A stretch of DNA of 64,000 bases. Origin: a virus. A program made the translations under genes and the position numbers. Shown one piece after another: positions 1 through 64,000 of the stretch. Each line of letters starts with the position of its first letter. The first letter of the stretch is position 1. The notes below the pieces were generated by a model, which searched no databases, had not been told where the DNA came from, and saw nothing but the letters and a program-made list of their open reading frames with translations. The DNA lies in the IMG/VR virus record IMGVR_UViG_3300027905_000001, positions 1-64,000 of that record; one strand, written 5' to 3'.

Positions 1-296
1 CTTCCTCCACTTACACCTGGGTCAAGGATCGTTGCGGTGAATTGGGGAGTGCTGGATTTTACGAGCGCGATCATGGATGAGAGTTGGGCCGCTGTCATTG
101 TGCCCCATTCGACGGTGTACTTGCGTTTGTTGGCGATGTACTGGAGGTTCATTGTGCCTGCTGCGTTGCGTTTGCTGTCGCCAATCATATAAATTGAGTT
201 TGTGATCTTAGACGCCTCCGGTACGTTTGTTCCATTAACGGTTATAGTTGCCACGGCATCACATCCTTTCATTTTAGGTATAAGAAAAACCGCCAT
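1..296 (-). CDS. Tail-module protein, 5' part only (ORF runs off window start); start uncertain (ATG at 296, 272 or 188)
   Basis: Open minus-strand frame from window edge to about 296; called by position downstream of tape measure, no domain recognised. Confidence 0.3.
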   Translation of the reverse strand, partial: MAVFLIPKMKGCDAVATITVNGTNVPEASKITNSIYMIGDSKRNAAGTMNLQYIANKRKYTVEWGTMTAAQLSSMIALVKSSTPQFTATILDPGVSGG

Positions 297-348
297 GACA
301 GCGGTTGAACTTTTTTGGATTACACCAAAGTCCTTGAAGGAATCCAGC

Positions 349-1161
349 CTATCCAGTAACGCTCGATGTGTTCAAATTCCTAAGTACAGGTATAACGTTT
401 TCGTAATATCTAAAAGTTTCCACCTCCTTACTGCTACTCCTTGATTTATCATGGAATAACTTTCCGTATTCCTCAGTTTTAAGGCCATGTCTATTCGCGA
501 GTATCCCAACCATGTTGGCGCTTATCCCTAACTCCTTACCTATGTCTGTTGCTGAAAATGTTTTCATGCCAGCTTCGGGCAACGGTAGCAGGAATTCACC
601 TGTGATAATTTTAGTCGCATGGCTTTCTAGAACTTGTCTATATGTTCCGTCATATCCCCCAGCTATTTTCAGAAGAATAGCGGCTTCGCGAGCTCTAGCG
701 TTTGCCTCTCTGGTTTTTGATGCGCTCTTTTGGTATTCTGTCATTTCGATTAGTTTAGACTTGTCCGCCACATATGCGCCAGTTTGACGTATTTCAGGTA
801 GAACATCACGGCGTATCCATTTTCTGAATTGAATACCCATAGGCTTGTCGGTGTATTGGAGGAAACCATAGAGGCCGTCTTCGTAGAATATGGTTAATTG
901 GGTTGTTTTGTTTGGTACTACCATAGAAGTAGTAGCACTTTTTACCATTTCCTTGAAAGACTTAAGGACCTCGCCTCTCAATACATCATACTCGACACCT
1001 AGTTCGAATTCCTCTGCGCTGATGCAATCTTGAATAGTTTTCGAAGCGTCTGCATAATCGAGTAATGATACAACTTCACTAGCTATCCAGCATGGTTTTC
1101 CATTCCAGATAAAGGTGTGAACTTTGGTTCCGTTAAATTCTTTGATTATTAAATTATTCAC
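349..1161 (-). CDS. Phage antirepressor (Bro-N N-terminal domain plus KilA-C C-terminal domain)
   Basis: 270 aa; Bro-N-like core (FYEDGLYGF...FRKWIRRDVLPEIRQTGAY) and KilAC-like C-terminus. Confidence 0.8.
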   Translation of the reverse strand: MNNLIIKEFNGTKVHTFIWNGKPCWIASEVVSLLDYADASKTIQDCISAEEFELGVEYDVLRGEVLKSFKEMVKSATTSMVVPNKTTQLTIFYEDGLYGFLQYTDKPMGIQFRKWIRRDVLPEIRQTGAYVADKSKLIEMTEYQKSASKTREANARAREAAILLKIAGGYDGTYRQVLESHATKIITGEFLLPLPEAGMKTFSATDIGKELGISANMVGILANRHGLKTEEYGKLFHDKSRSSSKEVETFRYYENVIPVLRNLNTSSVTG

Positions 1162-1301
1162 TTTCTTTTCGCTCCTTTATTTGCCAACACTTGATAAAAG
1201 AGCATTCATTCTGTTATACTTGTAACAAAGTAAGCCTTTATTAAGGTTGGTTTTAGTTGTTTGGAAGATTCGTTGTTCTTGGTCGGAGAGCGAATCTTCC
1301 T

Positions 1302-1475
1302 TTAATTTTGTCTTTCTTTAGTTTTGAGCCATTCTGAGACAGCATCCTTGTCAAATCTAATGATGTTTCCTTGCTTAATGAAAGGCATACCGGCTTTTCG
1401 CCATCGCTCACTTGTTCTTCTGCTAATCTCAAGCCATTCGCATAACTTGTCAACCGAGATAAATTCCTTATCCAC
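1302..1475 (-). CDS. Excisionase/AlpA-family HTH (HTH_17-like) DNA-binding protein, GTG start, 57 aa
   Basis: Frame not in ORF track (under 60 aa): VDKEFISVDKLCEWLEISRRTSERWRKAGMPFIKQGNIIRFDKDAVSEWLKTKERQN; AAAGGG RBS upstream of GTG. Confidence 0.65.
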   Translation of the reverse strand: MDKEFISVDKLCEWLEISRRTSERWRKAGMPFIKQGNIIRFDKDAVSEWLKTKERQN

Positions 1476-1506
1476 CTCTCACACCCTTTCATATACCTAC
1501 ATGTAT

Positions 1507-1536
1507 ATTATACACGACAGCATACGACATGGTCAA
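1507..1536 (-). promoter_or_regulatory. Sigma-A-type promoter for the HTH/antirepressor operon (TTGACC-18-TATAAT)
   Basis: -35 TTGACC at 1531-1536 and -10 TATAAT at 1507-1512 on the minus strand, about 30 nt upstream of the GTG start. Confidence 0.5.
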
Positions 1537-1619
1537 GGTAAATTATGCAAATAAAACTCTTTACATAACCTTGTCCATAGCTGTATGATGAGGGAAATAT
1601 TAGAAGTTGGAGGAAAGCT

Positions 1620-2291
1620 ATGAATGATGAAATAGTAGGTTACGTTTGCCCTATTTGCGATACGCCAAACCCGTTGTCAACGAATTACTGCCTTAAGTGT
1701 GGGCATTGGCTATTGGATACAAATACTAAAGCAAGGCCTATTGCTAAGAGAGAATATAAACGGTATTTTAAGAATAACTCGATCGGAAGTAAGGTAGTAT
1801 CAATTATTAAATGGTTAGTGGTTGCCATACTCCTTATCTTCGTTGTTATGGTCATACTTGTTGCTTGCCATCTTCCTAGCTCGACGACTAATAACGTTCC
1901 TGTTACAAAACAAGTCGCTACGTTAAGTCCCGCCGATTTCAAAACCCAAAGTATTACTATTCCTTATGACGACATAGCCCGCCAGACTGAAGATTACGTT
2001 GGTAAAAAAACAATACTCACAGGCCAAGTGATACAAATCGAAGAAGGGCCTAATAATCAAATCATAATGCGGGTAAATATGACTAAAGGTCAATACGGAA
2101 TTTATAAAGACACAGTATGGGTAGATTACACTTACAAGCAAGGAGAGAAACGCTTCCTCGAAAAAGACATCGTGAATATATGGGGATCCGTTACGGGTCG
2201 AAAAACATACACATCAGCAATGAAGGTTGACATAACGATTCCAGAAATAAACGCATATATAATAGAGATGGCCCCACAATCTAACACTTGA
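1620..2291 (+). CDS. Membrane protein with N-terminal zinc ribbon and one transmembrane helix
   Basis: 223 aa; CPICD...CLKCGH zinc-ribbon motif, hydrophobic stretch VVSIIKWLVVAILLIFVVMVILVA; GGAGG RBS; divergent from the HTH gene. Confidence 0.6.
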   Translation: MNDEIVGYVCPICDTPNPLSTNYCLKCGHWLLDTNTKARPIAKREYKRYFKNNSIGSKVVSIIKWLVVAILLIFVVMVILVACHLPSSTTNNVPVTKQVATLSPADFKTQSITIPYDDIARQTEDYVGKKTILTGQVIQIEEGPNNQIIMRVNMTKGQYGIYKDTVWVDYTYKQGEKRFLEKDIVNIWGSVTGRKTYTSAMKVDITIPEINAYIIEMAPQSNT

Positions 2292-2296
2292 TAAAA

Positions 2297-2337
2297 ATAA
2301 CCTCAATTCGTTAATTTAGCGGACTGAGGTTATTTTA
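2297..2337. terminator. Hairpin plus T-run between convergent genes (likely bidirectional terminator)
   Basis: ATAACCTCA ... TGAGGTTAT stem followed by TTTT. Confidence 0.5.
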
Positions 2338-2340
2338 TTG

Positions 2341-5187
2341 CTACTTTGGATAGTTAAAACTCGAATCGTAACCCTGATTCGTCGAAATTCTATCATTCTC
2401 ATTCACCGTATAGGGTCTTATGATTCTCGCAAACGTGCGCCCGTCGATACTCACGTTAACTTGCATCATTTGCGATTGACCAGAATTACCACCGCTCCCT
2501 GATGTACTAGGATTGGAGTTGCTACTAATTATGCTTCCAAGTTGCCCGAGAGGTATTACTGCTTCGGGGCCAGCCTCCCCAATCATTGCTAATTGCGGTG
2601 CGGTCACAACTCCACCTGATGCAAGCGCAGGAATTGCCGACGAAGCAATACTAGCACCAACGCCAGCCAATGCCGTTCCGGCTGCCGCAATTCCTCCTGC
2701 AATCAAGTCTGTTCCACCAGTCGCGACAGTTAGCCCAGCTAGTCCAGCCGCGGCCAAGACACCTTTATTATTGCTGGCCCAATTCCCTATCCCTGTACCA
2801 ACGTTTGATATTGTTTGACCTGCCGCACTCGCTAAGGATGCTATAGATGACATCGCACTGCTGACAGCGGAGGAAAATGATTGCTCAACCTTCACCGCCC
2901 AAGTTGATACCATGGATTCAGTTGCACCAAGGGTAGCGTTCCACGCGTTTTGGAATTCTGTTCCGAACAATGACATGGCTGAGCTCGCGCTATTCGCAAA
3001 GGTCGAGAAATCAGAGGTTGCCGATGTTTCCCACGAGTGGATAGCTTGTGCTGCGGAATCGAAACCCGAATTGAAATCTTTTTCTAAAGTTGCTGCGAAC
3101 GCGCCGAGCGCCAACGAGGCGGCACCTTCCCAGCCGGAGATAGAGTTTCCGACGGATTCAAAAGCTTTTACAGCGCCAGTTTCCCACGCGGATATCGAAT
3201 TATTTATGGCGCTAAATTCTTTTTCTGCTGCGGTTTCCCATCCTGAAATAACCTCTCCAACTTGTCCAAATGCACTCGCTGCGCTTGATTCCCAATTTGA
3301 TATGGATTTTTCGACCGCACTCATATCTGCGATTAAATCAGCTTTCCAATCAGATACTTTATTTCCAATTGCATCTAAAGCCGAACTAATATCATCAGTC
3401 AGCGCAACGTCCACGTTAACCAAGCTAGGAGCAAATGATCTAACCTTATCTTGGATCTGACTGAATACCGGCTCAGTTTGATCCTGTATGTGGCAAGGTA
3501 TCATAAATGGGGCCGATGTGGGAGGGGTCGGAGGCGGCGGCATCGGCCCAAACATAACGGGTATCACTAATCCTTTATTCTTATCATTCCCCAACCCACT
3601 CAACGAATTAGCCAACCCCGATGGCACAACCGGAGGTGTTGGTGTGCCACCCGAGCCTCCTGCGCCACCTGAGCTATTACCCGAGCCTGTATCCTTCGTG
3701 ATATTATGCAATTGGTCGAAGCTCATGACATTCGCGTTCAGCGTCTTGCCTAGTGCTTTTTGCTTATCATTCAGTCCATCCGTCGATGTGCCAAGTCCAT
3801 CAGTAGACTTTGCTGCCCCATCTGCTGCCGTGCCTGTATTACTAAAGGCGTTCGACCAGTTAGCGGCCCATTGCTGCCCGATATTGCTAAAATCTCCTGA
3901 GACTAAATCCTCGAATACAGTGCGAACATCCCCCACAAAAGCGGTAATATAACGAATAGCAACGGCTAAGTCGTCACCTATCGTTATAAATACTTCTCCA
4001 ACGTCTGCGCCAACCTTTTCCAGCTCAGTTAATGCCGGAATCAAAGCATCGGACAAATTACGCTTCATTTGCTCCCAGTCTGCATTAAGTTTAGCCTGTC
4101 TATTCGAGAGAGTATCCGCTTGAGTGCCGTAATAACCAGTCGCGTCGCCAGTCTTTGCCATAATAGCTTGATAGGCCATTAACGCAGTTTGTGCGTCCGT
4201 CATAGTCTGGCCTTGTTTAATAACACCTTCGCTTAAGGCACGATTCTTAAGGTCAGTAGCGGTTATTTCAATGCCTAGACTTTTCAAGCCCCTCGTTTGT
4301 CCTTCCATGCCCATCTGTAACGACTGGAACACTTCTGACGGATCAACTCCGCGAAGCTTGCCTAAGTCATATGATAATTGCGTAATGTGCTCAGACATGT
4401 CCTCCGCTTGCTTGGGGTCGAAGCCCTGCATACTGGCGTTCATATATTCCTTGCCCATCATACCCTTGAGTGTCTGCTCGTCTACACCGTAAGAATCACT
4501 GAGTTTCTTGGTGAACACTTCTGCATCGTCACCCATTGAACCCATGGCGGCAGAGAATTGTCGCTGTGCATCTTGGGTAGTGGCTGCATAATTAGTAATG
4601 GCTTTGCCAGCGTTATATATTTTGTCGATGAACATAACTGCTAATCCAAGCGCAAATAATTCAGGTAGCGCGGTGTTAATTATGTCGCCAGCTGCTGATA
4701 ACTTCATTGCCATGCCTGTACTTGAATCACCAATCACGGCAAATGCTTCTGATAAAGTTGTCTTGAGATTGTTGAATTTTGTCATTGTTGCTGAGGTGTA
4801 CGCTTCTGCCGCATCTGCTGAGGCTGTAAAGCTCTTAACTGCACCCTTGGCGAACTCAACATGGACATCAGAAGCGTTTTGTAGGACTTTTTCGTACACC
4901 CCAATATCCACGCCAGCATCAGCAAAGGTCTGCCTTACTCGTTGTTGAAATTCTTGTAAATTCTCGCCGGATTGCATAGTAAAGTCGGCGATTGTCCGTT
5001 GGCCAGCGGCTATTGAAGCAACAAGCGAATCTGTATTCATTTTTGGAATAGCTATTCCTTTTAGGCCAACGAGTGCCTCGTTTTTAAATGTTAGTATGGA
5101 TTGTTGTGCGCCTTTTAGGGTTGTTTGGAGTTGCGAAGAATCTGCCCCAACGCGAGCAACTATATTTCCGACTACATTATCTGCCAT
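2341..5187 (-). CDS. Tail tape measure protein
   Basis: 948 aa, Ala/Gly/Ser-rich with tandem SxWE repeats and C-terminal MIGEAGPEAVIPL-type motif; last gene of the tail assembly block. Confidence 0.9.
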   Translation of the reverse strand: MADNVVGNIVARVGADSSQLQTTLKGAQQSILTFKNEALVGLKGIAIPKMNTDSLVASIAAGQRTIADFTMQSGENLQEFQQRVRQTFADAGVDIGVYEKVLQNASDVHVEFAKGAVKSFTASADAAEAYTSATMTKFNNLKTTLSEAFAVIGDSSTGMAMKLSAAGDIINTALPELFALGLAVMFIDKIYNAGKAITNYAATTQDAQRQFSAAMGSMGDDAEVFTKKLSDSYGVDEQTLKGMMGKEYMNASMQGFDPKQAEDMSEHITQLSYDLGKLRGVDPSEVFQSLQMGMEGQTRGLKSLGIEITATDLKNRALSEGVIKQGQTMTDAQTALMAYQAIMAKTGDATGYYGTQADTLSNRQAKLNADWEQMKRNLSDALIPALTELEKVGADVGEVFITIGDDLAVAIRYITAFVGDVRTVFEDLVSGDFSNIGQQWAANWSNAFSNTGTAADGAAKSTDGLGTSTDGLNDKQKALGKTLNANVMSFDQLHNITKDTGSGNSSGGAGGSGGTPTPPVVPSGLANSLSGLGNDKNKGLVIPVMFGPMPPPPTPPTSAPFMIPCHIQDQTEPVFSQIQDKVRSFAPSLVNVDVALTDDISSALDAIGNKVSDWKADLIADMSAVEKSISNWESSAASAFGQVGEVISGWETAAEKEFSAINNSISAWETGAVKAFESVGNSISGWEGAASLALGAFAATLEKDFNSGFDSAAQAIHSWETSATSDFSTFANSASSAMSLFGTEFQNAWNATLGATESMVSTWAVKVEQSFSSAVSSAMSSIASLASAAGQTISNVGTGIGNWASNNKGVLAAAGLAGLTVATGGTDLIAGGIAAAGTALAGVGASIASSAIPALASGGVVTAPQLAMIGEAGPEAVIPLGQLGSIISSNSNPSTSGSGGNSGQSQMMQVNVSIDGRTFARIIRPYTVNENDRISTNQGYDSSFNYPK
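2877..3330 (-). repeat. Tandem imperfect coding repeats inside the tape measure gene (repeated ISGWE/SAWETGA peptide units)
   Basis: Repeated peptide units around residues 620-770 of the tape measure; explains spurious antisense ORFs. Confidence 0.5.
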
Positions 5188-5721
5188 TTAATCACCCCCT
5201 ACCGTCATTGATGCTATAGCCTTATTAAGGCCGCTTCCTATTTCGCCAAGCATAGTCTGCTTTATCTCTTCAAAATGTTCGGGTAATGCTTTTTGAAGGA
5301 AGTGCGTTCCCTCCCGTTCGGTCAGACTACCATTTGCTATTCCTACCTCGCGTTCAGCAGTTCCCTTGCGTGGTATAACTCTCCTCGGTCCCTTGTAGCT
5401 CGTGAATCCAAGGTCGAAGAATCTGGCATACCACGTTGTCTTTATCCTATACACCGTTTTCCCTTGTGGAGTTTTTTCTATCTTGAGCGCCATTGCTTTT
5501 TTTAATGTTCCGCTTATGTGCTGTTCGGTTCTGCCGTATCTGCCAAGGAAATCTACCCCTTGCTGGTTGATAGGCACAAGATTTGCCAAGGCATAATTCA
5601 TAGCCATACTTGCACCTGATTTAGCAGCCTTAGTGATAAGAGATTGTGAGACATTGCCGAGTTCTTCAAATTTAGCTGTAAGTTCGTCGATTCCGTCAAT
5701 AGTTGGCTCGTAATCGCTCAT
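5188..5721 (-). CDS. HK97 gp10-like tail-component protein (likely start at internal ATG 5721)
   Basis: WYARFFDLGFT motif resembling gp10-family yARfvEfGT; GGAAGGAGG RBS before MSDYEP; stop abuts tape measure start. Confidence 0.5.
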   Translation of the reverse strand: MSDYEPTIDGIDELTAKFEELGNVSQSLITKAAKSGASMAMNYALANLVPINQQGVDFLGRYGRTEQHISGTLKKAMALKIEKTPQGKTVYRIKTTWYARFFDLGFTSYKGPRRVIPRKGTAEREVGIANGSLTEREGTHFLQKALPEHFEEIKQTMLGEIGSGLNKAIASMTVGGD

Positions 5722-5799
5722 ATTCACCCCTCCTTCCCATTCCTGCGCATTAGACAATAACCCGCCAATTACTCTCCAATATACAGGCAAGAGCAGGGC

Positions 5800-6444
5800 C
5801 TAGACCCCGCTCCTCAACGCCACAATTGTATAAACCTGCCCGCAATACTTAATCTTCATAATTCCCGGTCTGATCGCGTATGTCCCGTCTTTAGGCTTCA
5901 ATAACGTTCCGTCTATCGACAACGCTACGTCAGGCTGAAATAGTTTCTCGCTATCATTTTGCATTTTGTAGAAGTAACTAAAAATGCCAACATCAAAAGA
6001 CGGTGTGAGTTTCAAAGGGATACTAAAGTTCGAGCCAATGATTATAGGTCGACTACCGTTCAGCATTTCGGTTTTTTGCTTGAGAAGGTTGAATATCTCT
6101 TCGCCAGTCTGAGGTTTTTTGTCAATACCCTCTATGATACTGTCATAAAACTCTTGCGGCTTGGACGCTTGAGCAAAAACCCCTGTGTAGTAGTCATTCC
6201 GAATGTCACGGTAAAACTCTGTTTTTTGCTTTTCTTGATATGCCTCAATAATAAGGTTGTATTCAACAGGAGTTAAGTCCCAAAACTCATCAGGTCTTAT
6301 TCCTGCTCGTATAGCGTTTTTATAGACAACTTCCCAGTCCCAACCTATTGCAGGATCGTCTGCGGAGTTTCCGGTGCTGGTTCCGGCGTTACTGGTTTCT
6401 CCACCGCCGGTTGTTCGTTTTTTGGGAATGTCGCCGCGATACAC
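5800..6444 (-). CDS. Tail assembly chaperone extension (T-like part, expressed by -1 frameshift as a G-T fusion spanning 5800..6695)
   Basis: Frame opens in the -1 frame overlapping the G 3' end; no independent RBS; continues IPKKRTTGGGE after the slip site. Confidence 0.6.
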   Translation of the reverse strand: MYRGDIPKKRTTGGGETSNAGTSTGNSADDPAIGWDWEVVYKNAIRAGIRPDEFWDLTPVEYNLIIEAYQEKQKTEFYRDIRNDYYTGVFAQASKPQEFYDSIIEGIDKKPQTGEEIFNLLKQKTEMLNGSRPIIIGSNFSIPLKLTPSFDVGIFSYFYKMQNDSEKLFQPDVALSIDGTLLKPKDGTYAIRPGIMKIKYCGQVYTIVALRSGV

Positions 6445-6695
6445 TCAAATACTTTCTTGATAGCAGCATTAGGATCGCTGTAATCATCAACTAAATCCAT
6501 AGCTTTATCGGCAGTAATTTCCGGCAGCTCGCGTTTAAGTGATTCAGCAAGGATTTCCCCGACCTGCTGGAAGGATAGCTCTTTCAGATTCCATTTATCA
6601 ACATTGAGGTCAAATACTTTTTCAAGCTTAGCGATTCCCTTCATACCTAATCTGAGTGTTCTATCTTGGTCGAGTGTGTAAATTACTGGTAACAT
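6345..6695 (-). CDS. Tail assembly chaperone (G-like, short form)
   Basis: 116 aa acidic protein between major tail and tape measure; contains slippery heptamer near its 3' end. Confidence 0.65.
   Translation of the reverse strand: MLPVIYTLDQDRTLRLGMKGIAKLEKVFDLNVDKWNLKELSFQQVGEILAESLKRELPEITADKAMDLVDDYSDPNAAIKKVFECIAATFPKNEQPAVEKPVTPEPAPETPQTILQ
6417..6423 (-). other. Programmed -1 ribosomal frameshift site, slippery heptamer A_AAA_AAC
   Basis: AAAAAAC in the G zero frame (cca aaa aac); -1 slip reads aaa aaa cga into the downstream frame. Confidence 0.6.
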
Positions 6696-6895
6696 TATTG
6701 CTTTCCTCCTATTTTCGTTTGTTCTGGCGCAATGTCGGCAGTTACATTACTTACCAATGCCGCCACTTTGGACTGACTAGCAATTAACTGGTCCAGTCTT
6801 GACCTTATATCAACAAGTGCATCGAATAGCTCATTTACATCTGCTGCGAGCTTTGCGGCCATGTCAGTTTGGGCACTCATTTTAAATTCCTCCAT
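6695..6895 (-). CDS. Hypothetical small structural-module protein (66 aa)
   Basis: ORF between major tail and chaperone genes, coupled start/stop overlap. Confidence 0.45.
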   Translation of the reverse strand: MEEFKMSAQTDMAAKLAADVNELFDALVDIRSRLDQLIASQSKVAALVSNVTADIAPEQTKIGGKQ

Positions 6896-6936
6896 TTTAT
6901 TTTATGTAAGGGAAGAGGGGGTTTCAAGCCCCTCTG

Positions 6937-7668
6937 TTAAGTCGTACGTACAGCGGTGATGGTATACGTTTGCGAAGAGTAGCCTGCACCCGAAATGACC
7001 AGCGAAACTAAATGTGATCCAGCCGTTGAAAATGCAATAGCCGGGGATGCTGTACCTACTGTAAATGCAGCACCTTGGATAACTCCATCGACGTACAATG
7101 TGCATTGCAACGATTCTGAGGCTGTTGGTGTAAATGCAATCGACGTTGATGTAATGAAATCATATCCATATGACATTGTGGAGCCGCTAAAACTTGGCGA
7201 GAACGTGCCACTTGTGCCGGACGCTGTTAGTCCTGTTAGCGCAGGAGCAGGGACGGTAGCAAACGAAGGTTCGCCGTTTATCGTCAGCGTACACTTGAAT
7301 GTTGCCGCCTTTGTTACGTCCAAATCTCCACCCATTTGCAGGTCGCTTATCATGCATGTTGCAGACCAACTCGCTCCTACGATTGACGGGAAAGTAATCG
7401 TGCATAAGGCCATTTCACTAGCAATAAAGTTTGCATTCAGTGTCATTTGCCCGGCATCTGCTGTATCAAAAAGACCTTCAACGCCAAATGTTCCAGCGTC
7501 TGCAAGTCCGGCCATGATCTGCTTGAACCCGTTCGGACTGGATAGGGTCGTTACGTCAATGGCGGTGCGCTTCATCTGCGGAGTGGATAACTTGGTTAAT
7601 CCACCGATGTTGGTTGCGCCGATGGTAAGCGTTGCTCCTATGCCAGAGCTAATATTAGACAAATTCAT
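6937..7668 (-). CDS. Major tail protein
   Basis: 243 aa, Thr/Gly/Ser-rich beta-type sequence with Ig-like C-terminal portion, directly upstream of chaperone genes. Confidence 0.7.
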   Translation of the reverse strand: MNLSNISSGIGATLTIGATNIGGLTKLSTPQMKRTAIDVTTLSSPNGFKQIMAGLADAGTFGVEGLFDTADAGQMTLNANFIASEMALCTITFPSIVGASWSATCMISDLQMGGDLDVTKAATFKCTLTINGEPSFATVPAPALTGLTASGTSGTFSPSFSGSTMSYGYDFITSTSIAFTPTASESLQCTLYVDGVIQGAAFTVGTASPAIAFSTAGSHLVSLVISGAGYSSQTYTITAVRTT

Positions 7669-7677
7669 CGCCCTTTC

Positions 7678-8130
7678 TTAGTTTTGATTTTGGCTAGGGT
7701 TGTGCGTTACTGTGATGTCGAGCACGCCTTTGTAAAGTCTCACCCTAACCTCTTCGATTTTGGGTATTAACTCGTGATAATCGTCCTCGACTTCGATTTT
7801 TTGGATGTACTGCCCACCTACATACTGGAATACAAGCGATTCTAAGAAATCTCGGATTCGTTGCTGAAGGTCAAGTAATAACCATCCGGCATTGTGGTAA
7901 ATCTCAAGGCGATAGGTACTTATGAATTGAGCGATATTACCCACTAAATCCATTTCATGAGAGCGCCCCACGCGGTTGAATGTTGCATACGGTATACCAG
8001 GAGGATCAAAAACTCCGATATAGTAAAGTTGGTACTTTTGATTACCGTTACTATCCGTGTAGATGAAATCCGTGATGGTTGGGTTAACTTTCATGAAAGC
8101 GAACAACCCAGTTTCGAAGGATTGGTTCAT
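7678..8130 (-). CDS. Tail completion / head-tail joining protein (tentative)
   Basis: 150 aa, by position between head closure and major tail genes. Confidence 0.45.
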   Translation of the reverse strand: MNQSFETGLFAFMKVNPTITDFIYTDSNGNQKYQLYYIGVFDPPGIPYATFNRVGRSHEMDLVGNIAQFISTYRLEIYHNAGWLLLDLQQRIRDFLESLVFQYVGGQYIQKIEVEDDYHELIPKIEEVRVRLYKGVLDITVTHNPSQNQN

Positions 8131-8138
8131 TGCTTCAC

Positions 8139-8456
8139 CTACGTTTCTAACTTACAGAGAATTCTCATTTCCCTATTCAATCCGCCGACATTAAGGACAG
8201 TCTGAATAAGATACCTCACTCCGTTAAACAACACGTACATGTTGGATTGGGGAATCGGACTGTAATACAACTGAAATTCACATTCCGTCTCAGTGTGCAT
8301 GCTTGATGCCCCTTGATACATCCTGCCAGTGTTTGGCACGTATGCCACAAATCCAAACGTGATGACATCGACAAACGCATTGACTTCGCTGCCTACTAAA
8401 TCCTGTCCACTAGCTCTATTTTGCAGAGTGATGGAGTGAATCCGGTCATATCTCAT
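8139..8456 (-). CDS. Head closure / head-tail adaptor protein
   Basis: 105 aa; size, position and YVLFNGVRYLIQTV-type motif. Confidence 0.55.
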   Translation of the reverse strand: MRYDRIHSITLQNRASGQDLVGSEVNAFVDVITFGFVAYVPNTGRMYQGASSMHTETECEFQLYYSPIPQSNMYVLFNGVRYLIQTVLNVGGLNREMRILCKLET

Positions 8457-9039
8457 AACGGCAATGCCTCAGTTCTACCGTCAATGGTTGATAGTCAGTA
8501 ATGTTCATGAGAGCTATTTTCATCTTAGTGTAGGATTCCGTCATGAAGGGCTGATTATCTGGATCATAACCAAAATTAGCCTTACAGTACGTTGAGATGG
8601 CCCGTCTGACTAGGGGATCGCCACTGTCGAGTACGTCTTGAGCAACCCCTGCTTTAACCAAATCCGCTTGAGCAGCATTGATAAGGTCCTGCACTTCTGG
8701 ATCAAATGAAGTATTCGATGGATCGAGCCTAAGATAAGGCTTAATGTCATTTAGCTGCGGTCCGGTGCCAACGGTAAAAATATTCGTCGCATATTGTGTT
8801 GTGCCACCATGTGTTATTTGCCATGATATTTGATACTGCGTGCCAGTTATCAGAGCAGAAACGTCATACTGATAAACGCCAGTCACATAATTTGCAACTG
8901 GCGTATTGACGGGAACAACAACAGCTCCCGTGGCGAGATTGATAACGCCATAGGAGCCGTCAGAAGAGGCGAGAATAACGCTTGTAGCGCTGGTTAACTC
9001 GCCTCTGTGGTTTGTGCAGTTAAGAGTTTGGAGTGCCAC
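8446..9039 (-). CDS. Head-tail connector (gp6-like) protein
   Basis: 197 aa; C-terminal STYCKANFGYDP region typical of gp6-like connectors. Confidence 0.55.
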   Translation of the reverse strand: MALQTLNCTNHRGELTSATSVILASSDGSYGVINLATGAVVVPVNTPVANYVTGVYQYDVSALITGTQYQISWQITHGGTTQYATNIFTVGTGPQLNDIKPYLRLDPSNTSFDPEVQDLINAAQADLVKAGVAQDVLDSGDPLVRRAISTYCKANFGYDPDNQPFMTESYTKMKIALMNITDYQPLTVELRHCRYEI

Positions 9040-9054
9040 AAAGACCCCTCCTTA

Positions 9055-9645
9055 TTAGCCTGGAACGTCAAGCATAATGTCTAGTAGGTTACCTGCCAAC
9101 GCCGATGCTAGCGTGACCGTGTTGTTGCAGAGGTTAACCGAATCAAACGTTGTGGTAGGAGTAGTTGTTTCGAGCACGTTGTTGTTATACGCCTTGCTCA
9201 CCATATTCTTGGCAAAGGTATAAGGCAGTCCAAGCACCGATCCTATACCTACACTCACGCCATCACCCGCTCCAGAAGAGACTGGCAAGACAATTTGTGT
9301 AATGGTGACAAAAGCTTTGGTCCCGACTACAACAGTAGTTCCGTTAAGCGCGACTGTACTCGTTATGACGTTGCCGCCAATGTCTGTGCCTGTGATAACA
9401 ACGTTGCCTGTACTGGTGGATATTGCGCCCTTAACAACGTGATTGCGAGGAACATCAGGGCTTGTGATGCCTGTCGTAATTGTTTGGATAGCTGCCGTGA
9501 GCGCTGTATTTGCAAGCACGTAAACGTTACTTGCGGCAATCGGCGATATCTGATAGTCCACCTTTTGGAGCCATAGGCAATTTGTGCCCGCAACATTGGT
9601 CTGAATTACTTCGCCCATAAAGGGGTTGAATGGAGCAGTTGACAT
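9055..9645 (-). CDS. Hypothetical head protein (possible decoration protein)
   Basis: 196 aa Thr/Val/Gly-rich, immediately after capsid gene. Confidence 0.4.
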   Translation of the reverse strand: MSTAPFNPFMGEVIQTNVAGTNCLWLQKVDYQISPIAASNVYVLANTALTAAIQTITTGITSPDVPRNHVVKGAISTSTGNVVITGTDIGGNVITSTVALNGTTVVVGTKAFVTITQIVLPVSSGAGDGVSVGIGSVLGLPYTFAKNMVSKAYNNNVLETTTPTTTFDSVNLCNNTVTLASALAGNLLDIMLDVPG

Positions 9646-9710
9646 TGGATCACCTCATTCTTTCGTAATGGGAAAGGCCCTCCTCTGATTAGAGAAGAGA
9701 GCCTTATAGA

Positions 9711-11030
9711 TTAAGCGTGTGGAGTAGCCTCGACAAACGCCTCAGTCTGAGATACGCCGCCATCTCCCAATAACCAACCTTTATAGTAGACATCATTGGA
9801 GCCGAATCCCCATTCATACGATTTTTCAATCAAAACATCAGCAGACATATTGAAGTGGTAGAAGCTTAAGTCTCCAAAGAGAATCACGCCGTCAGCGATA
9901 TAAGGCGACATGATGACAGGATTACCGAGCAATCGTCCAACGATGGCCGTTTTCTGATAATCAACTTGCTCGCCGAGCGCGGTGCTTAACCCCCATTGTG
10001 GATTTTCAAGGAAGATCGGACGACCTACGGCATCCTTAATAGCGCATACGCCAGAGTAGAGGGTGTTACTGGACATTACCCAGAACGCGCCAGGATGATA
10101 AGGGGCCTTGAGTAAGGCTTTAGTGCCGGTGAATGTATCGTAGCTTAATCCTGCGATTCCTTGACCACTCTTGCCATATACATATTGGTTTTGACCTGAG
10201 CCAGCACCACCGGAACTAATCCAAGAAACTGCATTGAGGATACCCATAGGCTGCGAACTGGACTGACCAAGGCCGTTCAGTAACGCATTTTCGACAGCGA
10301 TCATGAGCTTTTTAAAGAGTTTGTCCACGATATACGCTTCAAAGGCATCGATGGAGAGTTGTTCAACTACGCGGGATACTTGAACCATTTTGATGAGGTC
10401 CCAAGCCATGAGAGAGAGATAACCCAAGGTATCAGTCCCTTGTGCTCCCGGAGCCATGACCATTGTTCCTTCTCCGGTCCATGCAGCATCCCCGAAAATG
10501 TTTTCAACGGCGATCTTGAGATTTCCCTTGACATTTGTTTTGCTAACAAAGGGATAAACAGCAGAAACGATGAGCATCTTTTGCACAACGAGGTCGAGGG
10601 TAATTTGCGGAATAGCTCCACCGGCGCTGGACGATCCAGAAGTGAAACGTAGCTCCTTAATATTACGATTGTTGCCAATGGCATTACCGGCATTGAGCAA
10701 GGAGCGTTCTTCGTCATTTAAGTCTTGAGCACCGTACTTGAGCATGCTGAAGAACGCATTGCGATACTCTTTAGTAGCACGAGTTTCGTACATTTTAGCT
10801 TCAGCAGTAGTAAGGCCACCGGCTGCACGGCTTTCGACGACAGGGATAACCGGAACTTGCTTGTTCTGGACTTTATTGCGAAGCTCAATCTTGGCAAGAA
10901 TGCCGCGTTTTTCTTCGCGTAAATCCTCTACCTCTTTGGAAACGACAGCCACATCCATTTCGGCACCTTGGTCGATTACTGCTCCGATTTCATCCATGCG
11001 GGCTTCGATTTCTTTAAGACGTTTTAACAT
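9711..11030 (-). CDS. Major capsid protein, HK97 fold
   Basis: 439 aa; N-terminal coiled-coil delta-like segment, then capsid-like core. Confidence 0.85.
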   Translation of the reverse strand: MLKRLKEIEARMDEIGAVIDQGAEMDVAVVSKEVEDLREEKRGILAKIELRNKVQNKQVPVIPVVESRAAGGLTTAEAKMYETRATKEYRNAFFSMLKYGAQDLNDEERSLLNAGNAIGNNRNIKELRFTSGSSSAGGAIPQITLDLVVQKMLIVSAVYPFVSKTNVKGNLKIAVENIFGDAAWTGEGTMVMAPGAQGTDTLGYLSLMAWDLIKMVQVSRVVEQLSIDAFEAYIVDKLFKKLMIAVENALLNGLGQSSSQPMGILNAVSWISSGGAGSGQNQYVYGKSGQGIAGLSYDTFTGTKALLKAPYHPGAFWVMSSNTLYSGVCAIKDAVGRPIFLENPQWGLSTALGEQVDYQKTAIVGRLLGNPVIMSPYIADGVILFGDLSFYHFNMSADVLIEKSYEWGFGSNDVYYKGWLLGDGGVSQTEAFVEATPHA

Positions 11031-11060
11031 TTATTTCATCCCTTCTTTTTGCAAAAATAA

Positions 11061-11083
11061 AAACACCTTATTTCAAGGTGTTT
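11061..11083 (-). terminator. Hairpin with T-run between protease and capsid genes (possible partial terminator)
   Basis: AAACACCTT ... AAGGTGTTT stem followed by TTTTT on the minus strand. Confidence 0.35.
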
Positions 11084-11961
11084 TAGAGCATAGTTCTTAT
11101 CTTGAGAATTTGACGCTTACGCTGTTCTTCAGCTTTTGTTTGCAGGTCTTTGGTTTCCTGCTCCTTTTGAGCTAGTGCGCGAGCTTCTTCGTCAGCAAGA
11201 CGCTTGGCTTCTTTAGCCTTTGTTTCCATATCCTTACGGTGAAGCTCTTTGTGCCGTTGCTCTTGCTCACTTTTCAGACGGCTTCGAGCACTGACGCTGG
11301 TATCCTCGTATGCTGGGAAGTCAACCACGGATACGTCATAAATCTTGTCAAATTTATAGATAGTCCGTGTCTTGGTTTTTTCATCCCAGTTATCACTCTC
11401 GGTACTGAAAGCGAAGGACATTTTATCTAGATTGCCACTCCTGACAAGTTCGTGAATATCACTAGCTTGTGTCGTATTAGCAAGCCTAGCGACTACTCCC
11501 ATGCCTTTAGCGTCTACTGTAAGATCAAGCGAACCTCCTTTTGTGGAGGCTAAAGGCGGAACGTGCATGCTGTGATTGTATTTCAGGACCACATTAGACA
11601 GGTCAACGCCCTCAAGCGCATTATGGTCAATCCGTTCGTACCATTGATCGCCCCGCCAATCTATAAATAAAGGGGTTGTGGTATCAAACACGATAGGACG
11701 TCCCTCAAGTACCTTTTGCGCTGGTTGATCATCAGTGCCACCTAATAGGCTTGCCCGAACCTCTACGGCCCTGTATTCGATCTTATCCACCTTGGAGCGT
11801 TTACTGTCAACCTCGGGATCATCTTCTTCGGGATCATCATCAACCATGGGATTACCATCTTCATCCTGCACCATCGGATTACCATCATCGTCAAGAATTT
11901 GGTTTCCCTCATCGTCAAGTGCCAGGATACATTTTCCTTCGGAATCTAGTTTCTTTTTCAC
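11083..11961 (-). CDS. Prohead protease (HK97 family) with coiled-coil scaffold-like C-terminus
   Basis: 292 aa; MSFAFS and SVVDFPAYEDT motifs; N-terminal acidic repeats; K/E-rich C-terminus. Confidence 0.75.
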   Translation of the reverse strand: MKKKLDSEGKCILALDDEGNQILDDDGNPMVQDEDGNPMVDDDPEEDDPEVDSKRSKVDKIEYRAVEVRASLLGGTDDQPAQKVLEGRPIVFDTTTPLFIDWRGDQWYERIDHNALEGVDLSNVVLKYNHSMHVPPLASTKGGSLDLTVDAKGMGVVARLANTTQASDIHELVRSGNLDKMSFAFSTESDNWDEKTKTRTIYKFDKIYDVSVVDFPAYEDTSVSARSRLKSEQEQRHKELHRKDMETKAKEAKRLADEEARALAQKEQETKDLQTKAEEQRKRQILKIRTML

Positions 11962-12032
11962 GTGCTCACCACCTTTCTGATTTATTTAGTCTTGTGAGGT
12001 TAGAGGGTTCGCGTGGCTGATTAAGCGGATGT

Positions 12033-13436
12033 TTATTCTTTAGCACCTTCGCCACCCCCGTTTTCATCTACAATAGGTTCTTTTGTTTTGCCATCATCGT
12101 TATTTGGTGCAGGAGGTTGCTTTGCTGTTTTTGACATATTAAGTTGGTAGTCGTTTTTGATATTCACATCCACGAAGTTTAGGGATTCTACTGTGCGTTC
12201 GCCGCCAACTTGAGGAGCATAACCAAACAATTCCCTGTACTCATTTATTGAGAAGATCCCCAACGGTCCTGCATATTGGAGAATTTGCGTTTTGGTCAAG
12301 TCGCTTGTGTGCTCAATACGGTTAGCTGTAAAAATAATCTTGTTTCCAAACCCTCTTTGCCTGTCAGTGAATACCTTATAGGTAAATGCTTCAGAATACT
12401 GTTTCAGGATTGGTGATATAACAGAGTTAAACACAGCGTTGAACTCAGATTCGTTGTATTCGGAGAAAACGAATTTTGCATTGACATTGTAGTACCCAAA
12501 TACTTGACGTTGTATGGCTTCCATCTGAGGTGCGTCCAGCAAGACCGCTTTACCGTCAATCGGCTTGAATTCCCCCATAGAATCGTCCGTGACAATAATC
12601 CCACCATTGTTGTTAATGTCAAAAAACTTACTTAATAACTCATTTGCCTTAGCCTTTAAATCCGAGACTTTTAGAACACCCGGGAATTTCAAGCTACCAC
12701 GAATATTTGCAGGGGCATTTTCAACTGCCTTAATAATGCCGTTGTGGACGGTATTAACCAACTCTGTGAGTGGGCGTATTGCTTGGTCGTTGTAGCTTCC
12801 CATGAGATCATTTTCGAAATAATCACGCTTGATATGGATAATCTGCTCATATGGAACTATGATTTCTTCCCCGCCTCGGAAGTTGAATTTGACGAATAAG
12901 TTTCCTGTTTCGTCGTCAGTTATGACTTCCTTCGATTCCATGTAGGTTACGAACGATGAATTGAGAGGGTAGAAACCTAACGTATTACCCATACTAGGGC
13001 CGGGGTTTTCGTCCTCCTTGAGGTATACCCAGCCGTTGTTATGGATAAGGAGGTTTGTCGTTAATTTAAAAAGGAACTCCGATGAGTTCATGTAAGGGTT
13101 GGGTTGGCCGCTCAGGAGGTTGGCTATGTTGCTATTCTGAGGGATTGTATCAGTAGCCGTGCTACCGTCTGCCCTTGTGCTGGTTACATATCGAATATGC
13201 TTCACGTCTGCCTTTGCTACATGCGTCGCTATGGCTCTTAGACACATGCGCATAAGGTAGTTGTAATAGATTGAGCCGTTGGTATTTGAGGCGACCGGGA
13301 GATACCCGTTGAGCGTTCTGAATTGACCGAATACTGGGGGGGATTGCTGTTGCTGGGGTTGGGTTTTCTTGGGGAACATGCCGGAGAACATGGAACGTAT
13401 TTCTTTGATCATTAGATGTGAACCACCTCCTTTCAT
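12033..13436 (-). CDS. Portal protein
   Basis: 467 aa, position between terminase large subunit and protease, portal-like composition. Confidence 0.8.
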   Translation of the reverse strand: MKGGGSHLMIKEIRSMFSGMFPKKTQPQQQQSPPVFGQFRTLNGYLPVASNTNGSIYYNYLMRMCLRAIATHVAKADVKHIRYVTSTRADGSTATDTIPQNSNIANLLSGQPNPYMNSSEFLFKLTTNLLIHNNGWVYLKEDENPGPSMGNTLGFYPLNSSFVTYMESKEVITDDETGNLFVKFNFRGGEEIIVPYEQIIHIKRDYFENDLMGSYNDQAIRPLTELVNTVHNGIIKAVENAPANIRGSLKFPGVLKVSDLKAKANELLSKFFDINNNGGIIVTDDSMGEFKPIDGKAVLLDAPQMEAIQRQVFGYYNVNAKFVFSEYNESEFNAVFNSVISPILKQYSEAFTYKVFTDRQRGFGNKIIFTANRIEHTSDLTKTQILQYAGPLGIFSINEYRELFGYAPQVGGERTVESLNFVDVNIKNDYQLNMSKTAKQPPAPNNDDGKTKEPIVDENGGGEGAKE

Positions 13437-13458
13437 GCATAGTCACGCTGGCTGTGAG

Positions 13459-13626
13459 CTAGTTACAAATTGGAGTTTTCTTTGAAGTTGGAACGCTAGT
13501 GATTTGCTGGCAAAGTAGAAGTATCGTTTTTGCTATATCGCAAGCAGCTTCGCCACTCACCTTACCTAATTCCTGAATTTTTTGAAGGTGCTCGATTTGT
13601 CCTTGAATGATTTTTACATAGTCCAT
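13459..13626 (-). CDS. Hypothetical small protein (55 aa) in the terL-portal gap
   Basis: ATG-started ORF MDYVKIIQGQIEHLQKIQELGK; RBS spacing suboptimal. Confidence 0.3.
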   Translation of the reverse strand: MDYVKIIQGQIEHLQKIQELGKVSGEAACDIAKTILLLCQQITSVPTSKKTPICN

Positions 13627-13685
13627 TATTATCTACCTACTTCCTTTTAATTTGGGCATAAAAAAATCACTCTATATGAGTGGTG

Positions 13686-15386
13686 TTAAATTAAACTGTC
13701 GAATATCTCTTTTTTCCTCAAGTAAACCGTATACGCATCCAGGAGACTAAGTGCCCCATCAATGAATCCTTTTGACTTGACCTTAACTGGGGTTATATTA
13801 GCGTTTCGGTCAGTTTCGACAGCTAAATTGCACAAGCAAAATTCGAGCATTGGGTTTTTATTGTAGTTAATTCTCTTCATTCCAAAGTCTGCACCCATGT
13901 CTTTCAACGGCCTATTTAACGTCTTCCCACCTTGAATAACCTTGGCATCCTCCTTGACCATCGCACTCCCAAAGCCCTCATTTTCCATTTCCTTAATCCA
14001 GTATTCGGAATTCCAAAAATCATATCCTATGGTTTGGATATACAAGTTATAATCATCACGCATATCCACGAACCAACTTGTTACATATGAATAATCAACT
14101 CTATTTCCCGGTGTCAGCGTGAGTAATCCGCGATCTATCCAAGCCTGATAAACAACTTGCTTGGCAGGTGGTGCGTTAATGAACGTTTCGGATGGCATCC
14201 AATACATTTGGTGGCAGAGGAATTTATTTTCTAGCCTCGGAAATAATAACGTCGCGCTCGTTAAGTCAGTCGTGCTACTAAGATCAACCCCTCCGACACA
14301 GTAAAGTCCTTTGATTTCTTCAAGCTCAAATGTTTCCTCATTCCGAATTGTACTGTATTCAAGGAACGCATTACTCAGCGTACCAATGACGTTAAAGTCT
14401 TTAGTCAAGACAGTATTCTTAAAAGTTCGGTCAACCGCCGCTTTCCTAACGTTTTCCCTCAGCGTTTTGACAACTTTAATAGTTCCAAGCCCAGGGTTCG
14501 CCTTTACCCAAACTGATTCATTCTTGAAATCGTCATCCTTGTCCAGTATATAAAGCAAAGGTAGAAAATGTTCGTCCTCGTAACCCTCTATCCCGTTTAT
14601 TACATTAACCGCATATTCGAACTGGAAGTCAAAGATACTCTCACGAATGAATCCGGCAGTCGTTATGCACCACATTAACGGTTGATCCCTAGTGCCGAAA
14701 GACTGTTTCATTACGTCATAGAGTTCTCTTGTACGCATTCCATGTAATTCGTCCATAAGACAAACGTGTGTATTCAATCCGTCTAGACTATTTCCATCAC
14801 TGGATAATGGCTCAAACTTACTAAATGTCGCGGGGAAGCTTAGGTCAGTTCGACGCTTTTTGATGTGCTTTTGAAGAGAGGTTGATTGCCTGACGATGTT
14901 CGTTGCTTCCGCAAAGATGATTTTTGACTGATCGAGCTTCGTGGCTACGCTGTAAACCTCACTGCCGCCTTCGCCATCCCCGACAAGCCCATACAATCCA
15001 AGCGCTGCCGCCAGACTACTCTTACCGTTCTTGCGACCAACTAGTAGTAATACTTCTGTATATTTCCTAAGACCTTCTGAATTAACAAACCCATAAACCA
15101 ATTGGAGCATTGCCTTTTCCCACAAATCCAGCACAAATGGCTTCCCTATCCACTTCCCTTTACTCTGCTTGCATAACGTTTCAACGAAGTCAATCGGCTT
15201 AGTGCCCTTCTTAATATCGAAGTGGTACTCGCCTGGATTGCTCAAGTCATCGACTATCTTTTCATAGGCTTTCTTAACATAAATACATGCTACTATTTCG
15301 CCTGATTGGATTTTATCGTTGTATTCTGTGATGTAGTTAACAAAAGGCTCACTGAGCGTAGCGTTGGAGGAATTCGAGCAAGTCAT
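13686..15386 (-). CDS. terL: Terminase large subunit (likely start at ATG 15386; track start 15410)
   Basis: Walker A GRKNGKS, Walker B-like LMDELH, C-terminal nuclease-like region; GGGGAGG RBS before MTCSNSS. Confidence 0.9.
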   Translation of the reverse strand: MTCSNSSNATLSEPFVNYITEYNDKIQSGEIVACIYVKKAYEKIVDDLSNPGEYHFDIKKGTKPIDFVETLCKQSKGKWIGKPFVLDLWEKAMLQLVYGFVNSEGLRKYTEVLLLVGRKNGKSSLAAALGLYGLVGDGEGGSEVYSVATKLDQSKIIFAEATNIVRQSTSLQKHIKKRRTDLSFPATFSKFEPLSSDGNSLDGLNTHVCLMDELHGMRTRELYDVMKQSFGTRDQPLMWCITTAGFIRESIFDFQFEYAVNVINGIEGYEDEHFLPLLYILDKDDDFKNESVWVKANPGLGTIKVVKTLRENVRKAAVDRTFKNTVLTKDFNVIGTLSNAFLEYSTIRNEETFELEEIKGLYCVGGVDLSSTTDLTSATLLFPRLENKFLCHQMYWMPSETFINAPPAKQVVYQAWIDRGLLTLTPGNRVDYSYVTSWFVDMRDDYNLYIQTIGYDFWNSEYWIKEMENEGFGSAMVKEDAKVIQGGKTLNRPLKDMGADFGMKRINYNKNPMLEFCLCNLAVETDRNANITPVKVKSKGFIDGALSLLDAYTVYLRKKEIFDSLI

Positions 15387-15645
15387 CTTTAGTTTCCTCC
15401 CCTTTCGCATCAGGTAACATCTTAAGTAGCTTATCCACTAAATTAGCATAAGCCCTAGTCCCGGAGTAGTACATGGTCACGTCTTTAGCCTTTGCTGTGC
15501 CGCCGTTTATTTTGGCACTAAGCTTTTTGATGATAATGTTTATGTCTGCCATTTGAGCTATGAAGTCGCGGGCTATGTTGCGTTGTTCAGGTTGGATTAG
15601 GGATAGGAGATCGTCGAGGGGGTTGAGTTCGATTGTTGGTTCCAT
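15349..15645 (-). CDS. Hypothetical protein (98 aa) overlapping terL start
   Basis: ORF with 3' end overlapping terL by about 38 nt; no motif recognised. Confidence 0.45.
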   Translation of the reverse strand: MEPTIELNPLDDLLSLIQPEQRNIARDFIAQMADINIIIKKLSAKINGGTAKAKDVTMYYSGTRAYANLVDKLLKMLPDAKGEETKDDLLEFLQRYAQ

Positions 15646-16011
15646 ATTTTAGCCTCCGTATAAAACCAAAAAAGGCGGCTACCAACACATTCCGTTATGG
15701 AGTGCATTGATAACCGCCTTTTGCAGGTAGGTTATGTTATTAAATTAAATGTTGATTTGAATTTGCACCACGCAGGAGCCTTGGTCATTAACCCTAATTC
15801 GCTAATAACTCTGGCCTTACCGCTCTCTCCCACTTTGCCTATCATGGCATCACTGAAGCTTTCATACGTGGTTGATGCCCATATAATCGTCCTGCCTCTT
15901 TTGCTTTCGAAAAAACACTTAGCGCGCCACGTTTTGCGATCGTCCTCTGAGATTGTGTTATACTCACAACCAATACAACTCAAATATCATCATCCTCTCG
16001 TTTTCGAGTCG

Positions 16012-16146
16012 TTAAATCTTCTCCTTAACAGTCGTCTCTACCGTCTTAACTTTTCCGTCATGACAGACAATCTTGACTTCTCCATAGTCGGGGAGTGTGA
16101 TCGTTTTATCCTTGCCGTCGTGGGATAGTGTGATTTTGTTTTGCAT
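16012..16146 (-). CDS. Hypothetical small protein (44 aa), translationally coupled (TAATG)
   Basis: MQNKITLSHDGKDKTITLPDYGEVKIVCHDGKVKTVETTVKEKI; GGAGGT RBS; ATG overlaps upstream stop. Confidence 0.45.
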   Translation of the reverse strand: MQNKITLSHDGKDKTITLPDYGEVKIVCHDGKVKTVETTVKEKI

Positions 16147-17018
16147 TAGTTACCTCCGTTGGGTGATTTCCACAAGTCTCGTTCACGGCACAAAGGACAT
16201 CTACTCAAGCCGTTATCTTCTTTGCTCTTGCAATTATAGCAGGTTATTGGTCGCCATCTGCTGTATTTAAAGCACCTCAACCCATCGCAACTTTCGCCGA
16301 TTGCTTCGGCACAATTCTGACATGACTTTTCTTTTACTTTTATTTCGATTGGCTCCCATTTATTGAGATTGGTACATTTGTAATATTGTCGGCAACACCC
16401 CTCCTCAACATTTCTGCAAGTGGTACAGCCCTTCGCTTGTTTCTCTTCACTGGGCTCACTGCTTGCCCCCATTTTAATTAGTGCTTGTCCGAGTTCGAGG
16501 GCTTCTTGTGGGGTTAATTTTTGATTAAGCACGTAGTACGTGCCATGCATCTGAACACGAACGCTGTCAATGCACCCACGGTCAACCTTCAGTGTCATAT
16601 CATCTTTAGTTATCTCGACATTTTCTATCTCGCCATCCTCATCATTGGCATTGTAGATGGCGTTTATTTGTTCCATGCACTCATTAAAGGTAATAGCTCC
16701 ACTATAAAGAAATGCCAGCCATTTAGACGCTTGTCCTTCTTTATCCACTGGCTTATATGTAATTTTAACGTTGGACATTTTGGGTTCCTCCTCTAACTTC
16801 TTTATTGCTAACTTAAGTTCTTCGAGTACGATTTCAATTCCGTCAAGTGGGTGATGTTTATCGAAAACATGATAACAACCGTCTGGAAGTCTTTTGTATC
16901 TATTTGCCTTTTTCCGCTTTTCGCTCAAGACTTTTATTAACTTCTCTATTCCGAAGCAAATACAGGTTAGAGACGTGATCGTTATTATGCAAAATGCCAA
17001 GGTTAGCATTAGTTGCAA
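16146..17018 (-). CDS. Membrane-anchored Cys-rich protein
   Basis: 290 aa; N-terminal hydrophobic helix; C-terminal third with many CxxC pairs. Confidence 0.5.
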   Translation of the reverse strand: MQLMLTLAFCIITITSLTCICFGIEKLIKVLSEKRKKANRYKRLPDGCYHVFDKHHPLDGIEIVLEELKLAIKKLEEEPKMSNVKITYKPVDKEGQASKWLAFLYSGAITFNECMEQINAIYNANDEDGEIENVEITKDDMTLKVDRGCIDSVRVQMHGTYYVLNQKLTPQEALELGQALIKMGASSEPSEEKQAKGCTTCRNVEEGCCRQYYKCTNLNKWEPIEIKVKEKSCQNCAEAIGESCDGLRCFKYSRWRPITCYNCKSKEDNGLSRCPLCRERDLWKSPNGGN

Positions 17019-17341
17019 CCCTCCGATTCCTGCACTATCTCTACTCGCTTATCACAAATAGGACAGTGAATAGTCGGTCTGCCAACAAGCTTCCTGCTTA
17101 TGTAAAGTTCAATCTTGCCACACCTTGGGCAGTCGCCGTATGTCATAATTCTAGGGTTTTTGACGCTTCCGTGGCCTACAGTTGGGATTAGTTGGCCTTC
17201 GTTTTTAGCTTTACACTTCTCCTTAGATCTATTTATGAAAATTATCATTGCCCACGAAAAGGCAACGCAAGATGCCATAAGAAGTATCCACGCAATCTCA
17301 AGAAAGAAGTTTGCTATCTGCTGGTTCATGCCGCACCTCAC
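17009..17341 (-). CDS. Small membrane protein with C-terminal zinc ribbon
   Basis: 110 aa; transmembrane segment IAWILLMASCVAFSWAMIIFI; CPRCG...CPICD. Confidence 0.5.
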   Translation of the reverse strand: MRCGMNQQIANFFLEIAWILLMASCVAFSWAMIIFINRSKEKCKAKNEGQLIPTVGHGSVKNPRIMTYGDCPRCGKIELYISRKLVGRPTIHCPICDKRVEIVQESEGCN

Positions 17342-17859
17342 TTCGACTTCAATAACCTAAACTTCTGTTTCGCATATTCAGGGATGAAATTATCTAAATC
17401 CTTTTGAAACAATAGGTAGAGATTGAGTGACAATCTATTCGACGAAAAGAAGTAGATCGGATTGAAGTACCATTGAGTGATTACATCATCACCAATCTTT
17501 ACCTCGATCTTAGCCATAATTCTTTTCTTAACCATCCTATTAAGGAATAAAACAGTATGTCTTTCGGTATCTCGGATTACGTTTGCCATTTGCGGTATGT
17601 CCATTGCCTTTATGCCACCATTGCCACGGTAGCCGATCATATTAGTTGTCGAGTAAACTTTCTTACTTAACAAAAACAGATTAGCTATATCAGACTTGGT
17701 TATTTCGTTTGGCAATTCTACATCCTGAAACGTTTTGACGAAACTGCTTTTATTCCAAAAGAGATAACCTTTTTCTTCGTCGAACATATCTTTGAAGTAT
17801 GTCTTCTTTGTGCTCACAACGTTACCATGGTCATCTGTTATTTCGGTCGCCCTTATCAT
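17338..17859 (-). CDS. Hypothetical protein (possible winged-helix DNA-binding protein)
   Basis: 173 aa ORF coupled to downstream gene; weak resemblance to RepL-like winged-helix proteins. Confidence 0.4.
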   Translation of the reverse strand: MIRATEITDDHGNVVSTKKTYFKDMFDEEKGYLFWNKSSFVKTFQDVELPNEITKSDIANLFLLSKKVYSTTNMIGYRGNGGIKAMDIPQMANVIRDTERHTVLFLNRMVKKRIMAKIEVKIGDDVITQWYFNPIYFFSSNRLSLNLYLLFQKDLDNFIPEYAKQKFRLLKSK

Positions 17860-18020
17860 CGAATCACCTCTAAAATCGTGGGTACATTTAAGGCGTTCTA
17901 TGTACCTGTAAAATTTGACTACCTAAAATGCTGAAACCCTTGGTATAAGCGACTTTAAGGGTTCTGGATTAAGTAAATCATGCAAACTCACATATATTAT
18001 ATACGTGTGAATCTGCATGA

Positions 18021-18329
18021 TTAGAGTTGTTTTGCGTCTACCTTCTCCACCCAAACTATATCCCCATTAGCATCGAACTTCAGCTCATCATCATGCCTAG
18101 CTCTAGTTTGTTCGTGGCACTTCCTGCATAGGAGTTCGAGGTTATTCCAGCTATAGCACTTCTCAGGGTTGTTAACGGTGTCCCATGCTGTTATAGGGTC
18201 CTTGTGGTGGACTTCTTCGCCTTTGGATCCGCATTGCTCACAGAGACCGAACTTAGAGGCAAAGAAAGCTTTGCGGCATTTGATCCAGGCGCTTCGTCCG
18301 TAGAATAGTTTGAGTTGGCCTTGACTCAT
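18021..18329 (-). CDS. HNH endonuclease (terminase-associated type)
   Basis: 102 aa; CEQCG...VHHKDP...LELLCRKCHEQ (HNH with zinc-binding Cys pairs). Confidence 0.85.
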   Translation of the reverse strand: MSQGQLKLFYGRSAWIKCRKAFFASKFGLCEQCGSKGEEVHHKDPITAWDTVNNPEKCYSWNNLELLCRKCHEQTRARHDDELKFDANGDIVWVEKVDAKQL

Positions 18330-18871
18330 TGGGTATCGTTTGCGATATCAACCGCATAGGGGAGTATCATTACCTTTAAGTTGGGGCATTGGGATTGTAG
18401 ATCGTTGCGCAGCCTTTCTATATCGTCACAACGTAGTAATGCACCAAGTTTCAGGACTAATGTATCGCTATTCATGATAGTAGCGGTGCTAATGATATAA
18501 TTAGTCTGAAAACTCATCTTTTTGTTAATCTCTTCAAGCATCGATTTCACATCTCGCTCAGAGTATTCCTTTTCTCTACGCCATGTTACGGTTATTGCGT
18601 CGTTGCTTTCTTGTACTTGGACATTATAAGTTGGTGTAGATTCCGCAAGGCCAAGTAAGTCAAATCGGTTTGAGTAGCCCCTGTATATCATACTTCTAGT
18701 CATAAAGTCGTTCTCAACGGCTACGACAAGAACATCCCTAAGTACCTCAACTACTCCTTCTGGATTAGATTGCAAAAGGTCTTGGCTTATAGAGAATGTT
18801 CCTCTTCTGTCGAGCAGGACGCTTTCTTTGCGCTTGTTTTGGCAGAAAACGTTTTTACCTAAGTTACCCAT
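18326..18871 (-). CDS. Hypothetical protein (likely start at ATG 18871; track start 18919)
   Basis: ORF with GGAGTGAGG RBS before internal MGNLGKN; no motif recognised. Confidence 0.5.
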   Translation of the reverse strand: MGNLGKNVFCQNKRKESVLLDRRGTFSISQDLLQSNPEGVVEVLRDVLVVAVENDFMTRSMIYRGYSNRFDLLGLAESTPTYNVQVQESNDAITVTWRREKEYSERDVKSMLEEINKKMSFQTNYIISTATIMNSDTLVLKLGALLRCDDIERLRNDLQSQCPNLKVMILPYAVDIANDTQ

Positions 18872-19047
18872 TTTCCTCACTCCTTCTTGTTCGGTTAGGT
18901 CATCGTCTCTAGTGTTCATGCAATTACCACCTTTTACCTATACTTACGAGAACATAAAATTACTTACCAAGTTTTTGCCGAATTTCTGGGGTGAAATCAA
19001 AAAACACCACTCAGTATCACGAGCCTTTGGTACACGGCAGATGGTTT

Positions 19048-19099
19048 AACCCCCTGGTATAGGGGTTGGGGGGTGCCTTTATCCCCTCTTTTATACCAG
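19048..19099. repeat. G/C-rich nested inverted repeats downstream of terS (possible packaging-site or structured element)
   Basis: AACCCC(19048-19053)/GGGGTT(19062-19067) hairpin nested within CTGGTATA(19054-19061)/TATACCAG(19092-19099). Confidence 0.35.
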
Positions 19100-19230
19100 T
19101 TTTCGACATAGTTGGGGCATCAATCCGGCATTTAACAACTTCCAGCGCTTGGTTAGCGCATCCGGCTGGCTATTCACCGCCTAAGTTATTCTTAGCCTCA
19201 CATCTCACCCCTGCCTCAGAAGTCTCCTGC

Positions 19231-20130
19231 CTAGATACTATCCTCAGCAGCCTTGCGCCGGATCTCTAAGTCAGCCTCATTAACTGCGGTCCTGCGCTCT
19301 GCAAGTTTAAGATTAGCGTCATCAACTTTGCGCCGATGCTGATCCGGAGTGAGGTCAAAGAAGTCCGCCAGCCGGTCAAGTGCCTTATGCTTGTCGTGGA
19401 ACTTAATAGAGATACCATCCTTAGTCTGCCGAATCTCCTGCACCATCGAAGTGTCCACCTGGTCGCTGTTTTTGATCCTAACGAAGTTGACATCCTGCAC
19501 CTGGTACTGACCGTCCGGGCCGACTACGCGCTGGCCGTCGAGATATACCCAATCCTGAGTGGTCCCGAACTCAAAGAAGTCTCCAGGATCGGACATTGCT
19601 ATTTTTTCGTAGACCTCCAGTACATCGCGCTTGGTAAGAAAGATGTCCTGAGCTATATCACCTTTCAGCCGCCGGATCTCTGCCGCAACCTTAACGTCTC
19701 TTAACATCCGGCTGCCCTGGACATGTGCGCCGGCCTTTGGACACCCTGCTTTTATTGCGGCCATCGTTGCGTTGTGATCCTTGACAAAGTGTAGCGCGAA
19801 TAGCTGCTGCTTTTCTGTGAGCGGCGAACTCTCTACTATATAATGCGTCTCGCTCCCGGCTGCTTCTTCCGGCCGTTTCTTTCCCTGGTCCGTTGCCGCT
19901 TTCTTCCGGCCGGACTTCTTGTCCGTTGCAACGCTCTTCTTTTGCGTTGCATTGCGTTGCTTGCCTTGCGTTGCGTTCTGCGTTGCATCGTTGGCCGCTT
20001 CTGCTTTGGCCCAGTTCTCTCTGTTCTTCCGGCTGCGGATCGTGCCCGCGCTGATTCCGTGTTTTGCTGCAAGGTCCCGAAGCGTAATCTCTGTCGTCTC
20101 GTATTCTGCGCGTATTACTAGCCAATCCAT
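19231..20130 (-). CDS. terS: Terminase small subunit
   Basis: N-terminal HTH (ITLRDLAAKHGIS), low-complexity basic linker, conserved LTEKQQLFALHFV...NATMAAIKAG core. Confidence 0.8.
   Translation of the reverse strand: MDWLVIRAEYETTEITLRDLAAKHGISAGTIRSRKNRENWAKAEAANDATQNATQGKQRNATQKKSVATDKKSGRKKAATDQGKKRPEEAAGSETHYIVESSPLTEKQQLFALHFVKDHNATMAAIKAGCPKAGAHVQGSRMLRDVKVAAEIRRLKGDIAQDIFLTKRDVLEVYEKIAMSDPGDFFEFGTTQDWVYLDGQRVVGPDGQYQVQDVNFVRIKNSDQVDTSMVQEIRQTKDGISIKFHDKHKALDRLADFFDLTPDQHRRKVDDANLKLAERRTAVNEADLEIRRKAAEDSI
19928..19994. repeat. Tandem imperfect TTGCGTTGC repeats inside terS (coding for NATQ-type repeats)
   Basis: About seven overlapping copies of GCGTTGC/TTGCG between 19928 and 19994. 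Confidence 0.5.
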
Positions 20131-20173
20131 TTACATTTTCACAACCCTCCCTACATGTTTGCTACTATATATC

Positions 20174-20202
20174 TTGCATATGTCTTGACACCATGATATA
20201 AT
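20174..20202 (+). promoter_or_regulatory. Sigma-A-type promoter for the plus-strand island (TTGCAT-17-TATAAT), overlapping TTGACACCATGATATAA motif
   Basis: -35 TTGCAT 20174-20179, -10 TATAAT 20197-20202; shared motif also present at 21448. Confidence 0.5.
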
Positions 20203-20236
20203 AAGTTAAGATCTAATTTTGAAGGAGGTAAACGGC

Positions 20237-20632
20237 ATGACAAAGCTCGAAATTGCTAAAAACATTAATGCCATCAAGGATTTAGGCCGCATTATTGCAA
20301 CGAATTGGGAGATGGACTTTGTTGAAGGAGGAATCTATGACAATAAGGGCAATGTCGAAAGCTGGACTGACCGTGATAATTCAAAAGTGGCCTTTAAGCC
20401 CGAAAGCACCGGCACGATAACTTATGTCCTTCAATGCAATAAAGTCCCCTGTCACGTAGTAGACTACACTAGCACTGATGAAACTCGCGCCCTTGGCGCT
20501 ACTGGCTGTGAAGATGAAGCTGAATGCCTGGTATTACCTGAAACAAAAATGATAATTACCTACGTTTCCACTGAAGATGATTTCAACGAAATGGGATATT
20601 ACTTAGTGGAAATGGAGATTGTCAATGAGTAA
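20237..20632 (+). CDS. Hypothetical protein (131 aa)
   Basis: GAAGGAGG RBS 8 nt before ATG 20237; no motif recognised. Confidence 0.6.
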   Translation: MTKLEIAKNINAIKDLGRIIATNWEMDFVEGGIYDNKGNVESWTDRDNSKVAFKPESTGTITYVLQCNKVPCHVVDYTSTDETRALGATGCEDEAECLVLPETKMIITYVSTEDDFNEMGYYLVEMEIVNE

Positions 20633-21230
20633 TCGCCATGGACACCCCCTTACTTCTGAACAAAAGGGAGCGAGGGAGATTGAATATCGGAAAATGGCAT
20701 TGGAATTTCATAAAGAAACAGGACGTTCGCCCCGGATGGCAGACTTACCTTTTCCTTATAAAATCTTTAAGGTTCACGACACGTGGAATGCATTTCTTGA
20801 AGATTGCGGGCTAGAGGTTAACCGTTTAACCACGGACGTTGAGAAATATTCTTTAATATTCGATTACAAGGAATTAGCTAAAAACTTAGAACGGACTCCT
20901 TACGCATTAGAATTTTATAAAAAATTTGGTTGCCAATACGCAGTCCGCAAATTATTTGGATCATGGAATGCATTTGTTAAAGCTTGTGATCTTAAATTAA
21001 ATAGATTCACAGGAGCAGAAAAAGAAGAACTTGTGGAACGCGTCTTGAAATTAGCTAAGAAATTAGGTAAAACACCTACAACTCGTGAATTTAATGCACA
21101 CGCAAAGAAAAGTAATCTATGCACGACGATGGTTATATGTCGGTATTTCGGAACATGGACGGAATGCCTTGAGTTTTGCGGGTTAGAGCCTAACCAAAAT
21201 AAAAATTTTAAGCGTAGAAAGAAGGATTAG
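20619..21230 (+). CDS. Protein with three tandem ~55-aa repeats (tentatively homing-endonuclease-associated HTH-like repeat)
   Basis: Repeats ending WNAFLEDCGLE / WNAFVKACDLK / WTECLEFCGLE. Confidence 0.55.
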   Translation: MSMSNRHGHPLTSEQKGAREIEYRKMALEFHKETGRSPRMADLPFPYKIFKVHDTWNAFLEDCGLEVNRLTTDVEKYSLIFDYKELAKNLERTPYALEFYKKFGCQYAVRKLFGSWNAFVKACDLKLNRFTGAEKEELVERVLKLAKKLGKTPTTREFNAHAKKSNLCTTMVICRYFGTWTECLEFCGLEPNQNKNFKRRKKD

Positions 21231-21232
21231 CG

Positions 21233-21397
21233 ATGGCAGAAACAACAACCGACGACCGCGAACGCATGACACTACGCATCCCCCAGGACATTTGGCGCAT
21301 GATCAAAATGGACCTGATTGACAAAAAAGAAAAGTCGGCCAATGAGCTTATCACAAACTTAATATATGAGCACTACAAAGTACCCCGGCCGCAATAG
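21233..21397 (+). CDS. Ribbon-helix-helix (CopG/Arc-like) DNA-binding protein, 54 aa
   Basis: Not in ORF track (under 60 aa); MAETTTDDRERMTLRIPQDIWRMIKMDLIDKK...; GAAGGA RBS; start overlaps upstream stop. Confidence 0.55.
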   Translation: MAETTTDDRERMTLRIPQDIWRMIKMDLIDKKEKSANELITNLIYEHYKVPRPQ

Positions 21398-21447
21398 CTG
21401 GGGGTTTTCTTTACCTAAAAATACTTAATATTTATTGTCTTAATGCC

Positions 21448-21476
21448 TTGACACCACGACATAAAAGATGTATTAT
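21448..21476 (+). promoter_or_regulatory. Sigma-A-type promoter (TTGACA-17-TATTAT) with long GC-rich leader
   Basis: -35 TTGACA 21448-21453, -10 TATTAT 21471-21476; shares CTTGACACCAYGAYATAA with the 20185 region. Confidence 0.55.
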
Positions 21477-21648
21477 TAACACATGGAAAACAGCACTCCA
21501 GCCCAATCCAGTGCAACAAACGCTTCCCCCGGCCAATTGCGGTCCGGGTCCGCCAAGAAGCCGAGAGAGAAAAGTTGACCGTGTGTCAGGGAAGAAGATT
21601 AATCCCGACAGGCTACAAAGGGAGCCGGGGAAAAAGGAGTTTTAAATT

Positions 21649-21858
21649 ATGAAACAAACTTATTACAGCGTTGGTTATTACTCAGGAAGATCGAACAGCA
21701 CTAGCACGGCGTTTTTTGATACTAAAGAGGCGGCTGAAAAATTTGCAGATCATGATTACAGGGATAACGTGGTAGCGCATCACGTGAGCAAGCCTGAGAC
21801 GATTGCGAAATACGATGAGCTAGTTGCTATGACGGCGTTTGAGCTTAGAGACCGTTAG
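21649..21858 (+). CDS. Hypothetical protein (69 aa)
   Basis: AAAAAGGAG RBS then ATG; no motif. Confidence 0.55.
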   Translation: MKQTYYSVGYYSGRSNSTSTAFFDTKEAAEKFADHDYRDNVVAHHVSKPETIAKYDELVAMTAFELRDR

Positions 21859-21971
21859 GATTTGCAGATGGCACCGGCCAGCACCCGGTGTAATGCACTA
21901 GCAGGCGTCCAAAGTCGCCGCAAATGCATCCCGACAGCTCGCAAGGAACGGGGAAAAGGAGGTCAGGACAG

Positions 21972-22418
21972 ATGCTCTATCACAGATTTACTAACTCATC
22001 AAACGTAATGTCCAACTGGGGTCACGCAATGTTTGCGGCCAACAGGGACGCGGTCGAAAATTACGGTAGTAAAGAGTTTATCTTTAAATCATCTAGGGAC
22101 AATAGCAAAACGATCAAGTCGCTCAAATCACTGATTATCAAAACTTGGAAGTACGATCAAAAAAATGGCTTTACCGGGGACTTTGGCAACGGCTGCACAG
22201 ATGATTACTACTACAACGTCAAGGATAATGCAGTGGACGCTATTAGTATTTACAACAGCTTTGACCCGTCTAGCGTTGTGGAGAGCGCCGATGCTTGGGA
22301 CTCCGAGCTTTATCAATGGTTTTGGGAGCGTATCGCGGAGCCTAACGGCATTATGGCAGTTACAACTCAAGATGGGGCAATAGTATTTGATGCAGACTTA
22401 ATTAAGGAGGTATGTTAA
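21972..22418 (+). CDS. Hypothetical protein (148 aa; track start 21924)
   Basis: GGAAAAGGAGG RBS before ATG 21972. Confidence 0.55.
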   Translation: MLYHRFTNSSNVMSNWGHAMFAANRDAVENYGSKEFIFKSSRDNSKTIKSLKSLIIKTWKYDQKNGFTGDFGNGCTDDYYYNVKDNAVDAISIYNSFDPSSVVESADAWDSELYQWFWERIAEPNGIMAVTTQDGAIVFDADLIKEVC

Positions 22419-22679
22419 ATGTCTAATGAGGATGACGTTATGTTTTTCAAAATAGCAAAGGTTAAAGCCGCTATCAGCAGGGTCCTAGACGGGTGCGTAA
22501 ACGAGTTGCCGGATATCCAGTTTGGATGGAGCGGATCAGTTATCGAGGTTTATTTATCCGGCGGTAATTATCAAGTCCGCAACCTTATCGAGTCCCATTT
22601 TGTAAATAGCAGGAGGTATAAAGGCGTTACAATTACAAACAACGACACCAAAAAGCGTATCAGCTTTATTTTAAATTAA
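22419..22679 (+). CDS. Hypothetical protein (86 aa)
   Basis: AAGGAGG RBS, start abuts upstream stop. Confidence 0.55.
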   Translation: MSNEDDVMFFKIAKVKAAISRVLDGCVNELPDIQFGWSGSVIEVYLSGGNYQVRNLIESHFVNSRRYKGVTITNNDTKKRISFILN

Positions 22680-22700
22680 GAAATTGAAGGAGTGTTAAAA

Positions 22701-22919
22701 ATGAAACGATTAGACATTTTTAAAAGCGAAGGTGGATACAGATTAGCATTGGGAATCTACAACGACAGCCCCGTAATTGACAAGTCTCCTTGGTTCGAAA
22801 CCAAGGAAGAGGCCGAAAAAGCAAGGCGCGAAGTCATAGAAGAAGATGAGCGAGAAGCCAAAATTGAGCAGTATATCCAAGATGGCAATATCGAGGCCCT
22901 CGAAAACATGGATAAGTAA
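22701..22919 (+). CDS. Hypothetical protein (72 aa; track start 22692 GTG)
   Basis: GAAGGAG RBS before ATG 22701; acidic C-terminus. Confidence 0.5.
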   Translation: MKRLDIFKSEGGYRLALGIYNDSPVIDKSPWFETKEEAEKARREVIEEDEREAKIEQYIQDGNIEALENMDK

Positions 22920-23013
22920 TTGCAGAGGATTAGGAGCCTAAAAACTCCTAATAATGCGCTAGGCAAGCGGTTCCAAGCCCGCGCCAATCGCAATTTTGAA
23001 AGGTGGAGCAATC

Positions 23014-23250
23014 ATGAAATACACCATAGCTGAATACCACGGCATAGACCGGCACCAAATGCAAGCCCATACCGAGGAAATCATTACCAAGCTTGAATTT
23101 ATTCGAACAACATGCACGGATGCCGAATCGCTCGAATACACTGACGCCCAACTCGAATTTTACCGCGAAGAACTAGCCAGTAAATCCCTGCTTATGTCAT
23201 CATGGTGGGAAGTTGAGAACTACATGCGGAAAGGTAGGAAAATAGCATGA
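23014..23250 (+). CDS. Hypothetical protein (78 aa)
   Basis: AGGTGGAG RBS before ATG 23014. Confidence 0.5.
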   Translation: MKYTIAEYHGIDRHQMQAHTEEIITKLEFIRTTCTDAESLEYTDAQLEFYREELASKSLLMSSWWEVENYMRKGRKIA

Positions 23251-23438
23251 CCATCTACATCCATGAGTTTTACAAGGACAAGGAAAAGGCGCTCGCATTG
23301 GCTGAACTACCGGACGAACTAGATTATCACCGATTTGTCCACGGCTGTGAGCCTAAAAAGGTGAACATAGTCCCTTATTGGGCAGATTGCGACAAGTACA
23401 AGGCGAATAAGTCCACCATGACACTGTTTATTAGCTAA
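23247..23438 (+). CDS. Hypothetical protein (63 aa)
   Basis: Start overlaps upstream stop (ATGA). Confidence 0.45.
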   Translation: MTIYIHEFYKDKEKALALAELPDELDYHRFVHGCEPKKVNIVPYWADCDKYKANKSTMTLFIS

Positions 23439-23518
23439 CATCAAGGCTTTTAGCCTTGGCTCAGCCGCTTTTTGAGCGGTTCAGCGAGGACTAAAAACGA
23501 ATGAAAGAGGTAATTTAC

Positions 23519-24439
23519 ATGAGCATGATCAACGAACAACTAGCCCAACGATCAAAGGAAAACATGAGTTTTTCCGACTACAAACCCGGCAGCGCAACGG
23601 CTGAATTCAACCAGGAAATAGCCAACGTCACCACGTTAGTTGAATCGGCCAAGCTCAGGGTATCCGACGAAGGGAAAGCCAAGCTAGATCGTTTCCTAGC
23701 CTCTTACACCTCTCGTTATGCCGCATGGACCAATAAGCGCAACGCAAATGGTGCAGGACATGTTAGTGTTATGATCGCAGGCCCAGCTAACTACAACATG
23801 AGAGCGCACGAAAAGTACATGAGCCGTGAAGGTAATCTCTGGAAAGAATACGAGGAATTCCGAAACCCTGAGTATAAAATTTCCTCCATCGTCGCAGGTG
23901 ACAGAGTTATAAAATCCAATGATGTCAACGCTATTGAAAAATTGCAGGAGAAAATAGACGGACTTGAAAAAATGCAGGAATTAATGAAAGCTTGTAACGC
24001 CATCATCCGTAAAAAGAAGCTGACCGACGAAGAGAAGATTGCTGCAATGGTAGAAGCTGGAGCCAGCGAAAAAGCCGCAAAAGAAACCTTGACCCCTAAT
24101 TTTATGGGCAGAATAGGTTTTGCCTCTTATTCGCTCAGTAATAACAACGCAACGATCCGAAACGCCAAGCAACGAATATCCCAGCTTGAGAAGATCGCTG
24201 CACGCGGCACGCAAGAGACTGTCATAGAATCAGACGCGGAGGAAACAAACGGCATACGCATAGTTGACAATGTTGAAGCGCATCGGCTGCAAATATTCTT
24301 TAATGGCAAGCCATCGGCAGAAGTTCGAACACAGTTAAAGAAAAATGGATTTAGGTGGACGCCTAGTATTTCCGCGTGGCAGTCGTATCGAAGTGAGAGC
24401 GCAAACCGGGCAGCGCGTGAAATAGTGGCAGCAATGTAA
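23519..24439 (+). CDS. Hypothetical protein (306 aa) with conserved-looking C-terminal RLQIFFNGKPS...GFRWTPSISAWQSY module
   Basis: AAAGAGG RBS before ATG 23519; C-terminal motif resembles small domains seen in phage/conjugative-element proteins (tentative). Confidence 0.5.
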   Translation: MSMINEQLAQRSKENMSFSDYKPGSATAEFNQEIANVTTLVESAKLRVSDEGKAKLDRFLASYTSRYAAWTNKRNANGAGHVSVMIAGPANYNMRAHEKYMSREGNLWKEYEEFRNPEYKISSIVAGDRVIKSNDVNAIEKLQEKIDGLEKMQELMKACNAIIRKKKLTDEEKIAAMVEAGASEKAAKETLTPNFMGRIGFASYSLSNNNATIRNAKQRISQLEKIAARGTQETVIESDAEETNGIRIVDNVEAHRLQIFFNGKPSAEVRTQLKKNGFRWTPSISAWQSYRSESANRAAREIVAAM

Positions 24440-24523
24440 TTATATCGCGGGACCATCTTTGGCCCTGCTCCAAATGTCCGATTATGGGCACTTGGAGGAG
24501 AATCAAAATTTAGAGGTGATCAA

Positions 24524-24712
24524 GTGGCGGAAACGTGGTTCTCTCGACTTAAAACAGAGATAGAAGATTCGAGAGACTTGCAAGAAATTCTTGGTGTTAA
24601 AGTTATCGAGCATCTTTTGTGGAACAATATCTCTCGCGAACAATACGAAACTCTCTCTAGCCTGCGCGTAAAAAGAATCCTGGAAAATTGGCACGAAGAA
24701 TTTTTGGCTTAA
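24524..24712 (+). CDS. Hypothetical protein (62 aa)
   Basis: Short ORF with GGAGGAG upstream. Confidence 0.4.
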   Translation: MAETWFSRLKTEIEDSRDLQEILGVKVIEHLLWNNISREQYETLSSLRVKRILENWHEEFLA

Positions 24713-24767
24713 ATCCACGCCGGACTATTCCGGTTTTTTCCCAACTAAAATTAAGGAGGAATAACTT

Positions 24768-25382
24768 ATGTTTCATGCGTTCACGCTCGAACAAGCGAAC
24801 CTCAGAGAGGTCCAAGGTTGGAAGGTCGGCCAACATGTCCAAGTCAAAGAATGGCGTGGTACTTACGAAATCGAAGGCTACCACCAATACGGAAGGCAAA
24901 ACGAGTACACCACTGTATACCTTGCCAAGCTCAAGAAAGACGGTACTAAGAGCAAATACAGCGGCGATACACCTATCGCTAACCTCATGCCATTGGGAGC
25001 GGCACAACCAACAACAGACAGCGCAGGACGAACAGCACTGCAGGCGGCACAGGAGCTATTCGGTAGCGGCTTTGCTAAACACGGATGGTATAACACGGAT
25101 CGCGAATCACTGGTAAAGGTTGAGACGATCAGTAAGACAGGACGCGTCAAGGTGCAAGATATAAGCGTCAAGGCTGGAATTACGGCACGTTCAAAGACTG
25201 TAGATGGACATAAAGTTTACAGTCAAGAAGATCGCCTGGTAAACTTTGCGGATCTCGAATACGGTCTAAGTGGAGATATAAAAACATTCACGCCGCGCCT
25301 TTTTTGGGGTGAATGGGGCTTTTGGCATGATGGGGAAATTATCAAGGCCCCAGATATGAAGCTTACGTGGTTGCTAGATTAA
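24768..25382 (+). CDS. Hypothetical protein (204 aa)
   Basis: AAGGAGG RBS; last gene of the island, followed by terminator. Confidence 0.55.
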   Translation: MFHAFTLEQANLREVQGWKVGQHVQVKEWRGTYEIEGYHQYGRQNEYTTVYLAKLKKDGTKSKYSGDTPIANLMPLGAAQPTTDSAGRTALQAAQELFGSGFAKHGWYNTDRESLVKVETISKTGRVKVQDISVKAGITARSKTVDGHKVYSQEDRLVNFADLEYGLSGDIKTFTPRLFWGEWGFWHDGEIIKAPDMKLTWLLD

Positions 25383-25392
25383 CATAATTTAA

Positions 25393-25416
25393 AGCCGGAC
25401 ATCATCCGGCTTTTTG
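25393..25416. terminator. Rho-independent terminator closing the plus-strand island
   Basis: AGCCGGA ... TCCGGCT stem followed by TTTTT. Confidence 0.65.
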
Positions 25417-25439
25417 GCGTTCCCGTTATTATCTTTCCG

Positions 25440-25835
25440 GCTCCATAGGCTTATACGCCACCCTAGCCCATGCAAGCCCTAGAACGCCGTATAAGCCCCC
25501 ATAATCTCCGTGTGGTCACTATGCAACCTATCGTTATCCAAGGCCCTTATATACCGTTCTGTGTCCTATCATATCGCAAGCCCTACAAGACGTTTTAAGC
25601 CCTCGAAATATCAAAGGCATAACTATGTCAATCCCTAACTATTCAACGCCATACAGGTGCCATTCTGCGCCTGTGATAACGCTCTGCGCCTATGTGCCGA
25701 TACCCTAACGACGGCGGCAAAACGTCCTCTAATTACCTCAATTTGTCGCCTATTGTCGAAGTTCGCCTGATTTCACCCTGATTTTATGACCATATTTCGA
25801 CATTCCCAAAATTCTCTCGACATTCCCAAAATATC
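25440..25835. repeat. Repeat-dense non-coding region (iteron-like direct repeats)
   Basis: Seven or more AAGCCCT-type motifs (including GCAAGCCCTAGAACG / GCAAGCCCTACAAGAC), TCTGCGCCTRTG x2, TCGACATTCCCAAAAT x2. Confidence 0.6.
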
Positions 25836-25893
25836 GGTTTCTTGTAATTTTTATAAAATCGCTCCACCGAAAAAATATCCCCAGCTTGTAAAA

Positions 25894-26133
25894 TTATTCG
25901 TCCTCGAATCGACAACCGCGGTTACTCTTCATCATCCGATCTCTTGCCATAAACGCCATACTGTTCTCGAACTCTTCCCATTTTCGAGCTGTCTCGTATC
26001 GCTTGTATGCACTTAGGTATTCGTCGCAATATGAAGCAGGAACATTGGCGCAGCTAGAACAACTAGAACTAGAGCGTCCTATATCGCGATATATTCGGGG
26101 TTTGTAGCATCTGCATCGAGGCGGTTCTCTCAC
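25894..26133 (-). CDS. Small Cys-rich protein (79 aa), GTG start
   Basis: TAAGGAGGG RBS 8 nt before GTG 26133; CRCYKPRIY...CSSC...C. Confidence 0.45.
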   Translation of the reverse strand: MREPPRCRCYKPRIYRDIGRSSSSCSSCANVPASYCDEYLSAYKRYETARKWEEFENSMAFMARDRMMKSNRGCRFEDE

Positions 26134-26257
26134 TAGTTGCTCCCTCCTTAATCCATAGGCAATGGTCAACGTCATACTTCCTGCATAAGGCGCAGTTGGT
26201 TCGTTCAAGGCTTTTGTCTATTGCGCTGAATTCTTTGCAGCTTCTGTTCTCTCCCAT
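26069..26257 (-). CDS. Small Cys-containing protein (62 aa), overlapping the downstream ORF
   Basis: GAGGG RBS before ATG 26257; CKEF...CALC...HC. Confidence 0.4.
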   Translation of the reverse strand: MGENRSCKEFSAIDKSLERTNCALCRKYDVDHCLWIKEGATSERTASMQMLQTPNISRYRTL

Positions 26258-26293
26258 AAATTAGCCCTCATTTTAGGATAATTTTCGAACAAT

Positions 26294-26429
26294 ATTAAAG
26301 CATGCTTTTTTAGTTTGAATTAAAGCATGCTTTTTTGGTTTTTGTTTATGTAATTAAGGCATGCTTTTTCTATGTCTGAAATTAAGGCGTGCTTTTATGT
26401 ACCACCATCAAGATTAAGGCATGCTTTTT
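26294..26429. repeat. Five tandem copies of palindrome-containing site ATTAARGCRTGCTTTT (candidate protein-binding array)
   Basis: Copies start at 26294, 26319, 26353, 26381, 26413; each contains AAGCATGCTT-like palindrome. Confidence 0.7.
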
Positions 26430-26703
26430 GAGTAAAAAAGTGAACACCCTCAATTAAGAAGGTGTTCGAGTGAGAATAGAGAAGGAGGACAAAATTAAAA
26501 GCCCTTGCGAGCTTGTCAAATATTCAAAATAAAGCCGGTTCCAGATCGTAGAACCGGATTCTCCTTCTACACACGGTAGATGAGTTAAATAAACGAAGCA
26601 CCGAACGACCACGATACGTAGGTCAATTCGATGCTTCTCAATGTTATAATCATAAACCTTTTACAGCTCAAATGTGGTAATAAATCGGTAATATTCTGGT
26701 AAT

Positions 26704-27276
26704 CTATACGTATTTACTAAAATAAAGGTATCTTTGAAATAATGGCCCTAATATCTCCCACAATACTTCAAGCGCTTCTCTGTTAATCTTCCTTAACATT
26801 TCGTTTGTGATATAAACTCTACCAACAGAATGGCGCTCGTTAAACACAATCTCAATGTTCCTCCATGTCATGACTTCAAAGTATTTAGACCTAATAACGG
26901 TTTCCTGTTCCCTCGTTAATGCCTTCAGCGCTTCATCAATCTGCTCCATCTCAAGCGTCTTAAACCTCATCTTCGACCGATCCTCGTCAATCCAAGCCTC
27001 AACTAATTCCCTCGTAACCTCTCTGCGCCCTGCTATATGCTCGGTCGGCGAAGTTGTAGTTGTTGCGTGCGGCATACCGATAATTCTACTTACGCTGTTC
27101 TCGAATAACCATAGCTCTCCCGCGCTCAATGCTTGTTCCCATACCAGGATTCTCTGCATAGTTGTCACGACTTCTGCTTTATGTTTTTTATAGAGTTTCA
27201 AGCGTTCTTCGAGTATGTTTTGGGATTCTTTTATCATTGCTATGGTTATTACCTCCTCTCTACCGTTTTGCGCCAT
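26704..27276 (-). CDS. Sigma-70 region-4-like late transcription regulator (ArpU/RinA-like, tentative)
   Basis: C-terminal LTREQETVIRSKYFEVMTWRNIEIVFN...VGRVYITNEMLRKI resembles region 4 HTH; sits before the packaging module. Confidence 0.5.
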   Translation of the reverse strand: MAQNGREEVITIAMIKESQNILEERLKLYKKHKAEVVTTMQRILVWEQALSAGELWLFENSVSRIIGMPHATTTTSPTEHIAGRREVTRELVEAWIDEDRSKMRFKTLEMEQIDEALKALTREQETVIRSKYFEVMTWRNIEIVFNERHSVGRVYITNEMLRKINREALEVLWEILGPLFQRYLYFSKYV

Positions 27277-27619
27277 AACTTCCAGGCAAGCGGTTATTTA
27301 AAGCGTCGGAATTTGGATAAAGTTTATTTCTGTTTTTTTCCCAATCAGTGTGATCAACTTTTCCTGAGAGTTGGCGAGATAGTTCGCGCGTCTTTAAGAT
27401 ATCCTGCATTTTCCCGTTTTCAAATATTTCTATTTCTTCACTTTCAAACATCTCGAACCCTTCCTCAAAAACCTCGTTGATGAATTTCAACGTATACCCA
27501 TTATGGTAATCGTGCTTTATCATATTTCCTAACATGTGAACCTTTTTCTCGATTTCCATCCATCTGGCAATTCCGCTTCTTACATCATCTGCCTCAGAGC
27601 CAAACATTATCTTTTTCAT
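27260..27619 (-). CDS. Hypothetical protein (119 aa)
   Basis: GGGGGAAATTGAGGAA RBS then ATG. Confidence 0.5.
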   Translation of the reverse strand: MKKIMFGSEADDVRSGIARWMEIEKKVHMLGNMIKHDYHNGYTLKFINEVFEEGFEMFESEEIEIFENGKMQDILKTRELSRQLSGKVDHTDWEKNRNKLYPNSDALNNRLPGSYGAKR

Positions 27620-27634
27620 TTCCTCAATTTCCCC

Positions 27635-27799
27635 CTATCCCCTAAATACCATCGTTACAACAAAATAAAATATCGGAGCTTGCACAATCAAGAGGATGAA
27701 TCTTTTTAGCGGTTTTTCATTTCCGAAAATGTTCATTAGTACTATTGCCGTGTTTATTCCGAGTGCGTAGTAGCCACATATTTGTAAGGGTAGGTTCAT
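27635..27799 (-). CDS. Small membrane protein (54 aa, two predicted TM helices), ATGA-coupled
   Basis: Not in ORF track; MNLPLQICGYYALGINTAIVLMNIFG...; GGGAGGAAC RBS; ATG overlaps upstream TGA. Confidence 0.45.
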   Translation of the reverse strand: MNLPLQICGYYALGINTAIVLMNIFGNEKPLKRFILLIVQAPIFYFVVTMVFRG

Positions 27800-28191
27800 G
27801 ATTGTTCCTCCCTATACTTTTCTTTCAACCTAAGATATTCTTCGCGCTCGTGCTTCTCATGGCGTTCCTTCTGCTTTCTATCAGATTCCTCTCTGGCTAA
27901 CCTTCTAGCCTCGCGAAGTTTATCATAATCGTCTCCTCCGATAACACCGAGTTTCTTAAGCTCTTCAACTAGCCATTTTTGTCCATCTTTTTCAAAGAGA
28001 TATTGTTGAACGGAATGTGATTTATAAATCCTTATTTCACTGCTATCTCCGTCATCATCTTGCTTAGCAACCATCAATCCACCGTCTGTAGTGGCTATGG
28101 TTATCGCTTCTGCGAACTGAGCACAATGAATGAATGCGATTGTTTTACCTATGAGATCTTCACCTTTTTCGATAAAATACATTTTATTCAA
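27796..28191 (-). CDS. Hypothetical protein (131 aa) with charged coiled-coil-like C-terminus
   Basis: ORF track frame, operon context. Confidence 0.5.
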   Translation of the reverse strand: MNKMYFIEKGEDLIGKTIAFIHCAQFAEAITIATTDGGLMVAKQDDDGDSSEIRIYKSHSVQQYLFEKDGQKWLVEELKKLGVIGGDDYDKLREARRLAREESDRKQKERHEKHEREEYLRLKEKYREEQS

Positions 28192-28795
28192 CTTCCTCCG
28201 TTTCCCAATAACTCATTTCGGATTCCATTGCTTCGATAAGTTGTTCGATGGTTTCTATGGGTTCTTCATAACCAGTGAAGGCTTCGAATTCAGATTCGGT
28301 GGCCCTGGCTTCGTTGAAAATCTTGATTAACTTTGATAGTTTTATTAGATTTTCTTTCATTGCTTCATCCATTACCTCGGTTGGTCCGTCCCACTGCCCC
28401 AAACTCTTAATATCAAACACGATCCCCACACAGAAAAGCGCATCATCTTCCATAATCTTAAACTCGGCATGATGAATATCCGTCTCATATGCCCAGGCCA
28501 CTTCTCCTTCATTATGCCAAATAGCTTCTATCTGTTTACATTTCTGTTTCGCTAAAGCTGAATGAACGCATTCGCAATCACATTCCTCGAAAATTCCGTG
28601 TTCATCGAGGTAAATTGTCTTTCCATCAAAACATCCAACTTCTTCGTTAATAGCTCCCCTAAATTCTGCGTTGTCATCCGAATATCCGAACACTACGACG
28701 AACCCGAGTTCCTTAGCCCTTATTGTATCCACTTTGCTTATCTCATTACCCATTTCATTACCGTCCAACATCTCGGCAAACTCCTGTATATTCAT
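28184..28795 (-). CDS. Hypothetical acidic protein (203 aa)
   Basis: ORF track frame, operon context. Confidence 0.5.
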   Translation of the reverse strand: MNIQEFAEMLDGNEMGNEISKVDTIRAKELGFVVVFGYSDDNAEFRGAINEEVGCFDGKTIYLDEHGIFEECDCECVHSALAKQKCKQIEAIWHNEGEVAWAYETDIHHAEFKIMEDDALFCVGIVFDIKSLGQWDGPTEVMDEAMKENLIKLSKLIKIFNEARATESEFEAFTGYEEPIETIEQLIEAMESEMSYWETEEVE

Positions 28796-29025
28796 TACTT
28801 TTCCTCCTTAGCCGAATTCAAGTTCCTAATCCTAAATCCCAAACCCCTCAACTTCTCCCTAATCTCATTAATCGAAAAGCTGGACATATTCCTTATCTCT
28901 GGCAATCCGAGATACGACATCTTAGTCAAATCCTCAAGGGTATTGATTCCTGCATTTCTCAGGCAACGCAAAGTTCTTGCGGTTAATCCGAGCTCTTCGA
29001 TTGTTTTATTGAGCGTGTCGTTCAT
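28795..29025 (-). CDS. RNA polymerase alpha-subunit C-terminal-domain-like (helix-hairpin-helix) protein
   Basis: 76 aa; IEELGLTARTLRCLRNAGINTLEDL matches alpha-CTD HhH pattern. Confidence 0.6.
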   Translation of the reverse strand: MNDTLNKTIEELGLTARTLRCLRNAGINTLEDLTKMSYLGLPEIRNMSSFSINEIREKLRGLGFRIRNLNSAKEEK

Positions 29026-29035
29026 ACTTTTACTC

Positions 29036-29242
29036 CTATTCCATCTTTTGTTTCGGCTTCAATTTGCCGCGCTTCTTATCCCGAACATACTGGATGAACT
29101 CCTTCTTGATATACAGTAAATCCAAAACCTTACCGAACATCCATAAATAAGCTTTTATCCCCAGCGCAACGATAATCATGGCCATAATGAGTAGTGATAT
29201 CGTGACTATTATCCAAGCTGTCCAGTAGTTAATTGTTGTCAT
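29036..29242 (-). CDS. Small membrane protein (68 aa)
   Basis: Single TM helix WIIVTISLLIMAMIIVALGI followed by basic tail. Confidence 0.45.
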   Translation of the reverse strand: MTTINYWTAWIIVTISLLIMAMIIVALGIKAYLWMFGKVLDLLYIKKEFIQYVRDKKRGKLKPKQKME

Positions 29243-29544
29243 TATCCCAGCTCCCTTGGCTTAATCAACTCAGCCATAACCCCCAACCATATTGCATCCG
29301 CTACATTCGATGTTATCCATGCCGTAATACTAGCTGCAACCAGCGTTGCGAATAAGATCAACTTAAAATCATTTATCATCGTTGTCCTCTGCCTTCGCCT
29401 GGTTATTCACATCCGGCATTTTAAGATAATACAACCATAATATTCTTAGCATCCTGAGCATCGTCTCATTAGTCATCGTTGATTACTCTCATTAGTCCGC
29501 AAACAATGCAACGCTTTGACTTTTGGTAATAGCTCCACTCGTGC

Positions 29545-29964
29545 TTACATCTTTTCTGTTGTTTTGTCATACGCTTTCTCCTTTCGATAGTTCAACTCAA
29601 GCGTGGCGTAACCAATTATGTCGCGTATGGTGTCTTCTATCGCCTCGTCCTTTACTTGTGCAGGATTATTATCCAATTGTTCGATGCGGTTCAGCTTGTC
29701 CGATATGCGGATATAGAATCCTACCGGGCCATATTTGTCACGAAGTTGATCATAGGAATTTCCGTAGTCAGTGTTTTTACGTTCGATCAGATCAGCTATT
29801 GGATTAAGGATTTCGGAGAATTTGTTTTCCTTCGGAACTTCGATTGGCATCCAACATTTAAGCCTTGGGATGCATTGATTACATACTATCTGGGCATTAT
29901 CATACTTACAGGTTTTGCACGTTTTATTGATCATTTTGTTCCCCCTTAGCATCGAATATCTCAA
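29545..29964 (-). CDS. Hypothetical protein, tentatively DUF1599-like (nucleotide-modification-associated) with N-terminal Cys pairs
   Basis: CKTCK...CNQC then ERKNTDYGNSYDQLRDKYGPVGFYIRISDKLNRIEQL. Confidence 0.4.
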   Translation of the reverse strand: MRYSMLRGNKMINKTCKTCKYDNAQIVCNQCIPRLKCWMPIEVPKENKFSEILNPIADLIERKNTDYGNSYDQLRDKYGPVGFYIRISDKLNRIEQLDNNPAQVKDEAIEDTIRDIIGYATLELNYRKEKAYDKTTEKM

Positions 29965-30127
29965 GCCTCTTCAGCTCCATCTCGCCATTGACAACTCGAC
30001 TAAATATGTCGCAAAGGATAGCGTTGAGGTCGTTTCGACTTTTGATAGGCGTTGCTTCTGATCGCTTACCGCTGGCCGGAATATCTCCTGCGTAGTATTT
30101 GCCGTTGATGGCTAGGATTTTATTCAT
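29924..30127 (-). CDS. Hypothetical small protein (67 aa; track ORF 29924..30202 trimmed to ATG 30127)
   Basis: MNKILAINGKYYAGD...; upstream part of the track ORF overlaps MazG-like gene. Confidence 0.35.
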   Translation of the reverse strand: MNKILAINGKYYAGDIPASGKRSEATPIKSRNDLNAILCDIFSRVVNGEMELKRLEIFDAKGEQNDQ

Positions 30128-30654
30128 ACTTCCACAAAATATCCTTTCGAAATCAATTTCTTTTCGTGCAATATCCGTTGATCTTCGACCGATATCCCCC
30201 ACTTATCCGCAATAGTATAGATCATCGTGACCGCACTCTGCGCAACGTCGAATGCCTCTTCGATTAATCTTAAAGGATTTCCTTCGCCCGTCTTAAGTCT
30301 CGGTTTCTCTCCGCTCATTTGATTATTTTTACCGATTACTTGAAGTAATTCCCCTAGCTCCTCAATCAACTTGTAGGTGCATGATTCGATAGTTGGTAGG
30401 AGTCCATTGAGTCGGTCGAAGGATATAAATTCTATGGCATCATCTTCTCTGCCTTTCGCCTCAAACCACTCCCCATCCAGACAAGTTTTCCCATCGCAAT
30501 CAGGGTATTTTTTGCAGTTGTTGCAATCCCACTTTTGTTTCCACCCTGTTAAATCATAGACCGTACAGGCCATACTACATGCTAATGTTTCGTGCTTGGC
30601 ACAATTCTCGCATGTCATTTCTCGTTCTTGTCTCATTTCACCGCATTCTTTCAT
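30124..30654 (-). CDS. MazG-like nucleotide pyrophosphohydrolase with N-terminal Cys-rich extension
   Basis: IEELGELLQVIGK and EEAFDVAQSA (MazG-type EExxE helix pair); N-terminal CxxC clusters. Confidence 0.6.
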   Translation of the reverse strand: MKECGEMRQEREMTCENCAKHETLACSMACTVYDLTGWKQKWDCNNCKKYPDCDGKTCLDGEWFEAKGREDDAIEFISFDRLNGLLPTIESCTYKLIEELGELLQVIGKNNQMSGEKPRLKTGEGNPLRLIEEAFDVAQSAVTMIYTIADKWGISVEDQRILHEKKLISKGYFVEV

Positions 30655-30706
30655 TTTGTACCTCCAATTTTTATTTAATTATTGCTATTTAGTTAAACTT
30701 TACTTA

Positions 30707-31219
30707 TTAAAAATCTCCATATAATTCAAGATAGTCTAAAACTACACCACCACACTGACAAACAACATTAAATCCATCAAACTCGCTAATTGGTATACTC
30801 TTCCTTCCTCCTGAGAGTGCATCATTCCAAAACCGCATGAGCTCATCTAGTTCCAGCCTGTAGATTTTATACTTGGTTGTCATTTCGATGAGTAGGAAGG
30901 ATGTTCCGCCTTGAGCCTGCCAATTCTTTAGAAATTCAATTTGATGTGGTTCGATGTTGGATAAAGGGAATCGTTTTTGATCGTGGCATTGTTTGGCATC
31001 AAAGGCGACAGGTGCTCGTCCTTTTACTACTCCAATGTAATCTATTGTTGATTTTTCGCTTGGATAAGCTGACGTAACTTTTCCTTTTGACCAAATAACT
31101 TTCCAAGGAACCCAAACTTTTTGGATAAGAGCATCACCTTTGGCTTGGTATTGCTCGTTGGCATGTTCGATAAGTTGCTCTAGCCCCTTACCCCTATTAG
31201 CGTATAGCGTATTACTCAC
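30707..31219 (-). CDS. recU: Holliday junction resolvase RecU-like
   Basis: 170 aa; STIDYIGVVKGRAPVAFDAKQC...FLLIEM matches RecU core. Confidence 0.65.
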   Translation of the reverse strand: MSNTLYANRGKGLEQLIEHANEQYQAKGDALIQKVWVPWKVIWSKGKVTSAYPSEKSTIDYIGVVKGRAPVAFDAKQCHDQKRFPLSNIEPHQIEFLKNWQAQGGTSFLLIEMTTKYKIYRLELDELMRFWNDALSGGRKSIPISEFDGFNVVCQCGGVVLDYLELYGDF

Positions 31220-31337
31220 TACTTAATTCCCATCCTCCGATCCGTCTTATCCGCCGTTTTCACCATCGCTATTGTCACAATGTAAATAATAATGGCAATT
31301 GTGGATATTGCGCCTGTCCAAAACCCTTGCCACCACA

Positions 31338-31778
31338 CTAGGAATCACCTCTTTCCATGTACAATAAGACAGCCTTGCAAATGGCTCCTGACGCCGTATC
31401 GGCTACCACCCAATCATATTCAATAGTGGCTTTATATACAGTTTCGTCGCCGATACCTGAATAATGTTGGAGATTAGTTGGATAGAAACGGTCAAATAGT
31501 TTCATGGCATCCTCAATACTTCTTGACCAATCTTTTAAGCCATGGACGATATGTTTCATTTCATCAATTTCGCTAGCCTCTATTTGCCTGTATCTTTCCT
31601 TCATGATTTCCGGATTCCTAAAGGCTCTCCACGGTTCCCTATCGTTGGGTTTTTGGAAAATGACATAAAGGTAATCACCTCTTTTTTCTTCCCAAATTGT
31701 CCAACTTAAGACTTTTGTTGCTATTAATAGATTTAGTTTCGTGCCGGGTTTTAAGGTTAAAATCTCATCTCTACTCAC
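31338..31778 (-). CDS. Hypothetical protein (146 aa)
   Basis: ORF track frame, operon context. Confidence 0.5.
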   Translation of the reverse strand: MSRDEILTLKPGTKLNLLIATKVLSWTIWEEKRGDYLYVIFQKPNDREPWRAFRNPEIMKERYRQIEASEIDEMKHIVHGLKDWSRSIEDAMKLFDRFYPTNLQHYSGIGDETVYKATIEYDWVVADTASGAICKAVLLYMERGDS

Positions 31779-31984
31779 TCAACATTCCCCCTCTTCGCCT
31801 TTTTCTTCTTATTCAAAATCTTCTCACATACCCAGCTCATACACTCGCCACATGATCCATTGCACGCTTCTTTCAGCGTTTCACAAACTAAGCCAGCTCC
31901 ATCTTCGCGAGGTGCAGATTCGGGGCATTGTAGGCACTTACACGGACTTCTTACGCGCAGCTTCGATTTAGCTATAGTGATCAA
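31775..31984 (-). CDS. Small Cys-rich protein (69 aa)
   Basis: CKCLQCPE...CNGSCGEC; coupled to neighbours. Confidence 0.4.
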   Translation of the reverse strand: MITIAKSKLRVRSPCKCLQCPESAPREDGAGLVCETLKEACNGSCGECMSWVCEKILNKKKKAKRGNVE

Positions 31985-32004
31985 TCCTTTCTGTTTGTCG
32001 AATT

Positions 32005-32208
32005 TTAGAAGGGTAGCTTAGGTAATTCCTCTAGTAATGGGTTTCTACCATAAACCCTTACCTCGCATTCATCGCAGAAGACAGGGTTTATTGGCATCCC
32101 CCTGCATCCGCATTGTTCACCTTTACAGCAAAATTCTGGTTCGTATTCGTCGTAGACTTCTATTTCTTTGTGGCATCCATCGCATTCGTAGATTTTCAAC
32201 CGAATCAC
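32005..32208 (-). CDS. Small zinc-ribbon protein (67 aa)
   Basis: CDGCHKE...CCKGEQCGC...CDEC. Confidence 0.45.
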   Translation of the reverse strand: MIRLKIYECDGCHKEIEVYDEYEPEFCCKGEQCGCRGMPINPVFCDECEVRVYGRNPLLEELPKLPF

Positions 32209-32216
32209 TCCTTTTG

Positions 32217-32735
32217 TTAATTGATATAATTTGACATTAATTTTGCCCCGGCTTCTTGTACGACCTTAACCGCTTGTTCAAGTTCTTTATATACTCCTAG
32301 CCCTATCTGTTTTCGATTAATCATTAAGTAGGCTCGCCATTTTTTGGATGATTTGCGCCAACTAACGCCCCTAAATCCTGAATTAGTTTTGCATTCTGCT
32401 TTTCTATTTTGCATGTTTACTGAATGAGTTACATTTCTAAGATTCCCTTTTGTATTATTTAATGTGTCATGGTCAACGTGATCTACCACTAAATCATCGG
32501 GGCAATTGGTTATTAATCGATGTAGGCGTTTTGGTTTCAATCCTTCGCTAATCGACACATTACTTATGGCATAAAACGAACTTGTCCCTTCAGACCAAAG
32601 AGCATGCCACTTTGCACCACCTTTTTGGGCTATCTCTAAATCCTCCCTATCAATTAAAGTTTCCATCACAGATCCATCTTCTCTATCTAAAAATATTGCC
32701 ACTTTATCCCCTCTAAATTCGAATCTGTTTTTCAT
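32217..32735 (-). CDS. HNH homing endonuclease with AP2-type DNA-binding domain
   Basis: HRLI...DHVDHDTLNNTKGNLR (HNH) and SGFRGVSWRKSSKKWRAYLMINRKQIGLGVYKELEQA (AP2-like). Confidence 0.75.
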   Translation of the reverse strand: MKNRFEFRGDKVAIFLDREDGSVMETLIDREDLEIAQKGGAKWHALWSEGTSSFYAISNVSISEGLKPKRLHRLITNCPDDLVVDHVDHDTLNNTKGNLRNVTHSVNMQNRKAECKTNSGFRGVSWRKSSKKWRAYLMINRKQIGLGVYKELEQAVKVVQEAGAKLMSNYIN

Positions 32736-32783
32736 ATTCTCACCTCCTTTTCTTATCTATATTATACCATAAGCTTACCTAAG

Positions 32784-32812
32784 TTGCACTAAGGTTAAGC
32801 ATGGTATATAAT
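32784..32812 (+). promoter_or_regulatory. Consensus sigma-A promoter (TTGCAC-17-TATAAT) with flanking inverted repeat TATACCAT/ATGGTATA
   Basis: -35 32784-32789, -10 32807-32812; IR arms at 32763-32770 and 32801-32808. Confidence 0.6.
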
Positions 32813-32830
32813 ATAATTCGAGGTGAGGAA

Positions 32831-32992
32831 ATGGGAGATTTAAAAAACAGGCAAAGATATACAACTTCCTTGGATAATGAGCTAGTGGAAAAGCTCAAAA
32901 AGTTATCAGAGAAGACGAAAATTGCCCAATCAAAGTTACTGGATGAAGCAATAGAATTAGTTCTTAAGAAATATGGGAAGCCTGATAAGTAA
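32831..32992 (+). CDS. Ribbon-helix-helix (CopG-like) DNA-binding protein, paralogue of 38993..39172
   Basis: GAGGTGAGGAA RBS then ATG 32831; RQRYTTSLDNELVEKLKKLSEKTKIAQSKLLDEAIELVLKKYG. Confidence 0.6.
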   Translation: MGDLKNRQRYTTSLDNELVEKLKKLSEKTKIAQSKLLDEAIELVLKKYGKPDK

Positions 32993-33031
32993 GGGTTTCC
33001 CTTCCTTTCTGGTATTTAATTAGAATGATTA

Positions 33032-33446
33032 TCAAAAAGGAATGTCATCATCTAAGGAAACTCCGTGACCAAATGAGCCTTTAGCCTCACTTGAGCTATT
33101 CGAGGATTCCGATAAGTTGCTATTCTTCGGGCTAAGGAATTCCACTTCGTCGGCAATCACGTCGTATGACCTTTTTTTTATTGCCATCCTTATCCGTGTA
33201 ATCACTAATCTGTAGCGACCCTGTGACAAGGGCCTTATTTCCTTTTGCTAATGCGTTTGCACATAGCTCTGCAAGCTGTTTAAAACATTTCACGTTAATA
33301 AAATCTGTCTCTTTCTCGCCTGCGGAATTCTTAAACCTTCGCCCGACCGCTAGTGTGAAGTTGGAAATAGCAACGCCCGAAGTTCCATAGCGTAACTCAC
33401 AATCCCTCGTTAAATTCCCTGACAAAATAATCTTATTCATGCTCAC
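33032..33446 (-). pseudogene. ssb: Single-stranded DNA-binding protein gene interrupted by a frame change in an A8 run (33172-33179)
   Basis: N-terminal OB-fold frame 33132..33446; C-terminal frame 33032..33229 ends in acidic tail DDDIPF; one fewer A restores a ~137-aa SSB. Confidence 0.75.
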
Positions 33447-33615
33447 TTACCTCTTTCTGCTCAATCTCGAACTTAGCCCATAACCACACAATGATATTTA
33501 ACAGATCATCCTTGGTTGTTCCGTTGTGAGTTACTAGGTCTAACTCGTTTTGCACAACTTTAATCTTTTGATATTCTTCTAGCTCATCCCAATTTGGATA
33601 TTTCATTTTTGGCAC
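33433..33615 (-). CDS. Hypothetical protein (60 aa)
   Basis: ORF track frame, coupled to ssb. Confidence 0.4.
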   Translation of the reverse strand: MPKMKYPNWDELEEYQKIKVVQNELDLVTHNGTTKDDLLNIIVWLWAKFEIEQKEVSEHE

Positions 33616-33627
33616 ATCCTCATCCTT

Positions 33628-34032
33628 TTAGATCAAGTATCCTTTTCCCTTGCAACATTCGCACACCTTCCATTGAGTACACATACCCAAGTCGATAAAC
33701 CAACCCTCAAGAACCTCGGTTACCTTTAGCCCCATGCCTTTGTCACCCACCTCTTTTGGCTGTTTCGAACAAGGACTTATATTGCTATCACACTCACATT
33801 CATCGCACTCTTCACAGGCAGTAACCATCGGCATCTTGTCCCACAATATGGATTCCGGCGTTGCTGTGCATTTTTGCTCACCAAGCATTTGCTTTATCGC
33901 TGGATTAAGATTAATTGACCAAAAAAGCATAGCCTTGTTATCCTCATCGTGCCTTAGTGGATGCTTGCCTAAGTAAATGTGAGTCGGTCCACCTTCGAAT
34001 TCGTTGATTATTCTTGGATTCATTTTAAACAC
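33628..34032 (-). CDS. Hypothetical Cys-rich protein (134 aa)
   Basis: CEECDECECD and CECCKGKGY clusters. Confidence 0.45.
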   Translation of the reverse strand: MFKMNPRIINEFEGGPTHIYLGKHPLRHDEDNKAMLFWSINLNPAIKQMLGEQKCTATPESILWDKMPMVTACEECDECECDSNISPCSKQPKEVGDKGMGLKVTEVLEGWFIDLGMCTQWKVCECCKGKGYLI

Positions 34033-34048
34033 ACATCCTCATTATTTT

Positions 34049-34744
34049 CTATTGTCCTATTGGTTCGCTTATTTTCTCGAATTCCAGTACATACACCCAC
34101 GGATTTAAGCCCCATCCGTAGCCTCGTTTTTTGTTTAAATTATCCCAAAGTTCACTAAATGCATCCCTGGCCGTGAGATCAAATTCGGCAACATCGTCAA
34201 ATTTTCCATCACCTATTTTGTCGTGAAAATCAATACAACCTTCGCTTCTTGCGTCTTCCTCAGTTATGATCTGCAACCTCTCGGCTCTAATATTTGTCAC
34301 CTTCAGGAATAACCTAGCGGCTTTGCGTGGCATATAGATCGATGGCCGCCAGTAGTTAAAATGCTCAGGGTTATCATCTGCCCTGTATACTATTGGGCAA
34401 CCTTCAAAATCGTCGATATCAAGTTTTCCAGTTACTACCCGATAGTCCATATCAAGCTGTGACCACGTTTCTCGAACCCAAAGGATATCTCCGACATCAC
34501 GGGGTATTTTGCAATAATGACTTACCCGCCCATTATCCGACTCCCAGCACACGCACCCCTCGTTTTTGGAATTTGTCGAACTCGTGATTCTGCCAATAAT
34601 ATGATAATTTTCAGGCGGTTGATATTTAACTACTCGCCTTGTTTGAGTTTTCCTCCCTTCCAGAATCGCATTAATGGACTCACTAGAAAAAATTATCGGC
34701 TTTTCTTTAATCATTTTTTGCTCCTTTCTAGGCCCTCTATCCAT
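34049..34744 (-). CDS. ASCH/PUA-like domain protein (tentative)
   Basis: 231 aa; EGRKTQTRR motif near N-terminus. Confidence 0.45.
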   Translation of the reverse strand: MDRGPRKEQKMIKEKPIIFSSESINAILEGRKTQTRRVVKYQPPENYHIIGRITSSTNSKNEGCVCWESDNGRVSHYCKIPRDVGDILWVRETWSQLDMDYRVVTGKLDIDDFEGCPIVYRADDNPEHFNYWRPSIYMPRKAARLFLKVTNIRAERLQIITEEDARSEGCIDFHDKIGDGKFDDVAEFDLTARDAFSELWDNLNKKRGYGWGLNPWVYVLEFEKISEPIGQ

Positions 34745-34830
34745 CTCGCCTTATAGTTTTGTACCTATTTTAATTTATCCAAGCCCTAGCACCACTCTAT
34801 GGCCCTCTCATAGGATTATGCTCACTCCCA

Positions 34831-35490
34831 TCATGCGCGGATTACTCGCAATAACATCTCCTCAAATTCAATCTCCCTCAGCTCTCGAAGCGACCTTATG
34901 TTATCTCCCACGACAACCCATGCTTGCTTTATTTTTTCTTCAAGGCCAAAGTTCTCGTCAATATTTGCCATGATTCTGTCCATGACTTCTTCCGTTTCCT
35001 CGACTTCTCGCGCGGTCCATGTTGGTTCTGGTTCGGCTAGGTCGCCAACATCATGATACAAATATGATTCATCCTCAACTTTTTCGTCGAAACATTCTGC
35101 TTCATATGTCCCGTAACATTCTGAAACTTCGCTTTGTGATGTTTTAGGTTCGACTTTACCAACTTCCGCACAATCATCCACCCCCTCACTCTCCAACGCC
35201 TCAGACACATCTTCTCGCTCTTCTACGGCAACCTCAGCCACTTCCTCCGCACTCTCTTTAACTTGCTCGATGACCACCTTTCTTATCTTGATCTTCGCGT
35301 TAGCCTCCAACCCTTTTTTAAGCAAATAAGCTACACTTGTGCTAACGTCATACTTTCGCGCTACGTCGATGGTTAGCCCAATCGCGTTAAACTGTTCTAT
35401 TGTTGTTATTTCTGCTCGCAATTTGTTTGCATTTTCAGATATTTTTGACATGTTCAGCCTCCTCATTCTTGTTATAGTTGCGTTTTCCAT
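34831..35490 (-). CDS. Hypothetical acidic protein (219 aa)
   Basis: ORF track frame; highly acidic middle region. Confidence 0.45.
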   Translation of the reverse strand: MENATITRMRRLNMSKISENANKLRAEITTIEQFNAIGLTIDVARKYDVSTSVAYLLKKGLEANAKIKIRKVVIEQVKESAEEVAEVAVEEREDVSEALESEGVDDCAEVGKVEPKTSQSEVSECYGTYEAECFDEKVEDESYLYHDVGDLAEPEPTWTAREVEETEEVMDRIMANIDENFGLEEKIKQAWVVVGDNIRSLRELREIEFEEMLLRVIRA

Positions 35491-35701
35491 TGTCTGAGTA
35501 TCCTAATTCGTCCCAATCGAAGATACCCACGTTCGAGCCCATGTCATGTTTGGCTCTAAAATTGCAGATCCTTTTGGTGTTGCATCGTAATTCCTCCGCT
35601 ATTTGCCTGTCTGTAAGTCCGTTTAGCCATAGTTGCTCGATAGCTTCAGCTTCCATAGGGCTTATTGATTGTGCCATTTTCATTTTGTACCTCCCTAACA
35701 A
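35435..35701 (-). CDS. Small HTH protein (sigma region-4-like)
   Basis: LWLNGLTDRQIAEELRCNTKRI pattern. Confidence 0.45.
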   Translation of the reverse strand: MLGRYKMKMAQSISPMEAEAIEQLWLNGLTDRQIAEELRCNTKRICNFRAKHDMGSNVGIFDWDELGYSDNGKRNYNKNEEAEHVKNI

Positions 35702-36029
35702 GTTTTACTCCATAAAAATCCATCAACTTCGCACATGTAGGGCAAGGTATAGGATCAACCTCATCAGCGCATACTAGATACAACTCTGCACCTTCAAGGC
35801 TTTCCCTCGCATTAATGAGTGCCATTTGCTCTGCATGCACACTAGAACATTCGGCGTAATCTCCTACGTTATGCTCTATATCCAATCTGGAGCACGTAAC
35901 GCATGTTGTAGGGCTTGTATTCCATCCCTTTGATATAATCTGACCATGCAGGACGATTACGCATGCGTAGCGACGCTTGAGGCAGTTCGAGCAGGGTAAT
36001 AGTTTTCGTGCTTCGTCGAAGTAGTTCAA
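35646..36029 (-). CDS. dCMP/cytidine deaminase family zinc-dependent deaminase
   Basis: VHAEQMALINA ... PCPTCAKLM (HAE and PCxxC zinc-binding motifs). Confidence 0.8.
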   Translation of the reverse strand: MNYFDEARKLLPCSNCLKRRYACVIVLHGQIISKGWNTSPTTCVTCSRLDIEHNVGDYAECSSVHAEQMALINARESLEGAELYLVCADEVDPIPCPTCAKLMDFYGVKLVREVQNENGTINKPYGS

Positions 36030-36751
36030 ATGTTACCCTCCATAGCTTTTCTCAAATCATCCTTGATGTAATAATTGCACCCGTGCATCTTAAGTACCAT
36101 TTCGACATTCTCGCCAGTCTGTTTCCAGTCAATCTGATTCGCTCTTGAATCGTAATTCCAGCGACCAACTTTCCAAAGGTCAACGTGTTTATGGAGAATA
36201 TGGATAAAGTCAAGTGCATCGGCAGGAATGATGATAGGCTCAAGACTTACCCATGTTTTTATTCCAAGCGTTCTTGCCGTTATGATGGCAGCTATTCGAT
36301 CATCTACGGGTGCTGCGCCTTTTTCCCACCGTTCAGAGCATTTGCGGACAGTCAAGGTTGTCCCGAACGAATCACCCTTTTCGTACAAGCTAAAATCTCT
36401 ACTCGCCCTCATGCCGCCTTTTGTTAGAACGGTGAAGTTTGCTCCTGCGTTTTTGATGGCTTCGATAATTTCTTTGGTTGGAGTTGTGTCAATATCGCAA
36501 TAAGGATCTGTTGAAAAGCATAGAAGGATATTCTTGCCTTTGAACTTACCGCTTGATAATTGCTTTTTGGTCGCTTCAACTATTCCTTCGCGCGGTTTAA
36601 CGTCAGCGAAATCTTCGTTTGGTTTCCATCTGTCGTGCATCTTTTTGGCAAAGCAATAAGTACATAAATGTGAACATCCCTCGTAGATATTAAGAGCTAA
36701 GGGTGCATATTCAAGAGCTTTTCCGCTCGGCTTATAAATCGGATTGATCAT
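36026..36751 (-). CDS. Radical SAM enzyme (function unknown)
   Basis: 241 aa; CSHLCTYC (Cx3Cx2C) cluster near N-terminus. Confidence 0.65.
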   Translation of the reverse strand: MINPIYKPSGKALEYAPLALNIYEGCSHLCTYCFAKKMHDRWKPNEDFADVKPREGIVEATKKQLSSGKFKGKNILLCFSTDPYCDIDTTPTKEIIEAIKNAGANFTVLTKGGMRASRDFSLYEKGDSFGTTLTVRKCSERWEKGAAPVDDRIAAIITARTLGIKTWVSLEPIIIPADALDFIHILHKHVDLWKVGRWNYDSRANQIDWKQTGENVEMVLKMHGCNYYIKDDLRKAMEGNI

Positions 36752-36766
36752 ATTCTTCCTCCTCTA

Positions 36767-36949
36767 TTAGTCCCTATAGGCTTTTATACACTTCCCGATA
36801 TCCATTTGCGTACCTGCACTTTTTGCAAGAACTGAACCCACTAACACGGAATCAAGGAATTCCCTAGCCTTCTTAGCTTCGTCGGGCGTTAGGTAATCTC
36901 TATATGTTTTTCGTGGCTTTTTGAATTGTCGGGCTGTTTTACCGAGCAT
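36767..36949 (-). CDS. Hypothetical small protein (60 aa)
   Basis: ORF track frame between loader and radical SAM genes. Confidence 0.35.
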   Translation of the reverse strand: MLGKTARQFKKPRKTYRDYLTPDEAKKAREFLDSVLVGSVLAKSAGTQMDIGKCIKAYRD

Positions 36950-36961
36950 GGCTTGCCCCTC

Positions 36962-37471
36962 CTAATCTTTTTTTGTCCTGTGGTCAAAATCTTTGGCAAA
37001 TAATAAATGATCTACCGTCATGCCTAAAATCCTAGATACTGTAGCCTCGCCGTAATCTCCTAATCTTTCTTCAAGTGGTTTGGGGTAGTAGTTCGTCGTA
37101 AACCCCGTCAATAGATTGGCGCGATACCTTAGATCAATCAGCCGGTAATACATCGCTTGCACCCATTCTGTGGGTTTTTCCTTGCCGACATCGTCCAAGA
37201 TCAGAGCTTGAGCCTTGGCTAAAGTTTCAATCTTTGCCTCCATGCCACTTTCGTTTTTCCTGAACTGAGCATCCCTTAACTCTGCAAGTAAGTCGGCAGA
37301 CGATACAAACACAACCTGCACCCCTTTATCAAGCATGTCCTTGGCGATAATGCTGGCTAACATCGTTTTCCCTACTCCTGGATTTCCGAGCAATAAAAAC
37401 CCTTTGGCGTCCGATTCACTTTTGATTAATTCAGGCCATAGCTTTAAGTAATTAATTACACCCTTGTGCAT
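36962..37471 (-). CDS. DnaC/IstB-like helicase-loader ATPase (N-terminus probably longer; frame open upstream to about 37730)
   Basis: Walker A GNPGVGKT, Walker B LILDDVG; upstream 87 in-frame codons lack a canonical start. Confidence 0.7.
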   Translation of the reverse strand: MHKGVINYLKLWPELIKSESDAKGFLLLGNPGVGKTMLASIIAKDMLDKGVQVVFVSSADLLAELRDAQFRKNESGMEAKIETLAKAQALILDDVGKEKPTEWVQAMYYRLIDLRYRANLLTGFTTNYYPKPLEERLGDYGEATVSRILGMTVDHLLFAKDFDHRTKKD

Positions 37472-37730
37472 GTTTCGGTTTCCGTCGTTGACTTTATAAT
37501 TAGCAAGGCTGTATCTGAGCTGTTGAGATGTTAGCCCGGATGATTTTAGTTTTCTGGCCGCGTTCTTCTTAATCTTACAAACACACTCCTTGTAAAGCGT
37601 TAGTCCGTATAAGTCTTTTTCATCAGTGGCAACTATCTCCCGATCTTCACAATCAGAGCAGTTATATTTCTTTTCGACAGGTTTTAAACTGTATCCAGAT
37701 GTTCCAGTGTTGAAAAGGTTAAGTCTGTTC

Positions 37731-38651
37731 CTAACTTCTTCCTCTGAGGATTTCGGAGAGTATGGGGTCCGTTTCCCAAGGTTTAGAATCTCCTTGATCG
37801 ATTGAATTGCTTCCAGTTTTGTTACCTCCCTTGGCTTTTAAGTTCTTGCCCCATTTAACACAATTTCCCAGCCACGTATTAATCTGTGATCTTGGTTTAC
37901 TTTTTACATCAAGCGGCTTATCTAGTTTGTCGAAAGACCAGTCCTTAATCGCTCCCAAGATATCTATGGTTGGGTATCGTTCTTGAAGCTCTCGGTACAT
38001 TTTCAATTCCTTCGCCCTGTCAATCGGATAATCCTTAACTTTTTCAAGTGTGCGAATTAGGTCTATTTCATCAGGCAGAAGAATGAGATCATTTTCTTTT
38101 CTTTCTTTTACTTCCTTTCCTTTACTATTCTCTTCTTTAGGGATTTCTGTAGGAAATAATCCATCTTCAAGAGGATTAATGTCTACATTAACTACAGATG
38201 GTAGGTTGTTACCGTCAACATAAACCATATTTACAGTAAAATTATCAGTTTGCTTAGGTGGAGAAATAAGTAGATATTCAGATATGAGCGTTATCTCTTT
38301 GCGTCTTTCTACAGATTTGAAGTATCTTTTTTGGATTCCTCCGCTAGTAAGTATTTCGTATTTTAGATACAAGGATGAATTGAAAAATTCCCACTTAATG
38401 CAATCAGAAACTATCTCGGTGATAATATTAATGTCTACATTAACCTTACTGGAGAGTAGTAATTGTTCGCGCTCTGTCCATTTATAGAAATATCCTTCCT
38501 TATATATTTTCATAAGAAGTTTGATTAAAACCGCAAATCCAGTGATCTTATGCTTTGCTTCAATAAGCAAAACTTTGTCGTCTTGGTCCATGTCAATATC
38601 GAGGGGAAAATAATCCAATCCCTCTTTTTGCGGTCTTGCCAAGTCATTCAC
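37731..38651 (-). CDS. Phage replisome organiser (DnaD-like, Lin1244/Lin1753-type N-terminal domain)
   Basis: 306 aa; N-terminal FPLDIDMDQDDKVLLIEAKHKITGFAVLIKLLMKIYKEGYFYKW. Confidence 0.65.
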   Translation of the reverse strand: MNDLARPQKEGLDYFPLDIDMDQDDKVLLIEAKHKITGFAVLIKLLMKIYKEGYFYKWTEREQLLLSSKVNVDINIITEIVSDCIKWEFFNSSLYLKYEILTSGGIQKRYFKSVERRKEITLISEYLLISPPKQTDNFTVNMVYVDGNNLPSVVNVDINPLEDGLFPTEIPKEENSKGKEVKERKENDLILLPDEIDLIRTLEKVKDYPIDRAKELKMYRELQERYPTIDILGAIKDWSFDKLDKPLDVKSKPRSQINTWLGNCVKWGKNLKAKGGNKTGSNSIDQGDSKPWETDPILSEILRGRS

Positions 38652-38862
38652 CTTCCACTAAAGAAAAAATATCATCATATGGAATATCAAGCTCCTCAGC
38701 TATCTTCTTGGCTGTAGCAGGACTAGGGTTGAATCTGCCCTTTTCGATTGCATAAATACTTTCCTTGGACACTCCAACCTTCTTGGCTAAATCTGCAATT
38801 GACACGCCTTTTCTTATCCTTAACTCCGCTAATTTAGCTCGGTCGGTTTTAATTTTTAACAC
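38644..38862 (-). CDS. XRE-family helix-turn-helix transcriptional regulator
   Basis: 72 aa; LRIRKGVSIADLAKKVGVSKESIYAIEKGRFNPS (Cro/CI-type HTH). Confidence 0.75.
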   Translation of the reverse strand: MLKIKTDRAKLAELRIRKGVSIADLAKKVGVSKESIYAIEKGRFNPSPATAKKIAEELDIPYDDIFSLVEGE

Positions 38863-38942
38863 TTACTTACCTCCGTTTCCTTAATCATCCTACTTATACA
38901 TTATAACATATACTTGTACAAGTAACAATCAATAGGTATAAA

Positions 38943-38979
38943 TTGAAATAACTTTGTGTAGACTGTATAATACAAAGTT
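38943..38979 (+). promoter_or_regulatory. Consensus sigma-A promoter (TTGAAA-17-TATAAT) bracketed by 8-bp inverted repeat AACTTTGT/ACAAAGTT
   Basis: -35 38943-38948, -10 38966-38971; IR arms 38950-38957 and 38972-38979 flank the -10. Confidence 0.6.
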
Positions 38980-38992
38980 GGGAGGAGATATT

Positions 38993-39172
38993 ATGACTGG
39001 CGAATTAAGAAATAGAGAACGTTTTGGCGCTGCTTATGATAAAGATTTACTGGCCGGATTACGCAAATTATCAAAAGATACACGAATTCCAGCCAGTAAG
39101 TTGATTGATGAGGCGTTAGAGGATTTATTGAAAAAATATGGAGTTGAGGTGAAGAGAGAAAGCCAGGAGTGA
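38993..39172 (+). CDS. Ribbon-helix-helix (CopG-like) DNA-binding protein, paralogue of 32831..32992
   Basis: GGGAGGAG RBS then ATG 38993; RERFGAAYDKDLLAGLRKLSKDTRIPASKLIDEALEDLLKKYG. Confidence 0.6.
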   Translation: MTGELRNRERFGAAYDKDLLAGLRKLSKDTRIPASKLIDEALEDLLKKYGVEVKRESQE

Positions 39173-39213
39173 TTCCCTGGCTATTTTTTTACTCCCAATA
39201 CATCTGACTTTTC

Positions 39214-40440
39214 TTACTCGACCCCTATTCTAGCCCTTGCAATACCCGCATAAGCTTTTTCTTTGTCAATTCCGATAAAATGGCAACCTACACCCTTTGC
39301 GGCCAATGCGGTTGTGCCTGATCCAATAAAGGGGTCTAGCACCGTACCGCCTTGAGGTGTGACAAGTTTAATTAAGTACTTCATGAGATCAAGGGGCTTT
39401 ACGGTAGGGTGATTATTACCTTCGCCCCGTTCCCTCTTGGAGGCCTTAGCACAATAAAAGAATCTACTTGCCCCTCCCGAATCGCCATAACTAATCATTT
39501 CCGTTCCCTCTGGACGACTTTCTCTTGCGTAAGCATTAGCCTGATAACCTTTACTTGATACTCCCTTTTTAGCTCCAGTTCCACTTTTCAGTATGCCTGT
39601 TTGCTCATCCAGAACTGCAGCTGCTACTTCATCAAAAATTATGTTTGCGGGAAATCTTCCCAATGGATTACTTTGGCTTTCTGTTAAGTTGGTTCCCTTT
39701 CCGTTTCCATATACTGTATTTGGTGTACGTGGTGGTCTACCTCTATCGTCATTGGTCCCTATTCGGCTATCGTTGATATTGATCCCACCTGTTCCCCATT
39801 TAAGAACATTAGCCGCCACTGTCTTTTCGCTTAATGGTTTTCTGGCAACTACAATAGGTTCATGCGCAGGTTTTAGAGCCGTACCCCAACCGTCCCATTG
39901 CTTTGCTTCATCAGTTTGAGCATCTAGATCGAATGTTCCACCCAACTCATACGATGCTGGCCTATCTCCCTGCTCTAAATGGATGTTATTGAAACCCATC
40001 CCTTGCTGCTGAAAATTAGTCTTTTCCAGCTTGCAGTAATCCTTTGTATTAGCTGACCCGTAAAGCAGTTTACCTTCAATACCCTTGGCAATGTTGTAAG
40101 ACTTAGGGAATCCACTGCCATAAATCCACATGATCTGATCCCTGATCTCGAATCCAGCGTCTTCAATAGCACAAGCCATTCGGTGGTATGTTCTGCTCCC
40201 ACCGAAGGATAGTAGATATCCCCCAGGCTTTAGTACACGTAAAAATTCTTTCCACATTGCAACGTTGTAGGCAATTCCGGTATTGTCCCAAGACTTCCCC
40301 ATGAATCCCAATTCATAAGGCGCATCCGTTACGCCAGAATCTATACTATTTGCGGGTATTCCCTTCATAACTTCCAGGCAGTCACCTAAAATAATTGAAT
40401 CAAGCAAACTTTTACCCCTCCCTTTACTCAGCCTGTCCAC
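39214..40440 (-). CDS. DNA amino-methyltransferase (N6-adenine or N4-cytosine, beta-class motif order)
   Basis: 408 aa; DAPY catalytic-type motif near N-terminus, AdoMet motif VLDPFIGSGTT near C-terminus; no cognate nuclease adjacent. Confidence 0.75.
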   Translation of the reverse strand: MDRLSKGRGKSLLDSIILGDCLEVMKGIPANSIDSGVTDAPYELGFMGKSWDNTGIAYNVAMWKEFLRVLKPGGYLLSFGGSRTYHRMACAIEDAGFEIRDQIMWIYGSGFPKSYNIAKGIEGKLLYGSANTKDYCKLEKTNFQQQGMGFNNIHLEQGDRPASYELGGTFDLDAQTDEAKQWDGWGTALKPAHEPIVVARKPLSEKTVAANVLKWGTGGININDSRIGTNDDRGRPPRTPNTVYGNGKGTNLTESQSNPLGRFPANIIFDEVAAAVLDEQTGILKSGTGAKKGVSSKGYQANAYARESRPEGTEMISYGDSGGASRFFYCAKASKRERGEGNNHPTVKPLDLMKYLIKLVTPQGGTVLDPFIGSGTTALAAKGVGCHFIGIDKEKAYAGIARARIGVE

Positions 40441-40523
40441 CCAGCATCAATAACCCATCCAACTTATAGATAAAATAATCCTTCTGCTCCTTTTTGTTTT
40501 TATTCAAATGCCCAGCTTTGGCA

Positions 40524-40892
40524 TTATTCTATGAACCATTTACCGTACTTTAATTTTTGTCTAGTTACCGTCCATGTTCGCTCATTATCCTGCAAGCACT
40601 GATTGTCGGTATCCCTACCACGATAAGTACTTTTATCATTACCGCTCAATGTAACTATGACAGTTTTACCTTCGATCCATGCCGAAAGAGCTTCTTGCCA
40701 AGTGACTTCTTGAGGCACCGGCTCCCAATCCTCATCAAATAGCAGCTGTGTAGGCTCGTCGGTTGATCCTTGTCTCTGGAGCCTCTTGAATGAATTAAAG
40801 AAATATATTTCCCCGTTCTTCATCCTTTTATAAGGAGTTATTGCTTCTGGATTATTTAAGGCAAGTGTATATAATTCTCCAGTTTTAAGCAT
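40524..40892 (-). CDS. Hypothetical protein (122 aa)
   Basis: ORF track frame. Confidence 0.45.
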   Translation of the reverse strand: MLKTGELYTLALNNPEAITPYKRMKNGEIYFFNSFKRLQRQGSTDEPTQLLFDEDWEPVPQEVTWQEALSAWIEGKTVIVTLSGNDKSTYRGRDTDNQCLQDNERTWTVTRQKLKYGKWFIE

Positions 40893-40924
40893 TTAATCAC
40901 ACTCATTTCTCTCTATTATTATCT

Positions 40925-41571
40925 CTAAATGTAATCATTCACGTTTTTCCTAAACAATCCACCCATACTCTTCTGCCATACTGACTTATTATTTTTGCCA
41001 ATTTCCTGCTTGGTCATGACAGGTTTTGTCGCTGCTTCGAGTTCTGGCATGCCGGATTTTATTCTGGCGTTGAAGCATTTCCTTGAGATGTTATTGGATT
41101 GTGCGAGTTGGATGTAGCTCGTGGTCATAAGGCGCATCTCTTGGAAAATCTAGTATCAATTGGAGTAGTGGCTGCTATTTCGGCGCTCCATCCCCTGCCC
41201 ATTCTGGTAACAAAAGTACCCTTTGATATTCCGTTTCTCACAGCTATGTCCTCATATTCCTTGGGATATTTGCGCTTCTTTTCAGCCATGATCTTAATGA
41301 TCGTATCTCGCTCAATAGAAGGTATCTCTGACGCTTCTTTAGGTGACATGCCCCCTCTCGTTACGCGAGAATAAAACAATGACCTGCTTATGCCGTTTCG
41401 TTCTGCTATGATTAGCCATTCACCCCATTTGTGGTAGTTGACAGGGGTTGTTATAGCTCGCTCAATACTCCACGCTAGGTCACGCACTCTTGCTGTGACT
41501 ACTCTTTCGTTGATGCCATTTTGTGCCGCCATAGCATACTTGTCAGGATTGATATAGAAGGAGTAAGACAT
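40925..41571 (-). pseudogene. HTH-repeat protein (four NGIS-type repeats) split by a frame change at an A4/T4 run (41143-41146)
   Basis: Repeats 1-3 in 41125..41571, repeat 4 in 40925..41137; one extra T on the coding strand joins them. Confidence 0.5.
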
Positions 41572-41622
41572 ATTTACCTGCTTTGATTAATGGGGCGGCC
41601 TTTCAACCGCCCCTATATTTAA

Positions 41623-41862
41623 TTACTCAATCACTATGACCTTGCCTGATTCTAGCCACGTTTTTACACCTTCACATTCCGAACCTCCATTTATAGATTC
41701 ATAGAGGTATCCTTCGCAAAAACCATCGCCATCGTCACAGTTTTTGCAACCAAAGCAGTATTCTTCGGTTACTTCCCAGCACTCAGGATGGAGATGTACG
41801 CTAGATACTGTTCTGCCATCTGTTGATACCCACTCGACAGACTTGCTTCCTTTTTCAATCAT
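41623..41862 (-). CDS. Hypothetical small Cys-rich protein (79 aa)
   Basis: CFGCKNCDDGDGFCEG. Confidence 0.4.
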   Translation of the reverse strand: MIEKGSKSVEWVSTDGRTVSSVHLHPECWEVTEEYCFGCKNCDDGDGFCEGYLYESINGGSECEGVKTWLESGKVIVIE

Positions 41863-41986
41863 CTCATTGCACGCGAAACATCGTCGGGTCTTTCTGGTCC
41901 TTAAAATAGGTGAGCTCCTTATAAATGTGGCTATTTTACTCCCTCCTCGAATGAGGCAAGTGTGAGTTGCCGTTGTGTTTGGTTAC

Positions 41987-42731
41987 TTAAAAAGGATAAA
42001 GTTCTAGTGGAATATTTCTTCCAGCCTCCGCGATTACAACAATTTTTCCTGTCAACTCTTCGATTTCTCTAACCATTCTTTCTGCGTTGGAATTGCTGTC
42101 TGATAAATGAAGTAGCACTATCTTCTTCACTTGCGACAAATCATTAGCTCGCAAAAACTCTTTGACATGCTCAAGTGAAAAATGGCTTTCGAGTAGTCGG
42201 TTTTTCATGCTTTGGGGGATGTAGCCAGCTTCAATGTTTGCGTCAAGGGTATCTTTGCAGTAGTTTGATTCTACAAGGATATAATTTAGTGAATTAAAAC
42301 GATTGCGAATATAGTAGGTATCCGTACAAAAAATAAGTTTTTCGCTGGTTGGTTTGTATTGAATTAGGTAGCCGAAAGGCTGATCGCAATCATGTTGAGT
42401 GTCGAACGGTAAAACGATGAAATCTCCAACTTGAAACTGTACGCCAGCGTCAACCATTTGTGTTCTGTGGCTCTGAGATATGCCTATTTGCTTGGCTGTT
42501 CCGGAAGAGGTATAAATATCTACACCCGCCTTAATAACGTCCTTTGCGCTTCGTGAATGGTCAAAGATGTTCGTGGGTTATTAGGCACCCACGGATACGA
42601 GATAGATTAAAATCTAGGGATTGTTGTATTTTTTTAAAAGAAACTCCACATTCAATTAAAAGAGAACCGGTGTCGCTTTCTAAAACATAGCCATTTGCCC
42701 TTGATGACGAACTGATAACCTTGAGGTGCAT
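41987..42731 (-). pseudogene. MBL-fold metallo-hydrolase gene with frame change inside the HxHxDH motif; 5' end overlaps the HNH gene 3' end
   Basis: N-terminal frame MHLKVISSSSRANGYVLESDTGSLLIECG...ITHEHL then stop; C-terminal frame FDHSRSAKDV... (41987..42457); removing one T at 42563-42565 gives THEHLDHS. Confidence 0.65.
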
Positions 42732-43300
42732 TGTACTTTCCCCTTTCTCTCTTTAAATCTCCAAATGAATCCTCCAGCTTGTTTCCTAGTTAATCCTGGT
42801 TTGTATTCTGTCTCGCTTGCAACTTGAAGAATGTTCCTTCCGCATACTCCAGTTAACCTAAAGGCCTCTTGAGCGTTGGGATATTCGGCTAGTAGCTCGC
42901 CATTTAGGTTGTATTGTTGAATGGCATTAGGTCTTATGAATTTGTTGTATTTATTCATTCCTTTTAGCATGTTTGGATGAATAGATATTGCATGGATAAC
43001 ATTTTCGCTCCCAGATACCCACTCTAGGTTTTCAACCTTGTTGTTTTGCTTATTGCCATCCTTGTGATTTATCTGAGGCTTATTATTGACGTTGGCTATA
43101 AAAGCTTCAGCAACAAGTTTGTGAATTCTCGCATACCTTACACGTCCTTTATGAGTAAGGACTACGGAAAGATAATCCTTTTTACTGTTTTTATTAGACA
43201 AGATAAACCCTTCCCTTAATTTCTTGAAGCTTTTCAACCTACCCTTGGTTGATATTTGATATACACCCTCAAATCCCTCAATATCTTTCCATAGTTCCAA
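42680..43300 (-). CDS. HNH homing endonuclease with NUMOD4-type N-terminus
   Basis: WKDIEGFEGVYQIS...GRL (NUMOD4-like) and HKDGNKQNNKVENLEW (HNH). Confidence 0.75.
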   Translation of the reverse strand: MELWKDIEGFEGVYQISTKGRLKSFKKLREGFILSNKNSKKDYLSVVLTHKGRVRYARIHKLVAEAFIANVNNKPQINHKDGNKQNNKVENLEWVSGSENVIHAISIHPNMLKGMNKYNKFIRPNAIQQYNLNGELLAEYPNAQEAFRLTGVCGRNILQVASETEYKPGLTRKQAGGFIWRFKERKGKVQCTSRLSVRHQGQMAMF

Positions 43301-43357
43301 TTTTCACACCTCCCTAATTTACTTACTCCCTGAATTTATAACCTTTAAGTTCATAGC

Positions 43358-44380
43358 CTAAAACCCTGGGCCAGTGGTTTGATTATTCGCTTCCTCGGCC
43401 TTTTTATCCATCTCAACTATTTCAGCATCAGTAATCCCTTCTGGTTCCGTAACTGCTTCTCGGTCGCTTGAAACTTCCTCGCCTTGGATATCCACAACAT
43501 CTCCCTTATTAGCGTTTTCGGCAATGACCTGCTCGACCTCGGCTTCTTTAAATTCGTGTTCGAGCTGATTTAGTCGCATGTAATCATCATCAATCTTTTG
43601 ACTGTCAATGGTAATGTCTTTGTAGGCGGCAATAAAAACAGTTTTGAAGCACATTTTATCGAACCATCCCTCGACTTGCTCTTTACCGGCCGGCTTACCA
43701 TTTTTCCAGATTGTCTTTTCTCCGCCCCAAAACTCGGCAGAAGCTTTATCCGGTTTCCTCTTCTCGATATCCTTACGCGGCATAACAACAAGTTTGTTTT
43801 TCTCAGGATGATCAAAATAGATATGATAATAGAAACCTCCTACAATATCACCACGCTCAAAGTCGTTGGTGATCTCAAACTCATAATGTTCAACTTTATT
43901 GGCGTGGGATTTTTTATGCGATTTGAATTTATCCGTCGAATAAACAAGTTCGACCACAACGTCATCTGGCACATCTAAGCCATATTTAACTGCCTTGAGC
44001 TGCCTACCTCTGTATCCCGGCATGAAGGTAATGCCATATTTATTGAGTGCCCCTTGCTTGAAGGGGATTAGGCTAACGTGGTTCTCTTGTGTCGGGTCCC
44101 AGCCAATCCTAGCTGCCGCCACAACGCTCTGAGCAAGTTCCTCCATATTGATATTCCCCCAGGTGTAGGATAGTTGTTCCTGGTAATCTCCGGTCTTCTT
44201 GAGGCGCTTTTCCTCTGCCTTCTTGAGCATGGAATCGGCAACAATAAAGTAGTTTTGCGCTAAACGCTTCTGAAAGTTAGTTAGTGCAATATCGCCAACG
44301 CTACCTTTAAATTCAGCTAATACCTTGTTCATAAATCGTTCCGACATTGGTTGCTCTTTTACCGCTACTTCATTTGCCAT
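43358..44380 (-). CDS. recT: RecT-family single-strand annealing protein
   Basis: 340 aa; RecT-like core with PW...M..KT-type region and acidic C-terminal tail. Confidence 0.65.
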   Translation of the reverse strand: MANEVAVKEQPMSERFMNKVLAEFKGSVGDIALTNFQKRLAQNYFIVADSMLKKAEEKRLKKTGDYQEQLSYTWGNINMEELAQSVVAAARIGWDPTQENHVSLIPFKQGALNKYGITFMPGYRGRQLKAVKYGLDVPDDVVVELVYSTDKFKSHKKSHANKVEHYEFEITNDFERGDIVGGFYYHIYFDHPEKNKLVVMPRKDIEKRKPDKASAEFWGGEKTIWKNGKPAGKEQVEGWFDKMCFKTVFIAAYKDITIDSQKIDDDYMRLNQLEHEFKEAEVEQVIAENANKGDVVDIQGEEVSSDREAVTEPEGITDAEIVEMDKKAEEANNQTTGPGF

Positions 44381-46380
44381 TATTCTTGTACCTCCACTCT
44401 CAAAATAGGATCTTCCACACTGACGATCAACTTAATAACCTGCGAATTTACCCCCACAAAACTGCTCAAGCTTTCCGCGTTATCGACAAAAATAGGGCAA
44501 CTAACTCCATAAAACTCTGACAGCAAATTGATAATTTCTAATCCGGTATTAATTTTTCCACCGTTATTAGCACCATCGAATTCAACGAGCACTCCGTTCG
44601 TATCTACCAGTGTCCGACAAACTTCTTTCTCCGTCCCATCGTTCAGGGTGTCAAACAACTTGAACTTGACTGTTTCGAACTTGCTATTAATCCTATCTTC
44701 CAGCATTTTCACTTTCGCACTTGTGAACTGTTTAATCAGGAAATCGTGTCGTTCGTATTCGCTGAGTTCTTGTGCAAGTTTGCTTTCCTCTGCCTTTAGC
44801 TCATTAATGCGAATATGGGCCTTTTCGACTACTTCCTTCTGATTCAAGGTTTTGTTCAGGGCTTCAATTGTGTCTGCAATTTCTTGCTTTCTGGCTAGGA
44901 TTTCGGTTGTTGTATCTTCGACGGGCTTGTCCAGTTCGACGTTAATCCTGTCTAGAGTGGCTTTAAATACAGAATAAGTGCTGTCTGCATCATAATTAAC
45001 GACTGTCGGTTGTTGCTGCTCTGTTATTGCGGTTTCTAATTCGGAAAGGCGAATATTGATTCTTTTCAAAGATTCTTCCAACGTGCTGAGACTCGCAGAA
45101 TCTATTTCCTTTTCCTCGTTAAGAACTTCGGCCCTAGCCGCCTTATCTTTGCCCTTGGCGCGAATAGATGCCAATGCCTGAACTTTGTCCTTGTCGAAAT
45201 TCTCTTTCAGCTTATCTATCTTTTCTTGAGTTTTTCCTTCGGGCAAAGGTTGTTCGCAAGTTGGACAATTAAAGCCTTCTGGAGCTACAAATTGCCTCGA
45301 ATTTTCTTCGCTCCACTCTTTGCGAAGTTCGATAATTTTTCCAGCAATTGCATCAAGTTCCGCAATTCTTACAAGGGAATTAGAGCCTAACCTCGATACT
45401 TCCTTGGAAATGGAATACTTTTCACCTTCAAGATTTGCTTTTTCGTCAACCAACTTTTTGGATTCAGCCCCAGCTTTTACTTCAAGTTCTAACTTCCGCC
45501 CATTAATCTGATTCTGTAATGCATACGCCTGTTGCTGTTTCTGACGATACAAACTAGCCCCTTGAGCGTTTGTAGCTAGCTCTAATTCAATGCCCTGTAA
45601 AGTGGCTTTCTGCTCCTGTAGCGAGGTTTCTATAGCTGTGTAGTCAACCTCATCTACGGATATCGACCGTTGCTGTTCACTGATTCTGGCAGGTATCCCA
45701 TCAAGATCCTTTTTGGTGTTTTTGATCTTCTCGGCTATGACTAATTTGTGATTTTCGATTGTTCTGCCCGAATTGATTACGGTTAAAAGGTCCAACATGC
45801 TTTTATCGGATGCTGTTACGCATGAATCAATAACGCCTGAGTCTGATAAATTACCTGATATTTCGAACAGAATCTTGCGCCGTTCTTGCCAAGTCCAGCC
45901 CTTGCCATCCGTATTGAAAAAGAGGGGATTCGTTAGGAGTTTGAAGATATTTTCTTTTATGAGAAGGTTAATTTCTAGGACATAATCCTTGGCTTTCACA
46001 GGGACGTCGTTTACCCAGTAGGACGTTTCATTTCCGTCAAAGATGGTTTCTTGCGAACCTCTTTTTTTAACCCATTTTTCTGAGAGTTGGCGCTTTAGTT
46101 TTAGAGACTTGCCGTTTACAAGAAAGATTCCCTCGACGCTTGATTCAAGATGATGGATTTCGTTGCCGTCTTTGTCTTGTGGTTTTATTTGGTAGTCTGA
46201 TCTTCCGTCCGAATCCTTTCCAAATAAAAGCCACTGACTAGAGTTATAAATCGTGGATTTATAAGTTGCATTTCTTCCGTAAACATCAGCATTTTTTCCG
46301 TTTAACTCAAGGGTAAAATCCTCTACGCCTTTGAAATTAATTAGGTGCAGTGATTGTAATTGAATAATAGTTTGATTCAT
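44380..46380 (-). CDS. SbcC/Rad50-like ATPase with long coiled coil
   Basis: 666 aa; N-terminal P-loop-like YGRNATYKSTI, central coiled-coil, C-terminal ATPase lobe; adjacent to recT. Confidence 0.6.
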   Translation of the reverse strand: MNQTIIQLQSLHLINFKGVEDFTLELNGKNADVYGRNATYKSTIYNSSQWLLFGKDSDGRSDYQIKPQDKDGNEIHHLESSVEGIFLVNGKSLKLKRQLSEKWVKKRGSQETIFDGNETSYWVNDVPVKAKDYVLEINLLIKENIFKLLTNPLFFNTDGKGWTWQERRKILFEISGNLSDSGVIDSCVTASDKSMLDLLTVINSGRTIENHKLVIAEKIKNTKKDLDGIPARISEQQRSISVDEVDYTAIETSLQEQKATLQGIELELATNAQGASLYRQKQQQAYALQNQINGRKLELEVKAGAESKKLVDEKANLEGEKYSISKEVSRLGSNSLVRIAELDAIAGKIIELRKEWSEENSRQFVAPEGFNCPTCEQPLPEGKTQEKIDKLKENFDKDKVQALASIRAKGKDKAARAEVLNEEKEIDSASLSTLEESLKRINIRLSELETAITEQQQPTVVNYDADSTYSVFKATLDRINVELDKPVEDTTTEILARKQEIADTIEALNKTLNQKEVVEKAHIRINELKAEESKLAQELSEYERHDFLIKQFTSAKVKMLEDRINSKFETVKFKLFDTLNDGTEKEVCRTLVDTNGVLVEFDGANNGGKINTGLEIINLLSEFYGVSCPIFVDNAESLSSFVGVNSQVIKLIVSVEDPILRVEVQE

Positions 46381-46776
46381 CTATTTCCCATCCTTTTCAG
46401 TTTTATTTTTCCACCACAACGGAAGATTTCTCCTAAACAAGGGCTTATCTCCATCCCAACCGTCGATATTATAAATCGGTATCATCTCCATTAACGCGAC
46501 ATTATGCTCCCTATTGCACCCTTCCGACTGCTCCCAAGCCCCGCATAAAAATATTGCATCGCAGCTACTTACAAGCTCCTCGCAAAAGGTCAGAGCTAAT
46601 GCTCGTTGTTCTGGTACTTTGTCGCTGAGATAGGAAAAAGAGTGAACTGGCGAGATTGGGATAACGCCGAACTTTGTTAATGCTTGGCAGATGTGCGTGA
46701 TGGCTTGGAGGTTTTGCTTTTTGCCGTTGAAGGGGTGGCAGATATACACTTTTTTCATAATTGTCCTCCTTCGCAT
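46381..46776 (-). CDS. Nucleoside 2-deoxyribosyltransferase-like (DUF4406-type) protein
   Basis: VYICHPF...CDAIFLCGAWEQSEGCNREHNVA pattern. Confidence 0.55.
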   Translation of the reverse strand: MRRRTIMKKVYICHPFNGKKQNLQAITHICQALTKFGVIPISPVHSFSYLSDKVPEQRALALTFCEELVSSCDAIFLCGAWEQSEGCNREHNVALMEMIPIYNIDGWDGDKPLFRRNLPLWWKNKTEKDGK

Positions 46777-47183
46777 TCACACGGTCCGACCTGTTCTAAA
46801 TCTCCCTCGCATGGTCTATAATAGGGTTGAGATATTTTTTCTTCGTCCGGGGTTCCCTCTGCAAAGGGAGCCTCTTCTTTTTGCATAACTAAGCTAATAA
46901 GCGTTTCTCCTTCGTAATCGATAAAGTACAACTCACATTCAGCACCATTCATGGGGTCAACATAAGTAGTAGATGGTCCATGATAACAAAGCTCGGGAAA
47001 AACAAAGTCTAACTCGCTGTTAATGATGGCATCTACTTTGTCCCAACTCACATTCGGCATAGAAACTACTCTGATCACTGATGTTCCGTCGTTAAGGAAT
47101 TCAAGGCCAGATCTATGGATTAAGCTTGGATATTCGGCTAACCCTTGGACCGCTTGAAGTTGTTCGATTGTAAGTCTTTTCAT
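46755..47183 (-). CDS. Hypothetical protein (142 aa)
   Basis: ORF track frame. Confidence 0.45.
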   Translation of the reverse strand: MKRLTIEQLQAVQGLAEYPSLIHRSGLEFLNDGTSVIRVVSMPNVSWDKVDAIINSELDFVFPELCYHGPSTTYVDPMNGAECELYFIDYEGETLISLVMQKEEAPFAEGTPDEEKISQPYYRPCEGDLEQVGPCECEGGQL

Positions 47184-47403
47184 TTACTCACTCCCCTTCA
47201 TTCTTCATCATCCAGAAAACTCTCAAAAATCAACGTGTCTTCATACGTGTTGTCCGCCTTACCGTATAACCACCAATCCATCATTACGTTATACTACCTC
47301 TTTTCTTTAAAGATGCTTTATCCTAGCAATTTAAAGAAAGAGATATAACACATAATATGCTCTAGGTGGTTCGAGCTTTAGTTAACTAAAGCGTTTAAGT
47401 GAA

Positions 47404-48351
47404 TCATGTTAGTTTTTTACCAATTTCCAAGATAACTTTGGTAGTGCAAGCGTCACCAGCTCCTCGATACATTTGTGTGTCGCTAATTCCTGCAAGCATG
47501 ACCTTATCTATGATTAAGTCAGATATGCTCTGAAGCCTCCAAAACTCACGAGGAGTTAGCCTTCTTAATCTTCCTTCAATAAGTATCTTGGGTTGCCTAT
47601 TCCCGCCTTCACAGGGGGTTATGCAAGGACTTAAGCCATCAATTCCATATACTCTGCGAATATTGTCTTGACCATGTATATCCAGCATCCCGATGACATT
47701 AATCATTGTCATACCGCTGTGATTTCCCCCGCTATGTCCCCCTGCCGTTAATGTTCTAGCAACTGTGGTTTTTGTTGACTTGCCGATTGTAGAATATTCG
47801 TTAACTTCGTATTCGAGAGGAAATACTTTTCCAGTACCTCGTCCTCTAAGATGTCCGACAGTGAACACCCTCTCCCGATTTTGTGGGACTCCGAAGTTTT
47901 TGCTGTTGAGCAGTTCCCACTCCACGTCATACCCCAGTGCGTCCATTTGATAGAGTATTTCGAGGTAGTCAAATCCTTTATTGCTGGATAGCATTCCCTT
48001 AACGTTTTCATAGAGAATATACTTGGGTCGATATTCTTCTGGAGTCTCCCTGACGAGTCTAAATACTTCTGAAACAAGAGAACTTCTGTCTCCCTCAAGC
48101 CCTGCTCGCTTTCCTGCAATACTAAAGTCTTGGCAAGGTGCTCCGAAGCACCACATGTCTGCCCTTGGAATGTCTGTAGCATTAGTTGCTCTAATGTCTG
48201 CACCTTCTGGCTCCTTCCCAAAAATTATTTTGTATATTTGTCGTTTGTGCTTGTCCCATTCAACCGAGTAAACACATTTATGTCCAGCTTGCTCCATGCC
48301 CATTCGGATTGTGCCGATTCCACAGAAGAGATCGATGAAGGTTAAATTCAT
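47404..48351 (-). CDS. DNA (cytosine-5)-methyltransferase
   Basis: FCGIGT (motif I-like), PCQDFS (catalytic PC motif), ENV motif. Confidence 0.85.
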   Translation of the reverse strand: MNLTFIDLFCGIGTIRMGMEQAGHKCVYSVEWDKHKRQIYKIIFGKEPEGADIRATNATDIPRADMWCFGAPCQDFSIAGKRAGLEGDRSSLVSEVFRLVRETPEEYRPKYILYENVKGMLSSNKGFDYLEILYQMDALGYDVEWELLNSKNFGVPQNRERVFTVGHLRGRGTGKVFPLEYEVNEYSTIGKSTKTTVARTLTAGGHSGGNHSGMTMINVIGMLDIHGQDNIRRVYGIDGLSPCITPCEGGNRQPKILIEGRLRRLTPREFWRLQSISDLIIDKVMLAGISDTQMYRGAGDACTTKVILEIGKKLT

Positions 48352-48767
48352 ACGATTAACCCCTCTTTTATCAACATATCTTCTAAACTACGTCCAGTTG
48401 GCGTATACTGTTGGTGTATCGTTTCCTTTATGTCTTGGCTGTCCGTTGGCGCGGATAGCCTTTCTTCGCGTCCGGGTGCCCTCTTCAAGAAAAAGGTAAT
48501 ACTCGCTCCACTTGGATCATCAATGCCATACGCCTCATTAAATGTTCCATCTTCATCAAGAAGCACACTTGGCTTTCTGTAAACCGCGTCAGGGAATATC
48601 TTGTCTATTTCTACATCACACTCGTTGTAGTCGGCATTTGGTTGAGAGATGAAGTTAACCGTCCGCGAAATTCCTATGCCGCTGATGCTTGAATAAATGA
48701 ACAGTGATGGTACACGTTCACTGAGATTGACAATGGATAAAACTTGGTTATTGGTTAAGCCTCGCAT
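48348..48767 (-). CDS. Hypothetical protein (139 aa)
   Basis: ORF track frame, coupled to the C5-methyltransferase. Confidence 0.45.
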   Translation of the reverse strand: MRGLTNNQVLSIVNLSERVPSLFIYSSISGIGISRTVNFISQPNADYNECDVEIDKIFPDAVYRKPSVLLDEDGTFNEAYGIDDPSGASITFFLKRAPGREERLSAPTDSQDIKETIHQQYTPTGRSLEDMLIKEGLIV

Positions 48768-48927
48768 TTCCCTAACCCCCTCATATTCAGCGTTCTGACC
48801 TTTTCTGTGACACGATGCACTATCACCAAGCGGTCGGGGCAGTCAATTGAGATCAGCCACGCTTCGGGGTTAATGCCAAGCGCTTTGAGCTTTATCTTTT
48901 GTGAGCGAGTTGGACATTTTGCATTTT

Positions 48928-49185
48928 TCATCGTTCAATCCCCCACTGACAGCTATCCACATAAAGCGGTACAACCTGCCTCTGCGCCATCATGCGCGTA
49001 TCTACATAATCAACAACCTTATCCATCTCTGTATCCCTCATGCCCTGCATGATCAGTTGCCAGTCGTGATGATGCTCCTGCTTTTTAACCTTAGCTCGCT
49101 GACTGAGTTTTTCGCGCTTGTACGCTTCGATTTCGCGTCTGATGATGCTGCGCTTAAGGATCCAGCGCAGTAGTTTTTCTAGCAT
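48928..49185 (-). CDS. Hypothetical protein (85 aa)
   Basis: ORF track frame. Confidence 0.4.
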   Translation of the reverse strand: MLEKLLRWILKRSIIRREIEAYKREKLSQRAKVKKQEHHHDWQLIMQGMRDTEMDKVVDYVDTRMMAQRQVVPLYVDSCQWGIER

Positions 49186-49379
49186 TTTGATGCTCTCCTT
49201 TTTCGTTTATTTCTCACCTTTGCCCCTTTAGTAGCAAATGGGATAACAAGTTGAGAAAACCATACGCCGCCTTCATCCATCTCCCAAATTGTCCCGCATG
49301 GGCATGTAGTTTTTATCTGTCCATCGGGGAAATTCATCACTTTGCCGCAAGTGCAGATTTGGTCCTTTTGTTTGGTCAT
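49179..49379 (-). CDS. Small zinc-ribbon protein (66 aa)
   Basis: CTCGK...CPCG. Confidence 0.4.
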   Translation of the reverse strand: MTKQKDQICTCGKVMNFPDGQIKTTCPCGTIWEMDEGGVWFSQLVIPFATKGAKVRNKRKRRASKC

Positions 49380-49392
49380 AAAGGATGCCTCC

Positions 49393-49683
49393 TTAAATCC
49401 TTATACTTTCACCAAGCTCCTTTTCAATGCGCTCAACTTCAGACATCAGTTCTCTAAACCCCGACGCTCTGCTTTCGCGAATCTGACGATGGAGCAAGAA
49501 CTTATAGGCTTGATTGATCGTGCTCACTGAACCCTCAAATACTAACCTTTCATCCCCGGCCTTAGCTCCCTCGCGTGTCTCTGTACCCTTTTGATCGTTT
49601 TTGTGTGTGCTTTTGCTATACACCGTCCATTGGTAAGGGTCTGAGATGACGCAATACTTTTCGTTGACATCGATTCTTGCCAT
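49393..49683 (-). CDS. Hypothetical protein (96 aa)
   Basis: ORF track frame. Confidence 0.4.
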   Translation of the reverse strand: MARIDVNEKYCVISDPYQWTVYSKSTHKNDQKGTETREGAKAGDERLVFEGSVSTINQAYKFLLHRQIRESRASGFRELMSEVERIEKELGESIRI

Positions 49684-49937
49684 TAGTAACTCCTTCCACC
49701 CAACAGATTCTTCATTTGCGATAAAAACCTCATTCTTGGATTTGTGCTACGAGCCATAGCAGAGTTCATAACATCTTGGGATTCGCGCTTTTGCTTGCGG
49801 GTTTCTTTCTTGGACCCCCACACAAAATGACGAACGCAATGATAGGTTTTCTCCATGTAATCCCAATAGGATAGCCCTTGCTTTCTTGCAGCTTGACTGG
49901 CTTGGTTTGCCGTGTTATTGCTTTTCATTTTGTTCAA
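49683..49937 (-). CDS. Hypothetical basic protein (84 aa)
   Basis: ORF track frame. Confidence 0.35.
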   Translation of the reverse strand: MNKMKSNNTANQASQAARKQGLSYWDYMEKTYHCVRHFVWGSKKETRKQKRESQDVMNSAMARSTNPRMRFLSQMKNLLGGRSY

Positions 49938-50172
49938 CCTCTTTCTCGTCTTCGATGGCCTCGCTTAAATCAATCTGCCCCTTGGCTAATTCGATCAACT
50001 TGGCATTTTCAGCCTTGAGTTGGTCGAGTTCGTTTACTGGTTCATCTTTCCATCCAACTAACGTTTCGCCAGTTCCGGCACATTCATAACAAACCGCGTT
50101 ATATCCAGTTCCATAACCGAAAAATCCTCCACCATTACATTTTGAGCAAGGCGTTGTTATCGGTTTTTTCAT
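49915..50172 (-). CDS. Small zinc-ribbon protein (85 aa)
   Basis: CSKCNGGG...CYECAGTG. Confidence 0.4.
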   Translation of the reverse strand: MKKPITTPCSKCNGGGFFGYGTGYNAVCYECAGTGETLVGWKDEPVNELDQLKAENAKLIELAKGQIDLSEAIEDEKEVEQNEKQ

Positions 50173-50186
50173 GAACTATCTCCTTT

Positions 50187-50375
50187 CTACGCTACCTGAT
50201 ATCTCCTGATTAATCCGAGCGTAATCTCCGCCACTTGGACCGCATACGCCATGCTTGTCATCTTTCCAAGGTTGACATTATTAGCTCGTATGTCATTAGT
50301 GGTTAACGCCATGACTTCGCGAAATTCTGCGTTAGTCATTGAGCCTAATTTGGCTTCTAGGGTTTTTCTGAGCAT
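50187..50375 (-). CDS. Hypothetical protein (62 aa)
   Basis: ORF track frame. Confidence 0.35.
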   Translation of the reverse strand: MLRKTLEAKLGSMTNAEFREVMALTTNDIRANNVNLGKMTSMAYAVQVAEITLGLIRRYQVA

Positions 50376-50596
50376 GTTTTCGCCTCGCTTTCCTCGTTCT
50401 TGCGGTTAGCGAATTGGCAATTACCTACGCCAACCATCCCACCACATTCCTTTTCGCAATAATACTCAGTAGTCGGAGCTAAGACATGGCATTTGGGTAG
50501 ATTGCCGCATACCGCACATTGGCACTCCTTGCATGCTGGACCGCGTTCAATCCTCATTAATCTACTCCTTTCTACACAATCCTCAGCGGACACCAT
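50357..50596 (-). CDS. Small Cys-rich protein (79 aa)
   Basis: CKECQCAVCGN...C. Confidence 0.35.
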   Translation of the reverse strand: MVSAEDCVERSRLMRIERGPACKECQCAVCGNLPKCHVLAPTTEYYCEKECGGMVGVGNCQFANRKNEESEAKTCSEKP

Positions 50597-50854
50597 TCCG
50601 GGCTTGTCCTGGTATTAATCGACGGTATGCGGGTTGCACACTTCTTCGTGGACTGTGGCGCTTTAGGGTGATTGCAAAGGCTCTTTCTGCCTGAGCGTAT
50701 GAGCCATGGGCAGGTCTTGCATCTTGGTAGGATCATGGGGTTATCTCCTTTCGTCATCTAGTGATCCCATAAAAAACGAACGCCACCGCGAGGATAACAA
50801 CTATTAGGCTTATCACTTTTGTTCTCACCTCCCTTCGTGCCAACGTTTTCACAA

Positions 50855-51694
50855 TCACTCATTGGCTTTCACAAACCGTTCGCGCATATCGTCGATAAGT
50901 TTCAGATCGTTTTCGGTTAGTTGGGCATCATCAGGGACCTTCTCTGTCAACGCCTCCATAACGCTCTCATTCCACCTAATCTGATAGCCGCTATGCCCAT
51001 TCTTCACATAAGGGAATTCTTCGCCATAAGGTTTTCCAGCTTCCGTAATACGCCAATCCTTATTGCCTTTGGCATCTACTTGTTGTTCCAGTAATCCTTT
51101 AGCGAGTAATGCCTTATTCGCATTGACCGCACTAATTCCAAGACGTTTACCAACTTCGGTAGGATTTAAGTATCCGGTTTCGTGTTCGGCAGCAGGGAGA
51201 CATTTCGCAATATCCTGTAAATTTAGGCCGCTGTTTGTTTCTACTGCGCGAATACATGCGGCCTGGGCTATGCCGATACTTATACCTAGCTTTTCTTTGA
51301 GATATTCCGCTGTGTCAAATGCGTCTTTGATTGCTGGCCGGACGCGGGAAGATGTTCTCTTTTGCTTTGGCGCGGTTAACGTCTTCTCCATTTCCTCAAA
51401 CTTGGTCACGTAAGTTGCTGTGAAGAGTACGCCCTTTTCGCCTGTCATTTTGTTGGCTACCATGTCGCAGCCTTTGCGGGTTAGGAGGTAGCAGGGGCGG
51501 CTTTCGCCTTTGGCATCAATGTAAGTACTCGGGATGAAGAAATCTAACGAACGGAATTCTCCGTTGGTTAAGTGGGTTTCATACGTAGCGATCTTAGCGA
51601 GTAGGTCAGAATGCCTAACGTCTGTCATTTCGGCGGCATCCCGGCTGTCAATTACATAAACCCCGTCTTGGTTGATAACTTGCAATTTGTTCAT
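50855..51694 (-). CDS. Phage regulatory protein, Rha/antirepressor-like N-terminal domain
   Basis: 279 aa; VIDSRDAAEMTDVRHSDLLAKI near N-terminus. Confidence 0.55.
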   Translation of the reverse strand: MNKLQVINQDGVYVIDSRDAAEMTDVRHSDLLAKIATYETHLTNGEFRSLDFFIPSTYIDAKGESRPCYLLTRKGCDMVANKMTGEKGVLFTATYVTKFEEMEKTLTAPKQKRTSSRVRPAIKDAFDTAEYLKEKLGISIGIAQAACIRAVETNSGLNLQDIAKCLPAAEHETGYLNPTEVGKRLGISAVNANKALLAKGLLEQQVDAKGNKDWRITEAGKPYGEEFPYVKNGHSGYQIRWNESVMEALTEKVPDDAQLTENDLKLIDDMRERFVKANE

Positions 51695-51697
51695 ATT

Positions 51698-52363
51698 TCA
51701 CCCCCTCGCTAACCGCTTTTTGGCGATATTTGACTTTTTAATCAATAAGTCTCTAATTTGGTAGTAATCGAATCCAAGTTCATAAAGTACAGCAATCTTA
51801 TGTGTTTGATTCTCAACAAGTTCCATTTCGCCAGAAGTCATAAAGTCGAGTGCGACAGCCTTTTTATCCGCTCCACGTTCCTTACGGATACTTGCGGCAA
51901 TTTTACCAAGAGCCGCTTTGTAGGATAGGTCGATAAAAAGTTTGTAATCCCACTCGCTACGATTTGGATTTTCCTTAATCCTATCTAGCAAAGGTTTGCG
52001 AGTTGGTTTGAGTGTCATTTTACCGATTTGGCGTTTTTGAAGTTCGGTTCGCATTTCGTAGAATTGGCGAACGAGTTCGGTTTTGAAATCAATTACAGTT
52101 TCGGTATTTCTCAGGAAGGTAACTAAGAGTGTTGCTTGCTCCTCGTTCAGGTGATAAACCTTTCTAATTTGCGTACCACCTTTTGTTTCAAAGGGTGTCA
52201 TTTCAAATGATACCCTTCCGAACTTTTCGAGCCGTTGCTGATGCTTTTCAATCAATAGATAAACTGAACGGTTTGCAATTTTTGCATACTCAGCGATTAC
52301 ATCACTCGTTGTAAATGGTATAGCCTTGATAGAGTTCGGTTCAAGAAAAACTAAGTCACCCAT
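51698..52363 (-). CDS. Phage regulatory protein, Rha/ORF6N-like
   Basis: 221 aa; IPFTTSDVIAEYAKIANRSVYLLIEKH N-terminal motif. Confidence 0.55.
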   Translation of the reverse strand: MGDLVFLEPNSIKAIPFTTSDVIAEYAKIANRSVYLLIEKHQQRLEKFGRVSFEMTPFETKGGTQIRKVYHLNEEQATLLVTFLRNTETVIDFKTELVRQFYEMRTELQKRQIGKMTLKPTRKPLLDRIKENPNRSEWDYKLFIDLSYKAALGKIAASIRKERGADKKAVALDFMTSGEMELVENQTHKIAVLYELGFDYYQIRDLLIKKSNIAKKRLARG

Positions 52364-52662
52364 TAAAATCCTCTCCTTGATTTAGTTGGCCGCTTTTTGA
52401 TTCGACTCTTGAGCTTGAACCAAATTGATAATCGCGATAACTCCTTCACGAATCTTCTTAGAGCTATAAATTGGAGGAAGATACGTGACTTTATTTTTTG
52501 ATGCCAAATAATTTCTCTCCTTTTCGTTTTATGTGTATAATACTTTCGCAAATAGTAAATAATATTAACGTCGAGATCAAATAAAAAGGAATTGCTTAGA
52601 AAAAGCGTGGACAAGTATTGCGTAAATGTAAATACAATTTATAATGTAACGTGTAAGTAATA

Positions 52663-52905
52663 TTAACGCAATGCGTCCAACACCGCCTCGGATTGGGCTT
52701 CCATTTCTACGTCTGGGAACAACTCGTTAACTGGAGTATCAAACAAGAAAGATAGCTTCAGCATTAACTTGCCACTAGGCGTTGCGTTGCCGTTCTCAAT
52801 ATACCTTATCATGGTCCCAGTAACTCCGACGGCAGCGCCTACTTTATCCTGTGTGCCATAGGCTCTTCTTAGTTGTTTGAATCTTTCTCGTTTATGTCTT
52901 GTCAT
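52663..52905 (-). CDS. Cro-like XRE-family HTH regulator (first gene of early operon)
   Basis: 80 aa; QDKVGAAVGVTGTMIRYIENGNATPS HTH; divergent from repressor gene. Confidence 0.7.
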   Translation of the reverse strand: MTRHKRERFKQLRRAYGTQDKVGAAVGVTGTMIRYIENGNATPSGKLMLKLSFLFDTPVNELFPDVEMEAQSEAVLDALR

Positions 52906-52985
52906 TCTGTATCACCACCTTTGTCCTTGATAGAATATTATCACGTAAATCATATTAACGCAATATGTAAATTATACTTTCTTTT
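52906..52985. promoter_or_regulatory. Divergent promoter/operator region of the lysogeny switch (ATATTAACG operator-like repeats)
   Basis: ATATTAACG at 52953-52961, with related copies at 52660-52668 and 52560-52568. Confidence 0.5.
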
Positions 52986-53345
52986 ATGGAAATGAGGAAA
53001 ATATTTATGATTATCGGTATGGGCAGTAGAATTAGAGTTCTTCGACTTGAACGAGGGTTAACACAGGACCAAATGGCATATAAACTGGACATGAATCGTG
53101 CGAATTTCTCACATTACGAAAGAGACACATCTTCCCCACCGTGCGAAGTTCTGGTCAAAATAGCTGATATTTTAAATACAACTACAGATTTCCTTCTTGG
53201 ACGCACAGATACTAATCCACCCGATGCTGCAACAATCAAACAACTACAAGGAATTAATGAATTACCGCAAGACAAGAGAAGATTTGTAATAAATATAATA
53301 AATTCGATTATTTCAGAAATAATCGAAGAGGCTAAGGAGGAATAG
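52986..53345 (+). CDS. CI-like XRE-family repressor (probable start at ATG 53007)
   Basis: N-terminal HTH (LERGLTQDQMAYKLDMNRANFSHYE); start of integrase gene follows immediately. Confidence 0.7.
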   Translation: MEMRKIFMIIGMGSRIRVLRLERGLTQDQMAYKLDMNRANFSHYERDTSSPPCEVLVKIADILNTTTDFLLGRTDTNPPDAATIKQLQGINELPQDKRRFVINIINSIISEIIEEAKEE

Positions 53346-53347
53346 GT

Positions 53348-54826
53348 ATGCATGGAATACTATACCTGCGCAAAAGCAGAGAAGATGAGCAATATGAAAA
53401 AAATACTGGCGAAGATGTTCTGCAAACCCATCGCGAACGTTTGGTTATGCTCTGTAAGTCGCGGGAAATTACCTTCGACGAACGCGCAGAGGTACGAAGC
53501 GGTGATACGATCGCAGGTCGGCCTAAATTTCAGAATATACTAGATACGGATCTCCCCTCTGGTCAATACTCTTGTATCATTGTTACTGAAATTTCTCGAC
53601 TTGGCAGAGGGGACATGGAGGATGCAGGAAGAATATACAAAACCATAATCCACAACGAGATTAAGATTGTCACGCCGAATAAAATATATGATCCGTTAAA
53701 CCCTTCCGATCTTCGCCAGCTAAGGTTCGAGCTATTCATGTCTCGGGAGGAATACGAAAGCATTAAGGAAAGACTATGGAATAATAGAAATTACCGGGCA
53801 ACACAAGGTTATGCCGGCAATTATATTGTCACGCTCGGTTTTCGCCAGTCCAGGGGGATAGTCGAGATAATCCCCGAAGAGGAAAAATTAGTGCTTGAAA
53901 TATTTACGATGCGCTCTGAAAATTACTCCTATCAAGAAATAGCGGATTACTTTAATTCCAGAAATTTAAAGACAAAACGCGGAACAAAGTATCATGAATC
54001 TACAATATATAAGATATTAAAAAATCCCAGGTATATAGGAGTGGCTAAGTGGCAAGGCAAGGAATATATAGCTAAGCACCCTGCGATAGTCTCATTGGAC
54101 CTATGGAACTCTGCGCAGGATATCAACGCTGAAAGACATCACAAGAGACGAGGGTCAAAAAACGATAACCCTTATCTAGTAGAGCTATACTGTCGAGAAT
54201 GCGGGCAAAGGATGTACGGGGAACGCTCTACCCCGCAAAGGGTAATAGATGGTGTTCGAAAGCTATATAAAAGCAGAGACATCTATATTTGTAGGGGCAG
54301 AAAAAGCATCCCTAAATGTTGGCACCACATAGGAGCCAGCGTTGTTCACTCGACCATCCTTGATGAGCTTGGGAAGATAATATCAGATCCGCAGATTTTT
54401 CTTGAGTTAGTCAACGAGAGAGAATCAAGACTTGGCGTCGATACTAATGGTTTATCAGATCAAGTGGATGAATTAAATAAGCAAGTCAAGGATAAAAACA
54501 TCCTTTTGGTAAAAATAGAGAACGATTATGAAAAAGGCGACCTATCCGCTTTGCTATATACTAAACACGTTGAAAAAATATCCAAAGAAATAGCATCTAT
54601 TGAAGGTAGGATAAAAAAAATTAAGGCCGATTTATTAAAATCAGCCATTAAGATTAGTCCTCCTATGGAATTACAATCAATTTTGAAAACATTCCTAAAT
54701 AACTGGAACGCCTATCCTAATAGTGACAAGAAGCTCATCATTAGATCATTTCTTCCCAGGGTTGAGGTGAACAAGCAGGGTGAATTCTTTATCGCTATTA
54801 CTTTGCCTGATTCTATCGAAATTTAG
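53348..54826 (+). CDS. Large serine recombinase (prophage integrase)
   Basis: 492 aa; N-terminal resolvase-type catalytic region (YLRKSRED), recombinase domain, Cys-containing zinc ribbon, coiled-coil C-terminus. Confidence 0.85.
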   Translation: MHGILYLRKSREDEQYEKNTGEDVLQTHRERLVMLCKSREITFDERAEVRSGDTIAGRPKFQNILDTDLPSGQYSCIIVTEISRLGRGDMEDAGRIYKTIIHNEIKIVTPNKIYDPLNPSDLRQLRFELFMSREEYESIKERLWNNRNYRATQGYAGNYIVTLGFRQSRGIVEIIPEEEKLVLEIFTMRSENYSYQEIADYFNSRNLKTKRGTKYHESTIYKILKNPRYIGVAKWQGKEYIAKHPAIVSLDLWNSAQDINAERHHKRRGSKNDNPYLVELYCRECGQRMYGERSTPQRVIDGVRKLYKSRDIYICRGRKSIPKCWHHIGASVVHSTILDELGKIISDPQIFLELVNERESRLGVDTNGLSDQVDELNKQVKDKNILLVKIENDYEKGDLSALLYTKHVEKISKEIASIEGRIKKIKADLLKSAIKISPPMELQSILKTFLNNWNAYPNSDKKLIIRSFLPRVEVNKQGEFFIAITLPDSIEI

Positions 54827-54884
54827 CAAACGGGAAACCTTCCGACAATTTCAAAATAGGGAAGGTTTCCCGTTTGCGGTTTTA
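54827..54884. terminator. Strong bidirectional rho-independent terminator after the integrase gene
   Basis: Perfect 17-bp stem CAAACGGGAAACCTTCC / GGAAGGTTTCCCGTTTG, 16-nt loop, then CGGTTTT. Confidence 0.75.
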
Positions 54885-55145
54885 TATCTTTCCTTCATAT
54901 AATAAGGATTTCAAGAGTTCTATTCCGTCATTGAATCCCTGCTTATATGTATTTTCCAGAAGAGCATCCACTCTTGATGTTGATAATTCTTCATAGCGAT
55001 CAAAAATATTTCTTTCCTTACCCAGTAATCTTATTATGTCAACGCTCAAGGAAATGGATTCTTTTATCCACTCACTGTAATCAGTTGTTTCTTTTGTTTT
55101 TTGATAAGCAACGCCAAAGATTCTTTCCGGCATCAGCTTGTCCAT
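54882..55145 (-). CDS. Hypothetical protein (87 aa), convergent with integrase
   Basis: ORF track frame; weak RBS; lies in the probable boundary zone between the two elements. Confidence 0.35.
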   Translation of the reverse strand: MDKLMPERIFGVAYQKTKETTDYSEWIKESISLSVDIIRLLGKERNIFDRYEELSTSRVDALLENTYKQGFNDGIELLKSLLYEGKI

Positions 55146-55555
55146 GATAATATCAAGTATTTTTTCAGTCGGAATATTTTTTTCAATATCTATATCCTCA
55201 TCTCCTGCCTGAATTTATGTTTTACCAGTCTCTATATACTAGAACGTGTGTTCTTAATTTTCAAGGGGTAATTTGTCGCAAAAGAAATAAATCGTTTCTC
55301 TTCCCCTTTCTCTCGCTACCCGTAGGAACAAAGTCCTACAATCAGTCCTAGATATAATTCAGAATATTTATTTAAGTTATTGACAGTATACGCTATAACG
55401 TTTGTCGAAATCGCGTGAAATAAAGGAGGCCAAATGTGAATATTTTGTGATTATAAATTATACTTAAGTCTACATATTATAATACCTGCTACATTTTTGT
55501 GTTAGCAGGATTAATCCTATCCTCTGTGGAAGTATTTTCCTATGGTGGTGAGGCG

Positions 55556-55777
55556 ATGGATTTAGAAGATAAGTTAAAGGATAACAAAATACAATACATA
55601 CTAGACAAGCGTGATATGTCGCAAAAAGACCTTGCCGCAACGCTCGGGTGGTGGCCGAGTGACATAAGCGACATCGTTAACGGTAAGGTTAAGCGCCTTA
55701 CGCTCATTCGCGCTTCGATGATATCCGTTGCTCTCGGGTATTCGGTTGAGTATATTTGGCCTACTTTATTCAAGTAG
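55556..55777 (+). CDS. XRE-like HTH regulator (track start 55499)
   Basis: DKRDMSQKDLAATLGWWPSDISDIVNGKVKRLTLIRASMISVALG. Confidence 0.55.
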   Translation: MDLEDKLKDNKIQYILDKRDMSQKDLAATLGWWPSDISDIVNGKVKRLTLIRASMISVALGYSVEYIWPTLFK

Positions 55778-55914
55778 GCCAAATATTTTTTTATATTTTT
55801 TTAGTCATAAAATTAGACTTTCGTCTATATACTTTATCACACCCAGTAAGCCACCGTCACACCACGTCTTACACTATACTACGCCAGTCAGACAAAATTT
55901 TGAGAGGTGAGAAT

Positions 55915-56121
55915 GTGAAGAAAAGAAGAACTTTTTGGGACGGAGATGATCTTTGCTCAAAGCTAGACGCAATACCAGAAAATGAACTAAGTACCATAAT
56001 CCGCATGGCACTACGAGCATGGTTTAAGATCGACAGCAAGCCCGAACTAACCGTTACCGACGCAAGGCAGATAGCGCAGGAGCTGGTAAGGCAACGCAAA
56101 GTTGAAAGGAGCGAACGCTAA
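55915..56121 (+). CDS. Hypothetical small protein, GTG start (68 aa)
   Basis: GAGAGGTGAG RBS; ORF track frame 55756..56121 trimmed to the RBS-supported start. Confidence 0.4.
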   Translation: MKKRRTFWDGDDLCSKLDAIPENELSTIIRMALRAWFKIDSKPELTVTDARQIAQELVRQRKVERSER

Positions 56122-56281
56122 TGTTCTGGAAGAAATCCATTAAAGCCTCCAAACTCTCAGGGCTTATCAAGGAAATAGCTAAGGCGGCATCATTAGTACC
56201 TTATGGGGATGGCGCGCTGGACTTAGGTTGGGAGGAACTAACCGTCAGTGATCTACTCGAATGGATGGAGGAAAGTTTATA
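56121..56281 (+). CDS. Hypothetical small protein (52 aa), TAATG-coupled
   Basis: Not in ORF track; MFWKKSIKASKLSGLIKEIAKAAS...; start overlaps upstream stop. Confidence 0.35.
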
Positions 56282-56299
56282 GGAAGTGAGGTTGAAATA

Positions 56300-56527
56300 A
56301 TGGACATAACTAAAATCCAAAAAATCGTTCGCAAGGCTATCAAGGACTACGCCATTACCGCAAAGTACGATGAGGAAATTCTAGTATCATTTCTCAGCGT
56401 GGATATTTTCCGGGAGATCAACGAGGATTCCCCGGCACCTCTCTCGGATCCCAAGGCTCCCCCTCGCCGCAATACTAACCAGAATGCATTAGGTCTGGTA
56501 AATCACGAAGCAGGTGAAACGCCATGA
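56300..56527 (+). CDS. Hypothetical small protein (75 aa; track start 56261)
   Basis: GGAAGTGAGG RBS before ATG 56300; 3' end overlaps next gene (ATGA). Confidence 0.4.
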   Translation: MDITKIQKIVRKAIKDYAITAKYDEEILVSFLSVDIFREINEDSPAPLSDPKAPPRRNTNQNALGLVNHEAGETP

Positions 56528-57852
56528 GTGAAAAATCATCGTCCGTAAAGCCCGACCTGATCGGCTTGACATCCTCTACTCTGGTCAAACTTGGACGCTT
56601 TGCCCTACGTCATATCGGCAGTCCCAACAACTCCTATGCGAACAAGATAATGCTGAACTGGAAACGCAATGACATATGCACCGAAACCAAAGAGCGAGGC
56701 AAGGATTACACAGAGAAGAAATACCCTACGCTAGTGGAAAAGACAATGAAGGGTCATAATCGAGTACTTAGATACAAGATACCCACCGGTCTAAATCCGC
56801 AGAAAGTCATGAAATCCCTCTACGACATCGAGTTCGATCTCAAGTCAGAAGTCCTATTCAAGCGACTTGAGAACGATCCCAAAGCGCACTTCTCACTCAC
56901 TATCTTATCCGGCAAACTGTTAGACATTATCAACTACTCCAACGAGGCCAGTATTACTCCAGATGGCAAGGAGTTAAGCAAAGGTCTATGGATACCTCTA
57001 GGGTGGTCAAGAAGGGGCTTGGAACAACTTAATTTAGCCTCTAGCAACAGCCCTCATCTTATGATCGGAGGGGCTACAGGAGGCGGCAAGAGCATCCTTG
57101 GCAGGCTTATCCTTGCTACCCTCCATATCCGCTATAACCGTGATGAATGCCGACTATGGCTCTGTGACCTTAAACATGGCAACGGCACAGCAAGGCTAGG
57201 GAAAAACCCTCTCCTTGTAGATAGGACTATTTCTGATCCGGGCGAAGCAGAACAAATGATGGACGATCTCTCTGTGATTATTGGCGAGCGATATAATTTA
57301 TTTAAGGAGTATGAGTGCGACGATTTACAGGCGTTTAACGAGGAATATCCAAGATTGAGATTGCCGCGCATTGTGGTTTATGTGGATGAATTAACCAAAC
57401 TTGAGGGCAAGGAGTTCTCCAGGGCTCGTGAAAAGATGACTAAAGTCACGGGGGAATCCAGGGGTGCAGGAGTGCATGTTATTATCTCTTGTCACAGGCC
57501 CACAGCTAACCTTGTGTCCGGCACGATGAAGAACAATATCTCTGCCGTTGTCGCGTTTAATTGCAACGCTGTATCGGCTCGTGTGTTGCTTGGAGAAGAT
57601 CCGGAGGATTACAAGGCAGCCAGCATGATTGATCCAGATATCGAAGGTCGAGCATTGTTTAAATTTAAAGATGAGGTATTGCTGCAGGTCCCCTACATCG
57701 ACAACCATGCAATCAAGTCCCTTATGGCCAACTATCAAAAAGCGATAATTAAAGGTAAGGTCGAGCCAGTGATACAGGCTGTTATTTCCACTAGGGTGGT
57801 TGAGCACTCAGTCGGGCACTCACTCGGTCATACTATTGAGCACCCCCAGTGA
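56524..57852 (+). CDS. FtsK/SpoIIIE-family DNA translocase-like ATPase
   Basis: 442 aa; Walker A GGATGGGKS, Walker B-like VVYVDEL. Confidence 0.75.
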   Translation: MSEKSSSVKPDLIGLTSSTLVKLGRFALRHIGSPNNSYANKIMLNWKRNDICTETKERGKDYTEKKYPTLVEKTMKGHNRVLRYKIPTGLNPQKVMKSLYDIEFDLKSEVLFKRLENDPKAHFSLTILSGKLLDIINYSNEASITPDGKELSKGLWIPLGWSRRGLEQLNLASSNSPHLMIGGATGGGKSILGRLILATLHIRYNRDECRLWLCDLKHGNGTARLGKNPLLVDRTISDPGEAEQMMDDLSVIIGERYNLFKEYECDDLQAFNEEYPRLRLPRIVVYVDELTKLEGKEFSRAREKMTKVTGESRGAGVHVIISCHRPTANLVSGTMKNNISAVVAFNCNAVSARVLLGEDPEDYKAASMIDPDIEGRALFKFKDEVLLQVPYIDNHAIKSLMANYQKAIIKGKVEPVIQAVISTRVVEHSVGHSLGHTIEHPQ

Positions 57853-57966
57853 TTGTACTCAACGATTCAATGCGCTTTATAGGCTCCTTTGGTCATGCCG
57901 TGCGGTCCGTAAAGTGCTTTATTATCCTTACTTTTTTATTTTGTATTTATTTTATATTTTTGCGAG

Positions 57967-58605
57967 GTGAAAATTGTGAACTTAGTGGCATATGGCAAGC
58001 AACGAGACGAACGAATTATGGGGCTAGTAGGGCTTGGGACAGCCTTTACGCGAAGCCAAATAGAGCGAGTTATATTTAAGGGAAGTAAGCGTAAGGCTCA
58101 GACTAGACTGCAGGTGCTATCCGATTCAGGGCGACTAAAAAAGATTATCCGCAGTCCCCACGAACCAGCCATCTATTGCCTCAAAAAACCCCGAAATATC
58201 GATCATTATTTACTTATCAATGAAATCTATTGTGCCGTAATGTCTCAGAAAAAGTCTTGGCATATCGTCAAGTGGCAATGGTCATATCCAATTATGGAAG
58301 GTAAGATTTGGGCAGACGCAATGGTTGATATTTACGACCAACTCAATAAGCGTAGGCATGTTATATTTGTTGAGGTTGAGCGTTACGCAGACCGTAAGTT
58401 CGAGAAGGATAAAAAGTATTCAGCCATTACCAGCGCGAACTGGACGAAAGAAGAGTGGGCGATTAAGGAGCCTACAAGGATATTGTTCCCGGCAATCCTA
58501 GTTGTCACCGAATGCAAATTAGAGGTCAAAAGCGAGTTGGATTTCTTTGTTGCCACGATGGACCAAGTCAAAAAAGACATTTACTCTATTATCTTAAGGA
58601 GGTAA
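57967..58605 (+). CDS. Replication-relaxation-family-like protein (winged-helix N-terminus), tentative
   Basis: 212 aa; N-terminal LVGLGTAFTRSQIERVIF...RLQVLSDSGRLKKI; central VIFVEVERY. Confidence 0.45.
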   Translation: MKIVNLVAYGKQRDERIMGLVGLGTAFTRSQIERVIFKGSKRKAQTRLQVLSDSGRLKKIIRSPHEPAIYCLKKPRNIDHYLLINEIYCAVMSQKKSWHIVKWQWSYPIMEGKIWADAMVDIYDQLNKRRHVIFVEVERYADRKFEKDKKYSAITSANWTKEEWAIKEPTRILFPAILVVTECKLEVKSELDFFVATMDQVKKDIYSIILRR

Positions 58606-58609
58606 CACC

Positions 58610-58828
58610 ATGGGTAAACTAGGAAAAGTGACCACAAAGGCCACCTATGGAATCCTGAATCTGGCGATGAAACCTATTTACGATCAGATGAAAAAAGAGA
58701 GAAAAGAAGAAGTTAAAAGATGGAACAAATCGCTAGATATAGCTTCTCAGGATGCAATGGCCGAGGCTAGATATTTTGAAGTAAGGCAGCCGTTTGATTC
58801 GATTATCCACAAGCACCCATTGTGGTAG
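58610..58828 (+). CDS. Hypothetical small protein (72 aa)
   Basis: AGGAGG RBS then ATG 58610. Confidence 0.45.
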   Translation: MGKLGKVTTKATYGILNLAMKPIYDQMKKERKEEVKRWNKSLDIASQDAMAEARYFEVRQPFDSIIHKHPLW

Positions 58829-58848
58829 TAATGACAATAGTAATGACT

Positions 58849-58880
58849 TTTAGCCCCTTCGTAAACCGAGGGGCTATTTT
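58849..58880 (+). terminator. Rho-independent terminator
   Basis: TAGCCCCT ... AGGGGCTA stem followed by TTTTA. Confidence 0.55.
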
Positions 58881-59003
58881 AATGCCCTGACATAACGAAA
58901 CCCCAGCATTTGCCGGGGGTTAGTTTTTATTCTCTATTATTTATGGCTATTCGGATTATATGGTGGAAAATGAGTTTGGAATTTCCAGTTTTATAATAAA
59001 TAA

Positions 59004-59064
59004 TTACTACTATTATAGCGTTATCGCTTGACAAATTATAGCGATAACGCTATAATAGTAGTAA
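59004..59064 (+). promoter_or_regulatory. Consensus sigma-A promoter (TTGACA-17-TATAAT) embedded in a perfect 24-bp inverted repeat (operator-like)
   Basis: Arm 1 59004-59027 TTACTACTATTATAGCGTTATCGC; arm 2 59041-59064 exact reverse complement; -35 59028-59033; -10 59051-59056. Confidence 0.7.
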
Positions 59065-59124
59065 CAGCTAAAGATTACATGAACCCGACAGCCCATAAGG
59101 GGCGGGGCGAGAGGAGAATATAAA

Positions 59125-59985
59125 ATGGCAAATGAAGTCGTCAAGGAATACTACAAATGGGATGAAACAGGTGAAGCTTTTGGCATAAGTATAAGCTACG
59201 ATGCCGGAGATGACTGTGGTCCAGTTGCTGGGCTTAAACTAAGTGGTGGACAACCAAAAGAAGTCAACGGTCAAAATGTCGTTTGGTTCGAAAAAACAAC
59301 CAAAGGTCAGCCCGTCGCCATAAAGTATAACAGCCGTCCCGATTTAGCAGCCCTTGTGAACGAGTATAAAAAGTTTCAGGCTGAGCAACAAACAAGGCAT
59401 AATACCCGGGCTGCTGCACATCAAGCCGAGCGGGAAGCCATAGACAACCCTCTACTTGAGGACATGGAAGCAGAAGCTGTTGAATTGCGGAAAAAGATTC
59501 CGACCGGGCATATCGAGGTTGATGTCGAGGATAATGGCAATCTTGACGGCTATCCTAATTTAAAATACTCAGTAAACGGCGTTGAATTGCCTTGGGATAA
59601 GGTCAACCATATTGGCACTGCGAGTGCGATTCGCCCAGGCGCATTAGGTTCTTTTGCTCAAATTTATGTCGTATCTATCGCCAAGGATCAAATCGAACAA
59701 ATCAAAAAAGAGCAGGAAGAGAAATCGGCAATCAACCAAGCTAAAAAAGAGGCTTACCAAAGAGAATTAACTGGGACTATAATCCCTCCGGCGGCCTTAG
59801 AGGCTTACAACTATTACCACGGTGACGCAGAACTAGCATGGGAAAAAGAAGATGAATCCTCTTGGGCTCTTATTGAACGATGGACCACTTATATCGAGGC
59901 ACAACATGGGATTGCCCCTCGTAAATTACAGCACATGGTTTCGGAATCCGCGCGCGAAGAGAATTATGGGATCAATGAGGGTTAG
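59125..59985 (+). CDS. Hypothetical protein (286 aa) under the palindromic promoter
   Basis: GAGAGGAG RBS; no motif recognised. Confidence 0.55.
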   Translation: MANEVVKEYYKWDETGEAFGISISYDAGDDCGPVAGLKLSGGQPKEVNGQNVVWFEKTTKGQPVAIKYNSRPDLAALVNEYKKFQAEQQTRHNTRAAAHQAEREAIDNPLLEDMEAEAVELRKKIPTGHIEVDVEDNGNLDGYPNLKYSVNGVELPWDKVNHIGTASAIRPGALGSFAQIYVVSIAKDQIEQIKKEQEEKSAINQAKKEAYQRELTGTIIPPAALEAYNYYHGDAELAWEKEDESSWALIERWTTYIEAQHGIAPRKLQHMVSESAREENYGINEG

Positions 59986-60007
59986 TGGAGAGAGTGTTTG
60001 AAAAAAG

Positions 60008-60035
60008 AAAGAGCCGTAATCAATCGGCTCTTTCT
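60008..60035 (+). terminator. Hairpin terminator-like element
   Basis: AGAGCCG ... CGGCTCT stem followed by T-rich tract. Confidence 0.4.
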
Positions 60036-60077
60036 GGATAACTTTTTATTTCAATCCACGCCTTACGGCGACAATCC

Positions 60078-60106
60078 TTGATGGGATTTATTACCCATAA
60101 TATAAT
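60078..60106 (+). promoter_or_regulatory. Sigma-A-type promoter (TTGATG-17-TATAAT) with inverted repeat ATGGG/CCCAT in the spacer
   Basis: -35 60078-60083, -10 60101-60106. Confidence 0.5.
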
Positions 60107-60145
60107 CCAAATAGCAGTATATGTCAAGACTAAGGAGGGCATTTC

Positions 60146-60853
60146 GTGAAAAAGAAACATCGGTCTATTTCGCAGATACTTGATAGATCGAAATCTGCCG
60201 AATCAAGAAGAGCTATCACTATAAATTGGTCAAAGTCATGGGAAAATGAGACCATGGAACTCATACGTAACCTTGAACAGGCTGTAAGGGCCATGGATTA
60301 CGATCAGCTATGCATTAATACCAGGCAGCTTAAGGCGGTTACTCAAAAACGTTTTGGAGCCCTGCCAAATATATTTATGCACCTCACTAAGGCTGGTGCC
60401 GCAGAGAAAAACCCGGAAAAAGAACCCGAACCATTAGCCAATGCAGCTGTACAAGATATACACAAAAAGCAGGATGTCCCAAAAGAACCAGATGAGCCGA
60501 GCCATGCGGAGGAGCAGCATGTGCCCGGAATCTGCATAGACTGTGGTGTCAGTTTTAATGCTAAAACCAGCCGCCAAAAGCGGTGCCCCGAGTGCCAAGT
60601 TGAACACAACAAGGCGTTACGGTTAGCCGCGGCCAAGGCAACTCAAGATGTCAAAAGAGATAGGCCTCTTTTGGATATCATGGAGGGATACATTACGGTA
60701 AAAGAATGGGCGAGCAAGCACGGTAAGAGTCCGTCCAGCGCTCAGAATATATTGTCCAATTCCCCTACTCTTGTACCAGCTGCCAGAAAGGTGCGCAATC
60801 CTCGCGGCGGCGTGGATATCTGGGTCGTACCAAAAGAGACAATATGGCCTTAA
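60146..60853 (+). CDS. Hypothetical protein with C-terminal zinc ribbon (GTG start)
   Basis: 235 aa; CIDCG...CPECQ; TAAGGAGGG RBS. Confidence 0.5.
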   Translation: MKKKHRSISQILDRSKSAESRRAITINWSKSWENETMELIRNLEQAVRAMDYDQLCINTRQLKAVTQKRFGALPNIFMHLTKAGAAEKNPEKEPEPLANAAVQDIHKKQDVPKEPDEPSHAEEQHVPGICIDCGVSFNAKTSRQKRCPECQVEHNKALRLAAAKATQDVKRDRPLLDIMEGYITVKEWASKHGKSPSSAQNILSNSPTLVPAARKVRNPRGGVDIWVVPKETIWP

Positions 60854-60865
60854 TAAAATAAAGGA

Positions 60866-61054
60866 ATGATAGCGATGGAACTTAAAGACGTACTAACAGG
60901 TCCCGAAGCTGCGCAACTTTGGAGCATTGGAGAGTCAACAGTCCGCAATGCAGCTGCGGCGGGTAAATTCAACGAAGACGAAGCTCGAAGGGCAGGGAAA
61001 AACTGGCTAATCACCAGAGAAGGCATGAAAAGAGTATTTGGTGATCCTAACTAA
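60866..61054 (+). CDS. Small HTH DNA-binding protein (62 aa)
   Basis: LTGPEAAQLWSIGESTVRNAAAAGKF...WLITREGMKRVFG. Confidence 0.5.
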   Translation: MIAMELKDVLTGPEAAQLWSIGESTVRNAAAAGKFNEDEARRAGKNWLITREGMKRVFGDPN

Positions 61055-61161
61055 ATGGTCCATACCATTTAGTTACAATTATGGAAACAGGGTTTTGATC
61101 ATTCCACCATAAAATCCGCAGAGCCTATATTTCTTGGCTTTTAGGATATCTTCTGTATTTT

Positions 61162-61416
61162 TCACGCCTTATTCCTCCCATACTTCTTTTCGTACATTGG
61201 CTTAAGAATTGCATAAAAGTCGCAATCCTCCAATTTATTCCCATACTTATCCCTGAATTCAGCTTGCAGTTTTTGTCTAGGAATGTGGCAACTCCCTTTG
61301 TAAGGGCATTCGCAAGGCCCCTTGACCATCGTGTCGCCATAGCATTCTTTTTCTTTACAATCGTGATGTCCTTGGCAGATAGGATATTCCATGTAATGGC
61401 CCGAGCATTCTTTCAT
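61162..61416 (-). CDS. Small Cys/His-rich protein (84 aa)
   Basis: Multiple C and H pairs (CQGHHDCKEKEC...CECPYKGSCH). Confidence 0.4.
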   Translation of the reverse strand: MKECSGHYMEYPICQGHHDCKEKECYGDTMVKGPCECPYKGSCHIPRQKLQAEFRDKYGNKLEDCDFYAILKPMYEKKYGRNKA

Positions 61417-61781
61417 TATTTCATCTCTCTCCTAAAAATCTCATTAATCCTACCGACCATCTCCACCGGCAACGCAACCCGACACATCTCATAATTACTA
61501 TAATCCGAAGGAGATATACCAAGTGACTTAGCCATCTTTGAGATAGTTATCTGTAACTCTTTTCTCTTAGCCCTAATCGATATCATTTGTACTTCATTCC
61601 TACTATTTGCCTTGACCACTTCTCTTATTTCTTCTTCTCGGTATTCCCTGATCGATTCCTTGGTCTGCTTTGTTAAGCAACTGAGGTTACGGCAATCGTA
61701 TGTCCCGCCATGAGTTCCGTTCGGACCATCCCATAAGGCGAAAACGTATTTAGTCGGGTCGTTGCAGGTTTGACAGTTCAT
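61416..61781 (-). CDS. Zinc-ribbon plus C-terminal HTH protein (121 aa)
   Basis: N-terminal CQTCN...C; C-terminal LQITISKMAKSLGISPSDYSNYEMCRVALPVEMVGRINEIF. Confidence 0.45.
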   Translation of the reverse strand: MNCQTCNDPTKYVFALWDGPNGTHGGTYDCRNLSCLTKQTKESIREYREEEIREVVKANSRNEVQMISIRAKRKELQITISKMAKSLGISPSDYSNYEMCRVALPVEMVGRINEIFRREMK

Positions 61782-61967
61782 CTACTCATCCTCCTTCGTG
61801 CATCTTTTACCATTCCAGAACGCGCAATCAGCATAGCAACTCCAATTGTCTACACTAAATCCCATATAGCAATTCAATCGCTTCTGTTTATCTTGGGAAG
61901 ATTCCAATATTGGTTCTCTATCTTCCACCGACCCATTTATCGCATGCCAATTTTCCTTCATGTTCAT
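61782..61967 (-). CDS. Hypothetical small protein (61 aa)
   Basis: ORF track frame, coupled. Confidence 0.35.
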   Translation of the reverse strand: MNMKENWHAINGSVEDREPILESSQDKQKRLNCYMGFSVDNWSCYADCAFWNGKRCTKEDE

Positions 61968-62166
61968 TTATTTAACCTCCCTACATGTTCGCAAGTATTG
62001 CACATCCACCCTTGAAAGTAAGAATTCCAATACGATAAGCAACCACATTTTGGACAGAGTTTCATTTATTTCCCCTCTTTCTTCTTCTTTTTGAGTTCTC
62101 TAATGCAATCCTGCCTCAAATATCAGATTGGCCATTATTCCGTTGCGAAGTGGTTGGGGGTATTCT

Positions 62167-62421
62167 CTAAAATACACACTCGCACGGAAGTTCATCAAAA
62201 AAGCTCAATTGCTTACCATGCGTCTTGGCTAACTTCCAAAACTGAGCCGATGCAATATGCTCTGTCGCGGGAACATCATTACGCTTCATTTCTTCAAACA
62301 TTGGTTCCATTTCATCGAGATACATATCCGACTTTATGGAGTGACCTATTTCATTTTCTGCCTCTTTTGCCTTTAACCATATGTCGGGTCGCGTCATATA
62401 AACGATGTACCAATGTTGCAT
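62167..62421 (-). CDS. Hypothetical protein (84 aa)
   Basis: ORF track frame. Confidence 0.4.
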   Translation of the reverse strand: MQHWYIVYMTRPDIWLKAKEAENEIGHSIKSDMYLDEMEPMFEEMKRNDVPATEHIASAQFWKLAKTHGKQLSFFDELPCECVF

Positions 62422-62446
62422 CCCCGCCTTTAAACACCCAATGCAA

Positions 62447-63058
62447 TTAGCGTGTTTGAATGTGCCGTAGGTCCCAGGGGGGAGTTATTCCTATTTCTTT
62501 TGTGCTTTTTATTGTGTGATCCCAAAGAATAAGAGGGTAGTCCGTCTTGTATCCCCTTATGCCTAATATTGACGAACGTCTTTGCGCTCTGCCTTTTTCC
62601 TTCTCCGACTTGTCGAATCCGTAGTATATGGTAACTTCTTCGCAAATTCCGTCTTTGACAGGGAAATTTTCCTTGAGGTATTTATCGAAGGGAACCGTTT
62701 TTATTCTGTTTGTGCAAAGTATTTGTCCTGCTCCAAACTTGAACCCTCCTACTTCTCGGCATACATCGAATTGGTCTTTTACTTCCCATCCGTCCATATT
62801 TGCGTAGGTAATCGGAACGCCTATATAATTTGCTACATCACCCTTGAACCGTTTTATATCCGCATCCTCTACCCTTTTATTAATATCGTGATTAAGGAGG
62901 ATTAAATCTTTAGTTCCGTATTTCCTAGCTACTTCTATTGCTGTTTTTGCCGAACTATGTCCTCCAGAGTAACAAATCAAGCGTTTTATAATTATTTTAC
63001 CTCCCCTTCTCGATCCATTCAAGGACCGAATTTCTCTCAATTCTCCAATCTCTGGCAA
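62447..63058 (-). CDS. PAPS-reductase-family PP-loop ATP pyrophosphatase-like protein (start uncertain)
   Basis: PP-loop-like ICYSGGHSSAKTA; N-terminal 20 codons of the track ORF overlap the upstream HTH gene. Confidence 0.5.
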   Translation of the reverse strand: MPEIGELREIRSLNGSRRGGKIIIKRLICYSGGHSSAKTAIEVARKYGTKDLILLNHDINKRVEDADIKRFKGDVANYIGVPITYANMDGWEVKDQFDVCREVGGFKFGAGQILCTNRIKTVPFDKYLKENFPVKDGICEEVTIYYGFDKSEKEKGRAQRRSSILGIRGYKTDYPLILWDHTIKSTKEIGITPPWDLRHIQTR

Positions 63059-63176
63059 TCTTAAACGCCCTTAGTCCTCCACTTTTAATTGCCCTCTTGA
63101 CCGTTTGTTCGCTCACTTTTAAAAATGTTGCAAGTTCTTTAGGGGTTGTGATTTCTGGTAAATTATCAAGTACCAA
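62997..63176 (-). CDS. Excisionase/AlpA-family HTH (HTH_17-like) protein, TTG start, 59 aa
   Basis: Not in ORF track; (M)VLDNLPEITTPKELATFLKVSEQTVKRAIKSGGLRAFKIARDWRIERNSVLEWIEKGR; GGAGGT RBS 9 nt upstream. Confidence 0.55.
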   Translation of the reverse strand: MVLDNLPEITTPKELATFLKVSEQTVKRAIKSGGLRAFKIARDWRIERNSVLEWIEKGR

Positions 63177-63412
63177 CTATATCTAACCTCCATTCTATTA
63201 TATCTAAGTATATCACAAAATAGCATAGTTGTACATGTTAGCAAGGTAAAAAATGGTCAATATTTCTAGATACTTAGCCATTGTTGATAGTGACTTGCTT
63301 CGTCGTTCTTGCTTCGTTTATGGTTCGCGTATAGTTGTGATTTAGTAGCTCAACTTCGTCGTTCCCTTATAATCCGGTAAGAGGGAACGGAAACGTTTAG
63401 ATAGTTACCCCC

Positions 63413-63964
63413 TTACGCCACGCCTTGTACTCTTAACACTTTCATAATCTCATCCTCAAGGTTTTCTAGTTTTCCAAATTTGTAATTTATCCTATAGAGC
63501 CTTATGTTATTGTCCCTACAATACCTGTTCTTTAGGACATCATGAGCTACCGTATTCCCTCCCCACTCATCACCCTCTTTATGCTGCGCCCCGTCAATTT
63601 CGATTAAAAAGGGCCTTAATTCTCCTTGGATATAGAAATCGAACCTCAATAATTTACCGTTTAAGCCCTTTAACCCTTTAAATGTTTTTTCTTTCTGGAA
63701 TATAGCATTATACCTTGTTAATATTTCTATAGCCTTTTCTTCGCCGAATGATTTTCCCGTCATGCAATTTCGACAAATAGGGTTTTTGATTAATAGCTTT
63801 CTTTTAACAAGCATGGTGTTGTTGCATTTAGGACATAGGCATTCGATCTTGCCATATTTCTTACCTAGATTTATAAGTCCACTAACTTTTAACTTCTCTT
63901 GATTTCGTTCAAAGTTAATTTGATTAGTTATGGCTTTCTGTGCCTTAGATTTACTCAACCACAA
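63413..63964 (-). CDS. Endonuclease with N-terminal zinc ribbon and DUF559/Vsr-like PD-(D/E)xK core (possible homing endonuclease)
   Basis: CPKCN...CRNC; LRFDFYIQGELRPFLIEIDGAQH ... NIRLYRINY. Confidence 0.5.
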   Translation of the reverse strand: MWLSKSKAQKAITNQINFERNQEKLKVSGLINLGKKYGKIECLCPKCNNTMLVKRKLLIKNPICRNCMTGKSFGEEKAIEILTRYNAIFQKEKTFKGLKGLNGKLLRFDFYIQGELRPFLIEIDGAQHKEGDEWGGNTVAHDVLKNRYCRDNNIRLYRINYKFGKLENLEDEIMKVLRVQGVA

Positions 63965-64000
63965 ACACTCCTTATATACGTTCTTAAAGAAGATCCGGTA

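Follow-up and report, generated by a model that had tools for sequence, protein, structure and literature searches.

Promoters held by a product of their own operon are familiar from phage lambda, where Cro and CI occupy several near-palindromic sites laid over the -35 and -10 elements of an early promoter at OR and OL. Repression through repeated sites is also known for P2 Cox and 186 Apl, small Xis-like DNA binders whose targets are att and arrays of direct repeats lying between the divergent lysis-lysogeny promoters. The closest parallel to the locus described here is with the Aca-regulated anti-CRISPR operons, in which inverted repeats lie over the promoter, the regulator gene is part of the operon, the acr genes vary and a hairpin is often present in the 5' UTR (PMC13551039, PMC12658196). 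The hairpin associated with Aca1 has a conserved lower stem of 3 bp and an upper stem that covaries, with a few unpaired bases between them (PMC13551039).

The locus considered here is a perfect inverted repeat at positions 59004-59064 of a 64-kb stretch of viral DNA, which was analysed as a whole and is referred to below as the window. Set beside the Aca1, Aca2, Aca7, Aca10, Aca12 and Aca14 systems (PMC13551039, PMC12658196, PMC6765145), it shows the same strong promoter overlapped by inverted repeats (here two proposed operators, O1 and O2), with small, variable cargo genes placed first and a small regulator gene that belongs to the cargo operon and usually stands at its end. It is likewise found in phages and mobile elements, and a 5'-UTR hairpin, similar in general shape to that associated with Aca1, lies just upstream of the first start codon. 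It differs from the Aca systems as follows. The candidate regulator is an Xis/BldC-like winged helix of the HTH_59 family, which Pfam and fold comparisons set apart from XRE-type HTH, DUF1870 and RHH proteins; known anti-CRISPRs are absent from the cargo, with an AcrVA2-like gene present only as a neighbour in two related loci (L002 and L071); and the hairpin, which with Aca1 and Aca2 is an RNA motif bound by the regulator, is here also present in operons that lack HTH_59. We consider that the module is probably an Aca-like autorepressed operator and promoter, and hence of a familiar design, and that HTH_59 is most likely a repressor family not previously linked to that design.

The remaining systems offer more partial parallels. 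As at OR and OL, near-palindromic sites lie over the -35 and -10 elements and autoregulation by an operon product is proposed; the fold is a different one, however, the two sites are 23 bp apart with mirrored centres, and there is neither a divergent promoter nor any sign of a lysis-lysogeny switch. HTH_59 resembles Cox and Apl in being a small Xis-like protein with proposed repeated sites, but its two dyads sit on a single accessory-operon promoter and no link with att was found. With BldC and Xis (structures 6ama, 6amk, 4j2n and 1y6u) it shares a small winged helix without an effector domain. These proteins bind head-to-tail on direct repeats, whereas most of the proposed HTH_59 sites are dyads in inverted pairs.

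The palindromic promoter and its surroundings

Inverted-repeat analysis gives a left arm at 59004-59028 (TTACTACTATTATAGCGTTATCGCT) and a right arm at 59040-59064 (AGCGATAACGCTATAATAGTAGTAA), each of 25 nt, 100% complementary and separated by 11 nt. The original prediction had recognised the perfection of the repeat, but had given it arms of 24 nt and a spacer of 13 nt. Among the perfect short-range inverted repeats of the window it is the longest. Folded as single-stranded DNA it reaches -25.2 kcal/mol, against -6.2 +/- 2.0 kcal/mol for shuffled sequences (z = -9.3; none of the 200 shuffles matched it), and a chance origin is excluded.

The repeat holds a sigma-70 promoter. The -35 hexamer TTGACA (59028-59033, plus strand) and the -10 hexamer TATAAT (59051-59056, plus strand) match the consensus at 12 of 12 positions with a spacer of 17 nt, which falls within the 16-18 nt expected of a sigma-70 promoter; a sigma-70 scan of 54-64 kb returned 18 promoter-like sites, and no other has a full match. 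A consensus promoter with its TATAAT inside the right arm is what had been predicted. The -35 lies in the spacer between the arms, as had also been stated, except for its first T, which is the last base of the left arm. Among the related loci described below the -10 is kept, and the -35 reads TTGACA, TTGACC or TTTACA. From promoter geometry, transcription is predicted to start at 59062-59065 (plus strand), 6-9 nt past the -10 and at the point to which the right arm extends, so that the palindrome itself would be absent from the mRNA. A divergent minus-strand promoter making use of the mirrored TATAAT of the left arm was considered and rejected, as it has no usable -35 and no open reading frame downstream.

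Within the arms are the two 12-bp dyads that we propose as operators. O1 (59017-59028; AGCG-TTAT-CGCT, AGCGTTATCGCT) ends on the first base of the -35, and O2 (59040-59051; AGCG-ATAA-CGCT, AGCGATAACGCT) fills the promoter spacer and ends on the first base of the -10. The pattern AGCG-N4-CGCT occurs twice in the window against an expectation of 0.52, both times in the palindrome arms. Since a plain hairpin stem has no need of arms that are each self-complementary, this points to paired operators recognised by a symmetric DNA-binding protein. The search for other copies of the arm that accompanied the original prediction as a suggestion yielded no convincing second copy in the window.

Downstream of the promoter, on the plus strand, are a first cargo gene of 286 aa (59125-59985), a second gene of 235 aa (60146-60853) and the gene for the candidate repressor, a 62-aa HTH_59 winged-helix protein (60866-61054). 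The latter is the final gene on this strand before a strand switch; an XRE-type HTH gene lies beyond it at 61416-61781. In Candidatus Desulfosporosinus infrequens the 286-aa product has a counterpart of 100% identity, annotated as a hypothetical protein; nucleotide searches against phages (megablast) and plasmids (blastn) returned no matches. Directly 3' of the 286-aa gene is a hairpin with an 11-bp stem (60006-60035) that qualifies as a terminator only when read on the minus strand; as it has no immediate plus-strand T run, read-through to the 235-aa and HTH_59 genes is uncertain. A separate promoter-like site, which is conserved in L002, lies before the 235-aa gene at 60078-60106, and taken together with the hairpin this means that HTH_59 may not be expressed from the palindromic promoter only. 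We also observed a 33-nt inverted repeat, 76% complementary (58939-58971 and 60090-60122), that brackets the palindrome and the 286-aa gene. Its right copy forms the -10 region of the site at 60078-60106, and homologues of the repeat are found in L001 (about 6596-6628, in opposite orientation) and L002 (about 60-90).

Upstream, on the same strand, lie an HTH gene (52986-53345) with a serine recombinase gene (53348-54826), an XRE-type HTH gene (55499-55777), and genes for an FtsK/SpoIIIE ATPase (56524-57852) and a Replic_Relax protein (57967-58605), the last of which ends about 400 bp before the palindrome. Two terminator-like hairpins (58851-58876 and 58901-58918, plus strand) separate the FtsK and Replic_Relax genes from the promoter. 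PADLOC found only generic FtsK-type ATPase matches in the neighbourhood. The left part of the window is prophage-like, with two Rha proteins and DNA methylases, which together with the gene context indicates that the locus belongs to the accessory part of a mobile element. In three loci (the window, 56524-58605; L073, 2613-4395; L079, 1-278) genes for an FtsK/SpoIIIE ATPase and a Replic_Relax-like protein adjoin a 286-aa family gene or an HTH_59 operon, and this suggests a small integrative mobilisable or conjugative module. A separate perfect inverted repeat of 18 nt (GCAAACGGGAAACCTTCC; 54826-54843 and 54860-54877, spacer 16 nt) begins where the serine recombinase gene ends, at its stop codon, and could be a terminator or a recombination site.

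HTH_59 and its proposed sites in related operons

The product of 60866-61054 matches two Pfam families only, HTH_59 (PF20038; 71.4 bits against a cut-off of 27, E = 6.1e-20) and HTH_17. Its AF2 model (pLDDT 88.6) runs strand, helix, helix, two-strand wing, helix, and so describes a winged helix. The closest PDB folds identified with Foldseek are 4j2n, 6ama, 1y6u and 6amk (TM 0.63-0.71, identity 23-28%), and the structural neighbours comprise mycobacteriophage Pukovnik Xis, Tn916 Xis and BldC, Xis and BldC being known DNA binders. The Foldseek E-values are weak (about 0.06) because the protein is so small; the best sequence-profile match in the PDB is 4j2n (E = 0.068). PHROGs and one GenBank record label relatives of HTH_59 as excisionases.

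Related loci were found through the 286-aa protein, through the DNA pattern, and through the HTH_59 protein alone. In L069, where the 286-aa homologue is 62% identical, the same sites stand in perfect arms and the homologue is followed directly by an HTH_59 gene; the contig, 1.4 kb in length, carries sites, cargo and HTH_59 only. L002 (67% identity) has perfect arms of 14 nt (ATAGCGCATACGCT/AGCGTATGCGCTAT) in which both centres have changed compensatorily, and its HTH_59 gene lies further down the operon. L001 (80% identity) shows compensatory changes in the flanks and has kept O1, with O2 decayed and carrying a 1-nt deletion; no HTH_59 gene is present within 14.8 kb. The palindrome is absent from the more distant homologues L003, L070, L071 and L073, and in L070 and L073 the homologue is followed by a different small HTH gene (GerE-type and an unclassified HTH, respectively). 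Scanning viral contigs with the DNA pattern returned L011, in which the same sites, promoter and 5' UTR precede an unrelated 69-aa gene and then an HTH_59 gene. A further match to the operator pattern, L012, was set aside as analogous or due to chance: it is from a GC-rich phage, its centres are not mirrored and it shares no context. A metagenome scan with CGCTTGAC-N7-AGCG-N4-CGCTAT gave 44 loci, none recognised as a further copy of the module; most are chance-like matches in GC-rich DNA and a few are promoter-like (L030, L034, L049, L053 and L061). Viral scans with the 286-aa and HTH_59 profiles gave few loci, and a genome-contig scan with the 286-aa family gave one distant locus only.

For the search with the HTH_59 profile, loci were fetched without regard to their DNA. 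In L076 (HTH_59 75% identical) TATAGCGTTATCGCT and AGCGATAACGCTATAAT are separated by 11 nt that include TTTACA, and the cargo is a 79-aa gene. In L078 (53%), which has a conjugative context and four unknown cargo genes, AGCGTATACGCT occurs twice round TTGAC, and the HTH_59 protein has the same N-terminal extension and wing as that of L002. In L075 (77%) degenerate sites, AGCGTTACAGCT and AGCGGAAACGCT, lie directly upstream of the HTH_59 gene. All three loci thus carry AGCG-N4-CGCT dyads in pairs on either side of a -35. The group L079/80/81 has the recognition helix EDKIKRYAREGKF instead of ESTVRNAAAAGKF and two copies of TTGCACGTTATCGT (CACG-TTAT-CGTG/T); these are direct repeats with a period of 21 bp that flank TTGACA and end at TATAAT. 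L077 has an HTH_59 pseudogene remnant and no sites. Two cultured records were also found. The C. botulinum plasmid pCBH has perfect 17-nt arms (ATCACGATAACGTGAAA/TTTCACGTTATCGTGAT) with CACG-N4-CGTG sites, one upstream of TTTACA and the other over the spacer and -10, in an operon that ends with a protein bearing a C-terminal HTH_59 domain. In Geobacillus virus E2 an HTH_59 'excisionase' gene is preceded by a shorter inverted repeat that surrounds the -10. HTH_59 is all that L011, L076, L078 and L079 have in common with the window.

The order site, -35, site, -10 is present in seven further operons of phages, plasmids and conjugative elements that carry an HTH_59 gene or a relative of it, four of the seven having been chosen by protein similarity alone; an eighth related operon has a weaker version. 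The HTH_59 gene is last on its strand in the window, L011, L069, L076, L078 and L079, first in L075, and followed by further genes in L002; counted over the seven related operons, it is last in six and first in one. Cargo varies between loci, whereas promoter, paired sites and HTH_59 gene persist, and the sites are decayed (L001) or absent (L077) where the HTH_59 gene is missing or broken. Counted from their inner ends, the arms are perfect over 25 nt in the window, 20 in L069, 15 in L011, L076 and L078, and 14 in L002; they are imperfect in L075 and L001, and L079 has none. The spacers between arms measure 9, 11 or 15 nt. O1 has the same sequence and place in L011, L069 and L076, and variants of it are found in L002, L078 and L075. 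In six loci O1 and O2 have asymmetric centres that mirror each other (TTAT/ATAA, CATA/TATG or TATA/TATA); conservation extends to the outer flanks, TAT/ATA, but not to the inner ones.

Variants of the sites can be set beside variants of the protein. TTAT/ATAA centres are found with the wing ARRAGKNW (window, L011, L069 and L076), YATA centres with the wing IIRLKRDW (L002 and L078), and outer CACG/CGTG with the recognition helix EDKIKR (L079). The helix-to-site mapping is not one-to-one, since pCBH, with DSTLRK, uses CACG/CGTG as well. The link between HTH_59 and the sites is one of co-occurrence over about nine loci, which make up only three or four independent operator classes. Three nearby HTH proteins had been named in the original prediction as candidates for binding; co-occurrence with the layout in other loci singles out that encoded at 60866-61054, and is not seen for those at 55556-55777 and 61416-61781.

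Proposed autorepression and competing readings

A near-consensus promoter, paired sites and an HTH_59 gene as invariant parts, combined with variable cargo, are the signature of an autoregulator and its operators. In our assessment the palindrome is likely to be the operator region of a negatively autoregulated operon, with HTH_59 as the proposed repressor. We infer binding, its stoichiometry and repression along the following lines. The consensus sigma-70 promoter (59028-59056) would drive the 286-aa gene, probably the 235-aa gene, and HTH_59 itself; HTH_59 would bind the two dyads, O1 at the -35 and O2 in the spacer and touching the -10, and RNA polymerase would be excluded when these are occupied. 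In an element entering a cell without HTH_59, the promoter would fire at full strength, and the build-up of HTH_59 would then shut it down. The comparative evidence thus favours a repressor on the promoter of the 286-aa gene, as originally predicted, but with two 12-bp dyads in place of a single dimer on a 61-bp site.

As near-palindromes with mirrored centres, O1 and O2 combine into a single long inverted repeat. In the window and L069 the perfect symmetry goes past the 14-15-nt arms of the relatives, mirroring the -10, discriminator and start region onto the left flank. The extra 10-11 bp in the window are, judging from the relatives, a lineage-specific extension (perfect arms of 25 nt here and 20 nt in L069) and not the conserved functional core, and the proposed model does not account for the added symmetry. 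Nor does a model of two dimers account for the mirrored centres, or for conserved outer flanks with variable inner ones. Template switching can drive concerted evolution of quasi-palindromes, and the mirrored centres and outer-flank conservation hint either at such concerted evolution or at a complex with its two-fold axis in the spacer.

The same sites could serve another protein, or HTH_59 in another capacity. If O1 and O2 were the operators of one of the XRE-type regulators (55499-55777, 61416-61781 or 52986-53345) or of a host factor, HTH_59 would merely be a co-transcribed excisionase or accessory protein. There are indeed three further HTH genes within 6 kb, PHROGs and a GenBank record give HTH_59 relatives the label of excisionase, and the window has a serine recombinase at 53348-54826. 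No nearby XRE gene recurs in the related loci, however, and the L069 contig shows that sites and cargo can be accompanied by HTH_59 only; furthermore, the recombinases beside the module differ in type or are absent. We therefore find a different regulator unlikely. HTH_59 might instead occupy the sites as MerR, BldC or Xis would, with an activating or architectural role, and its fold is closest to Xis and the MerR-like BldC. MerR-type proteins bind within promoter spacers, with activation depending on overlong spacers of 19-20 nt. Both hexamers are consensus here, at the optimal spacing of 17 nt, so there would be no need for activation, and the sites overlap both regions contacted by RNA polymerase, all of which makes such a role quite improbable.

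Alternatively, the palindrome could act as a DNA structure: a cruciform that switches the promoter in response to supercoiling or, in transferred single-stranded DNA, a hairpin that serves as an origin (oriT, dso or sso) or as a single-strand promoter. The hairpin is very stable (-25.2 kcal/mol, z = -9.3), the arms are perfect and change compensatorily between loci, an exact -10 and start region would be restored in the stem, and a Replic_Relax gene ends about 400 bp upstream, with another 2.6 kb upstream in L079. Yet the -35 falls within the 11-nt loop, so that the hairpin fails to rebuild the full promoter and does not correspond to a single-strand promoter of the Frpo type. A plain stem would leave the internal self-complementarity of each arm without a function, the direct repeats of L079, with their 21-bp period, yield no long stem, and the arms range from 14 to 25 nt, with spacers of 9, 11 or 15 nt. 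The fetched flanks of L011, L076, L078, L002 and L075 contain no Replic_Relax or Rep gene, a Replic_Relax gene being near only in the window and L079, and the conserved TTGACA and TATAAT with their 17-nt spacer favour a duplex promoter. The cruciform or origin-like element that the original prediction had entertained beside a repressor site is accordingly not supported, and we regard a structural role as very unlikely. The loop CTTGACA resembles the pC194-family nick site, CTTGATA, and TAGCGT in the arms resembles the CS-6 element of ssoA; both likenesses were dismissed as coincidence, the hexamer being the conserved -35 and the module not travelling with a Rep gene. An att or res site for the serine recombinase, an intrinsic terminator and the inverted ends of a transposon are all extremely unlikely identities for the palindrome. 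Partial dyad symmetry and a length of about 50 bp are typical of serine-integrase att sites, and a serine recombinase gene lies 4.2 kb upstream, but the related loci are without serine recombinases (L076 has tyrosine recombinases, the others none in their flanks). A terminator is contradicted by the AT-rich stem, the 11-nt loop and the lack of a T run (the sequence continues with CAGCTAAAG); the palindrome was not among the hits of the terminator scan, and real terminators lie at 58851-58918. Arms only 11 bp apart cannot be the ends of an element.

RNA elements, cargo genes and wider meaning

Between the autorepressed promoter that we propose and the first cargo gene, the 5' UTR carries a conserved hairpin (59084-59106, plus strand), made up of CCC, a GACA bulge, GCCC, an AUAAG loop, GGGC and GGG, which ends 6 nt before the Shine-Dalgarno sequence GGAG (59113-59116). 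The hairpin recurs in L001, L002, L011, L069 and L078 and is missing from L075, L076 and L079. It is also found behind unrelated operator-flanked promoters in L015, L018, L022, L085 and, twice, L016 (11850 and 12302), and the window has further copies at 21604-21630 and 21930-21952. Of the cells in an alignment of 14 copies 98% are paired, both partners have changed in three of the four upper-stem pairs, and the covariation score was reached by none of 500 shuffles; the copies have in common a covarying stem of 4 bp and a loop of 5-8 nt. IMG/VR contains few examples of it, about ten distinct copies in all. An Rfam search of 54-64 kb (E <= 1) gave no family for the hairpin and chance-level matches only, among them mir-137 with 21.9 bits over the palindrome, and a literature search for the hairpin sequence returned nothing relevant. 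Its presence in operons without an HTH_59 gene means that it is not a private RNA site of this repressor.

Operons that share the hairpin have operator designs of their own round a consensus promoter. In L022 (1905-1960) two copies of ATCCCG-N4-CGGGAT flank the -35, L018 (1050-1100) has a triple direct repeat of AGTCTGAT, and the corresponding regions of L015 (8045-8100) and L085 (150-200) read ACAGGCATTGCCTGT and GTGCAATAATTGCAC, respectively.

Two Type-P5 twister ribozymes were identified on the plus strand at 21863-21919 and 22921-22982, with 39.7 and 44.1 bits against the Rfam gathering score of 37.6. Both belong to an operon on the plus strand whose opening gene (about 21234-21398) is RHH-like. 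The first ribozyme ends 10 nt before the hairpin copy at 21930 and a ribosome-binding site, and the arrangement at 21863-21952 may be likened to a ribozyme-plus-hairpin insulator. The region upstream of a 281-aa homologue in L003 likewise looks twister-like. The twisters and the hairpin, the latter without an Rfam match, suggest further layers of control at the RNA level in these operons.

With respect to the cargo, the 286-aa protein has no match in Pfam, PHROG or PADLOC and no meaningful PDB fold match, the 235-aa protein has no informative match in Pfam, PHROG, PADLOC or PDB-fold comparison, and Pfam searches with the cargo of the other HTH_59 operons gave nothing informative; a recognisable anti-defence domain was found by none of these approaches. 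AcrVA2-like genes (PF26125) are present a few genes downstream of 286-aa family members in L002 (3917-4933) and L071 (1920-2909), and this hint is the only direct pointer to an anti-defence neighbourhood.

The design itself, a strong promoter held by the operon's own repressor, is textbook, and its value is in what it points to; we find the RNA features and the unannotated cargo more interesting than the palindrome. More speculatively, HTH_59 may be an unnamed Aca-like family that marks accessory operons with a burst of expression followed by shut-off in phages, plasmids and conjugative elements of Firmicutes, in which case the cargo would consist of new anti-defence proteins and the UTR hairpin would be a new RNA control element that is independent of the operon's own repressor. 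If this tentative picture is true, such proteins would be encoded by the 286-aa family and by the rest of the unannotated cargo; the CCC-GACA-stem-loop-GGG hairpin is common to operons with unrelated repressors. HTH_59 and its paired dyads could guide the search for unannotated early and anti-defence genes in the mobile elements of Gram-positive anaerobes, much as Aca genes have been used to find anti-CRISPRs.
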